From a bacterium (GTDB taxonomy: Bacteria > UBA8248): a stretch of 64,000 nucleotides of DNA. Location of the stretch: contig OY843592.1 in NCBI GenBank assembly GCA_963692865.2, forward strand, positions 224,001 through 288,000, written 5' to 3'. Positions within the stretch are counted from its first letter, which is position 1. The number at the start of each line of letters is the position of its first letter. Positions 1 through 64,000 of this stretch are shown piece after piece. Below the pieces are notes generated by a model, which worked only from the letters and a program-made list of their open reading frames with translations, was not told the origin of the DNA and did no database searches. Made by a program: the position numbers and the translations under genes.

Positions 1-679
1 CATTCATCTCTGGTTTAGTTCCACATCGCCTCTTCACCTCTCTAGCAAGAAAATTATAAAGAGTAGTATTCGAGGTCTCTACCAGTTTTTGCCATACGAT
101 CGGTATATTCTCACGTGCCTCCTTGATACTTATGTTCTTGTTATATTGTTTCTTTGCGTTATTTTCAGCAGTTTTTTTAGTAACGATACGATCCTTCCGA
201 AGATATGCGCTTAGGTTAGAGGCATATTCTTTGATTTTCTCCCTTTCATTGTTCTCCAGTTTCATCTGACTGAGCAGCCGATCAGTATGAGTATCTTTTC
301 GCCTGCCTATTTTGTCGCCAGCATAAAATGTCCACGTTTCTCCATCCGTCAAAACAAGGAACAGAACTTTTTCATTCGCGGCATACTCAAACAATTGCTC
401 TTCTGCCTTTTGGTCGGCTTTGCCAATTTTTTTGGCTTCGATGAAAACTTCCGCAGCTTGGTAGCTACTTTTCAGCGCGTAGTCCACGCTGGGATTCTTC
501 CCCTGCTTTTCTGTATTGCGTTTCGCGACGTACTCCTTTTCTACGTCATTCTTATTGTGAATATCCCAACCTAACTTGCTCAAAATCGATTCTATAATCT
601 GTTTGCTGTCTTCTTCGTCTTTCAAATTGTTTTCGCGGATACGATTGACCGCCGTTGTCAAGACCTCTTCCAGACTCAT
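1..679 (-). CDS. Type I restriction HsdR N-terminal-like (PD-(D/E)XK) nuclease domain protein, runs off the window start
   Basis: Hand translation from ATG 679 (RBS GAGGAGG upstream): MSLEEVLTTAVNRIRENNLKDEEDSKQIIESILSKLGWDIHNKNDVEKEY...VDYAL...VFIEAK...QLFEYA...LVLTDGETWTFY, the HSDR_N motif pattern. Open to position 1, so absent from the ORF track. Confidence 0.75.
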   Translation of the reverse strand, partial: MSLEEVLTTAVNRIRENNLKDEEDSKQIIESILSKLGWDIHNKNDVEKEYVAKRNTEKQGKNPSVDYALKSSYQAAEVFIEAKKIGKADQKAEEQLFEYAANEKVLFLVLTDGETWTFYAGDKIGRRKDTHTDRLLSQMKLENNEREKIKEYASNLSAYLRKDRIVTKKTAENNAKKQYNKNISIKEARENIPIVWQKLVETSNTTLYNFLAREVKRRCGTKPEMN

Positions 680-1041
680 TCTGCCAGACGCCTCCTCAAC
701 AAAAAATCGTGTCTATCTCAATACAAGTAAGGGACGCATGTATGTCAGTCGCAACCCCGGAGAAGAGTCGCCACCTACCAATGACACTTTTGCTCTACTT
801 GCTAGTTCCTACTCGTCTTGGTACTGCTGGCAACTCTGATTGTAGCAAGTCAAGAGGTGGCCGCAAACCACAACTGAGGGTGACAAGGTAAACATCACGC
901 AGGGATTGTTGCTGATCGATCCCTACGCGCAATCTACTACGGTAACTTTCGGGTTAATGTTACAACTGGACTAAATGTTGTGCCCCCCCCCCGACAACTC
1001 GGAAATTCTGTTGCAAATAGCGAAAAGCAGAAATGTGTTGG

Positions 1042-1653
1042 TTATGGCGCGACTCCCACAAGCACCAGGGGAACCGCGGGAACACCGCGTCCTTGCCGCA
1101 AAACGTTCAGCAAATCACGCTCGTAGTAAGCGACGCCGGAGGACATCTCACGCTCCAGTTCCTTCATGGGGAGAATTTCTATTCCTACGTCAATGATGTC
1201 GGAAACAAAAAAACTGAGATGCTTCACGAAAAGGTCGTGCGCGACGAAGGCGTACTTGCCGAACTGAACCTCCACCGCAACGCGCTCTTTCACGAAATCC
1301 GTCTGGTTGTAAGACATGATAGGATCGTATCCCGCCTTTTCAATCGCGCGTTTTTGCTCATTTTCCGACAGTCCGTATATGCCGCGCATGAGCTTCTCAT
1401 CCGCCGTTAGCCAGAAAGTGCTTCGGCGCTCGCTCCAGCCCCGCGCTGTGAGGCCATCCTTGAATGCTCGGTTCATGTCGGCGGGCGAGAACAACATCTT
1501 CCCGGGCATGGTCTTTTCTCTGGAAATCTTGGTCCGGCAAGCCATCGCGTCAACTTCCGCGATGACATCCTTTACTTCATCCCACAACTGTTTGCGATGG
1601 ACGAGCAGGTATTCCTCGCCGTTCAGATGTGAATATTTGGCTTCAATGCGCAC
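1042..1653 (-). CDS. BglII/BstYI-family type II restriction endonuclease
   Basis: NQTDFVKERVAVEVQFGKYAFVAHDL (D-x-E-x-Q catalytic motif). Translationally coupled to the upstream methyltransferase (TAATG). Confidence 0.85.
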   Translation of the reverse strand: MRIEAKYSHLNGEEYLLVHRKQLWDEVKDVIAEVDAMACRTKISREKTMPGKMLFSPADMNRAFKDGLTARGWSERRSTFWLTADEKLMRGIYGLSENEQKRAIEKAGYDPIMSYNQTDFVKERVAVEVQFGKYAFVAHDLFVKHLSFFVSDIIDVGIEILPMKELEREMSSGVAYYERDLLNVLRQGRGVPAVPLVLVGVAP

Positions 1654-2567
1654 TAATGCCCACCATTGGGTTTCGCTGGATCGTAGATAGGCTTTCCCAT
1701 TGGGCGCGTTTTAAGGGTTCCCGCATAAAAGCGACGCACTCGGTCCAGCGCGATGTCCACGTATTCGGAAACAACGTCACAGCCATAGGCCGTTCTCCCG
1801 TGCATGAGCGCTGCGATGACGGAGGAACCAACTCCCATATAAGGGTCGAAAACGGCGTCGCCCTCGTCCGTCATGGAGAGAACGAGGCGTTCCACGAGTT
1901 CAACGGGGAACTGGCAGGGATGAATCGTTTTTTCCGGATGATTGCTCTTCACGTTCGGGAATACCCACACGTCGCTCGGGTTCTTTCCCTTTGGATTCCC
2001 CGAGAGTTTGCCGATGTTCGGCCCCTTGAAATGTTTTTTGCCGGGATATTTCGCTGGAACCCGTATTGGGTCGAGGTGCCAGGTGTAATCATCACCCTTT
2101 GTCCACCAGTTGATGGTTTCGTATCTGCCCGAGAGCCGCTTGGTGCAGTGAAGCCCGTGGCCGAAACTCCAAACGATTCGGTTGCGTAGTTTAAGACCCT
2201 GTTCCCGAAAGAGAGGATAGAGAATTGCGTCTAGCGGAATAATCTCTCCATTTTCCACATAATTACCAACCTGCCAGCAGATGGAGCCATTGGGATGCAG
2301 GAGCCGCATACACTCGCGTATCACACTTTCCTGCGCTTCGACGTAATCATCGAGCGGGGTTCTCGATTCGTATTCCTTGCCTAGGTTATAAGGAGGCGAG
2401 GTAACGATGAGCTTCATGCTCTCATCGGGAAGCTCGCTCATGAAATCGAGGTTGTCAGCGCAAGCGAGAATGGATTGACTTTTTGGTTTTTCCTGCTCCA
2501 ATCGAGGGAGCAATATCTGCGCCGGTTGCCGCGATGCGCCATCAAGATACGAAGCGGCGTTGTTCAT
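1653..2567 (-). CDS. Site-specific N4-cytosine/N6-adenine DNA methyltransferase (beta class)
   Basis: VTSPPYN catalytic motif, HPCQFP, and VFDPYMGVGSS SAM-binding motif. Confidence 0.92.
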   Translation of the reverse strand: MNNAASYLDGASRQPAQILLPRLEQEKPKSQSILACADNLDFMSELPDESMKLIVTSPPYNLGKEYESRTPLDDYVEAQESVIRECMRLLHPNGSICWQVGNYVENGEIIPLDAILYPLFREQGLKLRNRIVWSFGHGLHCTKRLSGRYETINWWTKGDDYTWHLDPIRVPAKYPGKKHFKGPNIGKLSGNPKGKNPSDVWVFPNVKSNHPEKTIHPCQFPVELVERLVLSMTDEGDAVFDPYMGVGSSVIAALMHGRTAYGCDVVSEYVDIALDRVRRFYAGTLKTRPMGKPIYDPAKPNGGH

Positions 2568-2616
2568 CCAGTTTCCTCAAAGGGCGGAAAAACACCAACC
2601 GGCTGGGAAACTCAAT

Positions 2617-3040
2617 TTATAACTTACCTTGGTTAGCCAAAGCAACAAAGTTTTCCAAGTCCATTAGCGTGACTAAATTTGCATGTACTATATGACGATT
2701 CAGGCCACCTCCTAAATAATAATCACGCAAACTCCACCCAGCACCACCAAGGACAAGGTAAGCCTTTATACCTGCTTCATTTTGTATTGCTTCGGCGAGA
2801 CATATCATCTCATAAGGAACCTTTTGTTCGGCTGTGCCGGAAACCTGTTGCCATTTGAGAGAGATCAGATATTTATTGCCACTATCATCTTTCGCCAACA
2901 CATCCAGGCGGTGGCGTTTTCCATTCGGTCTTTCGCCAATAAACACCTGTGTTTCATAATTGGTATCCTCCATTCGCCAGCGCAGGTAGGACCATCGCCT
3001 CCAAAACCCCACCCGTTCGCGTATCACGCACAGCACTCAC
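2617..3040 (-). pseudogene. PD-(D/E)XK nuclease superfamily gene with a +1 frameshift
   Basis: The GTG 3040 frame gives MSAVRDTRTGGVLEAMVLPALANGGYQL*. The downstream frame gives NYETQVFIGER...LDVL...ISLKWQQVSGTAEQKVPYE. Removing one base near 2962 joins the two. Confidence 0.65.
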
Positions 3041-3264
3041 GTCTCCATTCCTTTCACTGCTAAAACCTCTCGCGCCGGGGAGCGGTCACCAGTGCAGCTG
3101 ATCCGGCGCGGCCCCATGATTAGGATGTATCATTGATAGACTGCAGTTTTCATGCTATCAACGGCGAGTTGGATACAGAAAAATATGTTGTAAGGATGAA
3201 CTGCGTTACGCTATAGAAATTTGGTGGCGTCGAAAATTTGTATGGCCAGTATTTTGTATAAGAT

Positions 3265-3325
3265 AGCTAACCAGTCACTCCAGCCGACGCTGCTGACGCG
3301 GCGCGGCTGAGCTTGGTCGTTAACC
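3265..3325 (+). mobile_element. Integron attC recombination site (61 bp)
   Basis: R'' AGCTAAC ... L'' CTC(C)AGCCG(A)CGC / GCG-CGGCTGAG L' ... R' GTTAACC. Imperfect hairpin with the two extrahelical bases typical of attC, followed by a gene 15 bp downstream. Confidence 0.85.
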
Positions 3326-3340
3326 GCTCGGGAAACTACC

Positions 3341-3889
3341 ATGAAGCCATTACCCACTAACTACAAAGACTGCACCTTCCGTTCCAGGACTGAGGCTAGA
3401 TGGGCTGTCTTCTTCACTCACATGGACTGGAAGTGGAAGTACGAGGACCAAGGGTATGAGTTGGAGTCTGGTGGATATTACCTACCGGATTTCGAGATTC
3501 TTCTGCCCAATCTAGAGGAGTGGTACGTAGAAGTTAAGCCAGACAACTTCGACAAGTTCGATGAAGATGAGTATATGGCCAAACTGCAACGCTTCACATC
3601 TGAGGCCGAGAAGGATCTCTTAATTCTGGATGGCAATCCCTCGTGCAAACCTTTTGACATCGTCTGTCATCGATTAGAGGGACAATCCCTAGGATTGGCA
3701 TTTCTGCAAGACTACGAGCCATATGTCAGGTGGATTGATGAATATTGGATGGGGTACATCAGTCTTGACGAGAGAACGGGTAGACACTTCACAGAGCATG
3801 CCGATAACGAGCGTATGCAGAGGAAATCGTTTGGGCGACAGTATGTTGAGTCATTGAAGGCCGCCATGAATGAGAAGTTTGGCATCTGA
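3341..3889 (+). CDS. PD-(D/E)XK-type nuclease, probable integron cassette gene
   Basis: FRSRTEARWAVFF...YE.QGYEL...YLPDF...VEVKP pattern. Low GC; starts just after the attC. Confidence 0.7.
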   Translation: MKPLPTNYKDCTFRSRTEARWAVFFTHMDWKWKYEDQGYELESGGYYLPDFEILLPNLEEWYVEVKPDNFDKFDEDEYMAKLQRFTSEAEKDLLILDGNPSCKPFDIVCHRLEGQSLGLAFLQDYEPYVRWIDEYWMGYISLDERTGRHFTEHADNERMQRKSFGRQYVESLKAAMNEKFGI

Positions 3890-4189
3890 GTACCGCAACC
3901 TGACTAACAAATTGGTGCAGCGCTTAACCGACAGGGACACTCGGGAATGCGCAAGAGTTGTAATCCGCCCGCTTCCGATTTGATTACTTCTTTCAAAAAC
4001 CGAATTCCGATCAAGATCAGGAACCACACATATTTCTCAACAATATCAACACAACTGGGGAAATCCCCGCCTGTCGGAAACAACCTACCGTCTGAAAACG
4101 GGCGGATGATGAGTTTGACGCGTACATATAACCTCCAGACGACCTGGCAGCGCAGATAGAGCCCATCCTGACCGGCTATCCATACAGTT

Positions 4190-4549
4190 CGCCAAAGTAT
4201 GCGAAATACCCTAGGGCCGCCAAGCATCTGGCGAGGGACCACGAAGAATTGCTCGCCTTCTACGACTTCCCGGCGGCGCACTGGGGGAGACTTCGGGCGA
4301 CGAACCCCATCGAGTCGACCTTCGCCACGATCCGGTTTCGAACGATGAAGACCAGGAACTGCCTGAGTGAGAAGACGGTGCTGAGTCTGGTGCACCAACT
4401 CGCCATGAGCGCCGAGAAGCGATGGCGCCGCCTACGGAGCTTCCGTCATCTGGCCGACGTGAGGTTCACCGATTGGGTGGACATAAAAGAAACGAGCGGG
4501 AGGGTCGCTGGATTCGGGACGACCATACACAACATTTGGCCGTAACTCC
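4190..4549 (+). mobile_element. IS256-family transposase 3' remnant with probable right end
   Basis: KYPRAAKHLARDHEELLAFYDFPAAHWGRLRATNPIESTFATIRFRT...AEKRWRRL is the IS256 C-terminal signature. It ends with ATACACAACATTTGGCCGTAACTC; the left boundary is approximate. Confidence 0.8.
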
Positions 4550-4792
4550 GTGGCCATTGGTGCTGGCCAGATCGTGAGCCTCGTCGGCGACGCCTGTGAT
4601 GATGGCGACCACGCATGCCGAGTGTTCGACGCCCTTCTTCATTGCCGCCATGGACCTGTTGGCCATCTTGGTATCCAACCACACCGTATACCCTTGCTCT
4701 CTGAGGGACCTATACAACGCCTCCGCCATCGTTGCGCCCTGCGAACTGCGGTGCGTATAGCTCAAGAAGACATCCCACCCGAGAGAGATCAT
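4550..4792 (-). pseudogene. TIR-domain protein truncated by the IS256 relic
   Basis: WDVFLSYTHR...LREQGYTVWLD...MKKGVEHSACVVAIITG (TIR_2 N-terminal half) with RBS AAGGAG. The frame then runs into the IS end. Confidence 0.7.
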
Positions 4793-4881
4793 GCTCGTCT
4801 CCTTTGAGTACCACGTATTTATGCTAATGCAGTCAGTCCCTTACTAGCGCAACAACAGCATCCTCTGTGCTATCATAGAAA

Positions 4882-6594
4882 CTAATCACTCTCGCGTTTC
4901 TGTTTCAGGCGCTGATCAGGAACGGAACAACCATTTCGGATATTAAAGTCTTTAAGAAAGTCCAACACCTCTCTATAATGCACGGCGATCCCGATACCTT
5001 CCAGCGCCCTCGGTCCACTAGGCGTCAACAACTCCCATGGTGAGAAGGTGTTGACACCAATCACTTCACCACTCTCCAGAATCAATGGGCCACCGGAATT
5101 GCCTAGATTGAGTGCCGCATCCGTTTGAATCGCGAGTACTTGCCTGGCGCGCCCGAATTCCTGTCCGAATTTCTTTTTCCCGCTTGAGCGAATACCCCTT
5201 GTAATAGAATATATGCCCACACTACTTACGAGACCTCCCGCAACACTGTACGAAAAATAAGGCCCCGGGTGCCCTATCGCAAGAACTGGCATCCCCAGGG
5301 CTAAGGTGCCACAAAATAATGAGCGTGGCTTTATTCCTACTGGCCCTCCCACCACTCGTATCAAGGCCAAATCACGTCGTTTATCGGAACCAACCACTAA
5401 GCCCCGATGAGGAGGCGATGAACGCAAGTGAGGTTTCAAAGGGTTCCACATGCATTGGATAAACCTACTAATGGTGCCTGCATTTTCACACCGAGCTCCC
5501 GGCATGGATATATTGACAAACGCTTCCGTATTGTCTCCTCCCTTCCCACATTTTTTATCGCGCTCCCTGAGATCCTGAACGACGTGCCAATTAGTCAATA
5601 CGTGCGTTTTGTCAACAAAAAATCCGGTCCCCGTCCCGCAAGAACTTGTGACCCGCACTACGCCTTCGATAATGGAGCGCTCTATGTCGCCCTTATCCCC
5701 CTGAAAGTCAGACATCCAAAGATCACCTGCGGCAGCGAGTAACTTGGTCGCGAATTTCATCTCCGCTACGTAATCAGCATACTCGCCAAAAGTCTTAAAA
5801 GTCTTCTTTTCCTTTATGCCAGTGCCGCTCAGAATGGATTTCAATAAATCGACTCTTCTCAGATAAATTTCCTTAGGATTAGAATTTTTCCCAAAAGATA
5901 TGCAATTGCTCTTGCTATCGATTGGGTACTTGCCCTCAAGGTATGAGAAGGTCCTGAAATCGAGAATTGTATAAATTACGTTCACTTCCTGGCGAATTCT
6001 ATATTTGGCCGATCTCTCGTCCACTAAACCCTTCCCACAAATACGACGCTTTACCCGAGCTGAAGCTATATCCAACAGAACAACGACATCATGAGCACCC
6101 TTCAGTTTTTCTATGCGTTCGACGAAACGATTTATCCACTTATTGTAATTATTACGCGCAAGTATCCTATCCAGAGGTTCTGAAAAGAATTTATCTTCAC
6201 TAGATTCATCTGATGGGTGTCCCTCGACGCCCACAGGAAATTCTCCCTGCCTGAGAAAATCTTTCGACACAATAATCTTCAGGAATCTGTCGTGTATTCT
6301 CCCGAAACGCTCTATGCCTGATAAAGCGGCGCCTAATCTCGCCTCAGTTTGATTTTTCCCATCTTTCAGGAGTTGACGTTCGGTGACCTTGAAATACAAG
6401 CGACGTAAATCTTGACGGCTGGCGGGCGGAAGCGAATCCCAATGGAGAGCGATTATTTTCTCCAGGCGCTTCAGCGACACTTGCGACGGATTGGAAGAAA
6501 GGACGCCTTGGATATCCGGGCTGATGCAACCGGACATCACAGTGGCTGCCGCAAAGGCGAGCAGAACGAGTTTACGGGCATGCAAACGCATCAT
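4882..6594 (-). CDS. Lipoprotein with C-terminal trypsin-like (S1C) serine protease domain
   Basis: Lipobox VMSGC; triad motifs TNWHVV, DLAL, GNSGGPL; RBS GGAGG upstream of ATG 6594. Confidence 0.8.
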   Translation of the reverse strand: MMRLHARKLVLLAFAAATVMSGCISPDIQGVLSSNPSQVSLKRLEKIIALHWDSLPPASRQDLRRLYFKVTERQLLKDGKNQTEARLGAALSGIERFGRIHDRFLKIIVSKDFLRQGEFPVGVEGHPSDESSEDKFFSEPLDRILARNNYNKWINRFVERIEKLKGAHDVVVLLDIASARVKRRICGKGLVDERSAKYRIRQEVNVIYTILDFRTFSYLEGKYPIDSKSNCISFGKNSNPKEIYLRRVDLLKSILSGTGIKEKKTFKTFGEYADYVAEMKFATKLLAAAGDLWMSDFQGDKGDIERSIIEGVVRVTSSCGTGTGFFVDKTHVLTNWHVVQDLRERDKKCGKGGDNTEAFVNISMPGARCENAGTISRFIQCMWNPLKPHLRSSPPHRGLVVGSDKRRDLALIRVVGGPVGIKPRSLFCGTLALGMPVLAIGHPGPYFSYSVAGGLVSSVGIYSITRGIRSSGKKKFGQEFGRARQVLAIQTDAALNLGNSGGPLILESGEVIGVNTFSPWELLTPSGPRALEGIGIAVHYREVLDFLKDFNIRNGCSVPDQRLKQKRESD

Positions 6595-6988
6595 CTCGAC
6601 ATCCTCCGAGGTTTTTTGGTTTTCGTTGTAATTGACAAAACTGCTTTTCCGGATATCGCACTCATTTGATTCTCTTATTTGAAATTTGTTATTCCTCACA
6701 GAAATCGACGCACGATTTCAAAATAACGCAACAACACTTCCTATCGGACGCTACCGAAAACTGCGGTCAGATCGTGGCGTTCTAAAATTCCGAGTGCGCC
6801 TTGGTGCTGGTCGTCGATGAATTTCCCGGAAACGTATTCGGCATCTATTGCAATGGTATAGTCTAGATTACTGTCCCCCCAAGTTGCGCCGGTTCCCCGA
6901 GTACCTGGGGCCGCACCGGCGCCCCAGTGCTCAAGATCGGTGAAACTGGCAGTCCTCCTTCCGGGCCGTGCAGAAAGTTCTATCGCGT

Positions 6989-8776
6989 TCAGAAGCGCAG
7001 GGAGTATCCGGCGAAGATGTTTGATTCACTCTCACCCGCCGCCGGGAAACGGGCGCCCGCCGAGATGCTCACGGTCGCGTTCTCATCCACCGCAATGTCG
7101 GAGGATACGGACACGCGGTGGTCCCAGCCTCCTTTGGAAAGATCGACCTTGCCGAAGGGGATGCTGGCTTCCCCGCCGAGAAAACGATCGCCGCGGACGG
7201 CGGCGGAGAGGAATACCTTTTCGGTCAGGTCAAACCCCTTGCGGACCGTGAACCCCAAGGATTCACCCTCCGCATCCCGGACACCTGTTCCCCCGTTTGA
7301 GATCTGCTTTTCAAAACGAAGGAACGCATTCTTGTGTCCGGCGGAGAGCTCCGCATTGAGGACTTCTCCGTGTCCTTTGGAGAAACCGAAAAAGTCAGAC
7401 CTTTCCCCAACGGCGGCAAGCGCGAAGAAATCTCCCGCTTTCTGCAGACCGACCAAGGATAGCGATCCTGAATTGTTCGGCACGGCGTTTAAAGAAAAGC
7501 CGTTATCACTGCCGGTAAAGCCGGTTAGTTTGATGCGGGCGGACGCGGTTTCGTCATCTTTCTCAAACTGCGCGTATGCCACACTTGACAAACCCGGCAT
7601 GCCGAAAGGTGTTGCCTGACCCGCAGTTCCGCTGCTCACTTCGCGGGTGATGTATCCTGCGACACTTCCCCCGGAAGGAAGCGACACACTTCTTCCACCG
7701 ACAGTAACGGTCTGTCCGTTCACAATAACCGTCGTTGTTCCGCCTGTCGGAAGATTGGTCAGTGAACCGACCACGCTTCCCATGCAGGTGAAGTCGGCGA
7801 CACCGACGCCGCCTGACCTTGCAAGCAGTGTTTCAATCCCATTACCCGACTTTCTGGCGCACGCCTTGCCAAAACGAGCAAGATCCCGGTGATCCGTTTC
7901 CGGAAACACCGCAAGGACGGATGCCAGAGCCGAGGCAACCTGCGGAGTACTAAGACTTGTACCTGATCCGATACCGGGGAAGTCAAATTGCGCCCAGAGG
8001 CAGCCCTCACTCACTCCCGGCTCTCTACAGTGCCTAGATTGAGCGTGACGGACATAGTTGCCATTGACATCCTTATCCCACCCCGCAACGAGCAACAGAT
8101 TGTTCGCGGCAATTCCACGCTTAACCCTCTCATTCACATTCAAAACCAAATGAGTGTCAGAAAGGACTCCATAGTCTTGCCCGATACCCTGATTCCCAGC
8201 ACCTTGTACAACCAAGTACGACGGCAAGGTGCCCTTATCAACAACTCTCCCGCCGGTTATTGAATTAGAAACTGAGACGATCTTCAGGTTCGGCATAGCG
8301 TCAAGCTGATCATCTCCCCAATTCACCGAGGTGTGTGTGAAGAAGTGGTCCGTAATACTTGTGTATGGAGCTGAACCGATTGAGGTCGTTACCGCTCCGT
8401 ATTCGTTTCGATGTTTCCCATAGTAGGATTCAGGATTGTCGCATTGAATGGTGTAGGAATTGCAGGCAACCCGACGGACTATTTGCGTATGCCGGCTGTT
8501 TTCAACATTAGTCCTCTCCTCTATGGCGAACATATCCTTCATCCGGCTGTTTGAAACCTTGATCTGGTTAAGCGGAATCTGGTTGATGCCGGGGATTGCC
8601 GATCTGCCGCGAGCGGGACCCGGCGGAGGTTTTGGTGTCGGTGGTGGAATTACTGCGGGCGGGTTTGATCCGCCTCCACCTCCGCCTCCGCCACCACCGC
8701 ATGCGGTCAGGATCATCATCGCCGCCAGCGCGAGGGCGGGCGCCGCTCGCCGGGTCAGTCTCTTCATGCTCTTCAT
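6989..8776 (-). CDS. Lipoprotein with subtilisin-like (S8) domain and C-terminal beta-rich outer-membrane region
   Basis: LTAC-poly-G lipobox and Pro-rich linker; GAGN oxyanion motif; GTSLSTPQVA catalytic Ser motif; C-terminus YSLRF. Confidence 0.7.
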   Translation of the reverse strand: MKSMKRLTRRAAPALALAAMMILTACGGGGGGGGGGSNPPAVIPPPTPKPPPGPARGRSAIPGINQIPLNQIKVSNSRMKDMFAIEERTNVENSRHTQIVRRVACNSYTIQCDNPESYYGKHRNEYGAVTTSIGSAPYTSITDHFFTHTSVNWGDDQLDAMPNLKIVSVSNSITGGRVVDKGTLPSYLVVQGAGNQGIGQDYGVLSDTHLVLNVNERVKRGIAANNLLLVAGWDKDVNGNYVRHAQSRHCREPGVSEGCLWAQFDFPGIGSGTSLSTPQVASALASVLAVFPETDHRDLARFGKACARKSGNGIETLLARSGGVGVADFTCMGSVVGSLTNLPTGGTTTVIVNGQTVTVGGRSVSLPSGGSVAGYITREVSSGTAGQATPFGMPGLSSVAYAQFEKDDETASARIKLTGFTGSDNGFSLNAVPNNSGSLSLVGLQKAGDFFALAAVGERSDFFGFSKGHGEVLNAELSAGHKNAFLRFEKQISNGGTGVRDAEGESLGFTVRKGFDLTEKVFLSAAVRGDRFLGGEASIPFGKVDLSKGGWDHRVSVSSDIAVDENATVSISAGARFPAAGESESNIFAGYSLRF

Positions 8777-9138
8777 GGGGATGCCTCCCTTTCAGCGGTC
8801 CGCCGTGAAGGCGGGCGTGTCCCTTCCCCTCGGCGGTCGGATCACGGAACCGGAGGGGGTTTTGCGGCGCGCTTCTTCACGGGCTCGAGTCCTCTCCGCC
8901 GTCGCGTCCCGCCACGCGGACCCGGGGCCTTTCCCGGTCCGTTCCGGGTGAGACTGCATTTTATTTTACCCGAAGCTGCCCGGACAACGGGCTTTTATGA
9001 TTTCAGGGTGATTTTCAGGGCAGATACGGTGTTTATTTCGTGACTTCTGTGATATTCTTGCCGAATACCCTGCGCCGGTACCGGAACCGGCGCGCAACGC
9101 CACCCGCATATCCCCCCGGAGGGGGGGAGGACGCGACA

Positions 9139-11487
9139 GTGACCGAATTCGATAACGCCAGGCGCGAGGCGGCCCTGCACGAGCGCTTCTCGCGGCTGTG
9201 CGCGGCCCTGGGGCGCATCGCCTCGAGCCTCGACCCGGGGACCGTGCTCCGCGAAGTCCTCGAGAGCGCCCGCGGGCTGAGCGGCGCGCGCCACGGCGTC
9301 GTCGTGACCCTCGACGAGTCGGGCGGGCCCGACGGCTTCAGGAGTTCGGGCATCGCCCCCGGGGAGCACCGGGGGCTGGTGGATTGGCCCGAGGGGCCGC
9401 GGTTTCTGGAACACTTCCGCGATCTGGCGGAACCGCTGCGCCTGGCGGACCTGCGCGCCCACGCGCAGGCGCTCGGCTTCTCCCCGGACCGCTTGCCGTG
9501 GCGGACGTTCCTGTGCGCGCCGATGCGCCATCGCGGCACGCGCGTCGGCAGCCTTTTCCTGGCCGGGAAGGAAGGCGGCGGGGCGTTCACCGGCGAAGAC
9601 GGGGAGGTGCTGGGGTTTCTCGCGAGCCAGGCCGCGGCCGCGCTCGCCAACGCGCGGGCGCACCGCGCCGAGCGGCGCGCGCGGGCCGACCTCGAGGCCC
9701 TGGTCGAGACCTCGCCGGTCGGCGTGGCGCTGTTCGACGCACAAACCGGCGCCCCGGTGTCGATCAACCGGGAGATGAGGCGGATCGGGGAGAAGCTGCG
9801 CACCGCGGGCCGCCCCGTGGAGGCGCTGCTCGAGGTGCTGATGTGCCGCTTCGCCGACGGGCGCGAGGTCGCGCTCGACGAGCTGCCCTTCGCGGCCGTG
9901 CTGAGCGGCGCCGAGACGGTGCGCGCCGAGGAGGTCGTGCTCTCGGTGCCCGACGGGCGCAGCGTCACGGCGCTGATCAACGCGACGCCGATCCACGGCG
10001 AGGACGGCGCGGTGGTGTCGACGGTCGTCACCATGCAGGACATGGCGCCGCTCCAGGAGCTCGAGCGGATGCGCGTGGAGTTCCTGGGCATGGTCAGCCA
10101 CGAGCTGCGCGCGCCGCTGACCTCGATCAAGGGCTCGACCGCCGCGGTGCTCGGCGCCGGGCGGGTCTTCGGTCCGGTCGAGATGCGCGAGTTCTTCCGC
10201 CTCATCGACGGGCAGGCCGATCACATGATCGGCCTGGTCGCCGACCTGCTGGACACGGGGCTCATCGACGCGGGCAGGCTGTCGGTCTCTCCCGAGCCCA
10301 CCGACGCGGGCGTCCTGGTGGAGCGGGCGAGGAACGCGTTCGTCTCGGGCGGCGGGCGCAACGCCGTGCTGATCGACCTCCCGCCGGACCTGCCCCGGGT
10401 GATGGCCGACCGCCAGCGCATCGAGCAGGTGCTGAACAACCTTTTGCGCAACGCCGCCCGGCACTCTCCCGGGACGTCGCCCGTCCGGGTGTCGGCGGAG
10501 CGCGACGGCGTGCACGTGGCGCTCTCGGTCTCCGACGAGGGCCGGGGGCTTGCGGCCGGGCAGCTGCCGCGTCTTTTCCGGAAGTATGCCGGTTTCGGCG
10601 GCGATGAGGGGGAGCGCGGAGCCGGCGGGGGATACGGCCTGGGCCTGTTCATCTGCAAGGGGCTGGTGGAGGCGCACGGGGGGCGCATCCGGGCGGAGAG
10701 CGCGGGCATCGGCCGGGGCGCGACTTTCACCTTCACGCTCCCCGCGGCCGAAGAGGCCGCCGATCCGTCCGCCTCCGCCCCGGGGCTTTCCCGTCCCCCC
10801 CGCGGGGAGAGCGAATCCATGACCGTACTCGCGGTGGACGACGACCCCGAGACGCTCCGCTACCTCCGCGACGCCCTCGCCGGGGCGGGCTACGCCCCGG
10901 TCGTGACCGCCGACCACCGGGAGCTCTCCCGGATCATCGCGGCCGAGAGGCCCCGCCTGGTCCTGCTCGACCTGATGCTCCCGGGGACCGACGGGATCGA
11001 ACTGATGGAAACCGTCCCCGGACTGGCCGACCTGCCGGTCATCTTCATCTCCGCCTACGATCGCGACGAGACGGTCGCCAGGGCGCTCGAGAGCGGCGCC
11101 GCCGACTACATCGTCAAGCCCTTCTCGCCGACGGAGCTCGTGGCGCGGATCCGGGCCGCGCTCCGCAGGCGGGCCGGACCCGAACCCTTCGTGCTCGGGG
11201 AGCTGGCCATCCGCCACGAGCAGCGCCTCGTGACCCTGGCCGGACGCGAGGTCCGGCTCACGGCCACCGAGTACGACCTGCTGCGCGCGCTCTCCTCGGC
11301 CGCCGGGCGGGTCCTGACCTACGATACGCTGCTGCGCCGGGTCTGGGGCGAGAGCCGCACCGGCCGTACGGAGCGGCTGCGCACCGTCGTCAAGAAGCTG
11401 CGCCGCAAGCTCGGCGACGACCCCGCCGCGCCCTCGTACATCCTCAACGTGCGCGGGGTCGGCTACCGCATGGCCGCGCCGGAGTGA
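9139..11487 (+). CDS. Cytoplasmic hybrid sensor kinase fused to an OmpR-type regulator (GAF-PAS-HisKA-HATPase-REC-wHTH)
   Basis: SHELRAPL H-box, NLLRNA, DEGRG, GLGL; receiver VDDD/LLDLMLP/KPF; winged helix LTATEY...NVRGVGY. GTG 9139 follows GGGGAGG. Confidence 0.9.
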   Translation: MTEFDNARREAALHERFSRLCAALGRIASSLDPGTVLREVLESARGLSGARHGVVVTLDESGGPDGFRSSGIAPGEHRGLVDWPEGPRFLEHFRDLAEPLRLADLRAHAQALGFSPDRLPWRTFLCAPMRHRGTRVGSLFLAGKEGGGAFTGEDGEVLGFLASQAAAALANARAHRAERRARADLEALVETSPVGVALFDAQTGAPVSINREMRRIGEKLRTAGRPVEALLEVLMCRFADGREVALDELPFAAVLSGAETVRAEEVVLSVPDGRSVTALINATPIHGEDGAVVSTVVTMQDMAPLQELERMRVEFLGMVSHELRAPLTSIKGSTAAVLGAGRVFGPVEMREFFRLIDGQADHMIGLVADLLDTGLIDAGRLSVSPEPTDAGVLVERARNAFVSGGGRNAVLIDLPPDLPRVMADRQRIEQVLNNLLRNAARHSPGTSPVRVSAERDGVHVALSVSDEGRGLAAGQLPRLFRKYAGFGGDEGERGAGGGYGLGLFICKGLVEAHGGRIRAESAGIGRGATFTFTLPAAEEAADPSASAPGLSRPPRGESESMTVLAVDDDPETLRYLRDALAGAGYAPVVTADHRELSRIIAAERPRLVLLDLMLPGTDGIELMETVPGLADLPVIFISAYDRDETVARALESGAADYIVKPFSPTELVARIRAALRRRAGPEPFVLGELAIRHEQRLVTLAGREVRLTATEYDLLRALSSAAGRVLTYDTLLRRVWGESRTGRTERLRTVVKKLRRKLGDDPAAPSYILNVRGVGYRMAAPE

Positions 11488-11753
11488 CGCCGGGCGGCCG
11501 TTTCCCTCATGTCCCCGTTCCGCACGTCGCCCCGCCGCAAGCCCGCATTTTTTTGCTGATTTAGGCCAAGTTTTATCATATTCACATCATAATACGAGAT
11601 AATCACACGAATACTTAACACAAGATCGCATGCGACGGTGTATAATAAAATAAAAGGTAAAAGCATGAGGCGGCGCGGTCCGCCCGGATCGACGCCGTCT
11701 CGGAACTCCGGGAAAGGAAAGGTGAACAAGAAAAACGTAAGGGAGGCGATGAC

Positions 11754-14700
11754 ATGACCAGGTGGACAGCCCCGGCGGTATCTGCCAGATTAGGGAAGAG
11801 CCGAACTCCGAACTCCGAACTCCGAACTCCGAACTCCGAACTCCGAACTCCGAACTCCGAACTCCGAACTCCGAACTCCGAACTCCGAACTCCGAACTCC
11901 GAACTCCGAACTCCGAACTCCGAACTCCGAACTCCGAACTCCGATTAGATAGCCCGGCCCGACGCCTCGCGGGAAGCGCCCGCCGGGCCGCCGGCCTCCT
12001 CGTCATCGCCCTGCTGGCGTCCCTCGCCCTGCTGCCGCCCGCCCCGGCGCAGGCGCAAGCGGTCAGCGTCAGCAATATTTCGGAGACTGCCGCTGGTAAT
12101 TTGCTCGTTGAAAGCGCAGGCGCCCAAGTTTACGCCAATAAGTTCACCACCGGGGGCACCAGCACCGACCGCTACACGCTGAACTCTGTCATTATCGATG
12201 TTGCTAATTCTGGATCAGGAGCGCTGGAGGTCTCGATCCACGTCGGCAGTGGCACCAATCCGGGAAACAAAATCGGCAGCAACCTGACCGGCACTATCGG
12301 CTCCAGCGGCGGCAACACGACCTATACAGCGAGCGGCATCACCCTGAACGGCGGCACCACCTATTTCGTGCAAGTCCGCAAAACGACCGCGGGGAGCCGC
12401 AGTATAGGTACAACCAATAGCAATACGGAGACCGCCAGCACCGGGTGGAGTGCAACTATCGCGGACGACGCTCGCTTTGACACCATTGCCTCTAATTGGG
12501 ACAACCTTGGAAGAGCTCTCCGCTTCACCGTCAACGCGACGACCCAGTCGACGACCCCCACCCCCCCGACGCTGACCACCTCCTCGGTGTCTTCCGTGTC
12601 TTACACCACTTTAGTCAACATTCCTTCTGGTAGCGACCCATGGAACCCGAGTTGGTCTTTCTTGAGGAATGCCCCTTTGAGAGGAGTGGCCAGACCGGGC
12701 GCCACCCCCTGCGCCACCGGCACGACACTGGAGATCGGCTGGTACAAGAGCACCGCGCTGACCACTCTGTTGGGAAACATCACTATCAGCAGCGGCCTCT
12801 ACACTTTGACCGCCACCCCCACGACCGCCGGCGAGTACCGAGCGCTGGCCTACTGCAAGAGGGGCACGACCTACTCGACCCCGGTGAACCTGATGCGGGG
12901 CGGCGGGGTGACGCTGACGGCTGGCCCGGCCCTCACCGCCAATCCTATCAGGGCGACGAGTGCACGTCTGACGATCACGAATCACACGTCCGCGTGGTGG
13001 TACAAGCGGACCGCCCCGATCGCCGGGACCTGCACCTCGGTCGCCGCGGGCACGACGCATGCGGACCTGAGCTCGCTGACCGCGGGCACGTCCTACACCT
13101 ACAAGGCGTATTCGGCGACGGGCTGCAACACGGCGAACGAGATCGCGAGCGTGACCTTTCAGACGGCCAGCGTCTCGACGCCCGTCAACCTGCGCGCGGA
13201 GCCGGGCAACGGGCAGATGACCCTGCGCTGGACCACGGTTACCGGAGCGCGGGGCTACCAGTACCGTGCGCTGGAGGGCAGCCGCATCGTCAGGCAGGAC
13301 TGGTTCCCGGGCAGCTACGGCGGCGACACCAGCGGCGTCGTGACCGGCCTGACCAACGGCACCGCCTACCAATTCCAGGTGCGGGCCATGCGGCGGGGCC
13401 CCGCCACGAGGTACATCGAGTGGGTGCCCGGTCCGTGGTCGAACGCGATCTCCGCCGCGCCGGTGGGGCCGCCGCCGGCCGTGTGCAGCGGGCGCCTGAC
13501 CGGGGACGGCAGCGTGACCGGACGCTGGACCGGGGACTACGGCTTCGGGACCCGGGGCTGGGCGCCGGACTGCGCGTCGGCCAAGCGCGCCGGCCACGCC
13601 ACGCGCTACTGGCGCTTCACGCTGGCCGGGCGGTCGACGGTGACCATCGACCTCCGGTCCGGCGACGCCGATCCCTGGCTCTACCTCTGGTCGGGCGTCG
13701 ACCGGATGGACGGCACGCCGCTCGCCTGGAACGACGACGCGGGGGGCAGCCGGAACTCGCGGATCGTCCGCACGCTCGCGGCGGGGACCTACACCGTCGA
13801 GACGACGACCTATCGCCGCCTGGACGAGGGTCGGTTCACCCTGACGGTGAGCGGCCTGGGCAGGACCGCGCCGGCGCCGGCGCAGCCGACCGGCTTCGGG
13901 GCCGAGGCGGGCGACCGGCAGGTGACGCTTCGCTGGGACGCGATGGACGGCGTGACCGGGTGGCAGGTCGAGCGTGACGGCGTGTGGACCGACGCCGGCG
14001 ACGGCCTGGCCACCGGCCACACGGTGACGGGCCTCGCCAACGGCAGGACCTACCGCTTCCGGGTGCGCGCGGTGAACGACGCCGGGCGGGGGCGGCCCTC
14101 GGCGCCGGTGTCGGTGACGCTCGATGCCGCCTCGGGTCCGGGGCAGGCGCCGTCGGAGTCCCGGTGCACGCAGCGCCTCGCCGGGGACGGCAGCGTGACC
14201 GGCCGCTGGGCGGCCGGATGCGACTCGATCGACCGCAGAGGCCGCCACGCGCGCTGGTACGAGCTCACGCTGGCGGAGCGCCGGGAGATGACCATCTATC
14301 TCGGTTCCCGCACCGACGCGTTCCTCTACCTCCGCTCCGGCGCCCAGCAGCGCAGCGGCAGGGCGCTCGAGTACGACGACGACGGCGGGCGGGGGTACGA
14401 TTCTCGCATCAGGCGCACGCTCGACGCGGGGACGTACACCATCGAGGCGACGACCTTCGACCCCGGGACGGGAGACTTCACGCTGACCGTCTTCGGAGGG
14501 GGCGGCGCCGCGACGCAGCAACCGGAGGAGGAGACTGAGACGACGACGCCCTCGCCGCCGGCGGCCGAGCCGGCGCTCCGCGTGTCGGACGCCCAGGCGG
14601 ACGAGGGCCACCCCTACGCCTCGGGCGAGATGCACTTCACGGTGACGCTGTCGCCGGCGGCGGCGCACCCGGTGAGCGTGAGCTACACGACGCGCGACGG

Positions 14701-16354
14701 AACGGCGCGGGGCGATTTGTACGGTCTCCACGGAGACTACGAGACAGAGTACGGCAGGATGTCGTTCGCTCCGGGGGAGACGCGGAAGACGGTGACGGTC
14801 GACCTGATCGGCGACTGGCACGACGAGGGGCCGGAGACCTTCTACCTGGTGCTCTCCGACGCACGGGGGGCGACCATCGCCGACGGGGAAGGCGTCGGCA
14901 CCATCGTCAACGACGACCCGATCCCGGCGGCGTGGACGGCGCGCTTCGGGCGCACGGTGGCGGACCAGGTGGTCGGCGCGGTGGGCGAGCGCCTTCGGGG
15001 CGCTTCCGCGCCCGGCGTGAGGCTGGGCGGCCATCGCCTCTCCGCGGAGGGGAAGGGTTTTCCCGCGGGGGGTCCGGATGCCCGTCCCGGTGCGGGGGAT
15101 TCGTTCCTTGCGGGCGCGGGGAAGTTCGCCCGCGCCCTGAACGCGCGGACGGGGGAGGATGAGGAGCAGCACTGGCGCGAGCTCGACATGGGCGCCCTGC
15201 TTCTGGCCAGTTCGTTCCACCTCGCCTCCGCGGGGGACGTGAAGGCGGGCCCGCGCTGGTCGGTCTGGGGCCGGGGGGCGCACTCGGGCTTCGACGGCGC
15301 GGAAGATGCGCTCACCCTCGAGGGCGAGGTGACGACGGCGACGCTGGGAGCGGACTTCGAGCGCGGCCGCTGGCTCGTGGGCGCGGCGCTCTCGCGAAGC
15401 TCCGGCGAGGGGAGCTACGCGACGCAAGGCGCCTGCGACGCGGGCTGTTCGGGCGAGGTGGAGAGCGCCCTCACCGGCTTCTACCCCTATGCGCGCTACC
15501 GGGTGAGCGATGTGTTCACGCTGTGGGGCGTCGTCGGCCACGGACAGGGCGACCTGACGCTCACGCCCGCGGACGGGGTCTCGCACGAGACCGATCTCGA
15601 CGCGAGCATGGCGGCCGCGGGCGCGCGGGGCGTCCTGCTGCCCGCCCGCGAACCGGGCGGGTTCGAACTGGCCCTGCGCGCGGACCTGCTCGTGACGCGG
15701 ACGCGTTCGGACGCCGCGCCGGATCTGGCGGCGGCCGAGGCGGAGACGAGCCGGGTGCGGCTCCTGCTCGAGGGCTCGCGCATCATCCCTCTGGCCGGCG
15801 GCGCGGTGCTGACGCCCTCGGTGGAGCTCGGGCTCCGCCACGAGGGGGGCGACGCGGAGACGGGCGGCGGCCTGGAGCTGGGCGGTTCGCTCCGCTACGC
15901 CTCGGGCGGCCTCTCGGTGGAGATGAGCGCGCGGGGGCTCGTAGCGCACTCCGAGAGCGACTACGGGGAATGGGGCGTGAGCGGCTCGGTGCGCTACGCG
16001 CCGGGCAAGGACGGGCGCGGGCTGTCGCTCAGGGCCGGCTCCTCCTGGGGGGCGGCCGCGGGCGGCGCGGAACATCTGTGGTCGGGAGCCCTCCGGAACT
16101 TCCCGCCGGGAGGAGGCTTCGAGCCCGGAACGGGTTTCGAGGCCGAGGCGGCCTGGGGGCTCGACGCCTGGCGCGGCCTGCTGACGCCCTATACGGGCGT
16201 GGCGCTCATCGGGAGCGGTGAAACCTGGCGCACCGGGGCGCGCTGGAAGTCCGGCGCGGATACCGAGGTGAGCCTCGAGGCCAGCCTCACCGAACCCGGC
16301 GGCGGGACGGGGACCGAAGGCGGCGTGTACCTGAGCGGCTCGAAGCGGTGGTGA
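11754..16354 (+). CDS. Large autotransporter-like adhesin (FN3, pre-peptidase C-like, Calx-beta, C-terminal beta-barrel); out of frame with its best start codon
   Basis: Signal h-region ending AQAQA; FN3 motifs (GLTNGTAYQFQVRA, GLANGRTYRFRVRAVN); PPC-like repeats (DPWLYL...NDDAG); Calx-beta (DEGPETFYLVLS); barrel ending in W. ATG 11754 behind GGGAGG reads to TAG 11946-11948; the long frame is 11762-16354. Confidence 0.85.
11801..11944 (+). repeat. Perfect heptanucleotide tandem repeat (CCGAACT)x20 + CCGA
   Basis: 11801-11940 is 140 bp = 20 exact units, counted directly. Confidence 0.97.
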
Positions 16355-16381
16355 GCCGCGCCAGCGGCGAATGAGGCGGGA

Positions 16382-16416
16382 GGCGCCGCGGGAGCGATCC
16401 CGCGGCGCCCTTTTTT
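16382..16416 (+). terminator. Rho-independent terminator
   Basis: 12-bp stem GGCGCCGCGGGA/TCCCGCGGCGCC, GCGA loop, then T6. Confidence 0.85.
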
Positions 16417-16809
16417 GTCACGGATGCGTAGGGATGTCCGGCCGACCCGGATGGCGGCGGCGCGGCCCGCCCGGACTTTTCGGTCCGTTGCCGCGACCCG
16501 GCCGCGACAGGGTGCGCAGGGGTCGTAACCAACCCGCTTGCGTCTTGATTACATTTGTTCTCGTGGACTCCCAACCGGATTGAAAACAACGACTTGGTTT
16601 TCATATGCTGGATATATCGATAAAATAAGACAAATTCAGATAAATTCACGGGGTTTTTCGATAAATTGACGATGTTTTTCCGGAAATGAAATCGACGAAA
16701 AAAACGCGGCCCGGCGGGGGTTATCCCCGCGGCGCGATGATGTATATTAGGCGCATAGACGACCGCATGAAACCGGGAAATGCGACGAAACGAGAGGAGA
16801 TGCGAGCAA

Positions 16810-17529
16810 ATGCCTGAAATCATCGACCTATGCATGCCCGTCCACATGTGGATGGAGCGCTACCCGGGCACGCCGCAGCCCGTCATCCAGCTGATCGAGA
16901 CGACGTATGAGTCCGCCAGGCGCATCGGCACCGACAAGATGGGCTTTCCCGAACTCTTCGCCCACAGCGTGTGCATCTTCAGCGAGCATTGCGGCACCCA
17001 CATCGACGCGAGAAGCCACGGCGGCATGAACGACTCGTGGTCCGAGGATATCCCGCTGGAGAAGTGCTACGGACCGGGCCTGAGACTCGACATGCGGGGC
17101 AAGAAACCCGGCGAGGCCATTCAAATCAGCGACTTAGAAAAAGCCCTCGCCAAAGAGGATTATACGATACAAGGCGGGGAAATCGTCTTTCTCTGGACGG
17201 GGGCGGCCGCCTACAACGACGAGCCGCGCTACCTGACGGATCATCCCGGCATGGTGGGCGAGAGCGCGGAGTGGCTCATCGACCAGGGCGTGTGCGTCAT
17301 GGGCATCGACGCGCCGGGCTTCGATCTGCCCATCAAAGAGATGCTCGAGCGGCGCGACCCCTGGCCGTGCCACCGCCTCTTCCAGACGCGCGAATACTGG
17401 CACATCGAGAACCTCTGCAACCTGGACGCCATCCCCGCCGCGCACGGGTTCACGGCGAGCGTCCTGCCGCTTCACTGGCGAGGCGCCACGGGAACGCACA
17501 TCCGCGCCGTCGCCATCGTGAACGGGTAG
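16810..17529 (+). CDS. Cyclase / kynurenine formamidase-family metal hydrolase
   Basis: HCGTHIDARSH motif, GIDAP, HIENL. Confidence 0.88.
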   Translation: MPEIIDLCMPVHMWMERYPGTPQPVIQLIETTYESARRIGTDKMGFPELFAHSVCIFSEHCGTHIDARSHGGMNDSWSEDIPLEKCYGPGLRLDMRGKKPGEAIQISDLEKALAKEDYTIQGGEIVFLWTGAAAYNDEPRYLTDHPGMVGESAEWLIDQGVCVMGIDAPGFDLPIKEMLERRDPWPCHRLFQTREYWHIENLCNLDAIPAAHGFTASVLPLHWRGATGTHIRAVAIVNG

Positions 17530-17535
17530 ACGAAA

Positions 17536-18594
17536 GTGGCTTTCATGGGCCGGGAGGACGCCGTCCGGGCCGGGAATCGGGCGCTCCGCCTCATCGTTTT
17601 CTCGCTCTCGCTACTCGTCACTTCGTTCCTGACGGCGGGAACCGGCGATGCCGCGAAAGCGTCCAACTCACTGAAATCGAACGCGAAAAAAAACCAGCGG
17701 CGTGAGATGCGCATCAAACTGTATAAGCGTACGCTCCGGAGCCATCTCGCATCCGACCCCTATCCGTTGATCGATCTGGAAATCTCGCTCGATCGCTGGA
17801 AGAGCACAGCACTACTTATCGAGGGCATGAACCGCGCGGGCGTCGCGCTCGGAGCGGTCACTTCGGCAAATGAGAAGGCCATCAAAAAGGCGGTCGAGCG
17901 CTATCCCGGGCGGTTGATTCCGCTCACCACCTCGGCAGTTCAAAAAGGCTGGGCGCAGACCGAGGGAGACTACTTATCGAGTATCAAACGGCAACTTGAG
18001 GGCGGCGCGTTCGGGATCGGAGGGATTACGTGGCGGCCTGTATCTTCCAACAAGACCCAAAAGGAGCAAATCAAAGAAGCATTAGGAGCGATCATCCGGC
18101 TGGCGATGGAAAGGCGGAGCCTCCTCCTATTCGACATGCCGCCCGATGACGGCGGTCTGGAACTGATCGAGCGGCTATCGAGGGCGGCGCCCGAGGCGAG
18201 AATCATCTGGACGCAAGCCGGCAGGATATTGAATTTGAACGCCTTGCCCGGCTACGGACACGGCCTCCTGCGGGCGCTGAGTCTCAGGCACCCAGGCCTC
18301 CTCTTCACGCTGACCCAGGATCCGCCTGCCGCCGCCGATTCACCCCCTCCAAGAACAAACCATCTGTATGACCCGGGCGGGGCCTTCTCCCGTGAATGGC
18401 GGGCGCTGCTCGAAGCGCGCGTGGGGCATTTCACGGTCGGGAACGATTCCTCCCCGGCCGACCCAGTGATATATACGAGAAGAACTCTCTTCTTTCGTGA
18501 AAATGTCCTTGGAAAGCTCAGCCCGGCTGCCAGAAAGCTGATCACCTACCGAAACGCATGGCGTCTGCTGACAAACCGCAACTGGAATCCTTGA
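17536..18594 (+). CDS. Exported amidohydrolase-fold (TIM barrel)-like protein with degenerate metal ligands
   Basis: N-terminal hydrophobic segment; MNRAGV, RYPGRLIP, GIGG, and terminal ITYRNAWRLL resemble Amidohydro_2, but the expected His ligands are missing. Confidence 0.55.
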   Translation: MAFMGREDAVRAGNRALRLIVFSLSLLVTSFLTAGTGDAAKASNSLKSNAKKNQRREMRIKLYKRTLRSHLASDPYPLIDLEISLDRWKSTALLIEGMNRAGVALGAVTSANEKAIKKAVERYPGRLIPLTTSAVQKGWAQTEGDYLSSIKRQLEGGAFGIGGITWRPVSSNKTQKEQIKEALGAIIRLAMERRSLLLFDMPPDDGGLELIERLSRAAPEARIIWTQAGRILNLNALPGYGHGLLRALSLRHPGLLFTLTQDPPAAADSPPPRTNHLYDPGGAFSREWRALLEARVGHFTVGNDSSPADPVIYTRRTLFFRENVLGKLSPAARKLITYRNAWRLLTNRNWNP

Positions 18595-18723
18595 TTCGAG
18601 AAATTCCCCCCGAATCCGTTGCATCAGGCCCTGCGCACGGGGATAATGCCGTCTCTCGGGACTGGAAGCGTCCTGAACAAATGATTTTCCGATAATTGAG
18701 CTTACGCGCAAGGAGTTCGCCTC

Positions 18724-19872
18724 ATGTACAGCATACGCCACCCGAAACGAACCTGGTTCGGCTTGGGAACCATAGCGAAAATCAAGGATGAAGCGGCGTT
18801 TCTGGGCGCCCGCAACGCGCTTTTCTTGACAGACAAGGGCGTGAGAGGCGCAGGCGTAGCGGACATGGCGCTGGCCCCTCTCGAGGAGGCAGGCGTCGAA
18901 GTCACGATATACGATGAATGCCCGCCCGAACCCGCCATCGGCGACCTCGAAAATGCCTTTGCGGAGTTCCAAAACGCCTCTTTCGACCTCGTCGTCGGGG
19001 TCGGAGGCGGCAGTTCGATGGACATGGCGAAATCCATTGGCGTATTGCTGGGGAATGACGGCGCGCCCAGGGATTATCTGGGGGTAGAACTCGTGCCGAA
19101 ACCGGGCCTCTCCACCATTTTGGCACCCACCACGAGCGGAACCGGCGCCGAAGCCACGCCCAACGCCATCTTCTCGGTGCCGGAAGAACAGGTGAAACTG
19201 GCCATCGTGAGTACGCACGTCATCCCGTTCGCCGCCATCGTCGACCCGAAACTCACGCTTTCCGCCCCGCCGAAAGTCACCTCCGCCGCCGGTGTGGACG
19301 CCTTCACGCATTGCTTGGAAACCTACGTGGCCAGAAACGCCACGCCATTGAGCGAGACGTACAGTCTGGAGGGTATGAAACTCATCGCCCGCTCCTTGAG
19401 GCGCGTATGCGCCGATGGAAGCGACATCGAAGCCAGAACCGATATGGCCCTGGGCTCATACTACGGCGGGGTTGCGCTCGCAGGAGCCGGGGCGGGCGCC
19501 ATCCACGCCCTGGCGTATCCGCTCGGCTCGCGGTTTCACATCCCGCACGGGGTCAGCAACTCGCTGATGTTCTCCCACGTCATGAAGGAAAACCACGCGG
19601 CGGCGCCGGAGAAGTTCGCTCGCATCGCCCAAATACTGGGCGAATCCATCGATAAGATGTCCACGGCTGAAGCTGCCGAGCTTTCCGTCGGCGCGGTCGA
19701 GAAACTTTGTCGCGATTGCGGGGTGCCCACCCGGCTCGACGAAGTCGATGTCCCCGCACACGCGATACCGGAGTTGGCCGAAGCCGCCTTCAAGCTCGAA
19801 CGTCTTTTGAATTGCAATCCCAAAGAACTTACGCTCGAGGACATCGAGAGAATCTATCGCGCCGCGGCTTGA
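18724..19872 (+). CDS. Iron-containing alcohol dehydrogenase
   Basis: GGGSSMD, PTTSGTGAE, DAFTH, HALAY, HG metal-binding motifs. Confidence 0.93.
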   Translation: MYSIRHPKRTWFGLGTIAKIKDEAAFLGARNALFLTDKGVRGAGVADMALAPLEEAGVEVTIYDECPPEPAIGDLENAFAEFQNASFDLVVGVGGGSSMDMAKSIGVLLGNDGAPRDYLGVELVPKPGLSTILAPTTSGTGAEATPNAIFSVPEEQVKLAIVSTHVIPFAAIVDPKLTLSAPPKVTSAAGVDAFTHCLETYVARNATPLSETYSLEGMKLIARSLRRVCADGSDIEARTDMALGSYYGGVALAGAGAGAIHALAYPLGSRFHIPHGVSNSLMFSHVMKENHAAAPEKFARIAQILGESIDKMSTAEAAELSVGAVEKLCRDCGVPTRLDEVDVPAHAIPELAEAAFKLERLLNCNPKELTLEDIERIYRAAA

Positions 19873-19874
19873 AA

Positions 19875-20660
19875 ATGCCCACAGAATTATCTTCTTCACG
19901 AAAATTGCGCTCTCTGATGGACATCTCTCCCGGCGATATGGTCTGCGTCATGGGCGCCGGCGGCAAGGCCACGCTCATGAAACGACTCATCCGGGAGATG
20001 CTCGATGAGCCCTTTCCCGTCATCATCACCAGTACGACGAACCTCCACGCACTGGGCGGCGAAGACACACCACCCGTTCTGATGAGCGAGGAGGGTCGCG
20101 CAGAGCTGCAATCCGTCGCCCAAGACTGGTCGGGGCGCGGCGCCGTCGTCTGGGTGGAGAAAAAACTGCCCCAGAATATGTTTCGCGGCCTCGATGCGAG
20201 CCAGGTGGAAGCGCTGCACGCTTCGGGTTTTGACGGCGTGATGGTCGTGAAAACCGACGGCGCCAGGAAACGGCTCATCAAGGCCCCGGGAGCAGGTGAG
20301 CCGGTTATTCCCGAAGGGGCGACGCACTGCGTACTCGTGTTGGGACTGACCGCAATTGGACGAAAAGCGGATGAGCGCATCGTCCATCGCATGGAAAGGG
20401 TTCGTGCCATTGCTGATTTGAAGCCTGGAGAGTCCATCAAAGCGCACCATTTAACTATGTTGGCGAGTCACCCGGAGAGTTATCCTGGTCGGATTCCAAA
20501 AAGCGCAAAGCGGATACTCTACCTGAGCCATTGCACTTCCCCAAAAGCCCTTCAGGACGCACAAACGATATTCGAGGCTGCCCCGGACGGCATTTACGAT
20601 TACCTCCTCACGGGAGATTCTATTGCGGGAAATTTTTACAGCAGGGGGCAAGACCAATGA
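19875..20660 (+). CDS. yqeC: Selenium-dependent Mo-hydroxylase accessory protein YqeC-like
   Basis: GAGGKAT, VIITSTT, DGARKRLIKAP..EPVIP, and VLGLTAIG match the YqeC pattern (canonical EADG is KTDG here). Confidence 0.8.
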   Translation: MPTELSSSRKLRSLMDISPGDMVCVMGAGGKATLMKRLIREMLDEPFPVIITSTTNLHALGGEDTPPVLMSEEGRAELQSVAQDWSGRGAVVWVEKKLPQNMFRGLDASQVEALHASGFDGVMVVKTDGARKRLIKAPGAGEPVIPEGATHCVLVLGLTAIGRKADERIVHRMERVRAIADLKPGESIKAHHLTMLASHPESYPGRIPKSAKRILYLSHCTSPKALQDAQTIFEAAPDGIYDYLLTGDSIAGNFYSRGQDQ

Positions 20661-21814
20661 TCGGCGCGGCCACCATCAGAAAAGCGCTTGAAGCCAGACA
20701 AGAGGAAATCATCGAGCAAATCGCCCACGTGGTAAGCATCGATTCTCCGACGTTTCCCAGTACTGGAACGAACGCCGTCTCCTCCCATTTCGCTGAAAAA
20801 TATCGCGCCATGGGAGCTGACGTAGAGATGATACCCGGCACGCACGAAACGGGAGATCATCTTTTGGCGACGTTCCATGGCGCAAGAAAAGATGGGCCCA
20901 AAATTTTTTTAATCGGACATTGCGACACCGTTTTTCCGGAAGGAACCGCCACCCAAAGGCCGTTCACCATCAGGGACGGGATTGCCTACGGCCCCGGGGT
21001 GGCCGACATGAAGGGGTGTCTGGTGGTATGTCTATCCGCGATGGAAGCGCTACTGGCCGCAGGATTCGAGGATTTCGGGAAAATTCAGATTTTATACGAC
21101 ACCGATGAGGAACGTGGGAATCCTTCCTCCAGAGAAGTGATAGAGCAAATTGGAAAAGACGCCTCCGCCGCGTTGGTCATCGAGTCTGGGCGCGCAAACG
21201 GCTCCATCGTATCTTCGAGAAAAGGAAGTTGCTACGGAAAATTGACTGTCAATGGCGTCTCGGCCCATGCAGGGGTAGATCCTCAAAAAGGGAGAAGCGC
21301 CGTGCATGAACTCGCCCATAAAATACTAGCCATTCAAAACCTGGAGCAAATTGGCGGAACCATCAATATCACCGGTTTATCGGGTGGAGACAGGCCGCAT
21401 ATTGTGGCGGATGAGGCTACCTGCCACGTAGAGATGCGTGCAGAGCGGCAGCCAACCCTCGACTCCATGACGGATGAACTGCGCCGCATTATTTCCGATT
21501 CGCACATCGACGGGACACGTTCAAGATTTGAAAAAATCAGCGGGAGGCCAGCCATGGAATGCAACCATGCGACGGAAAAGCTTTTGTCTACTGCTGCGGA
21601 AATCGCCCATGATGCGGGCGTCAAACTTCAGCATGGCCCTACCGGCGGGGGTTCGGATGGGAATTATCTCTCTCCGCTTGGAGTTGCGGTTCTCGATGGG
21701 CTGGGCCCTGTAGGTGGAAATCTGCATACAGAGGAGGAATACTTGGAACTCGACTCCATAGTTCCTCGAGGCGCGCTGCTTGGCGGGTTGGTCGAGCGCT
21801 TATCTTCTGAATAA
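20657..21814 (+). CDS. M20-family metallopeptidase (carboxypeptidase G2-like)
   Basis: GHCDTV, ADMKG, DEE, AHAG, GGSDGN, HTEEE. Confidence 0.9.
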   Translation: MIGAATIRKALEARQEEIIEQIAHVVSIDSPTFPSTGTNAVSSHFAEKYRAMGADVEMIPGTHETGDHLLATFHGARKDGPKIFLIGHCDTVFPEGTATQRPFTIRDGIAYGPGVADMKGCLVVCLSAMEALLAAGFEDFGKIQILYDTDEERGNPSSREVIEQIGKDASAALVIESGRANGSIVSSRKGSCYGKLTVNGVSAHAGVDPQKGRSAVHELAHKILAIQNLEQIGGTINITGLSGGDRPHIVADEATCHVEMRAERQPTLDSMTDELRRIISDSHIDGTRSRFEKISGRPAMECNHATEKLLSTAAEIAHDAGVKLQHGPTGGGSDGNYLSPLGVAVLDGLGPVGGNLHTEEEYLELDSIVPRGALLGGLVERLSSE

Positions 21815-21831
21815 GGCCGACTCGGGATTTC

Positions 21832-23073
21832 CTACCCTTCCAAGGGAATTCCGACTTCGGAACGGGGTTTGGGTCCCGCAACCACCCCAGCATCAAGCAA
21901 GTTATCTATCTTCTCGTCGCTGAATCCCAGGAAACCTGACAAAATCTCGCGGGTATGCTCGCCGTGCAAAGGGGCCGGTCCTTGCACCTTGCCCGGATGC
22001 TCGGAAAATTTGGGGGGAACACCGGTAGTGTTCATTTTACCCAGAAGCGTATGGTTCGTTTCCACCACCATCTCTCTGTGACGAACCTGCTCATCTTCGA
22101 GCGCTTCGCCGACATCATAAACCGGGCCGCAGGGAATCCCTTTTTCCTCCAGTAATTTCAGCCACTCATCCCCGTTTCGTCTGCAGAGATACCGCTCCAA
22201 TATGGGGATGAGCTGATCGCGATTTTTCGCGCGGTTCGGGATGTCGACAAATCTCGGATCATTCGCCAGTTCAGGGGCCTCAATGATATCACAGAAATAA
22301 CCCCAGAACCGATCGCTCGTCACCCCGATGATGATTTCCTTATCCTTGGCCTTGAGCGCCTGATAGGGAACGATTTGAAAATGGGCCGAACCCCACCTCT
22401 CGCTCATGCTGCCATCCATGAAATAGCAGCCGCTCAGGTTGGTGAGCAGAGACACGCTGCTGTCGAGAAGAGACAGATCGATGTATTGCCCCCTGCCCGT
22501 CTTCTCCCTGGCGAACAATGCGCTGCTTACGCTATAAGCCGCCCACATGCCCGCCGTGAGGTCGCTGAGCGGAACCCCGGCCTTGCAAGGTCCGCCGTCG
22601 GGTTCGCCCGTTGCGCTCATGATGCCGCTCATCGCCTGGCCGACGATGTCAAAACCCGCGCGTTCCCGATAAGGGCCCGTCTGTCCGAAGCCGGAGACGG
22701 ACACGTATATCAATCTAGGATTCAAGGCGGATAGCGTCTCATACCCGACGCCCAGGCGCTCCACGACGCCGGGGCGAAAATTCTCGACAACCACGTCCGC
22801 CTTTTTTGCTATGGCGCGGGCAATCTCGAGGCCTTCGCTTTTTTTGAGATCGACCACGATACTCTTCTTGCCGTGGTTCACACCCAAGAAATAGGCGCTT
22901 TCTCCTTTCTTGAAAGGAGGGCCCCAGGTGCGGGTTTCATCGCCGTTTCCGGGAGATTCGAGCTTGATGATTTCCGCACCCAGATCCGAGAGCATCGTAG
23001 TGCAAAATGGCCCGGCGAGGATTCGGGACAAGTCCAACACGCGAATTCCCTTCAATGGTCCCTGTGCGTTCAT
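21832..23073 (-). CDS. CaiB/BaiF family III CoA-transferase
   Basis: LKGIRVLDLSRILAGP, ADVVVENFRPG, GFGQTGP. Confidence 0.93.
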   Translation of the reverse strand: MNAQGPLKGIRVLDLSRILAGPFCTTMLSDLGAEIIKLESPGNGDETRTWGPPFKKGESAYFLGVNHGKKSIVVDLKKSEGLEIARAIAKKADVVVENFRPGVVERLGVGYETLSALNPRLIYVSVSGFGQTGPYRERAGFDIVGQAMSGIMSATGEPDGGPCKAGVPLSDLTAGMWAAYSVSSALFAREKTGRGQYIDLSLLDSSVSLLTNLSGCYFMDGSMSERWGSAHFQIVPYQALKAKDKEIIIGVTSDRFWGYFCDIIEAPELANDPRFVDIPNRAKNRDQLIPILERYLCRRNGDEWLKLLEEKGIPCGPVYDVGEALEDEQVRHREMVVETNHTLLGKMNTTGVPPKFSEHPGKVQGPAPLHGEHTREILSGFLGFSDEKIDNLLDAGVVAGPKPRSEVGIPLEG

Positions 23074-23334
23074 CACCCCATCCTGAGTAACAAGCAAGAA
23101 GATTTTTGCGAATGTATAGAATGTGCAAAGACGCGGGGCAGTCTGTCAAGGAATCTTGATGAAATTCAGCGTGCATTTCCCGGCATCTGGATGTCGTCAA
23201 AAAAGCCTCTGCGAATTCGCGCAGACGCGTAGGACGAGAAGCGCAAACTCCAAGACCCGGTTCGAAAAAAGGACCAGCTCTCAACAAGGGAGCGCTTGGC
23301 TCATGCGGTGCGCCACCCATTCATGACGAAAATT

Positions 23335-24363
23335 TCAGGCAGAAAAATGCTCCCAGGCGAGATTTTCCAGCGCGAAAATCCCATCTGCGCGTTTGAGGGA
23401 AATCCCTTCAGGAGCCGGTACTATTTCTCCGATGGGGGTGAGCGGCGCCCCTCTCGATTGTCGGACGACTTCCTGAAGCGTTCCTACGGATTCAGCGGGC
23501 GTCGTGACGAGAAGTTCGTAGTCTTCTCCGCCGTGCAGCGCCCACTCGCTGGGCTTTTTCTCGGCGACAGAGGCTACTTCGAGCAAGGTGCTGGAAACGG
23601 GTAATTCCGATTCCCAAAGGATAGCTCCCGTCCCGCTTGCCTCGCACAAGTGACGGATATCGCCCGCCAGCCCATCGCTGATGTCCATCATGGCGTTGGC
23701 CAGCCCCGATTCCGCGATAGCTACCCCCTCCGCAACACGGGGCCGCGGCTCAAACTGCGCGCGGGTGAGCGAGGCGCGCAAGTCTTCTCGGAATTGGATG
23801 TGCGGTGCGGAGGACAAGTGAAGCCCCGCTGCGGCATCGCCCAAATACCCTGTCACCAAAATCCTGTCTCCCACGTGAGCACCGCTTCGGAGAAGAACTT
23901 TCTCCTCCATCATTCCGCCGACGAGGAACACGTCGACGAACAAAGGACCACTCGTTCGCGTGACGTTTCCGCCCAATATCAAAATGTCGTACTGCTCCGA
24001 GAGCGCGCGGACCCCACCATACACGTCGTCAAGAAACGAAACGGGCGTCTCTTCGGGTATCCCCAATGAGATGAGAGCAAAACGCGGCTTTCCCCCCATT
24101 GCCGCCACGTCGCTCATGTTCACCGCCAGCGACTTGTAGCCCACGGCGAAACCGGAAACATCCCATGTGGACGGGAAATGCACGCCGCCGACCTGCGCAT
24201 CGCACGTCACAACCCAGCACTTCCCCTCTGCCGCCTTGATGACGGCCGCATCATCCCCGTTCCCGACGATGACGTCCGCATCGTTTCCGATCGAGCCGAG
24301 TTTGTTTCTCAGGCGTTCTATAAGGGCGAACTCGCCAATATCTCTCGCCGATCCTCCGCTCAT
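23335..24363 (-). CDS. thiL: Thiamine-monophosphate kinase
   Basis: GEFALI, GDDAA, NMSDVAAMGG, MDISDGL, GGEDYEL. Confidence 0.95.
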   Translation of the reverse strand: MSGGSARDIGEFALIERLRNKLGSIGNDADVIVGNGDDAAVIKAAEGKCWVVTCDAQVGGVHFPSTWDVSGFAVGYKSLAVNMSDVAAMGGKPRFALISLGIPEETPVSFLDDVYGGVRALSEQYDILILGGNVTRTSGPLFVDVFLVGGMMEEKVLLRSGAHVGDRILVTGYLGDAAAGLHLSSAPHIQFREDLRASLTRAQFEPRPRVAEGVAIAESGLANAMMDISDGLAGDIRHLCEASGTGAILWESELPVSSTLLEVASVAEKKPSEWALHGGEDYELLVTTPAESVGTLQEVVRQSRGAPLTPIGEIVPAPEGISLKRADGIFALENLAWEHFSA

Positions 24364-25004
24364 CTCCCCGCCCTCTCGATGCGCTTGCGCAACTCCCTGG
24401 TCGCGGCTTCAGGGTCGGACGCTCCCATCACCGCGCCGATAACGGCGACGCCCGAGGCGCCGGCTTCGATGACGGGTTCCACGTTCTCGGCGCCGATTCC
24501 CCCGATGGCGACGGCAGGCATGCCGGGGGCATGTTCGATTATCCGCCGGAATCCTTCCGGCCCGATCGGCGCCCTCGCATCGGCCTTGCTCCCCGTCGCA
24601 TATACAGGGCCTACACCGATATAATCCGCATTCTCGGCGGCGGCCCGCGATGCCCATTCGGGTTTTCCGGCTGTAACGCCATAAAACAACGTATCTCCCG
24701 CCATCGCCCTGGCCCTCGAAATCGGAAAATCCTCCTGCCCCAGATGCACCCCGTCCGCGCCACAGGCCATGGCAACGTCCACCCGATCGTTCACCGTAAA
24801 AGCGCAGCCGGTTCCTTCCAGAACCTCCCGCAGTTCATCCCCCAGGCGAATCATCTCTAAGCCGCTTAAGTTTTTCTCTCGAAGCTGTACCATGCCGGCC
24901 CCGTTCGTCGCGGCTGCCCGAACCGCGTCTTTCAGCTTCCATCCGGAAGCCTGTGACAATATCTCCCGGTCGGTGATGACTATCAGCGACAGGTCGAATT
25001 TCAT
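24360..25004 (-). CDS. thiE: Thiamine-phosphate synthase
   Basis: QLREK, NDRVDVA, GVHLGQED, AIGGI; overlaps the thiL start. Confidence 0.93.
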   Translation of the reverse strand: MKFDLSLIVITDREILSQASGWKLKDAVRAAATNGAGMVQLREKNLSGLEMIRLGDELREVLEGTGCAFTVNDRVDVAMACGADGVHLGQEDFPISRARAMAGDTLFYGVTAGKPEWASRAAAENADYIGVGPVYATGSKADARAPIGPEGFRRIIEHAPGMPAVAIGGIGAENVEPVIEAGASGVAVIGAVMGASDPEAATRELRKRIERAGR

Positions 25005-25194
25005 GGCGTCCTCCGAGAAAGCAAAAGCAAATCTACCACGTTGATAATGAAATACGACTACTATGACAAGCAAGACAATCCATGTTGAGGCATGCGTTCA
25101 TTTGTGAAGGAGACATCCAAAGATACCGAACGTATCTCTTGCACATTTCTTCTATGCTTGAGAACCTCCTCCCCTATCATCAGAGGAGGACGCC

Positions 25195-25794
25195 ATGAAC
25201 TGGATTCAACCCATTTCCCCGGATGACGCGGAGGGGGCCACAAAAGAAATCATCGATGACCTGCGCAAGACGGGAAAACCCATTCCCAGGATGTTTCTCG
25301 AGATGGGCTGGAGACCCGATATTCTGGCCGGGCGCGAAACGCTCCGCCGCGCCGTTCATGGCGGCTCGAGTCTCGGCACGAGGCGGGCGGAGTTGCTCGC
25401 TTTCTACGTGGCGGCCCACGGGGGGTGATACGGCTGAGCGATGAACCACGGGCAGTTGTTCCGTGACGAATGCGATGACGCCTCCACCGCCGAAGTGGCC
25501 GAGGTGCTGGACGACCCGAAGCGAGCGGGAATCCTCGACCCGGCGGACCGCGCCATGCTCGCCTATGCGGAGAAGTTCACCCACGCACCCCACCAAATGG
25601 AAAAAGCGGACATCGAGCGGCTCAGGGGCGCCGGCTTCAGTGAGGAGAACATCGTGGACATCATCGCGGCCGCGGCCTACAGAAACTTCGCCAATTCGAT
25701 CAACTACGCCTTTGGGCACGTGGAGCAAAATCCCGAAGGACCCGAAGAGTTGCAGACCACCATCCAGAGGTTGAAAAAGAAAATTCGTGGCTAA
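25195..25794 (+). CDS. AhpD/CMD-like peroxidase-related selenoprotein candidate with UxxU motif
   Basis: ORFs 25195-25428 and 25441-25794 are in one frame, joined by GGG TGA TAC GGC TGA GCG ATG AAC CAC = G-U-Y-G-U-A-M-N-H, matching the AhpD CxxC-x3-H motif. Downstream YAEKFT..P and GFSEENIVDI...NFANSI fit the family. Confidence 0.85.
25450..25468 (+). promoter_or_regulatory. Candidate bacterial SECIS hairpin (coordinates +/-3 nt)
   Basis: CACGG-GC-AGTT-GT-T-CCGTG: stem with a small G-U-containing loop, loop 16 nt after the second UGA and 25 nt after the first. Folded by eye. Confidence 0.55.
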
Positions 25795-26530
25795 CAAATC
25801 ATGCGCCCTTTCATCCATATCGTATGTGGGTCTGTTCATATCCGGCGCTTGCGCGCTGGCCGCCATGGCGTCCGGGCTGGGCCATCGCTGGGAATTGTGG
25901 CATTTCAGCACGGGATTCCAGATTTTCAAGTCCGCATCCGTCATCGCGCTGCTCTCCGTTGTCGTATCCATGGCTGGAGGCCTGTTCGCCTTGCGCGACG
26001 CTTCCAGGCTCAAGACGTTGGCCGCCGCCCTTGGCATCGCATTGGGTTTCACCGTAGCGGGCTTCCTTCACGCGCACATGCAGATCGCGAGACGGGTGCC
26101 CAAGATCCACGACATCACGACGGACACCCAAAACCCTCCCGCTTTTCAAGCCGTCATTCCACTACGAAAAAATGCAAAAAACCCGCTCGTTTACGAAGGA
26201 ACACGCATCGCCCGGCTTCAGAAAAAAGCGTATCCGGACATCAAGTCACTTCCTTTCCAAATTTCAAAAGAAGAAGTTTTCAAACGCGCCCTGGACGCCG
26301 CGCACGCCATGGGTTGGCATGTGGTGTCATCCAAACCGACAGCAGGACGCATCGAGGCCTATGACACGACTTTCTGGTACGGCTTCATTGACGACATCGT
26401 CATACGGGTTACGTCGAGCAGTGGAACGACGCGCCTCGACATTCGCTCGAAATCCCGCGTGGGCGTAGGCGACATCGGTGCGAATGCCAGGCGAATTCGT
26501 GGATTTTTCGAGAAACTGAAAGTAAGATAG
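25787..26530 (+). CDS. DUF1499-family membrane protein
   Basis: Three TM segments; IHDITTD, YPDIK, GFIDDIVIRV, RSKSRVGVGDIGANARRI. Confidence 0.85.
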   Translation: MANKSCALSSISYVGLFISGACALAAMASGLGHRWELWHFSTGFQIFKSASVIALLSVVVSMAGGLFALRDASRLKTLAAALGIALGFTVAGFLHAHMQIARRVPKIHDITTDTQNPPAFQAVIPLRKNAKNPLVYEGTRIARLQKKAYPDIKSLPFQISKEEVFKRALDAAHAMGWHVVSSKPTAGRIEAYDTTFWYGFIDDIVIRVTSSSGTTRLDIRSKSRVGVGDIGANARRIRGFFEKLKVR

Positions 26531-26603
26531 ACTCAAAGTCGCAACTTCTGTCGGCGGGGATTCGTCGTGGAATAATGCCTTGCAAAGCGCGATGAGGGGT
26601 CAC

Positions 26604-28931
26604 ATGCCCGACTATGAGGTTCTAGGCAAGTCCATACCGAGGCTCGACTCTGCAGAGAAAGTTTCCGGATTCGCCGATTTCGGCGATGATTTGAGGAGGC
26701 CCGGCTGCCTCACCGCGAAATTGCTCCTGAGTCCCCACCCCCACGCCGAAATCAATAAAATCGACACCACCGATGCCTTGAAGATTCCCGGCGTGCGCGC
26801 CGTCGTCACGGCGGACGATTTTTCCGGCATCCGCCACGGCAGGCTCGTTCGCGATGAACCGCTGCTCGCCGTCGACAAGGTGCTTTACGTCGGCGAGCGC
26901 GTGGCCGCCGTGGCCGCCGAAACCCCCGAAGCCGCGCAAGCAGCACTCGCGAAAATTCATGTCGATTACAAGGTGCTCCCCTCCGTGTTCACGACGGACG
27001 ACGCCATGAAGGAAAACGCCCCGCTTCTGCACGACTCACTGGATGATTACGCATCGTTTCCGGGTATCGTCCGCTACGGAAACGTGGCCGCCGATATTCT
27101 CATCCGCTCCGGCGAACCCATAGAAACCGCGCTCGCGCGCGCGGATTTCGTATTCGAGGACGAATACGAAACGCCCCGCGTTCACCAGAACTATCTCGAA
27201 CCCCGCGCCATGCTTGCCGAGCCCGGACCCGAGGACAGCACGATAGTCTATTCGCCCACCCAGGCGGCTTTCGTGGTGCGCGCCATCGCCTCGGAGATAC
27301 TCGAACTTCCGATGAACAAACTGCGCGTCATAAGCACCCACGTGGGAGGCGCTTTTGGCGGCAAATCCCAACATTTGATGGAAGCCCTGGCTGTTCTTTT
27401 GAGTAGAAAGTCGAATAGGCCCGTTCAATTGACTCTCAATCGCGAGGAGGAAACCATCACCGGAAACCCGAGGCACGCTTACCGCATGCGCTATCGCACG
27501 GGCGTGACGCGGGAAGGGAAAATCATCGCGCGCCACGTGCAAATCACATCGAACAACGGCGCATATTGCATGACGGGACCCATGGTGTTGGGAAAATCCT
27601 GCTACACCAGCGCGGGGCCATACAAAATCCCGAACGTCAGGGTCGATGGTCTGCTCGTGTATACGAATCTTCCGCCCAGCGGCTCCTACCGGGGATTGGG
27701 CGTGGCGCAGGTCGCTTTCGCTTGCGAGCGCCATATCGACCGCATCGCTTCGGAACTGGAAATGGACCCGCTCGCCTTTCGAATCCTCAACGGGATGGAT
27801 GAAAACGACGAGGACCCCGCGGGCACGATTCTACAAAGCGTAAGCATCAAGGAAACGCTCGAGCGCGCGGGCAAGAAGGCGGGCTGGGGAAAGCAGAAAA
27901 AGGAAAACCAGAATGGCAGAATCAGGCGCGGGATGGGCATCGGCTGCGCTCGCTATCCCACGGGCGGGGGAGCGTCGGGAGCCGTGGTGAAAGTGAACGA
28001 GGACGGGGGCCTGGCCGTGCTGGCCGGGTGCGCCGATCTGGGTACGGGTGCGGCTACCGTGATGGCGCAGGTGGCGGCGGAAGTTCTTGGAGCCGAGATC
28101 CAAAAGGTGAGCGTCCGCATCGCCGACACCGAAACCACGCCCTTCGACGCCATCTCCGCGGGCAGCCGCACCACGTTCAACATGGCGCACGCCGTGCGCA
28201 TGGCGGCGGAAGACGCCCGCGAGCAAATGCTTCGCCAGGCGGCGCGCATACTCGAGTCCTCCCCCGAAGACCTGGACATCGGCGAAGAAAGCATATTCGT
28301 ACGGGCGGCGCCATCGCGCGCCATCGCGTTCGCCGAGGTGGCGTATTCGGCCGTATGGAAAGGCGACGGCCCCGTAACCGGCCGCGGCTCCTACCGCGGA
28401 GAGAATCCACCCCATCGCACGGACAACGTACGCGGACACCCGGAGCCCTCGAGGCCCGGGCCCGAATTCGCGACCCAAATCGCCGAAGTCGAAGTCGATA
28501 CCGAGACGGGAGAAACCAGAGTCCTGAGAATCACCAGCGCGCAGGATGTCGGCTTCGCCATGAACCCCCTCACCCTGAACGGACAGATAGAGGGCGGCAT
28601 CGCTCAGGGACTTGGCTGGGCTCTCGCAGAGCAGATACACGACGAAGAGGGTATCATCGAACATGCGGATTTTGAGAGCCAACTCAATCCCACCAGTCTG
28701 GACGTCTCGGAAATCGAAAGCGTGATCGTGGAATCACCCGACGTGGAAGGCCCCTACGGGGCCAAAGGGGCTGGTGAGATGCCGCTCATTCCGGCGGCGC
28801 CCGCAATTGCGAACGCGATCGCCGACGCCATCGGGGACCCGGCCAACCCGAACCTCAACAGGCTGCCGATTGCGCCGGAGGACGTCGTTCGCGCGGTTCG
28901 TGAAAAAAACACCGCCGAATCGTTTTCCTAG
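26604..28931 (+). CDS. Xanthine dehydrogenase/CoxL-family molybdopterin-binding subunit
   Basis: SPHPHA, GGAFGGK, YRGLG, GQIEGG, GAKGAGE. Confidence 0.93.
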   Translation: MPDYEVLGKSIPRLDSAEKVSGFADFGDDLRRPGCLTAKLLLSPHPHAEINKIDTTDALKIPGVRAVVTADDFSGIRHGRLVRDEPLLAVDKVLYVGERVAAVAAETPEAAQAALAKIHVDYKVLPSVFTTDDAMKENAPLLHDSLDDYASFPGIVRYGNVAADILIRSGEPIETALARADFVFEDEYETPRVHQNYLEPRAMLAEPGPEDSTIVYSPTQAAFVVRAIASEILELPMNKLRVISTHVGGAFGGKSQHLMEALAVLLSRKSNRPVQLTLNREEETITGNPRHAYRMRYRTGVTREGKIIARHVQITSNNGAYCMTGPMVLGKSCYTSAGPYKIPNVRVDGLLVYTNLPPSGSYRGLGVAQVAFACERHIDRIASELEMDPLAFRILNGMDENDEDPAGTILQSVSIKETLERAGKKAGWGKQKKENQNGRIRRGMGIGCARYPTGGGASGAVVKVNEDGGLAVLAGCADLGTGAATVMAQVAAEVLGAEIQKVSVRIADTETTPFDAISAGSRTTFNMAHAVRMAAEDAREQMLRQAARILESSPEDLDIGEESIFVRAAPSRAIAFAEVAYSAVWKGDGPVTGRGSYRGENPPHRTDNVRGHPEPSRPGPEFATQIAEVEVDTETGETRVLRITSAQDVGFAMNPLTLNGQIEGGIAQGLGWALAEQIHDEEGIIEHADFESQLNPTSLDVSEIESVIVESPDVEGPYGAKGAGEMPLIPAAPAIANAIADAIGDPANPNLNRLPIAPEDVVRAVREKNTAESFS

Positions 28932-30206
28932 TTTTTCAGTTCGAATTTCTCATCATAAATGTCAAAATTCGATGAAGCCGCGATGTTCCGGGCCTGCGTG
29001 ATGAGCTTGCGCGACAGATTCGAGATGTCGGGATTTTTGAGAAATTCAATGAAGAAATCGTAATAAAAAGCATCGGGCCGCACTTGGACACGCACCCTTA
29101 GCCTCGCCGCATCCTCTCTTCGTCCCCTCTTGTACCGAAACGTGATGGATTTTGGGGGAGGAATGCGCGTGTCATGGATTTCACGGCTGAAATCGGACGA
29201 GAGTTTCCGCTTTATCAAGTTGATTTGCCTCGAACCCGGAATGGTTCGCCCGTATTTATCCTCAAGTTCGGTGATCACATCCACGGAAGGCGTGATGCAG
29301 GTAGGAAAATAGTGGCCTGCTCCTGAATTCGTGAGCTCAATCTCGGCCGTCCCGATTTCCCCGTGCGCTTCCGCTCCCACCTTGACGTCTATCCGCACGG
29401 CGCCCTGGGTCATATCCTTGCCATGTATGCTCCGCCACAGATGCGCCCGCCCGGGCATGTGGCAATTCTGGCAGGCGACCCCTTCCTTGCCCCAAAGCGA
29501 GTTTTTCCATTCGTAATAGGCATTCTGAATCGATTTCCCGTTCGGCCCGGGAAACGCGTGCTGGTGACAACCCATGCAAAATTCAGAGCGGCTGAAAAAA
29601 AGCGTGCGCTCCACACCGGCATGCGGGCCATCGCTTGTTGTATCGTCTACGCCTTCGGGGGTCTCTTTCCTCCGGGATCATGTACGCGCCAATCACGTAC
29701 ATGGCATGCGGCGCAGGCCAGCCCGTGCATCTCCAGTTTCGGGTCGTGGACCGGGTTTTTCCGCCATCTCGAAAAAGAGTCCGCATCCAGCTTCGCGCGC
29801 TTTTGCTGTTCCGCCAAGGGCGCATGGCACTCGTTGCAGCTTTGTGCTTTCCCGGGATTCGTTTTCCACATATCGACGAACTGTCCATATATGCCCGGAC
29901 TCATCGCCCTGGCGTGAGGCGTGGTCCTCCATTACTTGTACCGCTCGGGATGACAACTCCCGCAACGCTCCGGCGAAAGAGAGCGTTCAGCGCCTTCGTA
30001 TGATTTCGGCGCCTCGCCTATGGGAGGCAACGGATAGCGGAAGTAATCGTTCACGAATTCCCGCCAATGCTTCCAGTTACCGGAAATCCTTTTTTTTCCG
30101 AAACTTGAACAGAGGGAAAGAAGAGGCTTTTTGACATCTTCCGGGAAAACGCCGGGAGAGTGAGAAAGAATATGGAAGCGATGAAGATCGCGAGTTTCAA
30201 GCGCAT
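28928..30206 (-). pseudogene. Disrupted multiheme c-type cytochrome (5 CxxCH)
   Basis: Signal peptide from ATG 30206; CGSCH, CNECH, CAACH, CMGCH, CQNCH across frames. In-frame TAA at 29932-29934; frameshifts near the T8 tract at 30090-30097 and near 29650. Confidence 0.8.
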
Positions 30207-30488
30207 TCCATGCTTCCTGCTCCGGCGGCTCGCCTGCTTGACCAGTTGCATTCCACCTGACGACACTCGTGCGGGCAAGTTCCTGAAAAAACCCGAGAAA
30301 TCGCAGCGCTGCCCCACGCCCAAATCTATTGTGGGCTTAAAGCCTTTTTTTCTCAACAGGCGCGTTGCCACATAAGGTTCATGGCTCACATCTCGGGAAA
30401 TGATATCACCCGGTATAGGTTTTACTTGCTTAATCGAATTGGATAGGGTCTGTCAGAACAATCGAACCAGACCCTACAATTCGGAGGC

Positions 30489-30944
30489 ATGATGAATCTC
30501 ACCATACGCCCCGCCACCATTGAGGACGCAGAAACGATCGTCCAGTTCAACATCGAGATGGCCCTGGAGAGTGAAAATCTGAGCCTGGAGCCCGAGAAAG
30601 TCCGCCGGGGCGTGGAAAAACCCCTCGCCGACCCTTCGCTGGGACGATATTACCTCGCGCACCGGGACGATGAGATTTTAGGGCAAATTCAGGTGACTCT
30701 GGAGTGGAGCGACTGGAACGACGCCGAGTATTGGTGGATTCAGAACGTCTATGTCGTTCCATCGGCGAGAAGACAGGGCATCTACAGGGCCTTGCACCAC
30801 CACGTCAAGAATCTCGCGGAAGCGGCGGGAGCTTGCCGCCTGCAGCTATACGTCGACGCGGAAAACGCGGCGGCCCAGGCGGTATACAAGAAGCTGAACA
30901 TGGAGCAAAGCAATTATCTGATTTTCGAGCAAATGGAAGATTAA
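30489..30944 (+). CDS. GNAT N-acetyltransferase
   Basis: IRPAT, WIQNVYV..ARRQGIY, N..AQAVYKKL. Confidence 0.9.
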   Translation: MMNLTIRPATIEDAETIVQFNIEMALESENLSLEPEKVRRGVEKPLADPSLGRYYLAHRDDEILGQIQVTLEWSDWNDAEYWWIQNVYVVPSARRQGIYRALHHHVKNLAEAAGACRLQLYVDAENAAAQAVYKKLNMEQSNYLIFEQMED

Positions 30945-30983
30945 CCGGAAAGGTGAAAAAACTCTCTTGAGCGTGCCCGGAGA

Positions 30984-31463
30984 TCAGCGGCCCTCTTGAT
31001 TTCTCTTGAGCGGGATGACATCCGCGGGTTTTTGCGAATCCTCCCGGCGGCGTCCCCGCCAGGAGGAAGGCCAAACATACCGTACGCGCCACAGGGTTCT
31101 GGCCGCTCCTCCCACCGCCCAAGCGAGCGTGCTGCCCGCGTCCCGCGTTCTTTTTCCCAGCGAGCGAAACGCTTTCTTGCCGCCTTCTTCTCCGATCGAG
31201 ACGAGGCGCGAGGTCGCCTCCTTCGCCGCGCCGATGGGCCGGAGGGCTTGCGCGATCGCCTGGCGCAAAACCCACTTCATCATCAGGCAAAACACGATGG
31301 ACAGAGCGAAAAAGACGCCCAGCACCTTGAGTCCCCGGGCGGGCTCATCCACAATCATCACGCTCATCTGGGCAATGCCGTAAAACGCCAGGGCCATGAT
31401 GCCCAGACAGACGGCCACGGCCCCTCCCGAACGCACTATCAACCGCAAAATGCCAAACATCAT
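30984..31463 (-). CDS. Hypothetical membrane protein (2 TM)
   Basis: Two hydrophobic segments and an RBS-like GGAG; no family recognised. Confidence 0.55.
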   Translation of the reverse strand: MMFGILRLIVRSGGAVAVCLGIMALAFYGIAQMSVMIVDEPARGLKVLGVFFALSIVFCLMMKWVLRQAIAQALRPIGAAKEATSRLVSIGEEGGKKAFRSLGKRTRDAGSTLAWAVGGAARTLWRVRYVWPSSWRGRRREDSQKPADVIPLKRNQEGR

Positions 31464-31639
31464 CGTCTCCGAAAGTCCACCGGCGCGTGAAATGCTCCTG
31501 GTTCATCGAGAATACCGCAATTGCGAAACCAAAATCCAGCGCGGGCGTTTCAACTCCCAGGAGATGTTTCCGTTGACGCGCGCAACCTCTCGTTTTATGT
31601 TCACTACCCCGTAAGGAAACATCATGGAGGAGCGGCAAA

Positions 31640-32923
31640 TTGTTCGACATTCGCCTCATCAGAAACGACCCCGAAGCGGTGGCGCGCGCGCTCGCGCGAA
31701 GGGGCGGCGACTGGAACCTCTCAGGCTTACTGGAAATCGACGCCCGGAGGCGGGATTTGACCCACCGGGTCGAAAGCCGGGTGGCTGACGTGAGAAGGCG
31801 CAGCAAGAAAATCGGTGAACTCAAGCGCAACAAGGCGTCCGATGAGGAGGTGCAGGCGTTTCTGGCCGAAAACCAGCGCTTGACGGCCGAGGCCAAATCC
31901 ATGGAGGGTGAACTCGGAGAACTCGAACAACGACAAAACGATTTCCTCCTGGAACTACCCAACACGCCGCATGAGACCACCCCTGACGGCCAAAGCGCGG
32001 AAGACAACGCCCTGGTGAGGGTCTGGGGCGAGAAACCGGCGTTTGATTTCGCGCCCAGAGCGCATGACGAACTGGGCGAAGCGCTGGGGATTCTGGACAT
32101 GAAGCGCGCCGTCAAGATAGCGGGCGCGCGGTTTGCGCTCTACCGGGGGGCGGGCGCGCTTCTCGAGCGCGCCCTCATCAACTTCATGCTCGACCTGCAC
32201 ACGAACGAACACGGCTACACCGAGTGGCTCCCGCCGTTCATGGTGAACCCCGAGGCCATGACGGGTACGGGCCAGTTGCCCAAATTCGAGGAAGACCTCT
32301 TCCGCGTCGATGACGGGAAATTCTACCTCATCCCCACCGCCGAGGTGCCCGTCACGAACATCCACCGGGAGGAAATCCTCAGCGGCGAGGAATTGCCCCT
32401 CAAGTACACGGCCCATACGCCCTGTTTCAGGAGCGAGGCCGGCTCCTACGGCCAGGACACGCGCGGCCTCATCCGCCAGCACCAGTTCAACAAGGTCGAG
32501 CTCGTGAAGTTCAGCCGGCCCGAGACGAGCTACGAGGAATTGGAGACCCTCACCGCCGACGCCGAGGAAGTCCTGAGGCGCCTGGGACTCCACTACCGCG
32601 TCGTCGCGCTGTGCGCGGGAGACCTGGGTTTTTCCGCCGCCAAGACCTACGACATCGAGGTCTGGGTGCCGTCCCAGAACGCCTACCGGGAGATTTCCTC
32701 GTGCAGCAACTTCGAGGACTTCCAGGCCAGACGCGCCGGCATCCGCTACCGTCCCGGGGCGGGCGCCAGGCCCGGGTTCCTCCACACCCTGAACGGCTCG
32801 GGGCTGGCGGTCGGCCGGACCGTGGTGGCGATTCTGGAGAACTTCCAGCGCGCCGACGGCTCCGTGGAAGTGCCCGAAGCCTTGCGCCCCTACATGGGCG
32901 GAACCGCCTCCATTTCGGCCTGA
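31640..32923 (+). CDS. serS: Serine--tRNA ligase
   Basis: [37 protein letters not shown]; TTG start. Confidence 0.98.
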
Positions 32924-32965
32924 AACATCGCAACCTCAATAAAATCAAAGGTATAAATTTCCAGG

Positions 32966-33015
32966 AATTTATCGAAAAACATCGTGAATTTATCCGAATT
33001 TATACAATTTTTCAG
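32966..33015 (+). repeat. AT-rich dispersed repeat core, copy A
   Basis: AATTTATCGAAAAACATCGTGAATTTATCCGAATTTATACAATTTTTCAG; 49/50 identical to 45214-45263, with a diverged inverted copy at ~16630-16685. Confidence 0.85.
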
Positions 33016-33461
33016 GAATTCAGGGCGGGGGGGGCTTCGTTCCGCATTCAGGGCGCTCCGCCGTTTCGCCGTCCCTGTGGGCGTCGCGTTTTCCCGCCTT
33101 GCCCGAGCGCATGAGAACCTCCTCCTCGCGTCGGATTCTGCCGCATCCGGGCGAGAGCGCGATGACGGCAAATGCGGGGAGATGCGCGCCGCCGGACCGG
33201 CTCGGGACGAGGGGGCGTTGAAAAAATCCGTCTATCCCCGGTCGGCGGCGTGATGATCCCGTAGCCGTCGCAGAGGCCTCCGCGCCCGTCCTGATTCCGG
33301 CCGTCCCGCAAAAGGACAACCCCGGGGGGTTGTCCTGCCACTGCTGCGCCGCCATTCCTCCTTTATCGGACTTTTTCGGCAACTCCGGCAGAAATTGCCG
33401 CTTCGATCACCGCCACGAGCCGGGTGTTTTCACCGCCCCGAGCGGCCGCCGCATCGGCCTC

Positions 33462-33550
33462 GTCCCGGGTAGCGGCGCCGCCGCGTATCGAAGGGCGAAA
33501 TGCGCTCCCCATCCTTCGATACGGCGCTTACGCGCCTACTCAGGATGAGG
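33462..33550. repeat. Palindromic repeat family CCTTCGATACG...CTACTCAGGATGAGG
   Basis: Inverted pair here; related copies at ~35007-35047, ~35090-35128 and ~53902-54018. Confidence 0.75.
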
Positions 33551-33630
33551 ATTTGGGGACGCCGGGATGAGGGTGTCAAAGGCGCCCGCTCCCAGTACCG
33601 GGTTTTTCAACAGCCCCCTTCGGGACGGAT

Positions 33631-33660
33631 TTGACGAAGCGCCCGTTCTCTTTCTATATT
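33631..33660 (+). promoter_or_regulatory. Sigma70-like promoter (duplicated at 34181-34210)
   Basis: TTGACG-18 nt-TATATT in both copies. Confidence 0.6.
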
Positions 33661-33709
33661 CATGGTTGTCCAATGCGAGGAGAGGACCCTTATCCAAGGG
33701 AGAGAACGC

Positions 33710-34147
33710 ATGACGACGTATGAACGCCTGAACCTCGCCATTGGTTTCCTCAACCTCCTCGCCTCCTACGGCGGTCTGGCCCTCATCTACTACGGCATCC
33801 GCGTCATGGACCGCAATGCGGGGCAGCGCGCGGCGGATTCGGAGCGCAAGCACGCGCAGACGATGACGGAATCCGAGCGCAGACACAACGAAGCCATGGC
33901 GGAATCCGAGCGCAAACACGAAGAGTCGATGCGCAGGCACGACGAAGCCATGGCGGAATCCCGGCGCAGGGAGGAAGAGTCCAAACGCAGGCACGAAGAG
34001 AGGATGGCGGACCTCGCCGAAAGCCGCGCCTCCCTGCGCGAACTCATCGACGGGCAGGCGGAAAGCCGGGCCTCGCTGCGCGAGTTGATCGCCGGGCAGG
34101 AGGAGAGCCGGGCTTCGTTTCGCGAATTCATCGAACGAACCAGATAA
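33710..34147 (+). CDS. Small membrane-anchored coiled-coil protein with 11-aa repeats, copy 1
   Basis: N-terminal TM segment (LLASYGGLALIYYGI) followed by (A/T)ESER(K/R)H.E.M repeats. Confidence 0.75.
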   Translation: MTTYERLNLAIGFLNLLASYGGLALIYYGIRVMDRNAGQRAADSERKHAQTMTESERRHNEAMAESERKHEESMRRHDEAMAESRRREEESKRRHEERMADLAESRASLRELIDGQAESRASLRELIAGQEESRASFREFIERTR

Positions 34148-34258
34148 TCGAAACCTCCCTCTCCCCCCTTCGGGACGGATTTGACGAAATAGCCGTTCTC
34201 TTTTTATATTCATGGTTGTTCAATGCGAGGGAGGACCCTTTCCCAAGGGAGAGGACGA

Positions 34259-34549
34259 ATGACGACGTATGAATACCTGAACCTCATCGCTTCCTACGGC
34301 GGTCTGGCCCTCATCTACTACGGCATCCGCGTCATGGACCGCAATGCTGGCCAGCGCGCGGCGGATTCGGAGCGCAAGCACGCGCAGACGATGACGGAAT
34401 CCGAGCGCAGGCACAACGAAGCCATGACCGAATCCGAGCGCAAACACGATGAAGCCATGGCGGAATCCCGGCGCAGGGAGGAAGAGTCCAAACGCAGGCA
34501 TGACGAGTCGATGACCGCCCTGCGCGAACTCATCGAGCGAACCAGGTAA
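34259..34549 (+). CDS. Small membrane-anchored coiled-coil protein, tandem paralog copy 2
   Basis: Near-identical to copy 1, with fewer repeats. Confidence 0.75.
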   Translation: MTTYEYLNLIASYGGLALIYYGIRVMDRNAGQRAADSERKHAQTMTESERRHNEAMTESERKHDEAMAESRRREEESKRRHDESMTALRELIERTR

Positions 34550-34751
34550 TCCATTCCGGCCGGCCAAGACCCCATACGCCCCGGCCCGCAGCGGCAGCCC
34601 CTCATCGGGGCCGCCCCGCGCTGTCCCTGCCGTCGTGCGCGGAACCCTCTCCCGCATCAATCCGCATCACCAATCGGGATTGACCTCCCCGCTCGGGATT
34701 GATTAAAAACCCCTCCGGGCCGTGCTAGAATGGCGGAAGCGGCCCTTTCGC

Positions 34752-34837
34752 GGAGGGATGGCCGAGCGGCCGAAGGCGGTGGTCTTGAAAACCACTGAGC
34801 GAAAGCTCCGGGGGTTCGAATCCCTCTCCCTCCGCCA
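34752..34837 (+). tRNA. tRNA-Ser (anticodon TGA)
   Basis: GGAGGGA acceptor stem; anticodon arm GTGGT-CTTGAAA-ACCAC; long variable arm; GTTCGAATC; encoded CCA. Confidence 0.95.
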
Positions 34838-35262
34838 TTTCATCCGGGCGGGCCTGGTGGACGCCCGGCTTCGCCGTCGCCTTACATGCCGCACTCCCGT
34901 CTTCGCCCGTTGCGTCCCCCCCTCCACAGGGGCCTTCATACGGGCGCCAGGGAACGTCCGGTTCCTCCCATACGTTTTAACGGTGGCGGAGCCGACTGTA
35001 CGCGCATCCCTCGATACGGCGCGCAAGCGCGCCTACTCGGGATGAGGAGAATTTTTCGTATCCCTCACTCCGAGCAACCGCTTCACTCCCCTCACCCCGA
35101 GTAGCGGCGAAGCCGCGTATCGAAGGGCAGTTCCGACTGAAAAAGGACGAACCGCAGCATTCCCGAGCCCGTCGAAGGGCGCCCGCGCGCCGCGAGGGGC
35201 CGGTTTCCCGAAGGGCGTATGGCCCCCGCGCCGGGTTGTGGTATACAATGGCGGCCCCTCGC

Positions 35263-35354
35263 GGAGAGATGGCCGAGTGGCTGAAGGCGCTCGCCTGCTA
35301 AGCGAGTAGGCTGGGAAACCGGCCTCGAGGGTTCGAATCCCTCTCTCTCCGCCA
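35263..35354 (+). tRNA. tRNA-Ser (anticodon GCT)
   Basis: GGAGAGA acceptor stem; CTCGC-CTGCTAA-GCGAG; long variable arm; encoded CCA. Confidence 0.95.
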
Positions 35355-35439
35355 TTTTCATGCGGGCGGGCCGGTGAGACGCCCGAGTTTCTCCGCAGCC
35401 GCGACGAGAATTCCCTTCGTCGTTCTTTGCGAAACCCGA

Positions 35440-35703
35440 TTACGCCGCCGACTCCCGAGCGAGGCGCGCCCGCGCCAGATCGTATGCGGCCTGCCTTCTC
35501 ATCCAGAACTCGGCGTTGCTCCAGCCGACCCGCTCCAGGGCCAGAGCCATCTCCGGCGAAACGCCGATGCGGCCGTTCACGAGGCGCGAGAGCGTGTTTC
35601 GCGTCACGCCGATCCGCTTGGCGGCGTCCGTCACCGTCCATCCGGCGGCCTCCAAGGCCTCACGGATGCTCTCGCCGGGATGCGTCGGGTTGAGCATGGA
35701 CAT
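35440..35703 (-). CDS. higA: HigA-family antitoxin (HTH)
   Basis: HPGESIRE...AAKRIGVTRNTLSRLVNG...FWMRRQAAYDL. Confidence 0.92.
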   Translation of the reverse strand: MSMLNPTHPGESIREALEAAGWTVTDAAKRIGVTRNTLSRLVNGRIGVSPEMALALERVGWSNAEFWMRRQAAYDLARARLARESAA

Positions 35704-35715
35704 CGGGGAGCCCTC

Positions 35716-35996
35716 CTAATGGTAGTCGATCAAGTCCACATCGACGGCTTCGCCGTCGACGAAGCGAAAGATGATCCGCCAATTGGCGGAAACGCGCATA
35801 CTCCAATAACCACGCATGTCGCCGGTCATTGGATGCAGGCGATAACCGGGCCAGTCCAGGTCGCGGGGTTGCCTCGCCGAATCCAAGTCGGACAACATGC
35901 GGCGGATGCGCCCGAGATGCTCGGGATTCAACAAACGAGCGTCGTCGCGCTCGTACAACCGCCGCAGTCCCTTGTGCCCTTGTGCGCAAGCCTCAT
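35716..35996 (-). pseudogene. higB: HigB/RelE-family toxin, probably frameshifted by an 8-bp duplication
   Basis: HKGLRRLYE...YRLHPMTG...WSMRVSANWRIIFRF...DYH. CCTTGTGC is duplicated at 35970-35985; deleting one copy restores MRLAHKGLRRLYE from ATG 35996. Confidence 0.75.
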
Positions 35997-36204
35997 GTCT
36001 GAATTTTCGCATGATACACGATATGTTGCAATCGAGATTTGCGCTGGCCCGCCTGGAGACCATGCGCAGCCGGGCCGGGGACGCGGCGCGAACCGTCCAC
36101 GTTCGAGAGCGACAGGACGAAAAGCTGAAATACTCCCACATAAGTGGTAGAGTAGTTCTCACCCGCGCCGCCTCGTTTCCCCGGCCGCCCATAGAGAGAA
36201 CGCG

Positions 36205-36675
36205 ATGCGCCCCAACTTCTTTCGCCTGGAAGCGACCCAGCGGCTCCCCATCGGGCCGGACGACGCCTGGGCGTTCTTCTCGAACCCGCGCAACCTCGCG
36301 GAGATCACCCCGTCCGAGCTCCGCCTCGTCGTGGAGAACGAGCTCCCCGAGAAGATGCACCCCGGAACCCTCATCTGCTACCGGGTGAAGCCCCTGCTGG
36401 GGATTCCGGTGCACTGGGTAACGGAGATCACGCACGTGGAGGAGGGCCGCCTCTTCGTGGACGAGCAGCGCTTCGGCCCCTACCGCTTCTGGCACCACCA
36501 GCACCACTTCCAGGAGATAGAAGGAGGCGTCGAGATGCGCGACGTTATCCACTACAAGCTGCCGCTGGGGCCGTTGTCGTTCCTGCTCGACAGCTTCGTG
36601 GTGAGCCGCCAACTGGACCGCATCTTCTCCTACCGCGAAGAGGCGCTCTCGCGGCGCTTCGGGCGGATGGATTGA
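36205..36675 (+). CDS. SRPBCC-family protein
   Basis: WAFFSNPRNLAEITP, FVDEQRFGPYRFWHHQH. Confidence 0.88.
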   Translation: MRPNFFRLEATQRLPIGPDDAWAFFSNPRNLAEITPSELRLVVENELPEKMHPGTLICYRVKPLLGIPVHWVTEITHVEEGRLFVDEQRFGPYRFWHHQHHFQEIEGGVEMRDVIHYKLPLGPLSFLLDSFVVSRQLDRIFSYREEALSRRFGRMD

Positions 36676-36797
36676 AATCGCCTCGTTTTCAGGATAAGAA
36701 TGCGGCGCGCCGCCGGACATCAGACGCCCGCGCGGGTTCGCCTCGCGCGCGCCGTCCGGGAGCCCGCTCTTCTTCATACGCCGTACGGAGACACGCA

Positions 36798-37628
36798 ATG
36801 AAAATCATCCTCGCAGTCGCTTTCTCGATCCTCACGGCTTCCGCCTCCTTCGCGCAGGAGATCGTCAAGGAGAAACCCGCCAACCCGGTACTCCTGATGA
36901 AGACGAACTTCGGCGACGTATACGTCGAGATGTTCCCCGAGGAGGCGCCCCGGACGGTGGCGAACTTCATGGGCCTCGCCATGGGGGAGCGCGTCTTCGT
37001 CGACCCTAAGACGAAGAAGAAGGTGAAGCGCCCCTTCTACGACGGGCTGACGTTTCACCGCGTCATCAAGAAGTTCATGATCCAGGGGGGCGACCCCAGG
37101 GGAAACGGAACCGGCGGGCCCGGCTACAGCTTCGAGGACGAGATCAACGCCGACGCCCTCGGCCTGCACGAGATGAAGGCCGTCAAGGACGGCCGCCCCC
37201 ACGCCTTCCTGCCCATCAGGAGCCAGAGCGATTTCCAGCGCACCCTGGTGCGCCCCCTGTTCGAGAAGATGGGCATCCGCTCCCAGGCCGACCTCGACAA
37301 GCGCATGGCGGAAGTCCGAAAGCGCCTCGCCGCCCTCACCTTGAAGGACGCCTACGAGAACATGGGCTACCGCTTCAACGCGAAGCTCAAGTCGCGCCCG
37401 CCCGTGAAGGGCGCGCTCGCGATGGCGAACTCGGGCCCCGGCACGAACGGCTCGCAGTTCTTCATCAACCTCGTCGACACCCCCTGGCTCACCGGCAAGC
37501 ACACGGTCTTCGGCAAGGTGGTCAAGGGCATGGACGTGGTGGAGAAAATCGGAGAGACGCCCGTGGGGGCGGGAAGCATGCCCAAGGAAGCGGTGCGCAT
37601 CATCTCGATACGGCTTCACGCTCCCTGA
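36798..37628 (+). CDS. Exported cyclophilin-type peptidyl-prolyl isomerase with internal insertion
   Basis: Signal peptide; FHRVIKKFMIQGGDP, LAMANSGPGTNGSQFFI, KHTVFGKV. Confidence 0.93.
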   Translation: MKIILAVAFSILTASASFAQEIVKEKPANPVLLMKTNFGDVYVEMFPEEAPRTVANFMGLAMGERVFVDPKTKKKVKRPFYDGLTFHRVIKKFMIQGGDPRGNGTGGPGYSFEDEINADALGLHEMKAVKDGRPHAFLPIRSQSDFQRTLVRPLFEKMGIRSQADLDKRMAEVRKRLAALTLKDAYENMGYRFNAKLKSRPPVKGALAMANSGPGTNGSQFFINLVDTPWLTGKHTVFGKVVKGMDVVEKIGETPVGAGSMPKEAVRIISIRLHAP

Positions 37629-37724
37629 TTTTCTTGGGAAAGCAACAGGGCGGCGCGCTCACCAGACAACGCTCTCGGGGCTGTTGAAAAAGTCCCCCTG
37701 AGGCGGTGGGGGTACGATGGTTTT

Positions 37725-37754
37725 GTAGGGGCGGACACGCAGGTCCTACCCTAC
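37725..37754. repeat. GTAG-type REP-like palindrome
   Basis: GTAGGGGCGGAC...CCTAC; related units at 45744-45768, 60706-60730 and ~43362-43386. Confidence 0.6.
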
Positions 37755-37883
37755 GGAACCCCTGAGAATCGAAACGAGGCGTAGTGACAGCCCCTCCTCG
37801 GGGCTGTCCCACAAGTCGCGACTTGTCCCTACCAAAACACAATCGCTCCTTCATCAGTCGCGATTGACCCGTCACACGTAAGG

Positions 37884-38492
37884 CTACATCTCCCGGCGGC
37901 CTTCGAGAGAGCGGGTGAGCGTCATCTCGTCCGCGTATTCGAGATGGCTGCCCATGGGGAGGCCGTGGGCCAGTTGGGTGACGCGCACGCCGAGGGGCTT
38001 GAGCGCGTGGGCGAGATAGAGCGAGGTTCCCTCCCCCGCCATGTTGGGGTTCAGGGCCAGGATCACCTCGCGCACCCCGCCGCCCTTCACGCGCTCGATG
38101 AGCCCTGCGATGGTGAGGTCCTCGGGCTCCACGCCGTCCAGGGGGGATATGACGCCCATCAGCACGTGGTAGCGGCCCTTCACGCCGCCCGCGCGCTCGA
38201 CGGCGAACACGTCGGCGGGCTCCTCCACCACGCAGATGACGCTCGGGTCGCGCGCGCCGCAGACGGCGCAGTCCGCCCCGCCCGCCTCGCCCTCCACGAG
38301 CATCGAACACGTGCCGCACAGGCCCACCTTCTCGTGAAGCGCCCCGCACGAGGCGGCGATTGCGCCCGCGGCCTCGGGGTCCTTGCCGAGCAGATGGAAG
38401 ACGATTCGCTGCGCGCTCTTGGGGCCCACCCCCGGCAGGCGGCGGAACGCCTCGATGCACTCCTCGATGGCGGGAAACCGGTCAGGCTGCAT
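37884..38492 (-). CDS. recR: Recombination protein RecR
   Basis: LPGVGPKSAQR HhH, C4 zinc finger, Toprim VVEEPADV, LEYADE. Confidence 0.96.
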   Translation of the reverse strand: MQPDRFPAIEECIEAFRRLPGVGPKSAQRIVFHLLGKDPEAAGAIAASCGALHEKVGLCGTCSMLVEGEAGGADCAVCGARDPSVICVVEEPADVFAVERAGGVKGRYHVLMGVISPLDGVEPEDLTIAGLIERVKGGGVREVILALNPNMAGEGTSLYLAHALKPLGVRVTQLAHGLPMGSHLEYADEMTLTRSLEGRREM

Positions 38493-38595
38493 GGCGTTCT
38501 CTCACTCGCGTCTCAGGCGGCGGCCCGGAACGGCGATGAAGGCGATACGGTTCCAGACGCGAAAACGACGGGCGGCGCGGAGGCCGCGCGCCGGT

Positions 38596-38913
38596 TCAGA
38601 ACAGGCCGGGGACCGGCAGGCCCCCGGTGAGCTTCTTCATCTCCTCGGACATCATGTCCTTCCCTTTCCGGGACGCCTCGTTGCACGCGGCGCGCACCAG
38701 GTCCTCCAGCATCTCCACGTCGTCGGGGTCGACCACCTGCGGGTCTATCTTCACCGACACCACGTCGCCCGCTCCGTTGGCGGTCACGCTCACCATGCCG
38801 CCGCCCGAAGAAGCCTCCACCGTCTTCGCCGCCATCTCCTCCTGGAGCTTGGCCATCTTGTCCTGAAGCTGGCGCGCCTGTTTCATCAAACCGCCGATGC
38901 CGCCTTTCAACAT
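38596..38913 (-). CDS. ybaB: YbaB/EbfC nucleoid-associated protein
   Basis: MKQARQLQ, SGGGMVSV, DVEMLEDL; dnaX-ybaB-recR synteny. Confidence 0.95.
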   Translation of the reverse strand: MLKGGIGGLMKQARQLQDKMAKLQEEMAAKTVEASSGGGMVSVTANGAGDVVSVKIDPQVVDPDDVEMLEDLVRAACNEASRKGKDMMSEEMKKLTGGLPVPGLF

Positions 38914-38943
38914 GAGAATCTCCCCGTGTATGCCTCTCGCCGC

Positions 38944-40677
38944 TCAAGCGAATGAATCGCCACCCGATTTTCCCATCCGCCCGCGGCGAATGTCGACTAT
39001 CTTTCCGTTGAACAGGTCCACGATCTCCTGAATCACCGCCTCTTCATTCTCATCCAGTTTCCGGCCGCGCGCGCGGCTCGTCTCCCCGGCCCCTCGCCCG
39101 GTTTGCGGGTGCGCGCCGTTCTCCGCGCCCGCTATCTCGACCCTGGCGCTCCAGGGGGAATTTTCCCTGAAAAACGCCTCGATTTCGGGCAGCACCTCCC
39201 GCGCCATGTGCAGGTTCTGCGCGTTCGTGTTGTCCGGGGCGAGAACCACGCGGATGCGCCCCTCCGTTTCGAGGTCGATCTCGACGCCCTGAAAAAGCGG
39301 CCGCCGCATCGGGCGCAAGGCCGCCACCGCTCCCGTCCAAACGCGGCGCGCCTCAACGGAATCCCACGCCCGCGCCTCGGCCTGCGCGGCGGAAGAGCTT
39401 CCCGAGGCGGGTTCGGCCGCGGGCGGCGCCGGAGCGGGCGCGGCGGTTTCCGGGGGAGGCTGCGGCGGCGCGGCGCCCGGAGTTTCCGCCCTCGCTGAGG
39501 GGGCGCGAGGCGGATTCGGCGCCGCGCCCGCGCTCATGGACTCGAGCCTCTCCATCAAGGCGCTCAGATCCGCTATCGGCTCGATCTGGCACATGCGCAG
39601 AACCGCGACCTCGAGCGTCATGCGGGGATGATCCGACGCCCTGAGTTCGAACTCCGCCCCCTGCAGAATGGAATAGGCCTGGTGCGCCTCGGCGAAACTC
39701 ATCTTCGCGGCCACCTGCCTGCGCTCTTCGACCTCCGAAGCCGCCACGTCGAAGAGCGCCTCGTCGTCGCCGGCGGACAGGAGCACCATGCAGTCGCGCA
39801 GGTATTCAAGCAGGTTCGCGGAGAAGAGCTTGAGGTCGTGGCCCGCGTCGAAGAGGCGCTTGAGCTCGGTGAGCGCCCCTTTCCCGTCGCGCGCAACCAC
39901 CGCCTCGACCAGGGCCTTGTGGATGCCGCCCGAGGGCACCCCGAGCACCTTTTCCACCTCTTCGCTCGACACCGGATCATCGGCGGCGAAGGCCAGCACC
40001 TGATCGAGCAGGGACTGCGCGTCGCGGATGCTGCCCTCCCCCATCCGCGCCAGCAGCTTGACGGCCGCCTCGTCCATCCGCCTCTCCTGCGCCTCGACGA
40101 TGTGGGCCAGATGCGCCGCGATGACCGAGGTCGCGACCCTCCTGAACTCGAACACCTGGCAGCGGCTCAAGATGGTGTCGGGGACGTTCTTGACCTCCGT
40201 GGTGGCCAGAATGAAGACGACGTGGGGCGGCGGCTCCTCGAGCGTCTTGAGCAGCGCGTTGAAGGAGCTTTTGGAGAGCATGTGCACTTCGTCGAAAATC
40301 ACCGTCTTGTAGCGCCCGCGCGCGGGCTGGTAGCGCAGCCCCTCGCGCAACTCGCGCACGTTGTCCACCCCGGTATAGGTGGCGGCGTCGATTTCGAGGA
40401 TGTCGGGATGACTCCCTCTGGTGATCTCTTCGCACGATGCGCACTCGTTGCACGGCTCGGGCAGCGGCCCCTCACCCGATTCGCAGTTGAGCGCCTTGGC
40501 GAGAATGCGCGCGGTGGTCGTCTTGCCGACCCCGCGCGTTCCGCTGAACAGATAGGCGGACGCGACGCGCCCGGATGCCAGAGCGTTCGAGAGCGTTCGC
40601 CGGACATGCTCCTGGCCGATGAGTTCATCGAAACGCTGCGGACGCCATTTCCTGGCGCTGCCGATGAAGGCCATCAA
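38944..40677 (-). CDS. dnaX: DNA polymerase III gamma/tau
   Basis: ARKWRPQ, GTRGVGKTT, DEVHML, SRC, Pro/Ala linker. Confidence 0.97.
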   Translation of the reverse strand: MMAFIGSARKWRPQRFDELIGQEHVRRTLSNALASGRVASAYLFSGTRGVGKTTTARILAKALNCESGEGPLPEPCNECASCEEITRGSHPDILEIDAATYTGVDNVRELREGLRYQPARGRYKTVIFDEVHMLSKSSFNALLKTLEEPPPHVVFILATTEVKNVPDTILSRCQVFEFRRVATSVIAAHLAHIVEAQERRMDEAAVKLLARMGEGSIRDAQSLLDQVLAFAADDPVSSEEVEKVLGVPSGGIHKALVEAVVARDGKGALTELKRLFDAGHDLKLFSANLLEYLRDCMVLLSAGDDEALFDVAASEVEERRQVAAKMSFAEAHQAYSILQGAEFELRASDHPRMTLEVAVLRMCQIEPIADLSALMERLESMSAGAAPNPPRAPSARAETPGAAPPQPPPETAAPAPAPPAAEPASGSSSAAQAEARAWDSVEARRVWTGAVAALRPMRRPLFQGVEIDLETEGRIRVVLAPDNTNAQNLHMAREVLPEIEAFFRENSPWSARVEIAGAENGAHPQTGRGAGETSRARGRKLDENEEAVIQEIVDLFNGKIVDIRRGRMGKSGGDSFA

Positions 40678-40720
40678 GAATCCACCCCAAGAATTTTCGC
40701 CATTAAAGGAGCCCCATACC

Positions 40721-40877
40721 CCATGAGCGGCGCAGATCCTGCGACGGAGCCGGCCGGCCAGGCGCCCTCGTGGCGCCCGGGAGTGTCCGCTTACCGCTGC
40801 TTCCTTCCGGACCTGACGGGGTTCGCGGGCTCCCGCCGCACGAGACCCGACCGGCCGAATCCATCACAGGCTCATGG
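40721..40877 (-). ncRNA. ffs: Signal recognition particle RNA
   Basis: The minus strand contains CCGTCAGGTCCGGAAGGAAGCAGCGG (SRP helix 8). Terminal CCATGAGC/GCTCATGG pairing, promoter TTCCCA-17-TAGGAT just upstream, and position upstream of dnaX. Confidence 0.9.
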
Positions 40878-41011
40878 AGAAATCCTACCCCGTCCCCCGG
40901 CCTTTGGGAAGCGCGGGCGCCGGCATTTTCGAAGCGGCGAACCGCATGGCGGATAACCATCCATATAACATGGCGTTAGGGGGGAATCTCTTTCGGGAAG
41001 GCGCCGTCGAC

Positions 41012-41409
41012 GGGGCTGTTGAAAAAGCCCCTCCTGACAAGGGCGGTTCGGGGGTTGGTTTCAAGCCGAGGGAGGGCGAGCGCAGCGGGTGAAGGGCGAT
41101 TCCCTCCGCCCCCCTTGTCGGGGGTGTTGAAAAAGTCCCCCAAAGGGGTTGTTACCCCCAATCGAGAGTGTTCACCGTCATTCCGGCGAAAGCCGGAATC
41201 CACTTTTACGCCTTTTGCCTTTCGTCCGGATACCCGCGCATCGGCGGGAAATGAAACGCCGCCGTATGTTCACCCGCACCCGCAAATGGATTCCGGCTTT
41301 CGCCGGAATGACGAACAAAACCACACCGCCTCTTGCAGGGGGACAGGTCGCGACCTGTCCCTACGGCGAACGATCTCGAAAGTCGGGCAAGGGCTTTTTC
41401 AATAACCCC
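41012..41409. mobile_element. MITE-like element with GGGGCTGTTGAAAAAGCCC inverted ends
   Basis: Ends 41012-41030 and 41391-41409 match 17/19. It encloses a CGTCATTCCGGCGAAAGCCGGAATCC inverted pair (41176-41313). Confidence 0.65.
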
Positions 41410-41614
41410 TTGTCAGGGGGGTAAAAACGATGCCCCTCGACAAGGGGCCTTTTCAACGATCCCCTGCGCCGGAATGGCGGACGACGGGGGAATGGCATGA
41501 GCATCGCCATTTCGCGCGCAATGGGGTTACAATGAGCCTTTCGAACACGCACTCGCGTGAATCCCCCGGCGCGCGGTTCGACTTCGCGCCGAACGAGGAA
41601 GGGCCGTCGGACGC

Positions 41615-42475
41615 ATGTCGCATTCCAAGGTCGTCGAACTGGCGGAGGGAAAGGTCTACGCCCTCCACAACACTTTTCCCTTGGACGGGCGGATCAGCGC
41701 ATACCCCATCAGCGCGCGCGGGCACAGCGTCTCGAACTGCTATCTTTTGAAAGAAGACGCAGGAGCGCTGCTGCTCGACACGGGCTACGCCGCCCATGAA
41801 ACCGAAATCCTGGCGCAACTCGCATCCATCCTCGAGCCCGACACGCCCCTGACGATGCTCCCGCTGCGCATCAACGAATTCATGTCGGTGGGCAACGCCA
41901 TGGCGGTCGCCAAGCGCTTCAACGTGGCGGAGTGCCTCGCGCCCGTGCCGGAGATCAACGAGTGGCTCGAGTTCGAAGCGCTGGAGCCCGGCGGCGGCAA
42001 CGGCAATCCCGTCCTTCCCACGACGATACTGAAGCCCCTGCATCCCGTTGAAATCGGCGATAGACGTATCGAGGTCATGAACGCGCCGATCCGCCTCATC
42101 AGCACCCGCTGGATTTACGACCCTGCCACGCGCACCCTGTTCACCTCGGACATGTTCAGCCACCTCTGGGCGGAAACGGCGGAAGGCCCCTGGATTCTGG
42201 ATGAGGACGAGGTGACGACGACGGCCTTCGTCCGCTCGTTCCTGCTGAACACGCGCTACTGGTGGCTAGAGGGCGCGCGGACGGACGCCATCCGCAAGGG
42301 TATCGCCGAAGTTTTCGAGCGCTACGAGATCGAGACCATCGCGCCGGGATACGGCGCCGTCCTGCGCGGGCGTCACCTTGTCGAGCGGCAATTCGCCGTG
42401 CTGGATGAGGTTCTGGCGGGTCTCGACCGGGGCGTCGTCAAGCCGGGCTACGTCGCGCTGGGTCTGGAGAGATAG
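41615..42475 (+). CDS. Metallo-beta-lactamase-fold (FprA/ODP-like) protein, degenerate
   Basis: SNCYLL...LLLDTG, TLFTSDMF, IAPGYG; the HxHxDH site is replaced by LRINEFMS. Confidence 0.7.
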   Translation: MSHSKVVELAEGKVYALHNTFPLDGRISAYPISARGHSVSNCYLLKEDAGALLLDTGYAAHETEILAQLASILEPDTPLTMLPLRINEFMSVGNAMAVAKRFNVAECLAPVPEINEWLEFEALEPGGGNGNPVLPTTILKPLHPVEIGDRRIEVMNAPIRLISTRWIYDPATRTLFTSDMFSHLWAETAEGPWILDEDEVTTTAFVRSFLLNTRYWWLEGARTDAIRKGIAEVFERYEIETIAPGYGAVLRGRHLVERQFAVLDEVLAGLDRGVVKPGYVALGLER

Positions 42476-42483
42476 GAGCGCGC

Positions 42484-43245
42484 ATGAGCCGGCCCCTGCC
42501 CCGAGAAATATCGCCCGGCGTATTCTGGCTCGGCGACTGCCTCGTGCAGCACTCACAGGGCAAAATCTACCACTCCTACAACGCGGCCTTCCTCGTCATC
42601 GGCTCGGAATCCTCCATGCTCGTGGAGACGGGGCACCCCAAGGATTTCCCCGTCATCGAGCGCCAGATGAGGGACATCCTCGCCCGCGGCGGAGGCCCGC
42701 TCAGGCACCTGTTCCTGACCCATCAGGAAACGCCCCACTCGGGCGGGCTGGGCCGCGTGCTCGACAGATACCCCGACCTCACCATCCACGGAGACATGTG
42801 CGACTACCATCTCGCGTTCCCCCAGCACGAAGGCCGCTTCAAGGAGATGCGCGTGGGAGAGGCCATCGATCTGGGCGACACCCAATTCATGGCCGTGGAG
42901 CCCGTGATCAGGGACTTGCGGAGTTCTCTCTGGGGGTTCGAGACCAAAGGACGCGTGCTGTTCCCCGGTGACGGTTTCGCCTACAGCCACTACCATACGG
43001 ACGGCCACTGCGGGATGTTCGCCGAAGAGGCCGCATCGCTCGATCTGGTCGACGCACTGGGGGTTTTCGCCGAACGCGCCCTGTACTGGACCACCTTCAC
43101 CGACATGAACGTCTACGCCGACAAGCTCGAAGAGCTGATGGACGAACTTGGCGTCCGCGTCGTCGCGCCGACGCACGGCCTCCCGATACGGGACATCGCG
43201 CGCACCATGCCCAAGGTGCGGGAAGGCCTCATCCGGGGCGATTGA
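42484..43245 (+). CDS. Metallo-beta-lactamase-fold (FprA/ODP-like) protein
   Basis: YNAAFLV...LVETG, THQETPHSGG, LFPGDGF, APTHG. Confidence 0.75.
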   Translation: MSRPLPREISPGVFWLGDCLVQHSQGKIYHSYNAAFLVIGSESSMLVETGHPKDFPVIERQMRDILARGGGPLRHLFLTHQETPHSGGLGRVLDRYPDLTIHGDMCDYHLAFPQHEGRFKEMRVGEAIDLGDTQFMAVEPVIRDLRSSLWGFETKGRVLFPGDGFAYSHYHTDGHCGMFAEEAASLDLVDALGVFAERALYWTTFTDMNVYADKLEELMDELGVRVVAPTHGLPIRDIARTMPKVREGLIRGD

Positions 43246-43390
43246 AGCGCGAACCCCGGAGGGGGGAATTCCAGCCGATGAATGAGGAATCGTAGAGGCA
43301 ATCCCTCCTCGGGGTTGTCCTGCCCTCCGTGTTTGTTCTCGTTCAAGGCGGATCTGGGCAGGACAGGCACAGAGGCCTGTCCCTACAGAC

Positions 43391-43789
43391 TTAGACGTCC
43401 TCCACAAGTTCCCACAGCGTGCCCATGGTGCTCTTGGGCTTGATGAAGGCGATGAGGTGGCCGCCGAAGCCGGGTCTTGATTTCTCGTCAATCAACTCGA
43501 AGCCTTGCGCCTTCATGTCGGCCAGCACGCCGTCGATGTTCTTCACGTCGAAGGCCACATGGTGGAGACCCTCGCCGCGCTCCTCGATGAATTTGGCGAG
43601 GGGCGTGTCTTGCCGGATGGGCGAGATGGGCTCGATGAGGTCGCCGCCCAGGTCCAGCATGGCCAGATCGGTCGCGCCGTCGGCGGAAGTCTCGCGCGCC
43701 AACAGCTTCGCGCCCATGCCCTCGTAAAGGGCGATGGCGGCGTCCATGTCCTTCACCGCGACGCCGATGTGATGAAATTTGTTGAACAT
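43391..43789 (-). CDS. VOC-family protein (methylmalonyl-CoA epimerase-like)
   Basis: HHIGVAVKD, GEGLHHVAFDV, FIKPKSTMGTLWELVE. Confidence 0.85.
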   Translation of the reverse strand: MFNKFHHIGVAVKDMDAAIALYEGMGAKLLARETSADGATDLAMLDLGGDLIEPISPIRQDTPLAKFIEERGEGLHHVAFDVKNIDGVLADMKAQGFELIDEKSRPGFGGHLIAFIKPKSTMGTLWELVEDV

Positions 43790-43999
43790 CTCCGTATTCC
43801 TCCCGGCCGGAAGCGGCGGCGGGGCGTCTCCCATCGCCGCATCGGCCATTCAAAGATTTAATGACAATCTGTTTAACAGGCTTGCCGGGATTCCACAATC
43901 GAACCCGCTGCGAAACTATACTTGGCGAAGCGTTTGCCGTATCCTTCGCGCATCGGCGAAATCATACGAATCGCATATACACCCATAAGGAGAACATCC

Positions 44000-44563
44000 A
44001 TGCAAGAAGGCCCCATCGACGGACACGCCACCTCCACCGTGCCGGGCGAGCGCGTCATCGACAAGCCCGAACTCCCCTCCGGGGGGCTTTACACCGACAA
44101 CACCGTCCACACGGAGATGCACGAGGGCTCCCTGCAACTCAAACGCGGCACAGCCGGAAAATTCGAGATATTCTGCGACGAGGGCGCGAACATCGGCGGC
44201 ACGGCGCAATACCCCACGCCGATGGCCTATCTCGCCATGGCGACGGGCTTCTGACTGCTCACCCAGGTGTCGCGGTACGCGCACATGATGAAAATGGAGA
44301 TCAAGGGAGCGAGCGTCTCGGTGCGGTTCCGGAAACTGCTGGGCGGCTCGGTGCTCAAGGGCACCGTGTTCAACAAGTGGGAGGCCGTGGACACGCACCT
44401 GAAAGTCGAATCGGACGAACCGGCCGACAGGCTCGCCCACCTCATCAGGAACGCCAAGAACGGCTGTTTCGCCGAGGCCCTGATCACGGAACCCGTGCCG
44501 CTCCACTCCACCGTGGAGGTGAACGGCGAGCCGTTCCGGATAGAGGGCGTGACGGCGGACTGA
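44000..44563 (+). CDS. OsmC/Ohr-like selenoprotein candidate (Sec at TGA 44252-44254)
   Basis: DEG...GG...PTPMAYLAMATGF-TGA-LLTQVSRYA is in frame with ...AKNGCFAEAL. The TGA is at the first catalytic Cys of OsmC and the second Cys is present. RBS AAGGAG. Confidence 0.88.
44267..44284 (+). promoter_or_regulatory. Candidate bacterial SECIS hairpin
   Basis: GTG-T-CGCG-GTA-CGCG-CAC: stem starts 12 nt after the UGA, with a 5' bulged U and a GU-starting loop, resembling the E. coli fdhF SECIS architecture. Confidence 0.7.
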
Positions 44564-44584
44564 CACCCATACATGGAGTTTATC

Positions 44585-45046
44585 ATGGAATACTTCAACG
44601 CATCGCCCGGCATCGCCTTCGGCTCGCAGCCCGAGCCCGCCGACCTCGAAGCCCTCGCCGCCAGGGGGGTCAGTACCATCATCAACACGCGCTTTCCCGA
44701 GGAAGACCAGGGCGACCTCCCCCCCGAGCGCGCGAAGGCCCAGGCCGAGGCGCTGGGGATGCGCTACGTGAACGTCCCCGTCTCGCCCGTCGAGTTCAGC
44801 CCCGCCTCGCTGGCCGAGGTGAGCCGCGCCCTCACCGACGCCAGGGCCCACGGCCCCGCCTTCGTCCACTGAAAGGCCACGGGGCGGGCCGGGATTTGCT
44901 CGCTGAACCATCTGGCGGATGAGAACGGCTGGACGGCGCGGGAGATGGAGGAGGCCGCAGACGCCACCGGCTTTAATTGGCGCGAGGCGCCTCTCGCGCC
45001 CAAGTACCGCGAGTTCTTCGCGCGCAGGCCCGAGGGGTCGTCGTAA
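44585..45046 (+). CDS. DUF442/Blh-like sulfurtransferase or PTP-fold selenoprotein candidate (Sec at TGA 44870-44872)
   Basis: GSQP...GVSTIINTR..EE...GMRYVNVPV...PAFVH-TGA-KATGRAG continues 57 more codons to TAA 45044-45046. The TGA is at the Cys of the HC-x4-R loop. Alternative start at 44573. Confidence 0.82.
44884..44903 (+). promoter_or_regulatory. Candidate bacterial SECIS hairpin
   Basis: GCGGGC-CGGGATTT-GCTCGC stem beginning 11 nt after the UGA. Confidence 0.5.
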
Positions 45047-45213
45047 ACCCTCAAGCTGCGGCCCGATGCGCGCCGCGCGCAAATGCGGGCAATTGCGGGG
45101 AAATGCCGAGGCGGCGAAAAACTTTTTTTTGCCGTAAACTTGAGTCCGGCGCGTTCATATTTATAGCATAACCAGCGATATTACAATCATTTACGGGAAA
45201 TATTCCTTTCATC

Positions 45214-45263
45214 AATTTATCGAAAAACGTCGTGAATTTATCCGAATTTATACAATTTTTCAG
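45214..45263 (+). repeat. AT-rich dispersed repeat core, copy B
   Basis: 49/50 identity with 32966-33015. Confidence 0.85.
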
Positions 45264-46284
45264 TAATTCCGAATCTTGCCCGACCGGGGAAGGAGCGGCT
45301 GCGCTTCGCCGGTCGGGCAGTGAACAATCGCGCCGCCCCATACGAATCGCCGCATCCATTTTCTCCCCTCCTCTCATCGCCGAGAACAGCAATTCCTCGC
45401 TCCCCGCTCGAAATTGACGTTCGCGCGCGGGATTATCGCCCGCTACGCAGAAAACCCGACGACGGCAATTGCGGGGAAATGCGGCGTCAGCCGGATTTTG
45501 CGGGGATGGCCCACGGGGTTCTTGAAAAAGCCTCCCTGAAAAGGGGCGTTGGAGGTTGAACCCGACCGAGAAGAGAGGGTTCACGGCAAGGGGAGGTAAA
45601 AGCGATGCGCCCGGCGTGGGGTTTTTCGACAGCCCGGACACGCGGCCCATGGCCGGGAGGCGAAAACAGGCGGGGCCGCAAGGAGCGATTGCCCGCGCGC
45701 GTGGCTTCGACCGTCATGCCGGAACCCTCTCATCCGGCATCCCGTAGGGGCGGTTCGCGAACCGCCCCGCTTCCCGAGTGGTGAAAAATCCCGGTTTTAA
45801 GGCGAAATATCCGCGGCGTATCGTGGGACAGGCGAGTGTTGGGGTGGAAATGAACGCCTTGTTCGCCGTCGACGGGGGGAGGACGACAGCGATTTGAGGG
45901 GGGGCGTTCGGTGGAAATTTTACTTTTCCCCGATTGATATTTTCGCTTTATTGTCGTATCATGTCTTTATGGCTGCAGAGATGAAAAGAAGAAGCGGCGA
46001 GTTGCGCACAAGGGAATGCGTTTCGTCATAGCGCTTTTCCGATGCGGCTGGAGTCCTCAGCGAAACGATGACGGGAAAGGTTGTCTTCGGAAAATGGCGT
46101 GGCGGCGGTTTGGCATAGTGAAGAAGTGGATTTTTGGTGATTCGTTTGACTCCCTTATATCCTTGAGACATCTTTTGGTTTGTTATTTCCTGGAAAGCCC
46201 GCCCGAAATTTTCACCCGAAGGACAGTCGCGCATCCGGTATTTTCCACCCGTCGCACGGTCGGCGAACGACTGCGGAATACGGC

Positions 46285-47280
46285 ATGGTGATCGGGCAAA
46301 CCACGGTCTTCAAACCGCGAATCGAAACGTATTGCGTCGAGACGGGGCAATTCGAATTGGGGTTCGAGACCAGAAGACAGGGGTTCCTGGCTTCGCTCCG
46401 CAGTTCGGGAAAGCTCGATTACAAGCGCTACCTCGGTTCCCCGCTTCGCTACGCGGGAGGCAAGAGCCTCGCCGTCGGGCACGTCGTCGAGCGCATACCG
46501 GACAACTTGGACCGCATGGTGTCTCCGTTCATCGGCGGCGGATCGGTGGAGATCGCCTGCGCCAACGAACTGGGAATTCAGGTGCAGGGTTACGACGTAT
46601 TCGATATCCTCACGAACTACTGGAAGGTTCAACTGCAGAGCCCCGTCGAGTTGGCCGAGCGCATCTCGAAGTGGAAGCCCACGAAGGCCGCTTACGCTCA
46701 GGTGAAGGAACGTCTGAAAGCGCACTGGAAGGCGGAGAAACGCATCGCCGATCCCCTGGAACTGGCGGCTCGTTATTGGTTCAATCACAATCTGAGTTAC
46801 GGACCGGGTTTTCTAGGTTGGATGTCCAAGATTTATGAGGAACCCGATCGTTTTGAGCGCCTGCTCGACAAGGCGCGGGACTTCAGGTGTCCGGACATGC
46901 GGGTGGCGCATGGATCATTCGAAGCGACCATACCGCGGCATCGGCGAGATTTTCTGTATTGCGATCCGCCTTATTACCTGGACGGCGACAGTAAAATGTT
47001 CCGGGGCATTTACCCTCAAAGGAATTTCCCCGTCCATCATAAGGGCTTCGATCACGAGCGTCTCAGGGACTTGTTGTATGAACATGAGGGGGGATTCATT
47101 CTTTCCTATAACGACTGCAAGGCGATCCGGGAATGGTACGCCGATTTCCGCATTGTCGAAGTAGAGTGGCAGTATACGCTGGGCCAAGGCGAAACGCGGA
47201 TCGGCAAGAACCGGATCGAGAACGGAACGAAAAATCACGTGAAGGCGTCGCACGAACTTTTAATCGTGCAAGGAATTTGA
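46285..47280 (+). CDS. Dam-like (D12 class) DNA adenine methyltransferase
   Basis: SPLRYAGGKS, SPFIGGGSV, YCDPPY. Confidence 0.9.
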   Translation: MVIGQTTVFKPRIETYCVETGQFELGFETRRQGFLASLRSSGKLDYKRYLGSPLRYAGGKSLAVGHVVERIPDNLDRMVSPFIGGGSVEIACANELGIQVQGYDVFDILTNYWKVQLQSPVELAERISKWKPTKAAYAQVKERLKAHWKAEKRIADPLELAARYWFNHNLSYGPGFLGWMSKIYEEPDRFERLLDKARDFRCPDMRVAHGSFEATIPRHRRDFLYCDPPYYLDGDSKMFRGIYPQRNFPVHHKGFDHERLRDLLYEHEGGFILSYNDCKAIREWYADFRIVEVEWQYTLGQGETRIGKNRIENGTKNHVKASHELLIVQGI

Positions 47281-47281
47281 A

Positions 47282-48067
47282 GTGGCGCGAAGGCGCGCGA
47301 TGACTTCCGATCACGCCGGCGAAGTGAAAATAGCCGGGCATTTGAATGAGTACGACTTCGCCGATTTGATCGGGGGAGAAGTCAATCTCGGAACGCACAC
47401 GGACAAGAAAGATGTGATCGATGGACAGCATCGCTCCCATTCCGTGAAAGCGGGAACGTGGTGGCAAGTATTTCTCTACGGCAGGGATCGCCTGGAAACG
47501 AACACCATTTTCCAGGGATTGGGCGAAGTCGCCAACATCATGATCGCGCGCATCGACGCCTATCCGTCAAGCTATGCCGACTACCAACGCGATAAGACAG
47601 AGGCGAAGAGAAAACTGCAACCGCGCATGCGGAGACTTTTGGCCGAACTTGAAAAACCGAACATATTCAGCGCATTTCTCGACAAGCCGCTCTTCGATGG
47701 CGGAAATGCGGAATACCTGAGCATTTTCCTCGGCCCTGCGAAAACGGACAAAAAGAACAAAACCTTTCATGTATTCCACAAAGATGCAGTCGTGGCCGCG
47801 CTTGCGGCGGACGTAACGCTACGCAACTCCAAAGCCAGAAATGCGAAGCAGATGGACGATCAGAAAGTTACTTTCCGGTCTGCGCTTCATCGCAAGAATA
47901 TCGGAGAGATCGAGGATCGCCACGACAGCAAAGGGCACTACAGGGAGATGAAATTCCGTCTCAACGCCAGGCTGGTTTTTGAGATTCTAACAAACGGCAT
48001 TACGGACACGAAACTGGCGAGACCTCAGGTGATCACCTACGGGAGAGCTGCGCGGTTGTTCAAATGA
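47282..48067 (+). CDS. Putative type II restriction endonuclease
   Basis: Begins 1 nt after the MTase stop; GH.NE...KKDVID...SVK PD-(D/E)XK-like motif. Confidence 0.6.
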   Translation: MARRRAMTSDHAGEVKIAGHLNEYDFADLIGGEVNLGTHTDKKDVIDGQHRSHSVKAGTWWQVFLYGRDRLETNTIFQGLGEVANIMIARIDAYPSSYADYQRDKTEAKRKLQPRMRRLLAELEKPNIFSAFLDKPLFDGGNAEYLSIFLGPAKTDKKNKTFHVFHKDAVVAALAADVTLRNSKARNAKQMDDQKVTFRSALHRKNIGEIEDRHDSKGHYREMKFRLNARLVFEILTNGITDTKLARPQVITYGRAARLFK

Positions 48068-48631
48068 GGCATCCCGTGAAAAAGCGCGCCTCCTCCCCAT
48101 AGCCCACGGACTGGCAGCCGGGTTAGCCAAACCGGAGAAGAAAGTCCGCAACAATGCCGCGACGGAGAACCTTGCGAGTCAGGCGCTCTCCAGCGCGTCC
48201 GAGATGCGCTCGCAGAAGACGGCGTCGCCGGGGAACTAGAATCACTGGTTGGTGCGTTGCTGAAAACCGCCGAGGTCAATCCCTGACCGCCTCCTCCTCC
48301 CCGGTCTTCCAGACGCCCCTCTCCCGGAAAGCGGGGATGGTCCGGCGACGGCTGAGAAGATCAACCGCCTTCGTCCCGTTCACGTTGATTCGTCGATTTT
48401 ACGTGAACGAACCACGTAAAACGCTCTTCACTCACCCCTGATCGAACAAGCCAAGTGAATGAATTTTGCGGCTCGATTCCGGCATGCGCCGGAATGACGG
48501 CGCTGCGGTTCGCTTCCGACCGGGAGGGCGCATTCGACAGTTTCCTTGACACTCACCTTGCGCGTCGCTAGGTTGTCCCGGATTATGTCCAGCCAGCCAC
48601 GACCATCATCGCCACCAGCCTGGAGGGAGCC

Positions 48632-50314
48632 ATGGCCATCGCATCGGACGTAGAGATCGCACAGGGGGCGAAGCTCCGGCCCATCGTCGAAGTCGCCGAA
48701 GAACTGGGACTCGGGGCGGAGGAGATAGAACTCTACGGCGCGCACAAGGCCAAGGTCGAACTCGGCGCGCTCGCGCGGCGCGAGGGGGCGCCGGACGGAA
48801 AACTCATCCTCGTCACCGCCATGACGCCCACCCCGCTGGGCGAGGGCAAGACGCTCACCACGGTGGGCCTCGGCCAGGCGCTCGCGCGGCTGGGCAAAAA
48901 GAGCGTCATCTGCGTACGCGAACCCTCGCTCGGCCCCGTGTTCGGCATCAAGGGGGGCGCGGCGGGCGGCGGCATGTCGCAGGTGCTGCCGATGGAGGAC
49001 ATCAACCTGCACTTCACGGGCGACATCCACGCGGTCACCTCCGCCCACAACCTGCTGTCCGCCCTCCTCGACGCGCACGTGTTCCACGGCAACGAACTCG
49101 GGCTGGACGTGAACCGCGTCACCTGGAAGCGGGTGCTGGACATGAACGACCGCGCGCTGCGCCACGTCCTCGTGGGTCTGGGCGGCAGGACGCACGGCGT
49201 GCCCAGGGAAGAGGGCTTCATGATCACGGCGGCGTCCGAGATCATGGCCGTCTTGTGCCTGGCGAGCGGCCCGGGGGACATGAAGGAGCGCATCGGGCGC
49301 ATCGTGGTCGGCTACACGCGGAAGGGCGCGCCCGTCACGGCGGGGGATCTGAACGCCTCGGGCGCGATGGCCCTGCTCCTCAAAGACGCCGTCAAGCCCA
49401 ATCTCGTGCAGACGCTGGAGGGCTCTCCCGCCTTCGTCCACGGCGGGCCGTTCGGCAACATCGCCCACGGGACGAACTCCACCATCGCGGACAGGCTCGC
49501 GCTCAAGCTCGCCGACGTGATGGTCGTGGAGGCGGGCTTCGGCTCCGACCTGGGGGCGGAGAAATTCTTCGACATCACCGCGCGGACGGCGGGGCTGAAC
49601 GTGGACGCGGTGGTGCTCGTCGCCACCGTCCGCGCGCTCAAGCTCCACGGCGGCGTCCCCTTCGACAAGGAGGCCCTGGCGGAGGAGAACGCGGACGCCG
49701 TAACGGAAGGCTTCTCGAACCTGCGCACCCACGTCGAGAACATGAAAGGCTTCGGCGCGCCCGTCGTCGTGGCCGTGAACCGCTTCGCCTCGGACACGGA
49801 CGCGGAGGTCGCGCGCGTGAAAGAGCTTTGCGTCGAGGCGGGAGCGCCCTGCTGCGCGCACGAGCTTCACGGCAAGGGCGGCGAGGGCGGCCTCGAACTC
49901 GCCGAGACGGCGTACGGGCTCGCCGCCGCGAACGACGCGCCCTACGCGCCGCTCTATCCCCTCGACATACCGCTCAAGGAAAAAATCGAGACCATCGCGA
50001 AGCGCATCTACCGCGCGGACGGCGTCGCCTTCGAGCCGGCCGCCGCGCGCAGCCTGCGCTCCTTGACGCGGCTGGGCTACGGGGAGTTGCCCGTCTGCAT
50101 GGCGAAGACGCAGGCCTCCTTGTCGGACGACCCCAGGAAGCTGGGCGGGCCGCGCGGCTTCACGGTGAACGTGCGCGAGGTCTACGTCTCGGCGGGGGCG
50201 GGGTTCGTGGTCGCCATCGCGGGGAGCATCATGCAGATGCCCGGCCTCGCCAAGACGCCCGCCGCCGCGGGGATGGACGTCACCGCCGACGGCAGGATCA
50301 CGGGGCTGTTTTAG
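48632..50314 (+). CDS. fhs: Formate--tetrahydrofolate ligase
   Basis: TPTPLGEGKT, IKGGAAGGG, HGGPFGNIAHG, EAGFGSDLG, CMAKTQ. Confidence 0.97.
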   Translation: MAIASDVEIAQGAKLRPIVEVAEELGLGAEEIELYGAHKAKVELGALARREGAPDGKLILVTAMTPTPLGEGKTLTTVGLGQALARLGKKSVICVREPSLGPVFGIKGGAAGGGMSQVLPMEDINLHFTGDIHAVTSAHNLLSALLDAHVFHGNELGLDVNRVTWKRVLDMNDRALRHVLVGLGGRTHGVPREEGFMITAASEIMAVLCLASGPGDMKERIGRIVVGYTRKGAPVTAGDLNASGAMALLLKDAVKPNLVQTLEGSPAFVHGGPFGNIAHGTNSTIADRLALKLADVMVVEAGFGSDLGAEKFFDITARTAGLNVDAVVLVATVRALKLHGGVPFDKEALAEENADAVTEGFSNLRTHVENMKGFGAPVVVAVNRFASDTDAEVARVKELCVEAGAPCCAHELHGKGGEGGLELAETAYGLAAANDAPYAPLYPLDIPLKEKIETIAKRIYRADGVAFEPAAARSLRSLTRLGYGELPVCMAKTQASLSDDPRKLGGPRGFTVNVREVYVSAGAGFVVAIAGSIMQMPGLAKTPAAAGMDVTADGRITGLF

Positions 50315-50639
50315 GGGGAGTGGGTATTCATTAGGCGTACGGGATATCGAGATTGAATGCTTGGGCGCGCATTAGTTTGTGGGGTTTTTTTGGGGTAGCG
50401 TGGGGAAATCTTGCTTCTAGCGTAATGTGAATAAAATCAATGATCACCGGACAAGTAGCTATATCTGTGTACATAGTCCGAGTCCCATAACAATAACCAT
50501 ACATACACCGATGCCCACCCTTAGATTATTGGCAATTCTTTAGCCCTAGCTACGCTCAAGAAATATACTATGAAAGGAGAGTCACTGCGTGTAAAATAAG
50601 TAGCATCTAAACTGAATATAGATGAAACGGGACCAATAC

Positions 50640-51158
50640 ATGCTGAATTTGAATGATTTGGGCAACGGTCTCCTCCCTGCTATTTCACCAAAATTTGGCA
50701 TGGCATTGGCAGAGGCTGGAGGTGTATGTTTAGAGTCTGAGGGACACGTTGCAGGTGTCCAACTTAATGTCAGGGGTATTGTCAAAAGTTTCTACAATTT
50801 AGATTGGCCGCCTATTAACGAACAGTCCCTTAGGGCTTGGAATGACCCTGAAGTAGCTACCGAGCATGGAGCAATGGGTATCGCAGTTTTACTGGCGAAA
50901 AAGGCGATGGGCTATGTGGCGCTCGCACGCTCCCGAAAAGGTACAGGCTTTGATTACTGGATGGGAGATGAATCAACTGAACCCTTCCAATTCAAAGCAA
51001 GGTTGGAAATCCCGGGTATTCGTAAAGGGAATGACAGTGACATCAAGAGAAGAGTCCGTCAGAAGCTAAATCAAACGGTCCGCGCCGGGGGCTCTTTGCC
51101 AGCATATGCAATTGTGGTCGAGTTTAGTAAACCTCTCGCCGAGGTTCAGAAAAAATGA
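50640..51158 (+). CDS. Low-GC hypothetical protein, possible PD-(D/E)XK-like nuclease
   Basis: ATEHGA...SRKGTGFDYW...ARLEIPGI; ATGA overlap with the next gene. Confidence 0.6.
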   Translation: MLNLNDLGNGLLPAISPKFGMALAEAGGVCLESEGHVAGVQLNVRGIVKSFYNLDWPPINEQSLRAWNDPEVATEHGAMGIAVLLAKKAMGYVALARSRKGTGFDYWMGDESTEPFQFKARLEIPGIRKGNDSDIKRRVRQKLNQTVRAGGSLPAYAIVVEFSKPLAEVQKK

Positions 51159-52348
51159 ACGCTCTTAACGATTTTCATAATAAAGCGATGGAATTCGCGG
51201 AACTTGCTCTTTCGGAACAAGCGATAGGCAAGGGAAAAGAGTCGATTAGCCTTTTCGAAAAAGCATTGGAACATGAACTTGCTGCTATCGCAGAACTCGA
51301 TAAAAGCAATTAAATAATCGAGCCGACTTACTCAGTACTACATCGAAGCGCCGGAACTCTGGCGATGGACTGCAACCAAACTCGCAAAGCCGAACAGATT
51401 GTGGCAAAAGCTCTCGCACAAAATCCACCTGAAGAAATCGCCGAAGAACTGCGTGACATTCTGGAACAAATACATTTCAAAAGGCACCTTGAATTGCGCG
51501 GCATTGAACTGGGAGAAGATGAAATACAGTTGAGCCTATCCGGTCAAGATGTAGGCTTTGGGGTCGTAACATCTGAAGAGTTTCTGAGCCGCGTGACCGA
51601 TTCATCGAAATTGATCCAGCGCATCGTCGAACGAATAAACAAGAGACCATTTAGAGAAAGTGGCCCCCCCGAGAAAAAACTTACCGAATCCTATAAATTG
51701 TTTTTATCTACACCTCGGGCTGCAAGTTTTTCGGTGACGATGAAGCTGGGGCGCCCGACGGGTCAACCATCTCTTCCAGGAATACCTCATTCCAAAATGT
51801 CAGAGACGAATGAAATTATTGATGAATTCATGGACTTGGTGGAGCTTGCAAACAAATCGAGGGTTTCAGAAATTCAGGAACGGATCCCCGACCCCGCGTA
51901 TCGGAGGAACTTTCTTTCGCTTGCGAAAAAAATTGCGCCAGATGGAGAGCGTATTCGTCAGGTAGGTTTTACAACTATCAGAAGTGGGGTTGAGCGTTTT
52001 GTAGAGATTACCAAACCTGCATCGGAACTCCCAATACCAACTGAAATTGATGCGGTCATCGTCCCAAGCAGACGAATCGCAACTGAAACCACTACAATAC
52101 AAGGCAGGTTGCTTTATGCAGACTCTACCAAAAGCAATAATGATAAAATTAAAGTGATCGATCAAGAAGGGAAAGAACACAATATAAAAGTGCCGGAAGG
52201 TATGATGAACGATATTGTTCGCCCTATGTGGAATTTGCCTATCCGAATTAAAGGAGTCCGTAAAAACGTCGGTAGAGGTTCATTTATCGAACTTCAAGAT
52301 ATTCAGCCGATTGAAACTGAACCAGATGAGGGCATAATATCCACTTAG
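51155..52348 (+). pseudogene. Hypothetical protein with helical TPR-like N-terminus, interrupted by in-frame TAA 51311-51313
   Basis: MNALNDFHNKAMEFAELA...ELDKSN*IIEPTYSVLHRSAGTLAMDCNQ... is in frame with ORF 51365-52348. Confidence 0.65.
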
Positions 52349-52376
52349 TGTTCATACCGTTGGTAATAACAATATT

Positions 52377-52613
52377 TCACTTGACCGACTCCCCCACTAA
52401 ACCCCTTCTGGTAAGGTATCCCCTTTTCGCCTGTTCGATCTCCCATACGAGAGCTTCGTCCATCGTGGTCGCGCCCCCCACCTGCTTGATGTAGCCGTCA
52501 TCCCCGGACTTGCGTTTGAGCTCGCGCTCACGTTTTTCGAGGTCGTCCGTGATGCCGGAATACAAAGTCTTTCTGCCCATCTTGAAGTGATACGGGTAGG
52601 TCTTTCGCGCCAT
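52377..52613 (-). CDS. Minimal GIY-YIG-like protein
   Basis: TYPY...LYSGITDDLEKRERE...EALVWE. Confidence 0.55.
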   Translation of the reverse strand: MARKTYPYHFKMGRKTLYSGITDDLEKRERELKRKSGDDGYIKQVGGATTMDEALVWEIEQAKRGYLTRRGLVGESVK

Positions 52614-52691
52614 CTTTCAGGCTTCCATGATTATCTCGTGGAGTAGCGCCTCATCATATCGGTAAACCCCGTATCCGGCAACGGCCTGGAA

Positions 52692-53105
52692 CTACCCCTC
52701 CCCGCTCAGTTCATCCAGCTTGCTTTCGAGCCGTTCGACCACCTCGGCGGCGTCGTCTGCCGCGTTGTAGTCCTGCGCCAGGTCGCCGTCGCCGCAGGGG
52801 CTTTTCACGACGAAGAACACGGACTTCCCCCCGATGGTGCGGCCGCCGTGGCGCGTGTTCCGGGGGATGTGGACGAGGTCGCCCGGCTCGACGATGCGCT
52901 CCTCATCGCCCACGATCACGTAGCGCCTGCCCTCCAAAACGAGGTAGAACTGCTCCTCGTTGGGGTGGTAGTGCGGCGTCGCGCCCTCGCCCTCGAGGTA
53001 TGTCACGATGCCCACCTTCATCAGTTCGCCGGGCACCGTCCTGGCGGTCGCGGGCGATATCGAGGCGCGGACCTCTTCCATCTCGGAAATCTTGTAAAAC
53101 GGCAT
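52692..53105 (-). CDS. Cupin-domain protein
   Basis: PHYHPNEEQ...GDLVHIPRNTRH. Confidence 0.9.
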   Translation of the reverse strand: MPFYKISEMEEVRASISPATARTVPGELMKVGIVTYLEGEGATPHYHPNEEQFYLVLEGRRYVIVGDEERIVEPGDLVHIPRNTRHGGRTIGGKSVFFVVKSPCGDGDLAQDYNAADDAAEVVERLESKLDELSGEG

Positions 53106-53194
53106 TTTCTCACCCCTCCTATAAATTTTGCGTGTATTTACTCTATCAAACGACCGCCGTTCGTTCGAGAAAAATCACGATCGCAGCGGCCCCG

Positions 53195-53599
53195 TTACAT
53201 GAATTCGCGCAGTTTTTCCTCCAGGCGGCGGACGATGGCCTCCGCGTCCTCCGCGTCGTGATGATCCTGATCGAGCCTGCCGTCGCCCGAGGGACTCTTG
53301 GCGGTGAACATGCGCACGTCGTCGATGATGACGCCGCCGTGCTTCGTGTTCCTGGGGACGTGCACGAGGTCGCCCGTGACGACCAGGCCCTCCTCATCGC
53401 CCACGATCATCCACTGCCTGCCCTCCAGCATGAAGAGGAACTGCTCCTCGTTCGGGTGGTAGTGGGGCCGCGACATCTTGCCCCTGGGATAGGCGACGAA
53501 GCCCACCTTCATCAACTCCCCCGCCAGTCCCTTGAAGCGGCCCATGGGCTGGGCGGCGACGCGCGATTCGACCATCTCGGACGCTCTGTAAAACGGCAT
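53195..53599 (-). CDS. Cupin-domain protein, tandem paralog
   Basis: PHYHPNEEQ...GDLVHVPRNTKH; MPFY start as in the neighbour. Confidence 0.9.
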   Translation of the reverse strand: MPFYRASEMVESRVAAQPMGRFKGLAGELMKVGFVAYPRGKMSRPHYHPNEEQFLFMLEGRQWMIVGDEEGLVVTGDLVHVPRNTKHGGVIIDDVRMFTAKSPSGDGRLDQDHHDAEDAEAIVRRLEEKLREFM

Positions 53600-54134
53600 T
53601 TTAATACGTCTCCTCCTGTCTGTTGCTCCCCATGTTTCGTAGAGAGCGCGCGCAGCAACCCTTCCCGGTTGGAGCAACCGGGCGTTCGGGAACCCCCTCA
53701 TCGGCGACGCCGGATTCGCCCATTCTATAGAATCCGCCCGCTTTTCGCACGGCGAAGCCTGAGCGCTTCCGGGTTATTGAAAAACCCTGCCTCGCTCGGT
53801 CGATTCCTCCCTCATCGGGGCTGTTGAAAAAGCCCCGTCAAGAGCAGCGAACGCCCCCTCCCTGGCCGCGTTCGACCCCCGCAAACCGCCAACGCCTCTT
53901 TCCTCACCCTGAGTAGCCGCCGAAGGCGGCGTATCGAAGGGCGAGGGGAGTTGAACGCCTCGCGCCGGGCGAGAGGGCATCCTTCGCTACGCGGCTTCGC
54001 CGCTACTCAGGATGAGGCGAGGAGGATTTTTTAACTACCCCGCTTGCGGGCGATACGGGGGATACGGAAGATATGGTAATATCCCTTCGAGGACCCGGCC
54101 GCCTTACGCAAAGTTTCTCAGGGGAATTTCACGA

Positions 54135-54740
54135 ATGCGCCGTTATGCTTCCCCCGGGTTCAAACTCATGATCGGCGTCTCACTCGTTATGCTTCTTACA
54201 GGCTGCGCGGTGCAGACGTTCCCCACCATGGGCGTGTTGCGCGACGGGCTGGCCTCCCTGGCGGGCGCTCCCGTCGAGAGCCTCGTCGAGAAGATAGGGT
54301 ATCCCGAGAGCGACGTCACGGTCGGCGGACGGAAAGTCTACACCTGGGACCACCGAAGAGCCTTCACCTACCTGGAGCCGGAGACCATCTGCCGCGAAAG
54401 AGTCGTGGAGCATTCCGTCGCGAACCGGCCCCGCGCCCCGGTGCGCCGCAAGGTGGTGACGGAGTGCGAAACGCGCCAGGTGGAAAGAACGGTGCTCCAC
54501 CACTGCGCGATCAAGGTCGAAGCCGACGAAGCGGAGACGATCATCGGATTCACCTTCGACGGCAACGCGGACGGGTGCGAGCGCTTCGCCGCGGCCTTTC
54601 GGAACCTCCCCTACGAGGCGTGCATCAAGAGTCTCTCCGGCCTCAAGTTCGCGGTGAACATCGGCTCGGAGCCGCAGGAGAAGCTGTCCGCCGCCATCGC
54701 CCGGTGCGAGAGAATGCACCGCCAGGTCCCGAACCGCTAG
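54135..54740 (+). CDS. Hypothetical lipoprotein
   Basis: Lipobox LLTGC; IGYP...VYTW pattern; several Cys. Confidence 0.65.
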   Translation: MRRYASPGFKLMIGVSLVMLLTGCAVQTFPTMGVLRDGLASLAGAPVESLVEKIGYPESDVTVGGRKVYTWDHRRAFTYLEPETICRERVVEHSVANRPRAPVRRKVVTECETRQVERTVLHHCAIKVEADEAETIIGFTFDGNADGCERFAAAFRNLPYEACIKSLSGLKFAVNIGSEPQEKLSAAIARCERMHRQVPNR

Positions 54741-54782
54741 GGAGAGGAGTTGTTGCAAAACCTCCCCATCGAGGGTGTTCAC

Positions 54783-54920
54783 CGTCATTCCGGCGAAAGC
54801 CGGAATCCATTTTTACGCCTTTTGCCTTTCGTCCGGGTTCGCGCGCATCGGCGGGGAATGAAATGCCGTCGTTCAATCACCCGCACCCGCAAATGGATTC
54901 CGGCTTTCGCCGGAATGACG
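54783..54920. repeat. CGTCATTCCGGC-x4-GCCGGAATCC inverted-pair element
   Basis: Near-copy of 41176-41313 including the spacer; related arms at ~48475-48500 and 63851-63990. Confidence 0.85.
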
Positions 54921-55078
54921 GCAGTGATCGATTCCAGCCGTTGAGGGAGGTCGAACCCGATTGAGGAATGAGGGTTCGACCGGGCGAGCAGGGGTTTTTC
55001 AACGGCTCCCGACAAGGGGGGTAAAAGCGACGCTCTCCTCAACGAGGGGGGTCAACAACTCCGGAAACTCCGGGAATC

Positions 55079-56473
55079 TCACGCCGTCCGTCCCGCCGTC
55101 TGTTCCCGAACGCACGCACCGCCCAGAAGCCGCATCAGGGAATCGATCTCGGGCTGCGTTTCAAGCGATTCGAGACGCGCGAGCACTTCCTCGTACTCTT
55201 CCTCCGCCAGGGCGGTCTTCGCGCAATCGCGGAACTTGGAGCGTATCTTCGCGTCCTCCATCGGCCAGAGCGCGCAGCCGCGCGAAACGTCCGTTCTCTT
55301 TTTGAGGGCGCGCCCGTCGTTCAGGTATACGCGCACCTCGCTCGGGCGGCGCTCTCCGGGCCGCCAGCCCATGTCGTCCGCCGAGACGTGGACTTTCCGC
55401 ATCCACTCCCGGAGCAGGGGTTCGCGCACCGCCTCGTCCGTGAAGGTTTCGAGGCGCAAATCGCGATCGAGCAGCATGCGCGCGAGGCAGTACTCGACCG
55501 AGAACTTCCCTTCCAGCCCCGTCTTGGGCGCGTGGTAGCGAAGCACCTGCATGGAGATTTCGAGCAGGGAAACCTCGATGCGCGCCACGTCCGCCGCCGT
55601 CAGGCCCGATTCCTCCACCAGATCGTAGAGCGCGTCCACCGCCGGGTGAGTCGAGAGGCAGCACGGGTAGGGCTTCATGTTCATGCCCGGATCGGCGAGC
55701 GAATAGGGTTTTCCCAGGCTTTGGGCGATCTCATCGGCATCCGGCGAGCCACCGCCCGCGTATACGTCCAGAAAACCGCGCGGAGCCTCGAGAATCGCCG
55801 TGTTCGCCGTGAGGCCCGCCGCCGCCAGTTCCGCCGCGCGAAGGCCGGCCTCGGGCGCCAAGCCTGCGTGCAAGGGCTTCGTCATCGTGCCGAAGTTCGC
55901 GTGAACGCCCGAGGCGTGAGATGCCGCGACGCCGAGCGCGTGGCGCGTCATCTCGGCGTCGAACCCGCGCAGGTGGGCGGCGGCCGCCGCCGCGCCCATC
56001 GTCCCGAGCGTGCAGGTGGAATGCCAGCCCGCGCCGTAGTGTTCGGGATTCATCCCCTGGCCCAGCTTGGTCGAAATCTCGTATCCGATGACGAAGGCCT
56101 CCAGCGCCTCGCGGCCAGACGCGCCCTGCTTCTCCCCCTGGGCCAGGACGGCGGGCAGGACGACCACGCTCGGATGACCGCTCAACAGGTAGCTCGAATC
56201 GTCGAAGTCGAGCGCGTGGCCCATCGCCCCGTTGGCGAGAGCGGCCAAAGGCGCTGCGGCGCGGGCGCCTGAGCCGATGATGCTCGCCTCGGGCGCGCCG
56301 CCCATTTTGCGGGCGAACTCCGTCACGATGCGCCCGACGGGCTCATCCACGCCCGCCAAGGTCACGCCCACGGTGTCGACCACTGCCTTTTTCGCGCGCT
56401 CGATGACGAGCGCCGGAAAATCCGCCCACTTCGTCTCGACGATGAATTCCGCCATCCGTTCGGTAACGCTCAT
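55079..56473 (-). CDS. MmgE/PrpD-family protein
   Basis: HALDFDD...GHPS, GWHST, KPLHAG, KPYPCC..TH. Confidence 0.92.
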   Translation of the reverse strand: MSVTERMAEFIVETKWADFPALVIERAKKAVVDTVGVTLAGVDEPVGRIVTEFARKMGGAPEASIIGSGARAAAPLAALANGAMGHALDFDDSSYLLSGHPSVVVLPAVLAQGEKQGASGREALEAFVIGYEISTKLGQGMNPEHYGAGWHSTCTLGTMGAAAAAAHLRGFDAEMTRHALGVAASHASGVHANFGTMTKPLHAGLAPEAGLRAAELAAAGLTANTAILEAPRGFLDVYAGGGSPDADEIAQSLGKPYSLADPGMNMKPYPCCLSTHPAVDALYDLVEESGLTAADVARIEVSLLEISMQVLRYHAPKTGLEGKFSVEYCLARMLLDRDLRLETFTDEAVREPLLREWMRKVHVSADDMGWRPGERRPSEVRVYLNDGRALKKRTDVSRGCALWPMEDAKIRSKFRDCAKTALAEEEYEEVLARLESLETQPEIDSLMRLLGGACVREQTAGRTA

Positions 56474-56549
56474 GTAGGCCTCCTGATCCAAAAGCCCGGT
56501 CCGGCTCGACTCTCGAGAATCTCTCCCGCCGCGATGGTCTGCGTCCTCA

Positions 56550-57644
56550 TCACGAAGACACGCCTTTGATCGCGCTGATCGAGGCGGGATCGACGGAAAC
56601 GTAAACGCTCGCGCCGGATTCGAGTATCGGCAACCGGTGTCCATGCACGCGGATTTGCCCGCCCCCGGCGTTCAGCCAGAGCTCCAGCACGCCGCCCATG
56701 TACACGGCCTTCTCTACTGTGCATTTGATGGCGTTCGGTGTCCCCTCGGGAGGCGCCTCCAGGCTGGCGACGCAATCCTCGGGCCGGATCGAGAGCAGCA
56801 CCTTCGATCCCTCGGCGACGCCGGCGGTCCTGCAGAACAGCGTCATCTCGCCGACCTTCACCGCCGTCCGCGCGTCGCCCATGCCGACGGCGACGACCTC
56901 GCCCTCCAGGAAGTTCGAGACGCCGACGAAACCGGCGACGAACTGGTTGGCGGGGTTCTGGTAGACGTCGCTCGGCGAGCCCATCTGCTCGATGCGCCCC
57001 TCGTTCATCACCACGATGATGTCGCTCATCACCATGGCCTCGACCTGATCGTGGGTGACGAATATGGTGGTGATGCCGGATTGGGTCTGGAGATCCTTGA
57101 GCTCCAGGCGCATCTCCTCGCGCAGCGCCGCATCGAGGTTCGAGAGGGGTTCGTCGAGAAGGAGCACGTCGGGCTCGTACACCAGCGCGCGGGCGAAGGC
57201 GACGCGCTGCTGCTGGCCGCCAGAGAGCTGCGAGGGATAGCGCTCCCCCAGGCCGTCGAGCCGCACGAGCCCCAGGGCGCGCTCCACGGCCCCTGCGATT
57301 TCGTTTTTCGGCGTCTTGCGCATCTGCAGGCCGAAGGCGACGTTGTCGCGCACCCGCAAGTGCGGCCAGAGGCCGTAGGATTGAAACACCATGCCGAGGT
57401 TTCGCTTGTGCGCCGGCACCAGCACGCTTTCCGAGGCGCTCGAGATGAGCCTCTCGCCGACGTGGACGTCGCCGTCGTCGGGGGTCTCGAAACCGGCGAT
57501 GATGTTCAGGGTGGTCGTCTTGCCGCAGCCGCTCGGCCCCAGCAGGGTGAGCAGTTTGCCCTTGGGCACCTCGAAGGAAATCCCGGCGACGGCGACCACC
57601 TCGCCGAACCTCTTGACCAGATTCTCCACCCGTACGTTTTGCAT
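56550..57644 (-). CDS. ABC transporter ATP-binding protein (FbpC/PotA-like)
   Basis: GPSGCGKTT, LSGGQQQR, LLLDEP, C-terminal TOBE-like region. Confidence 0.95.
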   Translation of the reverse strand: MQNVRVENLVKRFGEVVAVAGISFEVPKGKLLTLLGPSGCGKTTTLNIIAGFETPDDGDVHVGERLISSASESVLVPAHKRNLGMVFQSYGLWPHLRVRDNVAFGLQMRKTPKNEIAGAVERALGLVRLDGLGERYPSQLSGGQQQRVAFARALVYEPDVLLLDEPLSNLDAALREEMRLELKDLQTQSGITTIFVTHDQVEAMVMSDIIVVMNEGRIEQMGSPSDVYQNPANQFVAGFVGVSNFLEGEVVAVGMGDARTAVKVGEMTLFCRTAGVAEGSKVLLSIRPEDCVASLEAPPEGTPNAIKCTVEKAVYMGGVLELWLNAGGGQIRVHGHRLPILESGASVYVSVDPASISAIKGVSS

Positions 57645-59368
57645 CAGGTGAGTCCCTCCACGTCCGTTTGCTTCGTGAGCCAGCGCACCAGCGCCACCGA
57701 GCCCAAGGATAAGATAACAATGATGAGCGAGAGAATGCACACGTGCGAGAAGAGTCCCTCGTCATAGAGCTGGATGAGGATCGTGCTGATCACCTCCTTG
57801 TTGGAGCTGAACAGCATGATCGAGGCGGAGAGTTCGCGCATCATCGATACGAAAAGGATGATCCAGCCGGCCACGATGCCCGGCATGGCCAGGGGCACGA
57901 GGATCTTCCAGAACACGACGCCCCAGTTCGCGCCGCTCACGGCGGCGGCGCGCTCCAACTCCTCGTGGATTTGCGTGATGGAATTCGAGACCGCGCGCAC
58001 GCCGAAGGGCAGAAAGCGCGTGATGTAGGCGATCAGGATGATCCACAGCGTGTGGTACAGGTTGAACGGCTCGCGGATGTAGGCCCAGAGCATCGCGATG
58101 GCGATGACCGCCCCCGGAATGGCCACCGGGATGAGCGCCAGGAAATCGAGCGTTCCCCGGCCCTTCCATGTGCTGCGCACCACGAAATAGGCGACCACGG
58201 CGGAGAGCGCGATGCCGATGGTCGCGCCCATGAAACTCAGCAAAAGGCTGTTCTGGATGGACCGCAGGATGACCTCTCCCCCGTCTCCGGTGATGATCTC
58301 CACCAGATGGCCCAGGGTGAGATACTCAAATGTCGGCGGGCGCCCCCGGTTGGAGATGAACGTGCCGTAGATCAGCGTCAGCACAGGCAGGATCGCCGAA
58401 ACCAGAAGGTAGAAGGAGGCGAAGGCCAGCGAGACGTATTTCCACGGGCCCAGCTCCACGAGCCTGGGCCGGAAGCTCTTGCCCGCGACGGTGGTGTACC
58501 TGGCGCTTCGCCCCAGCGCCCTGGTCTGTCCCCAGAGCGCCAGCCCGCAGACCAGCAGGATGGGGATGGACAGGGCGGCGGCGTGCGAGAAGTTCGGCGG
58601 GATGCCGATCATCATGCGCCAGAGCTGGGTGGAGAACACGTAGATGCCGCCCGAGACGCCGATGGTCGCCGGTATGGCGAAAACCTCCAGCGACTGGATG
58701 AACGTGAGCAGCGCGCCCGACAGGATGGCCGGCGCCGCCATGGGCAGCGTGATCCGTATCGTCGTTTTCCACTGGCTCGCGCCGCTCACGTGGGCGGCGT
58801 ACTCCAGCGTCGGGTCCATGTTCTTGAACGCCGTGACCGTGAAGATGAACACGTAGGGCGCAAGCGAGAGCGCCATCACGAAGATGAGACCGCCCATGGT
58901 GAAGATGTCGAACAGCGGTTCCCTGGTGCCGACCAGCCACTTCCAGAACAGGTTCACGAAGCCGACGCGCGGGGTGCCGAGATAGGCCCACGCCACCGCC
59001 ACCACCACGGGCGGCATGATGAAGGGCAGAATCGCGATCATGTTGATGTAGTTTTTGAGCGGCGTGTCGGTGCGCCCGACGATCCAGGCGAGCGGAACGC
59101 CGATGAGGACGGACAGGCTCGTCACCCCGACCGACATGACGGCGGTGTTCCACAACACCTCGCCCATGTACTCTTCTTCGAAGATGGCGTAGTAGGCGTC
59201 GAGGGTGAAGTCCGTGCTTATCGGGTCGGGACGGAAACTGCCCAGCACCAGCCAGAACAGCGGGTACAGCACGACGAAGCCGATGACGAGAAGACATCCC
59301 CATTCGAGTACCCGAACGGTGCTCGGAAGCCTGAACGTGGCGAACGAACGGGGACGCATCTCAGTCAT
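57644..59368 (-). CDS. ABC transporter permease (FbpB-like, two TM modules)
   Basis: Two EAA-like loops (LEYAAHVSGA, LERAAAVSGA). Confidence 0.93.
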   Translation of the reverse strand: MTEMRPRSFATFRLPSTVRVLEWGCLLVIGFVVLYPLFWLVLGSFRPDPISTDFTLDAYYAIFEEEYMGEVLWNTAVMSVGVTSLSVLIGVPLAWIVGRTDTPLKNYINMIAILPFIMPPVVVAVAWAYLGTPRVGFVNLFWKWLVGTREPLFDIFTMGGLIFVMALSLAPYVFIFTVTAFKNMDPTLEYAAHVSGASQWKTTIRITLPMAAPAILSGALLTFIQSLEVFAIPATIGVSGGIYVFSTQLWRMMIGIPPNFSHAAALSIPILLVCGLALWGQTRALGRSARYTTVAGKSFRPRLVELGPWKYVSLAFASFYLLVSAILPVLTLIYGTFISNRGRPPTFEYLTLGHLVEIITGDGGEVILRSIQNSLLLSFMGATIGIALSAVVAYFVVRSTWKGRGTLDFLALIPVAIPGAVIAIAMLWAYIREPFNLYHTLWIILIAYITRFLPFGVRAVSNSITQIHEELERAAAVSGANWGVVFWKILVPLAMPGIVAGWIILFVSMMRELSASIMLFSSNKEVISTILIQLYDEGLFSHVCILSLIIVILSLGSVALVRWLTKQTDVEGLT

Positions 59369-59386
59369 CGACCGGGCGCAAGCCGG

Positions 59387-60397
59387 TTATTTCTTTCTCT
59401 TCGCTTCACGGATGTGCTTGGTCATGAAGGCGCGGTATTTCTTCTGGTCCTTGAACACCTTCTCCCAGTTCGCATACAGCGGCTTGAAGGGATAGGGAAT
59501 GCCCTTCACGTGCGGCACGTCCGAGCGCGCGGAGTTGATCTTCACGTTCTGGGTGATGACCGTCTGGCCCTCCTTGGAGAGGATCCAGCGGTACACCCGC
59601 TCCGCGTTCTTGGGGTTCGGGCCGTCCTTGATCATCCCGAACGAAGCGGGGATGACCGGCGTGCCCTCCTTCATCTTGGCGATCTTGATCTTGGCGCCCT
59701 TGTTGATGCGGCGGATCGCGATGTACTCGAACACCATCGTCACGTCGCGCTCGCCGGTGGCGACGCGCTCTGTGGAGGCGCCCATGCGCGACTGCACCAG
59801 CGCGCCGTTATAGAGCAGACCCTTGATGTATTTCTCGCCGAAACCATCCGCGCCGTAGAAGAAATCCCAGAGGCCCGCGGACTGGAACGGGTCGACGAGC
59901 ACGAGGCGGTTCTTCCATTTGGGCTGCGTGAGTTCGGCGAAGCTCGTCGGCGCCTCGCCGGGCTTCACGTTGTCGGTGTTGTAGATGACTTGGAGCGTCG
60001 GCGCGCGAAGGCCTACCCACTGGGCTTTTTCGTCCTTGCCCCAGGCCGGGAACTTCTTGGCTTCGGGGAACTGCGTGACGTTCTTCACGTAGCCTCTCTT
60101 GGCGAGATCGTACCAGCCCGGCGTGTAGCTGAAGTGCAACAGGTCGATCTTGCCCTTGCCCACGCTGCGCTCGGCCACGAAACGCTGATACAGGCTGACG
60201 CCGCCCGCGGTGATGGACTGGACCTTGATATCCGGGAATTTCTTCTCGATGCCCTTCACCAGAGTCGCCTGCGCGGCGGTGGTGAGCGAGGAGTAGAAGA
60301 CGAGGTTGGCTTTTTGCGCCACGGCAGCGTGAGACGTGAACGCCACGAACCCGGCGATGAGCGAAATCACGAGAATCGACTTGATGGATCGTTTCAT
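59387..60397 (-). CDS. ABC transporter substrate-binding protein
   Basis: Signal peptide; VIYNT...P.SFAELT.PKWK, WILSKEGQ. Confidence 0.9.
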   Translation of the reverse strand: MKRSIKSILVISLIAGFVAFTSHAAVAQKANLVFYSSLTTAAQATLVKGIEKKFPDIKVQSITAGGVSLYQRFVAERSVGKGKIDLLHFSYTPGWYDLAKRGYVKNVTQFPEAKKFPAWGKDEKAQWVGLRAPTLQVIYNTDNVKPGEAPTSFAELTQPKWKNRLVLVDPFQSAGLWDFFYGADGFGEKYIKGLLYNGALVQSRMGASTERVATGERDVTMVFEYIAIRRINKGAKIKIAKMKEGTPVIPASFGMIKDGPNPKNAERVYRWILSKEGQTVITQNVKINSARSDVPHVKGIPYPFKPLYANWEKVFKDQKKYRAFMTKHIREAKRKK

Positions 60398-60662
60398 GTT
60401 GTCTCTCCTTGATGGTGAAACGGATTTCCCCACGAACAAGTCTGACGAGAACTCATTCGCTGCGAGTTTTTCCGGCGCTGCTACGCTCCTGCTCTCTCAA
60501 GTTTTACGCATGAGTTCATTAGAGCAGGTTCGGGGGAGTCGGTCAAACCATCTCCGGGGCAGACGAGCGAGGCCGCGCCGGACGAAAGAGTACGTTGAAA
60601 AAGTACAGATCAACGAGATTTGGACTCGTACAATGAAAGAGCAGGATTCACTCCCCCTTGAG

Positions 60663-60922
60663 GGGGCTGTTGAAAAAGCCCTTGCGGGCCGGTCGGGATC
60701 TCACCGTAGGGGCCGCATATTATGCGGCCCTCCCCGTTCGATATGCGGGTCGCATGATATGCGACCCCTACGTCAGGCTCACGACCAGAACGACAGGCGA
60801 GGGCGGACACACAGGTCCTCCCCTACAGAACCATTGTGTCTCGCGTAGCCGGACAGGCGCAGGAGCCTGTCCGGGGACCTGTGTGTCCGCCCGACCCCGG
60901 AACAGGCTTTTTCAACAACCCC
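60663..60922. mobile_element. MITE-like element with 18-bp inverted ends enclosing REP-like hairpins
   Basis: GGGGCTGTTGAAAAAGCC (60663-60680) and GGCTTTTTCAACAACCCC (60905-60922) match 17/18. Confidence 0.7.
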
Positions 60923-62340
60923 TAAAGGTCGGGTTTTCTTTTCCGCCATTCGGGGGTTGCTTCCTCGTAGGCGTGGCCGACCCGGAACCCGCGCGCCTCA
61001 TCGCCGGGGCGGGTCGTGATCTGCATCGCCATGGGGAGTCCGTGCGCCGTATCGAAGCCCGTGGGAACCATCAGCCCGGGGAAGCCGAGAAAGTTCTGCA
61101 CCCCCGTGAGGTTGCGCCCCAGGCCGATGAAGTCCACTTCCTTTCCGTTTACGCTCGCCGTGGTCGTCTCCACGGGCGCGGCGAGGCAGGGGTAGCCGGG
61201 CGAGAGCATGGCGTCGTAAGGCTTCATGAGGTCGAGCATCCGGCGGGTGATCACCTTGCGGTGGTTCACCGCGTCGATATAGGTCGCCAGCGTGGTTTTC
61301 TCGGCGTTGGCAATTCTTTCTTGTAAGCGCACTCCGTAGCCTTGCGGGTTGTCGCGGTAGCGCTCGCCGTGGACGCGGTAGAATTCCGCGTCCGCGATGG
61401 CCCGGCGGTGGGGGTTGATCTCCCCCGCGAAGGGACAGGGCGCCTCTTCGACCTCCGCGCCCAGCCCGCGCAGCGCGTCGAGCGCCGCCTCGAACGCCTC
61501 CACGATGGGCGCATCGATCTCGACGTCGATCAGATCGCTAGAGACCATGAAGCGCATGCCGCCGACGCCCTTCTCCAGGCCAGCGGAAAAATCGGGCGTT
61601 TCCATCCCGGCGGAGAACGGGTCGGCCGCGTCGTAGCCCGCTATCGCCTGGAGCAGCAAAGCGCAATCGCGCACCGTTCGCGTCAGGGGCCCCACGTGGT
61701 CGAGGCTCGTCGCATTGGGATACACGCCGCGCAGGCTGATGCGTCCGTAGGTCGGTTTCAGGCCCACCACGCCGCAGATCGCCGCAGGCCCCCGCACGGA
61801 GCCCCCGGTATCGGTGCCGAGCGCCCCGGGCGCCATGCGGGCGGCGACCGCGGCGCCCGATCCGCCGCTCGAACCCGCGGGCACGCGGGAGACGTCCCAG
61901 GGGTTGCGGCACGCCCCGTGGTGGGGATTCTTGGTGGCCGATTCGGCGGCGAACTCCGCCGTGTTGCACTTGCCGATCATCACGGCGCCCGCCTCGCGGA
62001 GCCGCCGGACGCATTCGGCGTCCTGCGCCGGCACGTTGTCCCGGAAAAAACTCGAACCCTGCGTGGTGCGCACGCCCGCCGTGTCGATGATGTCCTTGAC
62101 GCCGACCGGCACGCCGTGCAGCGGCCCGCGAATCCTGCCCGCCACGATTTCTTCTTCGGCCGCCTTCGCCTCGGCGCGCGCCCGCTCGTGCGCGACGGTG
62201 GTGAACGCGTTCAGGACCGGGTTCAAGGCGTCGATGCGCGCCAAGTGCGCTTCGGTCACTTCGACGGGGGACAGTTCTCGGCAAGCGATTTTTTCCGACA
62301 AATCACCGATCGTGAGATCGTAGATTTCGGTTGCACTCAT
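60922..62340 (-). CDS. Amidase-signature family amidase
   Basis: GVKD, GSSGGS, GTDTGGSVR, GLKPT. Confidence 0.93.
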   Translation of the reverse strand: MSATEIYDLTIGDLSEKIACRELSPVEVTEAHLARIDALNPVLNAFTTVAHERARAEAKAAEEEIVAGRIRGPLHGVPVGVKDIIDTAGVRTTQGSSFFRDNVPAQDAECVRRLREAGAVMIGKCNTAEFAAESATKNPHHGACRNPWDVSRVPAGSSGGSGAAVAARMAPGALGTDTGGSVRGPAAICGVVGLKPTYGRISLRGVYPNATSLDHVGPLTRTVRDCALLLQAIAGYDAADPFSAGMETPDFSAGLEKGVGGMRFMVSSDLIDVEIDAPIVEAFEAALDALRGLGAEVEEAPCPFAGEINPHRRAIADAEFYRVHGERYRDNPQGYGVRLQERIANAEKTTLATYIDAVNHRKVITRRMLDLMKPYDAMLSPGYPCLAAPVETTTASVNGKEVDFIGLGRNLTGVQNFLGFPGLMVPTGFDTAHGLPMAMQITTRPGDEARGFRVGHAYEEATPEWRKRKPDL

Positions 62341-62632
62341 TCTCATATCCTCGATTGAGTGTGGATGACCTGATGAACGAGAAATTCCGGTCTTCCGGGC
62401 GATGCCATGCGCCATTATTCGGGCCAAACATCTTAACAGGTTTCGGGAGCGGGGCTAAGGAGCCTGGCACATCAGCCGCTTTTCCGCTTGCCTCATCCGG
62501 CCAGAGAGAGACCTCCCGCGGTTCGGCGCGCAGGCCAAAAGTGCTAGGATGATTTCTCGTTTCCATCAATCTTATAGAGAGCGTCCCCCGGCGAAGACCG
62601 GGCGGCCTCATCACCCAGCAAAGGAGCGCGTC

Positions 62633-63808
62633 ATGCCGGAAGCACCCGCCAACACCCGATGGTTCACCTATTTCCCCGAGGATTACCGCTGGTCCTCGGG
62701 CGTCGTGAACTGCCTCTCCGTGGCCCCCTGGGGCGGAGCCGATATCGGCGAGGTCGACCAGGTGGGCAGGCGGCTCAGGAAAGACGTCGGCAACGACGCG
62801 CTCTGGTTCCGCGAGTGGGTGCGCATGGCGAACAAGGTGCGCGATTCAGGGCTTGAGGCGGAGGAGAAAAAACACCGACTGAGCGCCGCCTACCACCACA
62901 AGCGCGCGGCGATGTACTACCAGATCGGGGAGCGCTTCCGTACGCCCAAGGACAAGCGGGCGAAAGACGCCTACAAGCTCGCGCTCGACAGCTTCCTGCG
63001 CTTCACGAAGCTCACCGACGCGCCCCGAATCGAGCGCGTGGAAGTGCCGTATGAGAACGGCGTGAACCTGCCGGGGTATTTCGTCCACGCGCAGAACACG
63101 AAAAAGGCCAGGCCGCCCGTCGTCGTCTACTTCGACGGGCTCGACATCACGAAGGAGATTCAATACCTGAGGGGCGTCGAGGAATTCGTGCGGCGCGGCA
63201 TGAGTTGCCTGGTCATGGACGGGCCGGGAACGGGCGAGGCCATAAGATTCCGCGAGCAATACCTCCGGCCCGACTATGAAGTCGCAGGCGCCGCCGCTCT
63301 CGATTATCTGGAGACGCGCGGGGACGTGAACGCGCGCAAGGCCGCCGTAATCGGCATCAGCCTGGGCGGTTACTACGCGCCTCGCATCGCCAGCATGGAG
63401 AGGCGCTACAAGGCGTGCGTCGCCTGGGGGGCGTGCTGGGATTACCACGCGACGTGGAAAAAGCGCGTCGCCGCCTCGATGCAGACGGAACTCTCCGTGC
63501 CGGGACACCACATCCTGTGGATTTTCAACACCAGGAATTTCGAGGACACCTTCGAGAAACTCGAAGGCTTTCGTCTCGACGGCGTGGTGCAGAAGATGCG
63601 GTGCCCGTTCCTGCTCACCCACGGAATCGACGACAAGCAGGTGCCCACGCGCGACGCGCGCAAGCTGTTCAATGCCGTGGGCTCGAAGGACAAGACGCTC
63701 AAGATATTCACCGTCAGGGAGGGCGGCTCCCAGCACTGCCAGCGCGACAACCTCTCGCTCGGCGTGACCTACATCGCGGATTGGCTGATGGAGAAGCTCA
63801 GGCCGTGA
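62633..63808 (+). CDS. Alpha/beta hydrolase (2,6-dihydroxypseudooxynicotine hydrolase/FrsA-like)
   Basis: GLDITKE, DGPGTGE, GISLGG nucleophile elbow, D and HC. Confidence 0.85.
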   Translation: MPEAPANTRWFTYFPEDYRWSSGVVNCLSVAPWGGADIGEVDQVGRRLRKDVGNDALWFREWVRMANKVRDSGLEAEEKKHRLSAAYHHKRAAMYYQIGERFRTPKDKRAKDAYKLALDSFLRFTKLTDAPRIERVEVPYENGVNLPGYFVHAQNTKKARPPVVVYFDGLDITKEIQYLRGVEEFVRRGMSCLVMDGPGTGEAIRFREQYLRPDYEVAGAAALDYLETRGDVNARKAAVIGISLGGYYAPRIASMERRYKACVAWGACWDYHATWKKRVAASMQTELSVPGHHILWIFNTRNFEDTFEKLEGFRLDGVVQKMRCPFLLTHGIDDKQVPTRDARKLFNAVGSKDKTLKIFTVREGGSQHCQRDNLSLGVTYIADWLMEKLRP

Positions 63809-63850
63809 GGTCAGACCCGACCGGGGAGAGAGGGGTTCGACGGTTTTGGT

Positions 63851-63990
63851 CGTCATTCCGGCGCATGCCGGAATCCAGAGCCGATGAGGATGAAGAGACA
63901 GGGCATTTCATGGCCTCTCATTGAAACGAATCCGAAGAGCAAAAAGACAAAGGCCGAAACCCCTGGATTCCGGCATGCGCCGGAATGACG
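63851..63990. repeat. CGTCATTCCGGC-x4-GCCGGAATCC inverted-pair element
   Basis: Arms at 63851-63878 and 63963-63990. Confidence 0.8.
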
Positions 63991-64000
63991 GCGCAAAAGC

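Follow-up and report, generated by a model that had tools for sequence, protein, structure and literature searches.

A marine Nitrospinota bacterium carries, in the window analysed here (a stretch of 64,000 nucleotides), what is very likely a functional selenoprotein gene. It encodes an AhpD-fold protein of the TIGR01926 family with the motif U78-Y-G-U81-x-x-x-H85, and its two in-frame UGA codons would both be recoded as selenocysteine (Sec) by means of one SECIS element. We further think it probable, with less assurance, that the product is a diselenide-forming Sec-x-x-Sec enzyme that arose once from a CxxU form, has been inherited vertically in several Nitrospinota genera and depends on a single SECIS. 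We read the UxxU form as a new variant within an already known selenoprotein family.

A reading frame with two in-frame TGA codons

The sequence-only reading had proposed that two in-frame TGA codons lie within one gene of 199 amino acids. We recovered the same arrangement, with TGA at codons 78 and 81 of a frame that runs from ATG to TAA. The features of the gene and its downstream neighbour are as follows.

25184..25189, + strand: Shine-Dalgarno-like AGGAGG, 5 nt upstream of the start codon, read from the sequence
25195..25794, + strand: AhpD-like (TIGR01926) selenoprotein CDS, 199 codons plus TAA (ATG at 25195, TAA at 25792-25794)
25390..25392, + strand: Glu66 codon, 12 residues upstream of Sec78, a conserved acidic active-site residue
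25426..25428, + strand: UGA1, the putative Sec78 codon, on the first Cys column of CxxCxxxH
25435..25437, + strand: UGA2, the putative Sec81 codon, on the second Cys column, where CxxU relatives already have Sec
25447..25449, + strand: His85 codon, the H of UxxUxxxH, doubling as the first three bases of hairpin A
25787..26530, + strand: DUF1499 membrane-protein gene, downstream of the selenoprotein gene (Pfam PF07386, 83.4 bits)

Translation of 25195-25794 through both TGA codons gives a 199-aa product containing HGG-U-YG-U-AMNH. With table 11 the gene is split into an ORF of 77 aa (25195-25428) and one of 117 aa (25441-25794). Annotation had been expected to break the gene in this manner, and it does: among 28 database matches, 25 are C-terminal fragments of 117-120 aa, and the two named entries are both called 'hypothetical protein'.

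Gene callers thus deliver fragments only, as they would for a pseudogene, for two separate small genes or for a sequencing error, but we give these explanations almost no credence. Across 24 genomes the gene keeps its frame, its full length and both TGAs. Both halves of the gene are under purifying selection, with dN/dS of 0.123 ahead of the TGAs (codons 1-77) and 0.148 behind them (codons 97-199), and the predicted fold is confident over the junction (see below). Independent contigs also agree: both TGAs are covered by DNA contigs of two public runs and by one RNA-library contig, and among the differences listed for these contigs there are 0 between 25417 and 25486. Being conserved across genomes and the same in independent contigs, the TGAs are not errors for TGC or TGT, a concern that the sequence-only reading had raised. 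The genetic code has not been reassigned either, because TGA is also the ordinary stop codon of several orthologues. The public runs were compared as assembled contigs, without expression level or transcript ends. The RNA-library contig (X21) has 483 nt and 45 differences from the window, and gives only a hint that a relative of the gene is transcribed; a further RNA run, X20, spans just 25440-25584.

Fold, active site and gene neighbourhood

The read-through protein is a member of TIGR01926 (AhpD-like, CMD superfamily) by its HMM score, its active-site motif and its all-helical AhpD fold. It scores 89.4 bits against this NCBIfam model ('peroxidase-related enzyme'; curated cut-off 81.8) and 25.5 bits against Pfam CMD PF02627 (cut-off 23). 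Its AF2 model (pLDDT 96, pTM 0.90) has ten helices, and the fold is unbroken and confident over the TGA junction. The best structure match is PDB 6k40, the AhpD of Deinococcus radiodurans (TM 0.76/0.81, E 4e-16), and further top matches are 2prr, 3c1l and 2oyo, which are AhpD- or peroxidase-related. In total, 33 PDB entries match at E <= 0.001, and the matches listed are AhpD/CMD-family proteins or uncharacterised proteins so annotated. Together with 2pfx, the four structures named above are the best sequence or fold matches. Their CxxCxxxH aligns with UxxUxxxH, but all five are Cys proteins, with around 25% identity to the UxxU protein.

The alignment of 101 full-length homologues places both putative Sec residues on redox cysteines: Cys is found at column 78 in 84 of them and at column 81 in 85, while 70 have the entire CxxCxxxH. 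His85, four residues after the second site, occurs in 95/101 and is nearly invariant in alignment A1; Glu66 occurs in 88/101. These counts support the earlier claim that both redox Cys are replaced by Sec. The AhpD of Mycobacterium tuberculosis (1knc, 1gu9) likewise has CxxCxxxH and an upstream Glu, the equivalent of Glu66, which has the role of a proton relay there. The dithiol of that enzyme re-reduces AhpC. It is, however, a distant match (TM 0.47, Foldseek E ~0.09), and no ahpC-like neighbour occurs among the flanking ORFs scanned at our locus. By analogy with these Cys enzymes, the UxxU protein may have peroxidase or disulfide-reductase activity: a diselenol state would alternate with an intramolecular diselenide joining Sec78 and Sec81, with a hydroperoxide or an oxidised partner protein as the substrate that the enzyme reduces.

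The gene neighbourhood gives a different picture from that of classical AhpD. The ten flanking ORFs (positions 18724-30134 of the window) include genes for an Fe-ADH, an M20 peptidase, a CoA-transferase, thiL, thiE, the DUF1499 protein and the large subunit of a Mo-hydroxylase, and the remaining three have no Pfam match. A peroxiredoxin (ahpC) was sought among these ten ORFs and none was found, hence the classical AhpC-AhpD pairing is not indicated. The GTG start of the DUF1499 gene overlaps the final 8 nt of the selenoprotein gene, which makes it a probable operon partner. It adjoins the UxxU gene at our locus and at 19 of the 22 other UxxU loci screened (all 18 of the same genus, and L048). 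The ORF at 28928-29614 (- strand) has a weak match to a (seleno)cytochrome family, and reading upstream of it through a TGA gave no convincing longer frame.

This coupling to a membrane protein without a peroxiredoxin would also suit an AhpD-fold selenoprotein with another job, namely reductive dehalogenation, as by Bmp8, a debrominase of the CMD family, or the reduction of some other electrophile encountered in the habitat. Bmp8 itself (6ohi) turns up both by sequence (E 9.7e-4) and by fold (TM 0.69), and deiodinases and similar Sec enzymes do carry out reductive dehalogenation. In addition, many runs labelled as sponge metagenomes match part of the window, and the two of these that were compared, X5 (DNA) and X21 (RNA), both cover the gene. 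We nevertheless find such a role improbable: the AhpD/peroxidase-related match is far stronger, both for 6k40 and for TIGR01926, where the score is above the cut-off, and no halogenase or bmp-like genes occur among the flanking ORFs scanned.

Distribution, Sec machinery and the candidate SECIS

Of the 51 Nitrospinota genomes, 24 have a double-TGA orthologue; within the genus the figure is 19 of 23. The marine nitrite oxidiser Nitrospina belongs to this phylum. All 23 orthologous loci that were read, i.e., our own and 22 others at 53-93% protein identity, have TGA at both sites, and among CxxU relatives the 9 nearest that were read have a TGY (Cys) codon at site 1. The tree, with 1 change, groups the UxxU sequences in a single clade (support 100/99) next to CxxU paralogues. 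Our genome also has CxxU paralogues, at 48% identity. The UxxU form goes back to a single TGY to TGA change in a CxxU ancestor and has been retained in at least three genera. A pattern scan of metagenomes returned 12 stretches, none outside the two known clades: the eight true orthologues all have both TGAs, several of them duplicating one another or a genome locus and thus not independent, and the other four are chance matches. A search of genome contigs for related loci gave 8, all already in the genome set. Three candidates were discarded. Two that matched with '2 TGA' (G025 and G043, 25-31% identity) are CxxU proteins whose second TGA is the stop codon, and one from our own genome (L028, 26% identity) is a CxxC protein with a terminal TGA.

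The genome was checked for Sec machinery and has all of it: selB (391.7 bits), selA close to selB (567.2 bits), a Sec-containing selD with its own in-frame TGA (334.6 bits), and a canonical tRNA-Sec with a UCA anticodon (76.7 bits). SelB and Sec-tRNA(Sec) most likely recode both UGAs, guided by a stem-loop within the coding sequence. The small hairpin reported downstream of the TGAs does exist, and may be part of a larger element.

25447..25465, + strand: candidate SECIS upper stem-loop (hairpin A), 7 pairs with a bulged U at 25459 and loop AGUU at 25454-25457, from MFE folds
25432..25482, + strand: possible extended SECIS, with a lower stem that would enclose UGA2 and flank hairpin A; weaker support

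In PMC13188914 (Fig. 2 legend), the bacterial SECIS consensus has a loop of 3-9 nt with G in positions 1-2, a stem of 4-16 bp, a distance of 16-37 nt from the UGA and an MFE <= -7.5. Hairpin A agrees with it in its 4-nt loop with G second, its 7-bp stem and its spacing. The loop lies 25 nt after UGA1 and 16 nt after UGA2, the latter being the lower limit of the range, and the MFE of the core (-7.6 kcal/mol) is borderline. Pairing is kept in 138/140 paired cells across 20 distinct UxxU sequences, although the stem of L049 contains a C-A mismatch, and for L051 the MFE fold is a different structure. The extended SECIS (MFE of -12.1 kcal/mol for a 60-nt stretch) pairs in 161/180 cells, with several mismatches and few informative changes. 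A 101-nt fold around the site is not more stable than shuffled sequences (z 0.89), and the case for a SECIS rests for this reason on conservation, position and synonymous constraint rather than on energy. An Rfam gathering scan of the window returned the SRP RNA and two tRNAs only, with no element at the gene.

The gene also shows constraint at the RNA level. The dS is 0.21 in codons 79-96, against 0.64-0.68 elsewhere in the gene. Among degenerate codons with an invariant amino acid, 7/10 in codons 79-90 keep an identical codon throughout the 19 orthologues of the genus, compared with 6/84 elsewhere (Fisher p 1.7e-5). Arg90 is CGT in all 31 sequences that have Arg there, a codon used in 53/520 other Arg codons. 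The conservation of the stem is confounded with that of the residues it encodes (H-G...F-R), and double-sided covariation is nearly absent within the UxxU clade.

Comparison with CxxU relatives suggests how one element may have come to serve two codons. At the position of hairpin A, distant CxxU relatives form a hairpin out of different bases, whereas the nearest CxxU paralogues have a different one (hairpin B); the position of the SECIS is thus not fixed in the family. RNAalifold on all 29 distinct sequences gave an uninformative consensus because the hairpins differ between the UxxU and CxxU clades, and pairs were then counted per clade. We rejected the idea that the SECIS shifted upstream after the new UGA appeared, given that a hairpin is already present at the A position in the distant CxxU relatives. 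For the same reason, hairpin A probably served UGA2 first, and UGA1, 9 nt upstream of it, would still lie within the published range of UGA-to-loop distances. Spacing between UGA and SECIS is reported to be strict in E. coli fdhF; under such a rule, one element could hardly serve a pair of UGAs separated by 9 nt. One SECIS serving both UGAs fits the single conserved hairpin and the spacings of 16 and 25 nt.

Two overlapping and mutually exclusive hairpins might instead act in turn, hairpin A for UGA1 and then, once the ribosome has moved on by 9 nt and melted the 5' arm of A, hairpin B (~25457-25472, with its loop 24 nt after UGA2) for UGA2. Hairpin B is well conserved in the CxxU paralogues (76/81 paired cells, one pair being swapped between GC and AU), where its loop is 24 nt from the UGA, close to the distance between hairpin A and UGA1, and the low synonymous change reaches about codon 96, past hairpin A. 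Yet among UxxU sequences the pairing of hairpin B is kept in just 111/180 cells, and a common change of Glu92 to Ala breaks one of its pairs without compensation. Moreover, the distant CxxU relatives use the A position for a single UGA, so that A alone can serve site 2. This scheme of alternating hairpins strikes us as quite unlikely.

A somewhat less unlikely alternative to recoding at both sites, though still one we doubt, is that only UGA2 is read as Sec, UGA1 being read as Cys (by a SelB-dependent tRNA(ReC)-type tRNA or a near-cognate one) or as Trp, or acting mostly as a stop that yields a 77-aa product and is read through only now and then. The hairpin is where distant CxxU relatives use it for the second UGA, sister clades have Cys at the first site, and a 2026 paper on UXXU hydrogenases, which does not settle the decoding, reports that tRNA(ReC)-like genes are more numerous in genomes with UXXU. 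But if Cys were needed, TGY would serve equally well or better, and site 1 is TGA in 23/23 loci despite a flanking dS of ~0.65. A spacing of 25 nt for UGA1 is also within the consensus range. Finally, a genome search with RF01852 gave 13 matches, of which the two above the cut-off are identical copies of canonical selC (8-bp acceptor stem, G before CCA) and the six next-best are Leu and Ser tRNAs, the five weakest lying outside this check. Insertion of Sec at both codon 78 and codon 81 thus appears the better account.

Other Sec-x-x-Sec proteins and implications

Two reviews give the TIGR01926 family as CxxU, with 1 Sec, in line with the earlier statement that single-Sec AhpD-like selenoproteins exist. 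The UxxU protein has in common with these the family, the fold, the Sec at the second position and the downstream hairpin within the coding sequence. Relative to the family as they present it, the first Cys would here also be Sec, and the nearest CxxU paralogues have a different hairpin. Bacterial UxxU motifs are already known in a Prx-like thiol:disulfide oxidoreductase, the NF041115 metal-binding family, the FmdB family TIGR02605 and Group 4 [NiFeSe] hydrogenases. These proteins have the Sec pair three residues apart, as here, with unrelated folds and chemistry; in the UXXU hydrogenases the Sec residues bind Ni and are not a redox pair. The 2026 hydrogenase paper likewise suggests that a single SECIS further downstream serves both UGAs, and that CXXU and UXXU can interchange while the SECIS stays as it is. 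An AhpD-like UxxU protein was not found in the literature searched, and BSepDB and supplementary tables may include one.

To our knowledge, nature has very few diselenide redox centres, and the eukaryotic SelL is the only case studied biochemically. Its UxxU motif was reportedly both proposed and shown to form a diselenide, in work attributed to Shchedrina et al. 2007. SelL has this redox motif in common with the AhpD-like protein, but it has a thioredoxin/Prx fold and a SECIS in the 3'-UTR, unlike the all-helical AhpD-like model obtained here.

Callers truncate the gene in each public record examined, which implies that Nitrospinota are under-annotated in both their selenoproteome and their oxidative-stress repertoire. 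Set beside the close CxxU paralogues that share its genomes and beside its CxxC relatives, the UxxU enzyme would permit a natural comparison of dithiol, selenenylsulfide and diselenide. The enzyme also bears on a question posed in 2026 for UXXU hydrogenases: can one SECIS serve UGAs three codons apart? If our interpretation is true, this family would be a natural bacterial test of how far SelB and the SECIS reach from the UGA, and of the benefit of a diselenide over a selenenylsulfide.

An AhpD-like gene with two in-frame TGA codons

The frame of the AhpD-like gene starts with an ATG at 25195, with AGGAGG 5 nt before it as read directly from the sequence, and runs over 199 codons to a TAA (25195-25794, + strand). 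Translation with table 11 splits the region into a 77-aa ORF and a 117-aa ORF. The frame contains two in-frame TGA codons:

25426-25428 (+): UGA1, in-frame TGA, codon 78
25435-25437 (+): UGA2, in-frame TGA, codon 81

The sequence-only reading had noted these two codons within one AhpD-like gene, which we confirmed, and the motif HGG-U-YG-U-AMNH, which is present in the read-through translation of 25195-25794. Its interpretation as an AhpD-like protein with two selenocysteines (UxxU) is supported by our analysis: the region holds a genuine selenoprotein gene that is conserved and mis-annotated. It probably encodes an AhpD-fold TIGR01926 selenoprotein in which both motif Cys are replaced by Sec, with both UGAs recoded, most likely via one hairpin (25447-25465).

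The read-through product matched the NCBIfam family TIGR01926 'peroxidase-related enzyme' (89.4 bits, cut-off 81.8) and the Pfam family CMD PF02627 (25.5 bits, cut-off 23), and phmmer, run exhaustively over 1.84 billion representatives, found 1333 matches with E <= 0.001. From 152 homologues (P0027-P0178), we aligned 101 proteins of 165-250 aa, leaving out fragments and fused forms. Cys had been expected at both Sec positions, and it occupies column 78 in 84 and column 81 in 85 of the 101 full-length homologues. His85 is found in 95/101, Glu66 in 88/101, and the complete CxxCxxxH in 70/101. The AlphaFold2 model (alignment A1, 112 rows) is all-helical, with a mean pLDDT of 96 and a pTM of 0.90, and places motif residue 1 (position 78) at the N-terminus of helix 79-92. 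The top Foldseek match in the PDB was the AhpD of D. radiodurans (6k40, TM 0.76/0.81), in agreement with the PDB sequence search (E 4e-16), followed by the 'peroxidase-related' 2prr, 3c1l and 2oyo, and the CMD-family debrominase Bmp8 (TM 0.69). The AhpD of M. tuberculosis is a distant fold match (TM 0.47).

Standard annotation does split the gene, as had been anticipated, and C-terminal (117-120 aa) and N-terminal (80-82 aa) pieces of it are on record. In a collection of 5.8 billion proteins, 25 of the 28 matches are C-terminal fragments, the two named fragments are called 'hypothetical protein [Nitrospinae bacterium]', and none of the 28 is a full-length UxxU record. The N-terminal fragments occur among the phmmer matches.

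The concern that the genome might lack Sec machinery proved unfounded. In its 4.15 Mb (Nitrospinota, 8 contigs), we found selB (391.7 bits), selA near it (567.2 bits), selD (334.6 bits; G000:C1:65915-66877, - strand, outside the window) and tRNA-Sec (76.7 bits, RF01852). The selD gene has one in-frame TGA of its own, hence SelD is itself a selenoprotein. ARAGORN called the RF01852 match tRNA-SeC with anticodon UCA; contigs C1 and C4 carry identical copies, flanks included, each with an 8-bp acceptor stem and a G before CCA. The six matches ranked next are Leu and Ser tRNAs. Among the eight best of the 13 RF01852 matches in this genome, there was thus no additional selC-like tRNA resembling tRNA(ReC), which the available text of a 2026 paper on UXXU hydrogenases discusses. 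Since TGA is the ordinary stop codon of several orthologues of the UxxU gene, the genetic code is not reassigned.

The tRNA-Sec locus of C4 equals that of C1 over the 121 bases compared, and a paralogue on C3 with Cys, then Sec, in the motif (CxxU; L026/L027) hardly differs from that on C1, which points to redundant contigs or strain heterogeneity as the source of the C3/C4 and C1 copies (L017/L018; L026/L027) rather than true duplications. The contamination of the assembly is 6.69%.

Conservation and origin of the UxxU form

We searched 51 genomes of the phylum, this one included, reading through stops and counting them. Full-length two-TGA matches were found in 24 of the 51: in 19/23 genomes of the same genus (our genome and 18 others, 74-93% identity), in the one genome of genus g3 (62%), and in 4/5 of genus g2 (53-54%). 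The gene is missing from four genus genomes, whose completeness is 95-100%. In one, G010, two isolated matches at 78% identity cover just residues 115-199 (G010:C4:127136-127390 and G010:C5:835962-836216); a copy that was lost or broken may have left them behind. We read the codons in 23 of the 24 loci (G065 left out), and both sites are TGA in all 23.

The nearest relatives form a CxxU clade (TGY, then TGA), which occurs in 22/23 genus genomes (47-51% identity) and twice in our assembly; one more CxxU gene occurs in genome G029 (53%). Remoter family members are CxxU or CxxC (two Cys). The maximum-likelihood tree was built from 23 UxxU, 14 CxxU and 6 CxxC rows, 43 in all. A branch supported at 100/99 separates all UxxU rows from the rest, and the branching inside the clade tracks the genera. 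A single change to UxxU suffices, as it does in 100% of the bootstrap trees. Because all other branches are CxxU or CxxC, CxxU would have come first and UxxU be derived, the tree having a midpoint root only.

Among the 19 genus orthologues (Nei-Gojobori, 171 pairs), dN/dS is 0.123 in codons 1-77 (dS 0.68) and 0.148 in codons 97-199 (dS 0.64). These low values on both sides of the TGAs indicate that both halves are translated and under selection. That TGA was kept over TGY despite that much synonymous change speaks for Sec rather than Cys as the product under selection at site 1.

Parts of the window were matched by public runs labelled sponge, coral-reef and marine metagenomes, and we compared the UxxU gene in four of the runs (X1, X5, X20 and X21). 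Both TGAs are covered by DNA contigs from X1 and X5, and also by one of 483 nt from X21, an RNA-seq library of a sponge metagenome (25362-25842, 45 differences), though a contig cannot prove transcription. Among the differences listed for these contigs, none lies in 25417-25486.

A candidate SECIS downstream of both UGAs

Synonymous variation collapses directly 3' of the UGAs, with a dS of 0.21 in codons 79-96 and a sliding synonymous entropy of 0.10-0.23 (window starts at codons 79-88) versus 0.4-0.9 elsewhere. Among amino-acid-invariant degenerate codons, 7/10 within 79-90 use one codon throughout the 19 sequences, versus 6/84 elsewhere (Fisher p 1.7e-5). Arg90 is CGT in all 31 Arg-bearing sequences; CGT makes up 53/520 of the other Arg codons in the same genes. 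Two structures lie here:

25447-25465 (+): hairpin A, candidate SECIS; 7 pairs, bulged U at 25459, 4-nt loop AGUU at 25454-25457
25432-25442 with 25470-25482 (+): possible lower stem; 161/180 cells paired, little informative variation

Across 20 distinct UxxU sequences, hairpin A keeps standard pairs in 138/140 pair cells; one pair alternates between G-U and A-U, and a single C-A mismatch occurs in L049. In other genera the loop of hairpin A is GGUC or GUC. The bacterial SECIS consensus in the figure legend of a 2026 review (PMC13188914) has a loop of 3-9 nt, a stem of 4-16 bp, a G in the first two loop positions, 16-37 nt from UGA to loop, and an MFE <= -7.5 kcal/mol. Hairpin A agrees in loop (4 nt), stem (7 bp), G (loop position 2) and spacing, with 25 nt between UGA1 and the loop and 16 nt for UGA2. 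Its core MFE of -7.6 kcal/mol is borderline, and reaches -12.1 for 60 nt including the possible lower stem.

Distant CxxU relatives have a stronger hairpin, of different bases, at the same place, so hairpin A probably occupies the position that was ancestral for site 2. Surprisingly, hairpin A has not been kept (46/63 cells paired) in the sister CxxU paralogues (L026-L027 and L053-L058; own copies G000:C3:31039-31611 and G000:C1:3328495-3329067). They keep hairpin B, 8 nt further downstream (76/81 cells, one GC/AU swap), with its loop 24 nt after their UGA. The candidate hairpins thus differ, so that within a single protein family the place of the SECIS has moved. Hairpin B might also act in the UxxU genes, in a relay from A to B that serves the UGAs in turn; it is not maintained in this clade (111/180 cells), and we regard the relay as a minority alternative. 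A single SECIS, hairpin A, for both UGAs is the simplest reading.

Precedents, neighbourhood and possible function

In the available text of the 2022 and 2026 reviews, the 'AhpD-like protein' (COG2128/TIGR01926) is CxxU, with one Sec, and the sole UxxU entries are a Prx-like oxidoreductase, the metal-binding protein NF041115 and a protein of the FmdB family. What is available of the GOS paper gives UxxU for Prx-like 2 only. In the available text of the 2026 hydrogenase paper, the UXXU proteins are Group 4 [NiFeSe] hydrogenases, and a single SECIS is put forward as a possibility. UxxU is thus not unprecedented, since other bacterial families have it. The accessible description of BSepDB mentions 48-54 selenoprotein genes in genomes labelled Nitrospinota, and a pipeline said to handle two or more Sec residues, hence the AhpD-like UxxU protein may be in it. 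We found no description of this protein in the literature searched, BSepDB entries and supplements aside. It is a new variant of a known CxxU selenoprotein family.

The surroundings of the gene include:

upstream, divergent from the UxxU gene: thiE and thiL
25787-26530 (+): DUF1499 membrane-protein gene, overlapping the UxxU gene stop by 8 nt
26580-28931 (+): next gene, Mo-hydroxylase large subunit, xanthine dehydrogenase/4-hydroxybenzoyl-CoA reductase type, under every equivalog cut-off
34752-34834, 35263-35351 (+): tRNA Ser-UGA and Ser-GCU, in that order as listed (ARAGORN on matching loci)
40753-40852 (-): SRP RNA

The DUF1499 gene adjoins the UxxU gene here, and 22 other UxxU loci were screened for it: 19 have it (18/18 of the same genus, and L048 of g3). 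Its product is a possible functional partner of the enzyme. There was no peroxiredoxin gene among the ten flanking ORFs scanned. A 228-aa ORF at 28928-29614 (-) has two CxxCH haem motifs and weakly matches the multihaem cytochrome (seleno)protein family ExtKL (28.5 bits, far under the cut-off of 250); reading its frame upstream through TGA gave no convincing extension.

By analogy with related enzymes, peroxide or peroxiredoxin reduction would be the default function of the UxxU enzyme, and dehalogenation, as in Bmp8, a long shot. As in AhpD-family CxxCxxxH enzymes, one motif residue would attack the oxidised substrate and the other resolve the adduct, with proton transfer assisted by His85 and Glu66. 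If both are Sec, oxidation would yield a diselenide within the molecule. From general selenium chemistry, such a diselenide would have a lower redox potential than the CxxU paralogue of the same cell and would resist over-oxidation.

Follow-up and report, generated by a model that had tools for sequence, protein, structure and literature searches.

An OsmC-related and a DUF442-like selenoprotein gene side by side in a bacterial genome

Our main reading, to which we give a probability of roughly 0.8, is that two genuine selenoproteins are encoded side by side in the window (the whole stretch of 64,000 nucleotides that was analysed), and that they are separate enzymes with no established two-part system between them. 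The first gene encodes an OsmC-related protein and the second a DUF442/PF04273-like protein. An initial annotation had described two co-oriented genes 21 bp apart, each with a single in-frame TGA at the column of the catalytic Cys, and this layout is confirmed (Table 1). It had also called both of them selenoprotein genes of OsmC-like and DUF442-like type, and these assignments agree with the profile matches and the fold match reported below.

Gene structure and decoding of the UGA codons

Table 1. Features of the gene pair and its surroundings, in window positions.
Feature	Position	Strand	Basis or detail
Two metallo-beta-lactamase/ODP-like genes, upstream	41615-42475, 42484-43245	+	weak Pfam matches Lactamase_B, ODP
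Glyoxalase-fold, methylmalonyl-CoA-epimerase-like gene, divergent neighbour	43391..43849	-	Glyoxalase_4
AAGGAG, Shine-Dalgarno-like	43987..43992	+	7 nt 5' of gene 1 ATG, read from sequence
Gene 1, OsmC-related selenoprotein (predicted Sec85, Cys156)	44000..44563	+	187 codons; NF041052 and Pfam OsmC
Gene 1 in-frame UGA, predicted Sec85, G-F-U-L-L-T	44252..44254	+	aligned with first conserved Cys of 3cje
Gene 1 SECIS-type hairpin, stem GUG(U)CGCG / CGCGCAC, apical GUA	44267..44284	+	family-level covariation
Gene 1 Cys156 codon, G-C-F-A-E, second conserved OsmC cysteine	44465..44467	+	alignment, 3cje
Gene 1 terminal TGA	44561-44563	+
Intergenic spacer, 21 nt	44564-44584
GGAG ribosome-binding site of gene 2, inside spacer	44575..44578	+
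Gene 2, DUF442/PF04273-like phosphatase-fold protein, predicted Sec96	44585..45046	+	153 codons; terminal TAA
Gene 2 in-frame UGA, predicted Sec96, H-U-K-A-T-G-R	44870..44872	+	aligned with catalytic Cys of TpbA and 2f46
Gene 2 SECIS-type hairpin, 7-pair stem 44883-44889/44898-44904, loop CGGGAUUU	44883..44904	+	RNAalifold consensus
Gene 2 Cys105 codon, nine residues past Sec96	44897..44899	+	alignment

The start of gene 2 in public gene calls is MEYF. An in-frame ATG at 44573 was considered as an alternative start and rejected, since it is out of frame in relatives with spacers of 22-25 nt. All 20 listed paired loci carry TGGAG or CGGAG in the spacer. Two other open reading frames, one on the opposite strand (43916-45082) and one in frame +2 (43861-44922), were set aside as shadow frames that match no Pfam family above its cut-off. 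The epimerase-like neighbour scores 81.1 bits against Glyoxalase_4 and 112.7 bits against TIGR03081, slightly below the cut-off of 114.95, and it adjoins gene 1 in all seven wider loci. The metallo-beta-lactamase/ODP-like genes lie upstream in five of the six wider loci that extend far enough in this genus, the exception being locus L069 of genome G007.

Genes 1 and 2 are, by comparison across related genomes, genuine selenocysteine-encoding genes in which selenium incorporation is predicted. The TGA is retained in both genes at 21 of 21 paired loci; the compared genomes are close kin, and such conservation counts are not independent events. Lack of coding conservation 3' of the TGAs had been named by the initial annotation as a point that would tell against its reading. 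Coding conservation is present there: in seven pairwise comparisons, dN/dS lies at 0.05-0.30 past the TGAs, similar to the 0.09-0.31 before them. Both UGAs would be decoded through a SelB-dependent hairpin that lies within the reading frame, 10-12 nt downstream.

We consider it extremely improbable that the TGAs are true stops, leaving pseudogenes or truncated products of 84 and 95 residues. Such products do appear in public protein sets, where 46 of 49 homologues of gene 2 have 95 residues and end just before the TGA, as expected from the earlier statement that these genes are missed by code-11 gene callers; the energies of the individual hairpin sequences, given below, are a second point in favour of true stops. 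These points are opposed by the position of the TGA at the exact catalytic column in all copies, while the real stop of gene 1 varies (among the 20 listed loci, 14 end in TAA, three in TGA and three in TAG), by the purifying selection on the part downstream of the TGA, and by the location, 3' of the TGA, of the remaining fold of gene 2 with its active-site Arg and second Cys. The full selenocysteine machinery in the genome also argues against true stops. SelA (567.2 bits) and SelD (334.6 bits) score above their curated cut-offs, SelB reaches 391.7 bits (cut-off 242) and tRNA-Sec 76.7 bits (cut-off 47). The SelD gene itself has a TGA.

A genome-wide reassignment of TGA to Trp or Gly (NCBI tables 4 or 25) is scarcely conceivable. 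TGA terminates gene 1 here and in two relatives, while 14 others use TAA; the in-frame TGAs align with Cys and not with Trp or Gly; and reading through TGA fuses unrelated frames across the region. The open frames, and nothing else, fit such a reassignment.

Hairpins downstream of the UGA codons

The placement of a hairpin 11-12 nt past each UGA, as initially annotated, is approximately right: the stem begins 12 nt after the UGA in gene 1, and the conserved stem of gene 2 begins 10 nt after it. When the 60 nt after each TGA were folded as single sequences, the energies were no better than those of shuffled sequences (z -0.80 and +0.17), so that support for the hairpins comes from comparison. 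Single-sequence folding alone is useless in the G+C-rich DNA here.

The core helix of the gene 1 family comprises six pairs (alignment columns 18-23/27-32), two of them with compensatory changes. Its covariation score is 0.143, compared with 0.050 in shuffles, and 2 of 500 shuffles reach 0.143. Within this hairpin, codons 90-95 are invariant across 21 sequences. Synonymous variation is suppressed within both hairpins: among codons for invariant residues, a single codon is used at 8 of 11 positions inside the gene 1 hairpin versus 29 of 113 outside, and at 6 of 8 inside the gene 2 hairpin versus 2 of 21 outside.

For gene 2, the RNAalifold consensus of 18 sequences has no broken pairs and two pairs with compatible one-sided changes; compensatory double changes are absent from it, and its support is invariance. 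The hairpin nucleotides are near-invariant between paralogues that are only about 40% identical as proteins. Because the invariant stretch also codes for the conserved G-R-A-G-I-C-S-L, protein and RNA constraints are entangled in this hairpin, and they are separable at synonymous sites. The Cys105 codon is itself part of the 3' arm.

An Rfam scan of 43800-45200, with E up to 10, returned no SECIS family. The sub-threshold matches of that scan, to chrB-b, toga_FSE and asX6, were treated as chance.

Families of the two selenoproteins

Members of the OsmC/Ohr family are hydroperoxide reductases, and the predicted activity of gene 1 follows from its family. Gene 1 matches the NF041052 profile, 'OsmC-related (seleno)protein', with 166.8 bits (cut-off 95; E 2.8e-49) over profile positions 3-144 of 144, and Pfam OsmC with 46.7 bits (cut-off 27.5). 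Twenty further genomes of the genus carry orthologues with 84-96% identity. In an alignment with the OsmC-like structure 3cje, codon 85, the TGA, falls on the first of its conserved Cys residues and Cys156 on the second. All 21 orthologous loci and the 15 aligned family members retain the TGA, and the Sec85 and Cys156 columns are invariant in the 15-sequence family alignment. Sec85 would stand in place of the peroxidatic cysteine, where a hydroperoxide would oxidise it to a selenenic acid; Cys156 would resolve this to a selenenyl-sulfide, which a cellular dithiol would then reduce again.

The pair had been put forward as undescribed, which is wrong for gene 1. It belongs to NCBIfam NF041052 (OsmC_like_Se), with which it shares the U-L-L-T motif, the second Cys, the in-frame UGA and a hairpin behind that UGA; we see no material difference from the family and regard it as a full member. 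An 'OsmC-like protein, PF02566, UxxT' is already listed in Table 1 of a 2026 review (PMC13188914). The family is much expanded in this lineage: the genome of the window has three copies above the cut-off and a fourth with a TGA, and one relative has up to 13 matches.

Gene 2 is different in this respect. The DUF442/PF04273 entry is absent from the 119 selenoprotein families of the 2026 list (Table 1, PMC13188914), a list from which other catalogues may differ, and as far as that table goes, gene 2 is a selenoprotein family missing from published lists. The TGA of this DUF442 selenoprotein gene, DUF442(U), is kept in 57 of 57 near-full-length copies, from 35 of the 51 genomes of its small phylum. 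In other phyla the Sec96 column holds Cys (8 of 8 loci), and the UGA of gene 2 alternates with Cys in homologues, the pattern that the initial annotation had proposed to look for. Three proteins from outside the phylum (P0062, P0110 and P0179) end at or directly after the '...VH' in front of the Sec column. When metagenomes were scanned with P0110, all matches were distant Cys forms.

PF04273 is the top Pfam match of gene 2 and the sole one above its cut-off (43.9 bits, cut-off 26.1; residues 8-102, profile positions 7-99 of 110). The structural model (mean pLDDT 76.9) finds its best PDB fold matches in the DUF442 structures 2f46 and 3gxh, with E values of 1.7e-7 to 5e-7, TM scores of 0.67-0.75 and 18-21% identity. 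These structures, NMA1982 (2f46) and a Shewanella DUF442 protein (3gxh), are 'putative phosphatases' from structural genomics that have Cys where gene 2 has its TGA. The P-loop Cys of TpbA (4r0s) and that of 2f46 both align with the TGA, and the loop U-K-A-T-G-R is ungapped against C-R-T-G-T-R of 2f46 and one residue shorter than that of TpbA. Against the TIGR01244 'sulfur transferase' subfamily, gene 2 scores 44.4 bits and a paralogue 47.7 bits, below the cut-off of 85.85, and for this reason we file gene 2 under the Pfam superfamily only. The match to Blh (NF040641; 48.6 bits, cut-off 625) covers only the N-terminal 130 profile positions, and gene 2 lacks the dioxygenase domain of the Blh architecture, DUF442 + ETHE1.

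Gene 2 resembles the DUF442 domains of Blh (N-terminal; Xylella, Agrobacterium) and of an SQR fusion (Cupriavidus pinatubonensis) in family, fold and the nucleophile-x4-Arg loop. For DUF442 domains of Blh and of an SQR, rhodanese activity has been measured, with Cys in the active site (PMC5823870, PMC9163753). Relatives of gene 2 are fused to rhodanese and metallo-beta-lactamase domains. Among its closest Cys homologues, P0056 joins a metallo-beta-lactamase and two rhodanese domains to a DUF442-like domain, P0055 joins two rhodanese domains to one, and P0144 joins a metallo-beta-lactamase domain to one. Unlike the studied domains, gene 2 has Sec for the catalytic Cys, stands alone with 153 residues and has an extra invariant Cys; this residue, Cys105, is invariant in the family alignment and is not Cys in the listed distant Cys-form homologues. 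The rhodanese-like selenoproteins (forms 1-5 in Table 1, PMC13188914) also have Sec for the catalytic Cys, and the chemistry that we propose for gene 2 is analogous, whereas they belong to another fold and family (PF00581, as opposed to PF04273). In gene 2, Sec96 in its short H-U-x4-R loop may take up a sulfane sulfur (or selenium), forming an enzyme-Se-S(-) intermediate, and hand it on to an acceptor, with Cys105 as a possible resolving residue.

We also weighed whether gene 2 is a real selenoprotein but a Sec-based phosphatase or arsenate-reductase-type enzyme, and not a sulfur transferase. We regard this as unlikely, if worth keeping in view. The true phosphatases Tk-PTP, TpbA, PFA-DSP1 and Siw14 come close behind the DUF442 structures in the fold search, PTP-type Pfam families match gene 2 weakly, and its TIGR01244 score falls short. 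Another conserved Cys lies close to the nucleophile, in a manner reminiscent of the thiol-cascade arsenate reductases, which is a point for the arsenate-reductase form of this alternative. The U-x4-R loop, on the other hand, has the DUF442 length and not that of TpbA, no Pfam family other than PF04273 exceeds its cut-off, and the nearest Cys homologues carry rhodanese and metallo-beta-lactamase fusions, all of which speak against this alternative.

Gene order, history and meaning of the pair

The pair is syntenic in related genomes, with both UGAs conserved there, so that absence of synteny elsewhere, the other point that the initial annotation had named against its reading, is not what we find. 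As a conserved two-gene system, however, the pair does not hold up. The OsmC(U)-DUF442(U) arrangement is seen in one genus only, and no such pairing turned up in the other genera searched. Among 23 genomes of the one genus, the spacer is 21-25 nt in 17 and 71-205 nt in three; the pair is split in two. The two splits are insertions that separate the genes by 0.7 kb in G009 and 6.8 kb in G015.

Elsewhere, the DUF442(U) gene has a different context. It lies behind a transglutaminase-like gene beside ilvD in six genera, including as a second copy in the genus of the window, and a transglutaminase-like gene is upstream in 16 of 17 DUF442(U) loci that lack the OsmC gene. In the tree, OsmC-linked DUF442(U) copies are nested within the transglutaminase/ilvD-linked group. 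In three other genera searched, OsmC orthologues (72-75% identical) are on different contigs from DUF442(U), and an OsmC-like neighbour was found at none of the eight Cys-form loci from other phyla, a small sample obtained with a weakly sensitive query. The adjacency originated in a single genus, when a copy of the transglutaminase/ilvD-linked gene landed behind the OsmC gene.

Genes 1 and 2 are probably co-transcribed in the genome of the window. A scan for promoters and terminators around the pair gave nothing convincing, and no terminator-like site lies between the genes. An RNA-library contig of 2115 nt covers 44021-45019 at about 91% identity and, in a relative, runs across the two genes and the spacer between them; it is not proof of a single transcript and may reflect DNA carry-over.

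These data bear on a dedicated Sec-dependent relay, as initially proposed, in which DUF442(U) would give to or take from OsmC(U) sulfane sulfur, selenium or reducing equivalents. We judge it quite unlikely. Such a relay would fit the co-orientation, the 21-25-nt spacer that in 17 of 23 genomes contains a separate ribosome-binding site, the lack of a terminator-like site between the genes, the RNA-library contig, and the presence in each protein of Sec together with a nearby conserved Cys. The restriction to one genus speaks against it, as do the wider spacing or splitting in five genomes of that genus (G009, G015 and the three with 71-205 nt), the separate contigs in three other genera, the transglutaminase-like gene at nearly all other loci together with the nested position of the OsmC-linked copies, and, with the weight that its sample and sensitivity allow, the result from the Cys-form loci. 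A dedicated relay between the two proteins is unsupported by present data. With the genes as close as 21-25 nt in 17 of 23 genomes, the two proteins may still be functionally linked. Known Sec gene pairs and operons (grdA-grdB, prdB-prdC, Prx with SelW-like, Prx-like with AhpD-like, Tso, SAO) are likewise adjacent and co-oriented (PMC13188914, section 9), whereas the present pair occurs in a single genus, at least two species of which can do without it. On the reading of two separate enzymes, the OsmC pairing is a local feature of gene order and is, for now, not to be propagated as a new 'system'.

A broader picture can be drawn, which we offer as speculation and think improbable. DUF442(U) proteins might be the first phosphatase-fold Sec enzymes, serving as selenol carriers of sulfane sulfur (or selenium) in the protection or repair of targets sensitive to oxidants. 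Their genes would ancestrally have stood behind a SirB1-like transglutaminase-fold gene, beside the Fe-S dihydroxy-acid dehydratase, and their secondary recruitment to OsmC(U) in one genus would have made a cooperating oxidative/sulfur-stress module.

The identification of gene 2 as a selenoprotein has consequences for databases and for the lineage. Public calls of gene 2 are cut at residue 95, and databases thereby lack one third of the protein, along with its active-site Arg and a conserved Cys. The lineage is among the most selenoprotein-rich bacteria when counted on known families only (Table 2, PMC13326102); since gene 2 is uncatalogued, its selenoproteome is still undercounted. The phosphatase-like DUF442 fold had no listed Sec member before gene 2. 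Gene 2 and its Cys homologues would be natural Sec and Cys versions of a rhodanese-like sulfur transferase with another fold, and comparing them would be useful for seeing what selenium gains in persulfide chemistry.

Selenocysteine decoding in the two genes

The OsmC-related gene OsmC(U) (gene 1) and the DUF442-like gene DUF442(U) (gene 2) are co-oriented on the + strand, lie 21 nt apart and each contain one in-frame TGA, as the initial annotation had it. Translation table 11 splits each gene into two ORFs, so that code-11 gene callers indeed miss both. The terminal stop of gene 1 is TGA too, and the two genes happen to be in one frame. Long ORFs over the pair on the opposite strand and in the +2 frame match no family above cut-off.

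Features of the window and, where a contig (C) is named, of its genome (G000); L, extracted locus
Feature	Location	Strand	Details
Gene 1, OsmC(U)	44000-44563	+	187 codons; in-frame TGA at codon 85 (44252-44254)
Gene 2, DUF442(U)	44585-45046	+	153 codons; in-frame TGA at codon 96 (44870-44872)
Shine-Dalgarno-like AAGGAG of gene 1	43987-43992	+	
Shine-Dalgarno-like GGAG of gene 2	44575-44578	+	
D12-class N6-adenine DNA methyltransferase	46180-47280		within 45047-48631
ORF without family	47282-48067		within 45047-48631
SelD gene	G000:C1:65915-66877		selenoprotein, 1 TGA
selB and selA	G000:C1:1271291-1275499		<1 kb apart
tRNA-Sec matches	G000:C1:1207504-1207596; C4:29719-29811		identical score, two contigs
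Second DUF442(U) gene	G000:C1:2130206-2130649		L052 3001-3450; ~39% identical to gene 2
Further OsmC-related copies	G000:C1:1713067, 1118483 and 3876798		L038, L040, L044

The genome that carries the window (4.15 Mb, 8 contigs, 97.4% complete) encodes the full selenocysteine (Sec) machinery, namely SelA (567.2 bits), SelB (391.7 bits), SelD (334.6 bits), whose own gene has a TGA, and tRNA-Sec (76.7 bits, two equal matches). The twin tRNA-Sec matches reflect a genuine duplication or else, with contamination at 6.7%, redundancy in the assembly. Both UGAs are kept in related genomes: TGA stands at codon 85 of gene 1 and codon 96 of gene 2 in 21 of the 21 genus loci where both are readable, and the terminal stop of gene 1 varies (TAA 14, TGA 3, TAG 3; 20 loci). 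A gene 2-family profile search of 51 genomes of the phylum gave 59 matches at E <=1e-10, in 35 genomes, and TGA is present in all 57 near-full-length matches; the remaining two, a TAA-containing fragment and a C-terminal part located where a contig ends, fall outside this count. The dN/dS is 0.05-0.30 downstream of the TGAs and hairpins and 0.09-0.31 upstream of the TGAs (seven comparisons), indicating that the 3' sequence is conserved as coding sequence under purifying selection. One transglutaminase-linked paralogue (G010:C5:285646-286089, L053) has a second TGA at an otherwise invariant Trp codon and one C-to-T change in its hairpin; it is probably a decaying or broken copy, or a sequencing error.

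Bacterial SECIS elements have a stem about 10-12 nt after the UGA and a G in the apical loop, a pattern that we take the stems of both genes to fit. In single-sequence folding, neither hairpin is better than shuffled sequence, and neither matches an Rfam family. Gene 2 shows almost no variation in columns 13-35 after the UGA among 18 sequences, including paralogues only ~40% identical as proteins, and RNAalifold predicts from these a 7-pair stem (columns 14-20 with 29-35, loop CGGGAUUU) in which every pair is intact; two pairs change compatibly on one side, and none shows a compensatory double change. Single-codon sites at invariant residues of gene 2 make up 6/8 in the hairpin versus 2/21 outside (30 sequences; Fisher p 0.0014, a within-gene contrast among kindred sequences and not an independent test). 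The corresponding single-codon counts in gene 1 are 8/11 versus 29/113 (21 sequences), and its family (15 members) shares a 6-pair helix with compensatory changes in two pairs and a covariation score of 0.143 versus 0.050 in shuffles, matched by 2/500 shuffles. Taken together, the invariant TGAs, the hairpins, the complete machinery and the selection downstream indicate, at the level of sequence, that both genes are real selenoprotein genes, as first proposed.

Families and predicted active sites

Matches above cut-off to Pfam OsmC for gene 1 (46.7 bits; cut-off 27.5) and to PF04273 (DUF442/BLH_phosphatase) for gene 2 (43.9 bits; cut-off 26.1) bear out the original family assignments. Gene 1 also matches NCBIfam NF041052, 'OsmC-related (seleno)protein' (166.8 bits; cut-off 95). 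In an alignment with the OsmC-like structure 3cje, its TGA matches the first of the two conserved Cys and Cys156 the other, and its motif U-L-L-T equals the catalogued 'UxxT'. Since 'OsmC-like protein, PF02566', with this motif, is an entry in Table 1 of a 2026 review (PMC13188914), the OsmC-like selenoprotein is already known; the Sargasso Sea and GOS papers reportedly cover it too. Gene 1 is a member of a known selenoprotein family, and the word 'undescribed' does not hold for it. By analogy with its family, its product would use the OsmC/Ohr mechanism, Sec serving as peroxidatic residue and Cys156 resolving it.

This lineage has a greatly enlarged set of OsmC-related selenoprotein genes. 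Three copies in the window's genome score above cut-off and a fourth has a TGA; the relatives G055, G045 and G023 belong to the same expansion set, and one relative has as many as 13 matches, 12 of them with TGA and some in tandem pairs spaced 28-95 nt.

For gene 2, TIGR01244 (44.4 bits; cut-off 85.85), the Blh model and other phosphatase-type families all score below their cut-offs. An AlphaFold model built on 12 relatives (mean pLDDT 76.9; loop at residues 99-102 <50) has as its top PDB matches 2f46 and 3gxh, both DUF442 structures, with true phosphatases ranking next, and the TGA falls in the column of the catalytic Cys in TpbA and 2f46. Classical phosphatases have C-x5-R; the gene 2 loop, U-K-A-T-G-R, has the DUF442 length, and the TpbA loop is one residue longer. 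Cys105, invariant and specific to this subfamily, may resolve a selenenyl-sulfide; its codon doubles as part of the hairpin.

The UGA of gene 2 alternates with Cys in homologues, as Cys occupies the TGA column in 8/8 loci of other phyla (labelled Abditibacterium, two Phycisphaeraceae, Planctomycetales, Lysobacteraceae, Aquimonas, Bradymonadales and Acidobacteria). A search of 1.84 billion protein representatives gave 5749 matches at E <=0.001 and 763 at <=1e-10. Among the best 150 of the 5749, most are ~150 residues long, a few of 94-95 residues stop just short of the TGA column, and all 16 full-length sequences inspected have Cys there. The representative P0032 (162 aa, metagenome) is the sole Cys form inside the Sec family and retains the Cys nine residues downstream. 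In the tree it branches from within the Sec forms, which may point to a reversion from Sec to Cys; the node is weakly supported (95/72) and the branch is long.

Gene order and expression

Within the genus (23 genomes, the window's own included), the spacer is 21-25 nt in 17/23 genomes and 71, 73 or 205 nt in three. These longer spacers (L034-L036; G019 205, G007 71, G001 73 nt) hold inverted repeats, rich in G+C, that may act as terminators or regulatory hairpins, and, if so, the two genes would be uncoupled in those species. The genes lie ~0.7 kb apart in G009 and 6.8 kb apart, with transporter genes between, in G015; in G017, gene 2 is broken off by the contig end. The surrounding gene order, dnaX(-), two metallo-beta-lactamase/ODP-like genes, a glyoxalase-fold gene(-), OsmC(U) and DUF442(U), is intact in 5/6 loci reaching that far, and neither metallo-beta-lactamase gene was found at the G007 locus. 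In the window, these two adjoining genes (41615-43245), kept in most of the genus, match ODP and flavodiiron-type domains weakly, and the second has H-Q-E-T-P-H where the usual metal motif stands. Downstream, 45047-48631 (3.6 kb) looks like an insertion, because in G019 a homologue of ORF 48632-50314 directly follows DUF442(U); judging from its genes, the stretch may be a restriction-modification island.

None of the other genera searched shows the pairing. In three of them, OsmC orthologues (72-75% identity) are on contigs separate from the DUF442(U) gene, and their loci have no DUF442 match. DUF442(U) follows a co-oriented Transglut_core2 (SirB1-like) gene, beside ilvD, in 16 of 17 loci from six genera, among them the second copy that the window's own genus carries; only the second copy of G041 departs from this pattern, and 2 of the 16 have a ~1.2 kb gap. 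In the window's genome, the second DUF442(U) gene lies 27 nt behind the SirB1-like gene, flanked by an acetolactate-synthase-like TPP enzyme and ilvD, an arrangement also seen at L045-L047, L050, L056 and L123-L133. The transglutaminase/ilvD context is, on these gene orders, the deeper-conserved one for the family. In a maximum-likelihood tree of 47 sequences, rooted at its midpoint alone, the OsmC-linked copies (100/99) fall in one clade with those linked to a transglutaminase in two other genera, so the OsmC linkage appears derived. The synteny expected of the pair extends through the genus and was not found beyond it in the genera searched, and the case for the proposed two-gene system, confined to one genus, split in two of its genomes and derived in its linkage, is weak; the pair is a gene order at the level of the genus, and a Sec-dependent relay finds no support and is unlikely.

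The expression data come from four RNA libraries of two studies, annotated as sponge or marine metagenome and mapped at >=82% likeness. One 2115-nt contig, from a relative, spans 44021-45019 (85 differences, one gap) and takes in both genes, both UGAs and the spacer; being a contig, it does not establish one transcript and may stem from carried-over DNA. Shorter contigs match parts of the pair region, and paralogue contigs pile up at the gene 1 hairpin only.

DUF442(U) and the selenoprotein catalogues

The fold of gene 2 is a known one, but its Sec form is missing from the catalogues consulted. We found no literature naming both selenoprotein and DUF442 and, judged by title, no selenoprotein paper among the listed literature naming PF04273, TIGR01244 or DUF442. 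The text of PMC13188914 lacks PF04273, TIGR01244, 'phosphatase' and 'tyrosine', with no such entry in its 119-family table; the main texts of deep-Sep and BSepDB do not mention a DUF442 selenoprotein, and NCBIfam release 20 has no dedicated model for one. Table 2 of BSepDB (PMC13326102) places Nitrospinota/Nitrospinae-labelled MAGs in GTDB phylum UBA8248 among the ten most selenoprotein-gene-rich bacteria.

A phosphatase-type or arsenate-reductase-type enzyme is an unlikely reading of the gene 2 product. We favour sulfur (or selenium) transfer, because the loop has the DUF442 length, because rhodanese and metallo-beta-lactamase fusions occur among the closest Cys homologues (P0056, P0055, P0144), and because the two biochemically studied DUF442 domains are rhodaneses that depend on an essential Cys (PMC5823870; PMC9163753). 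The Sec of DUF442(U) would then carry sulfur or selenium to an acceptor as an enzyme-Se-S intermediate.
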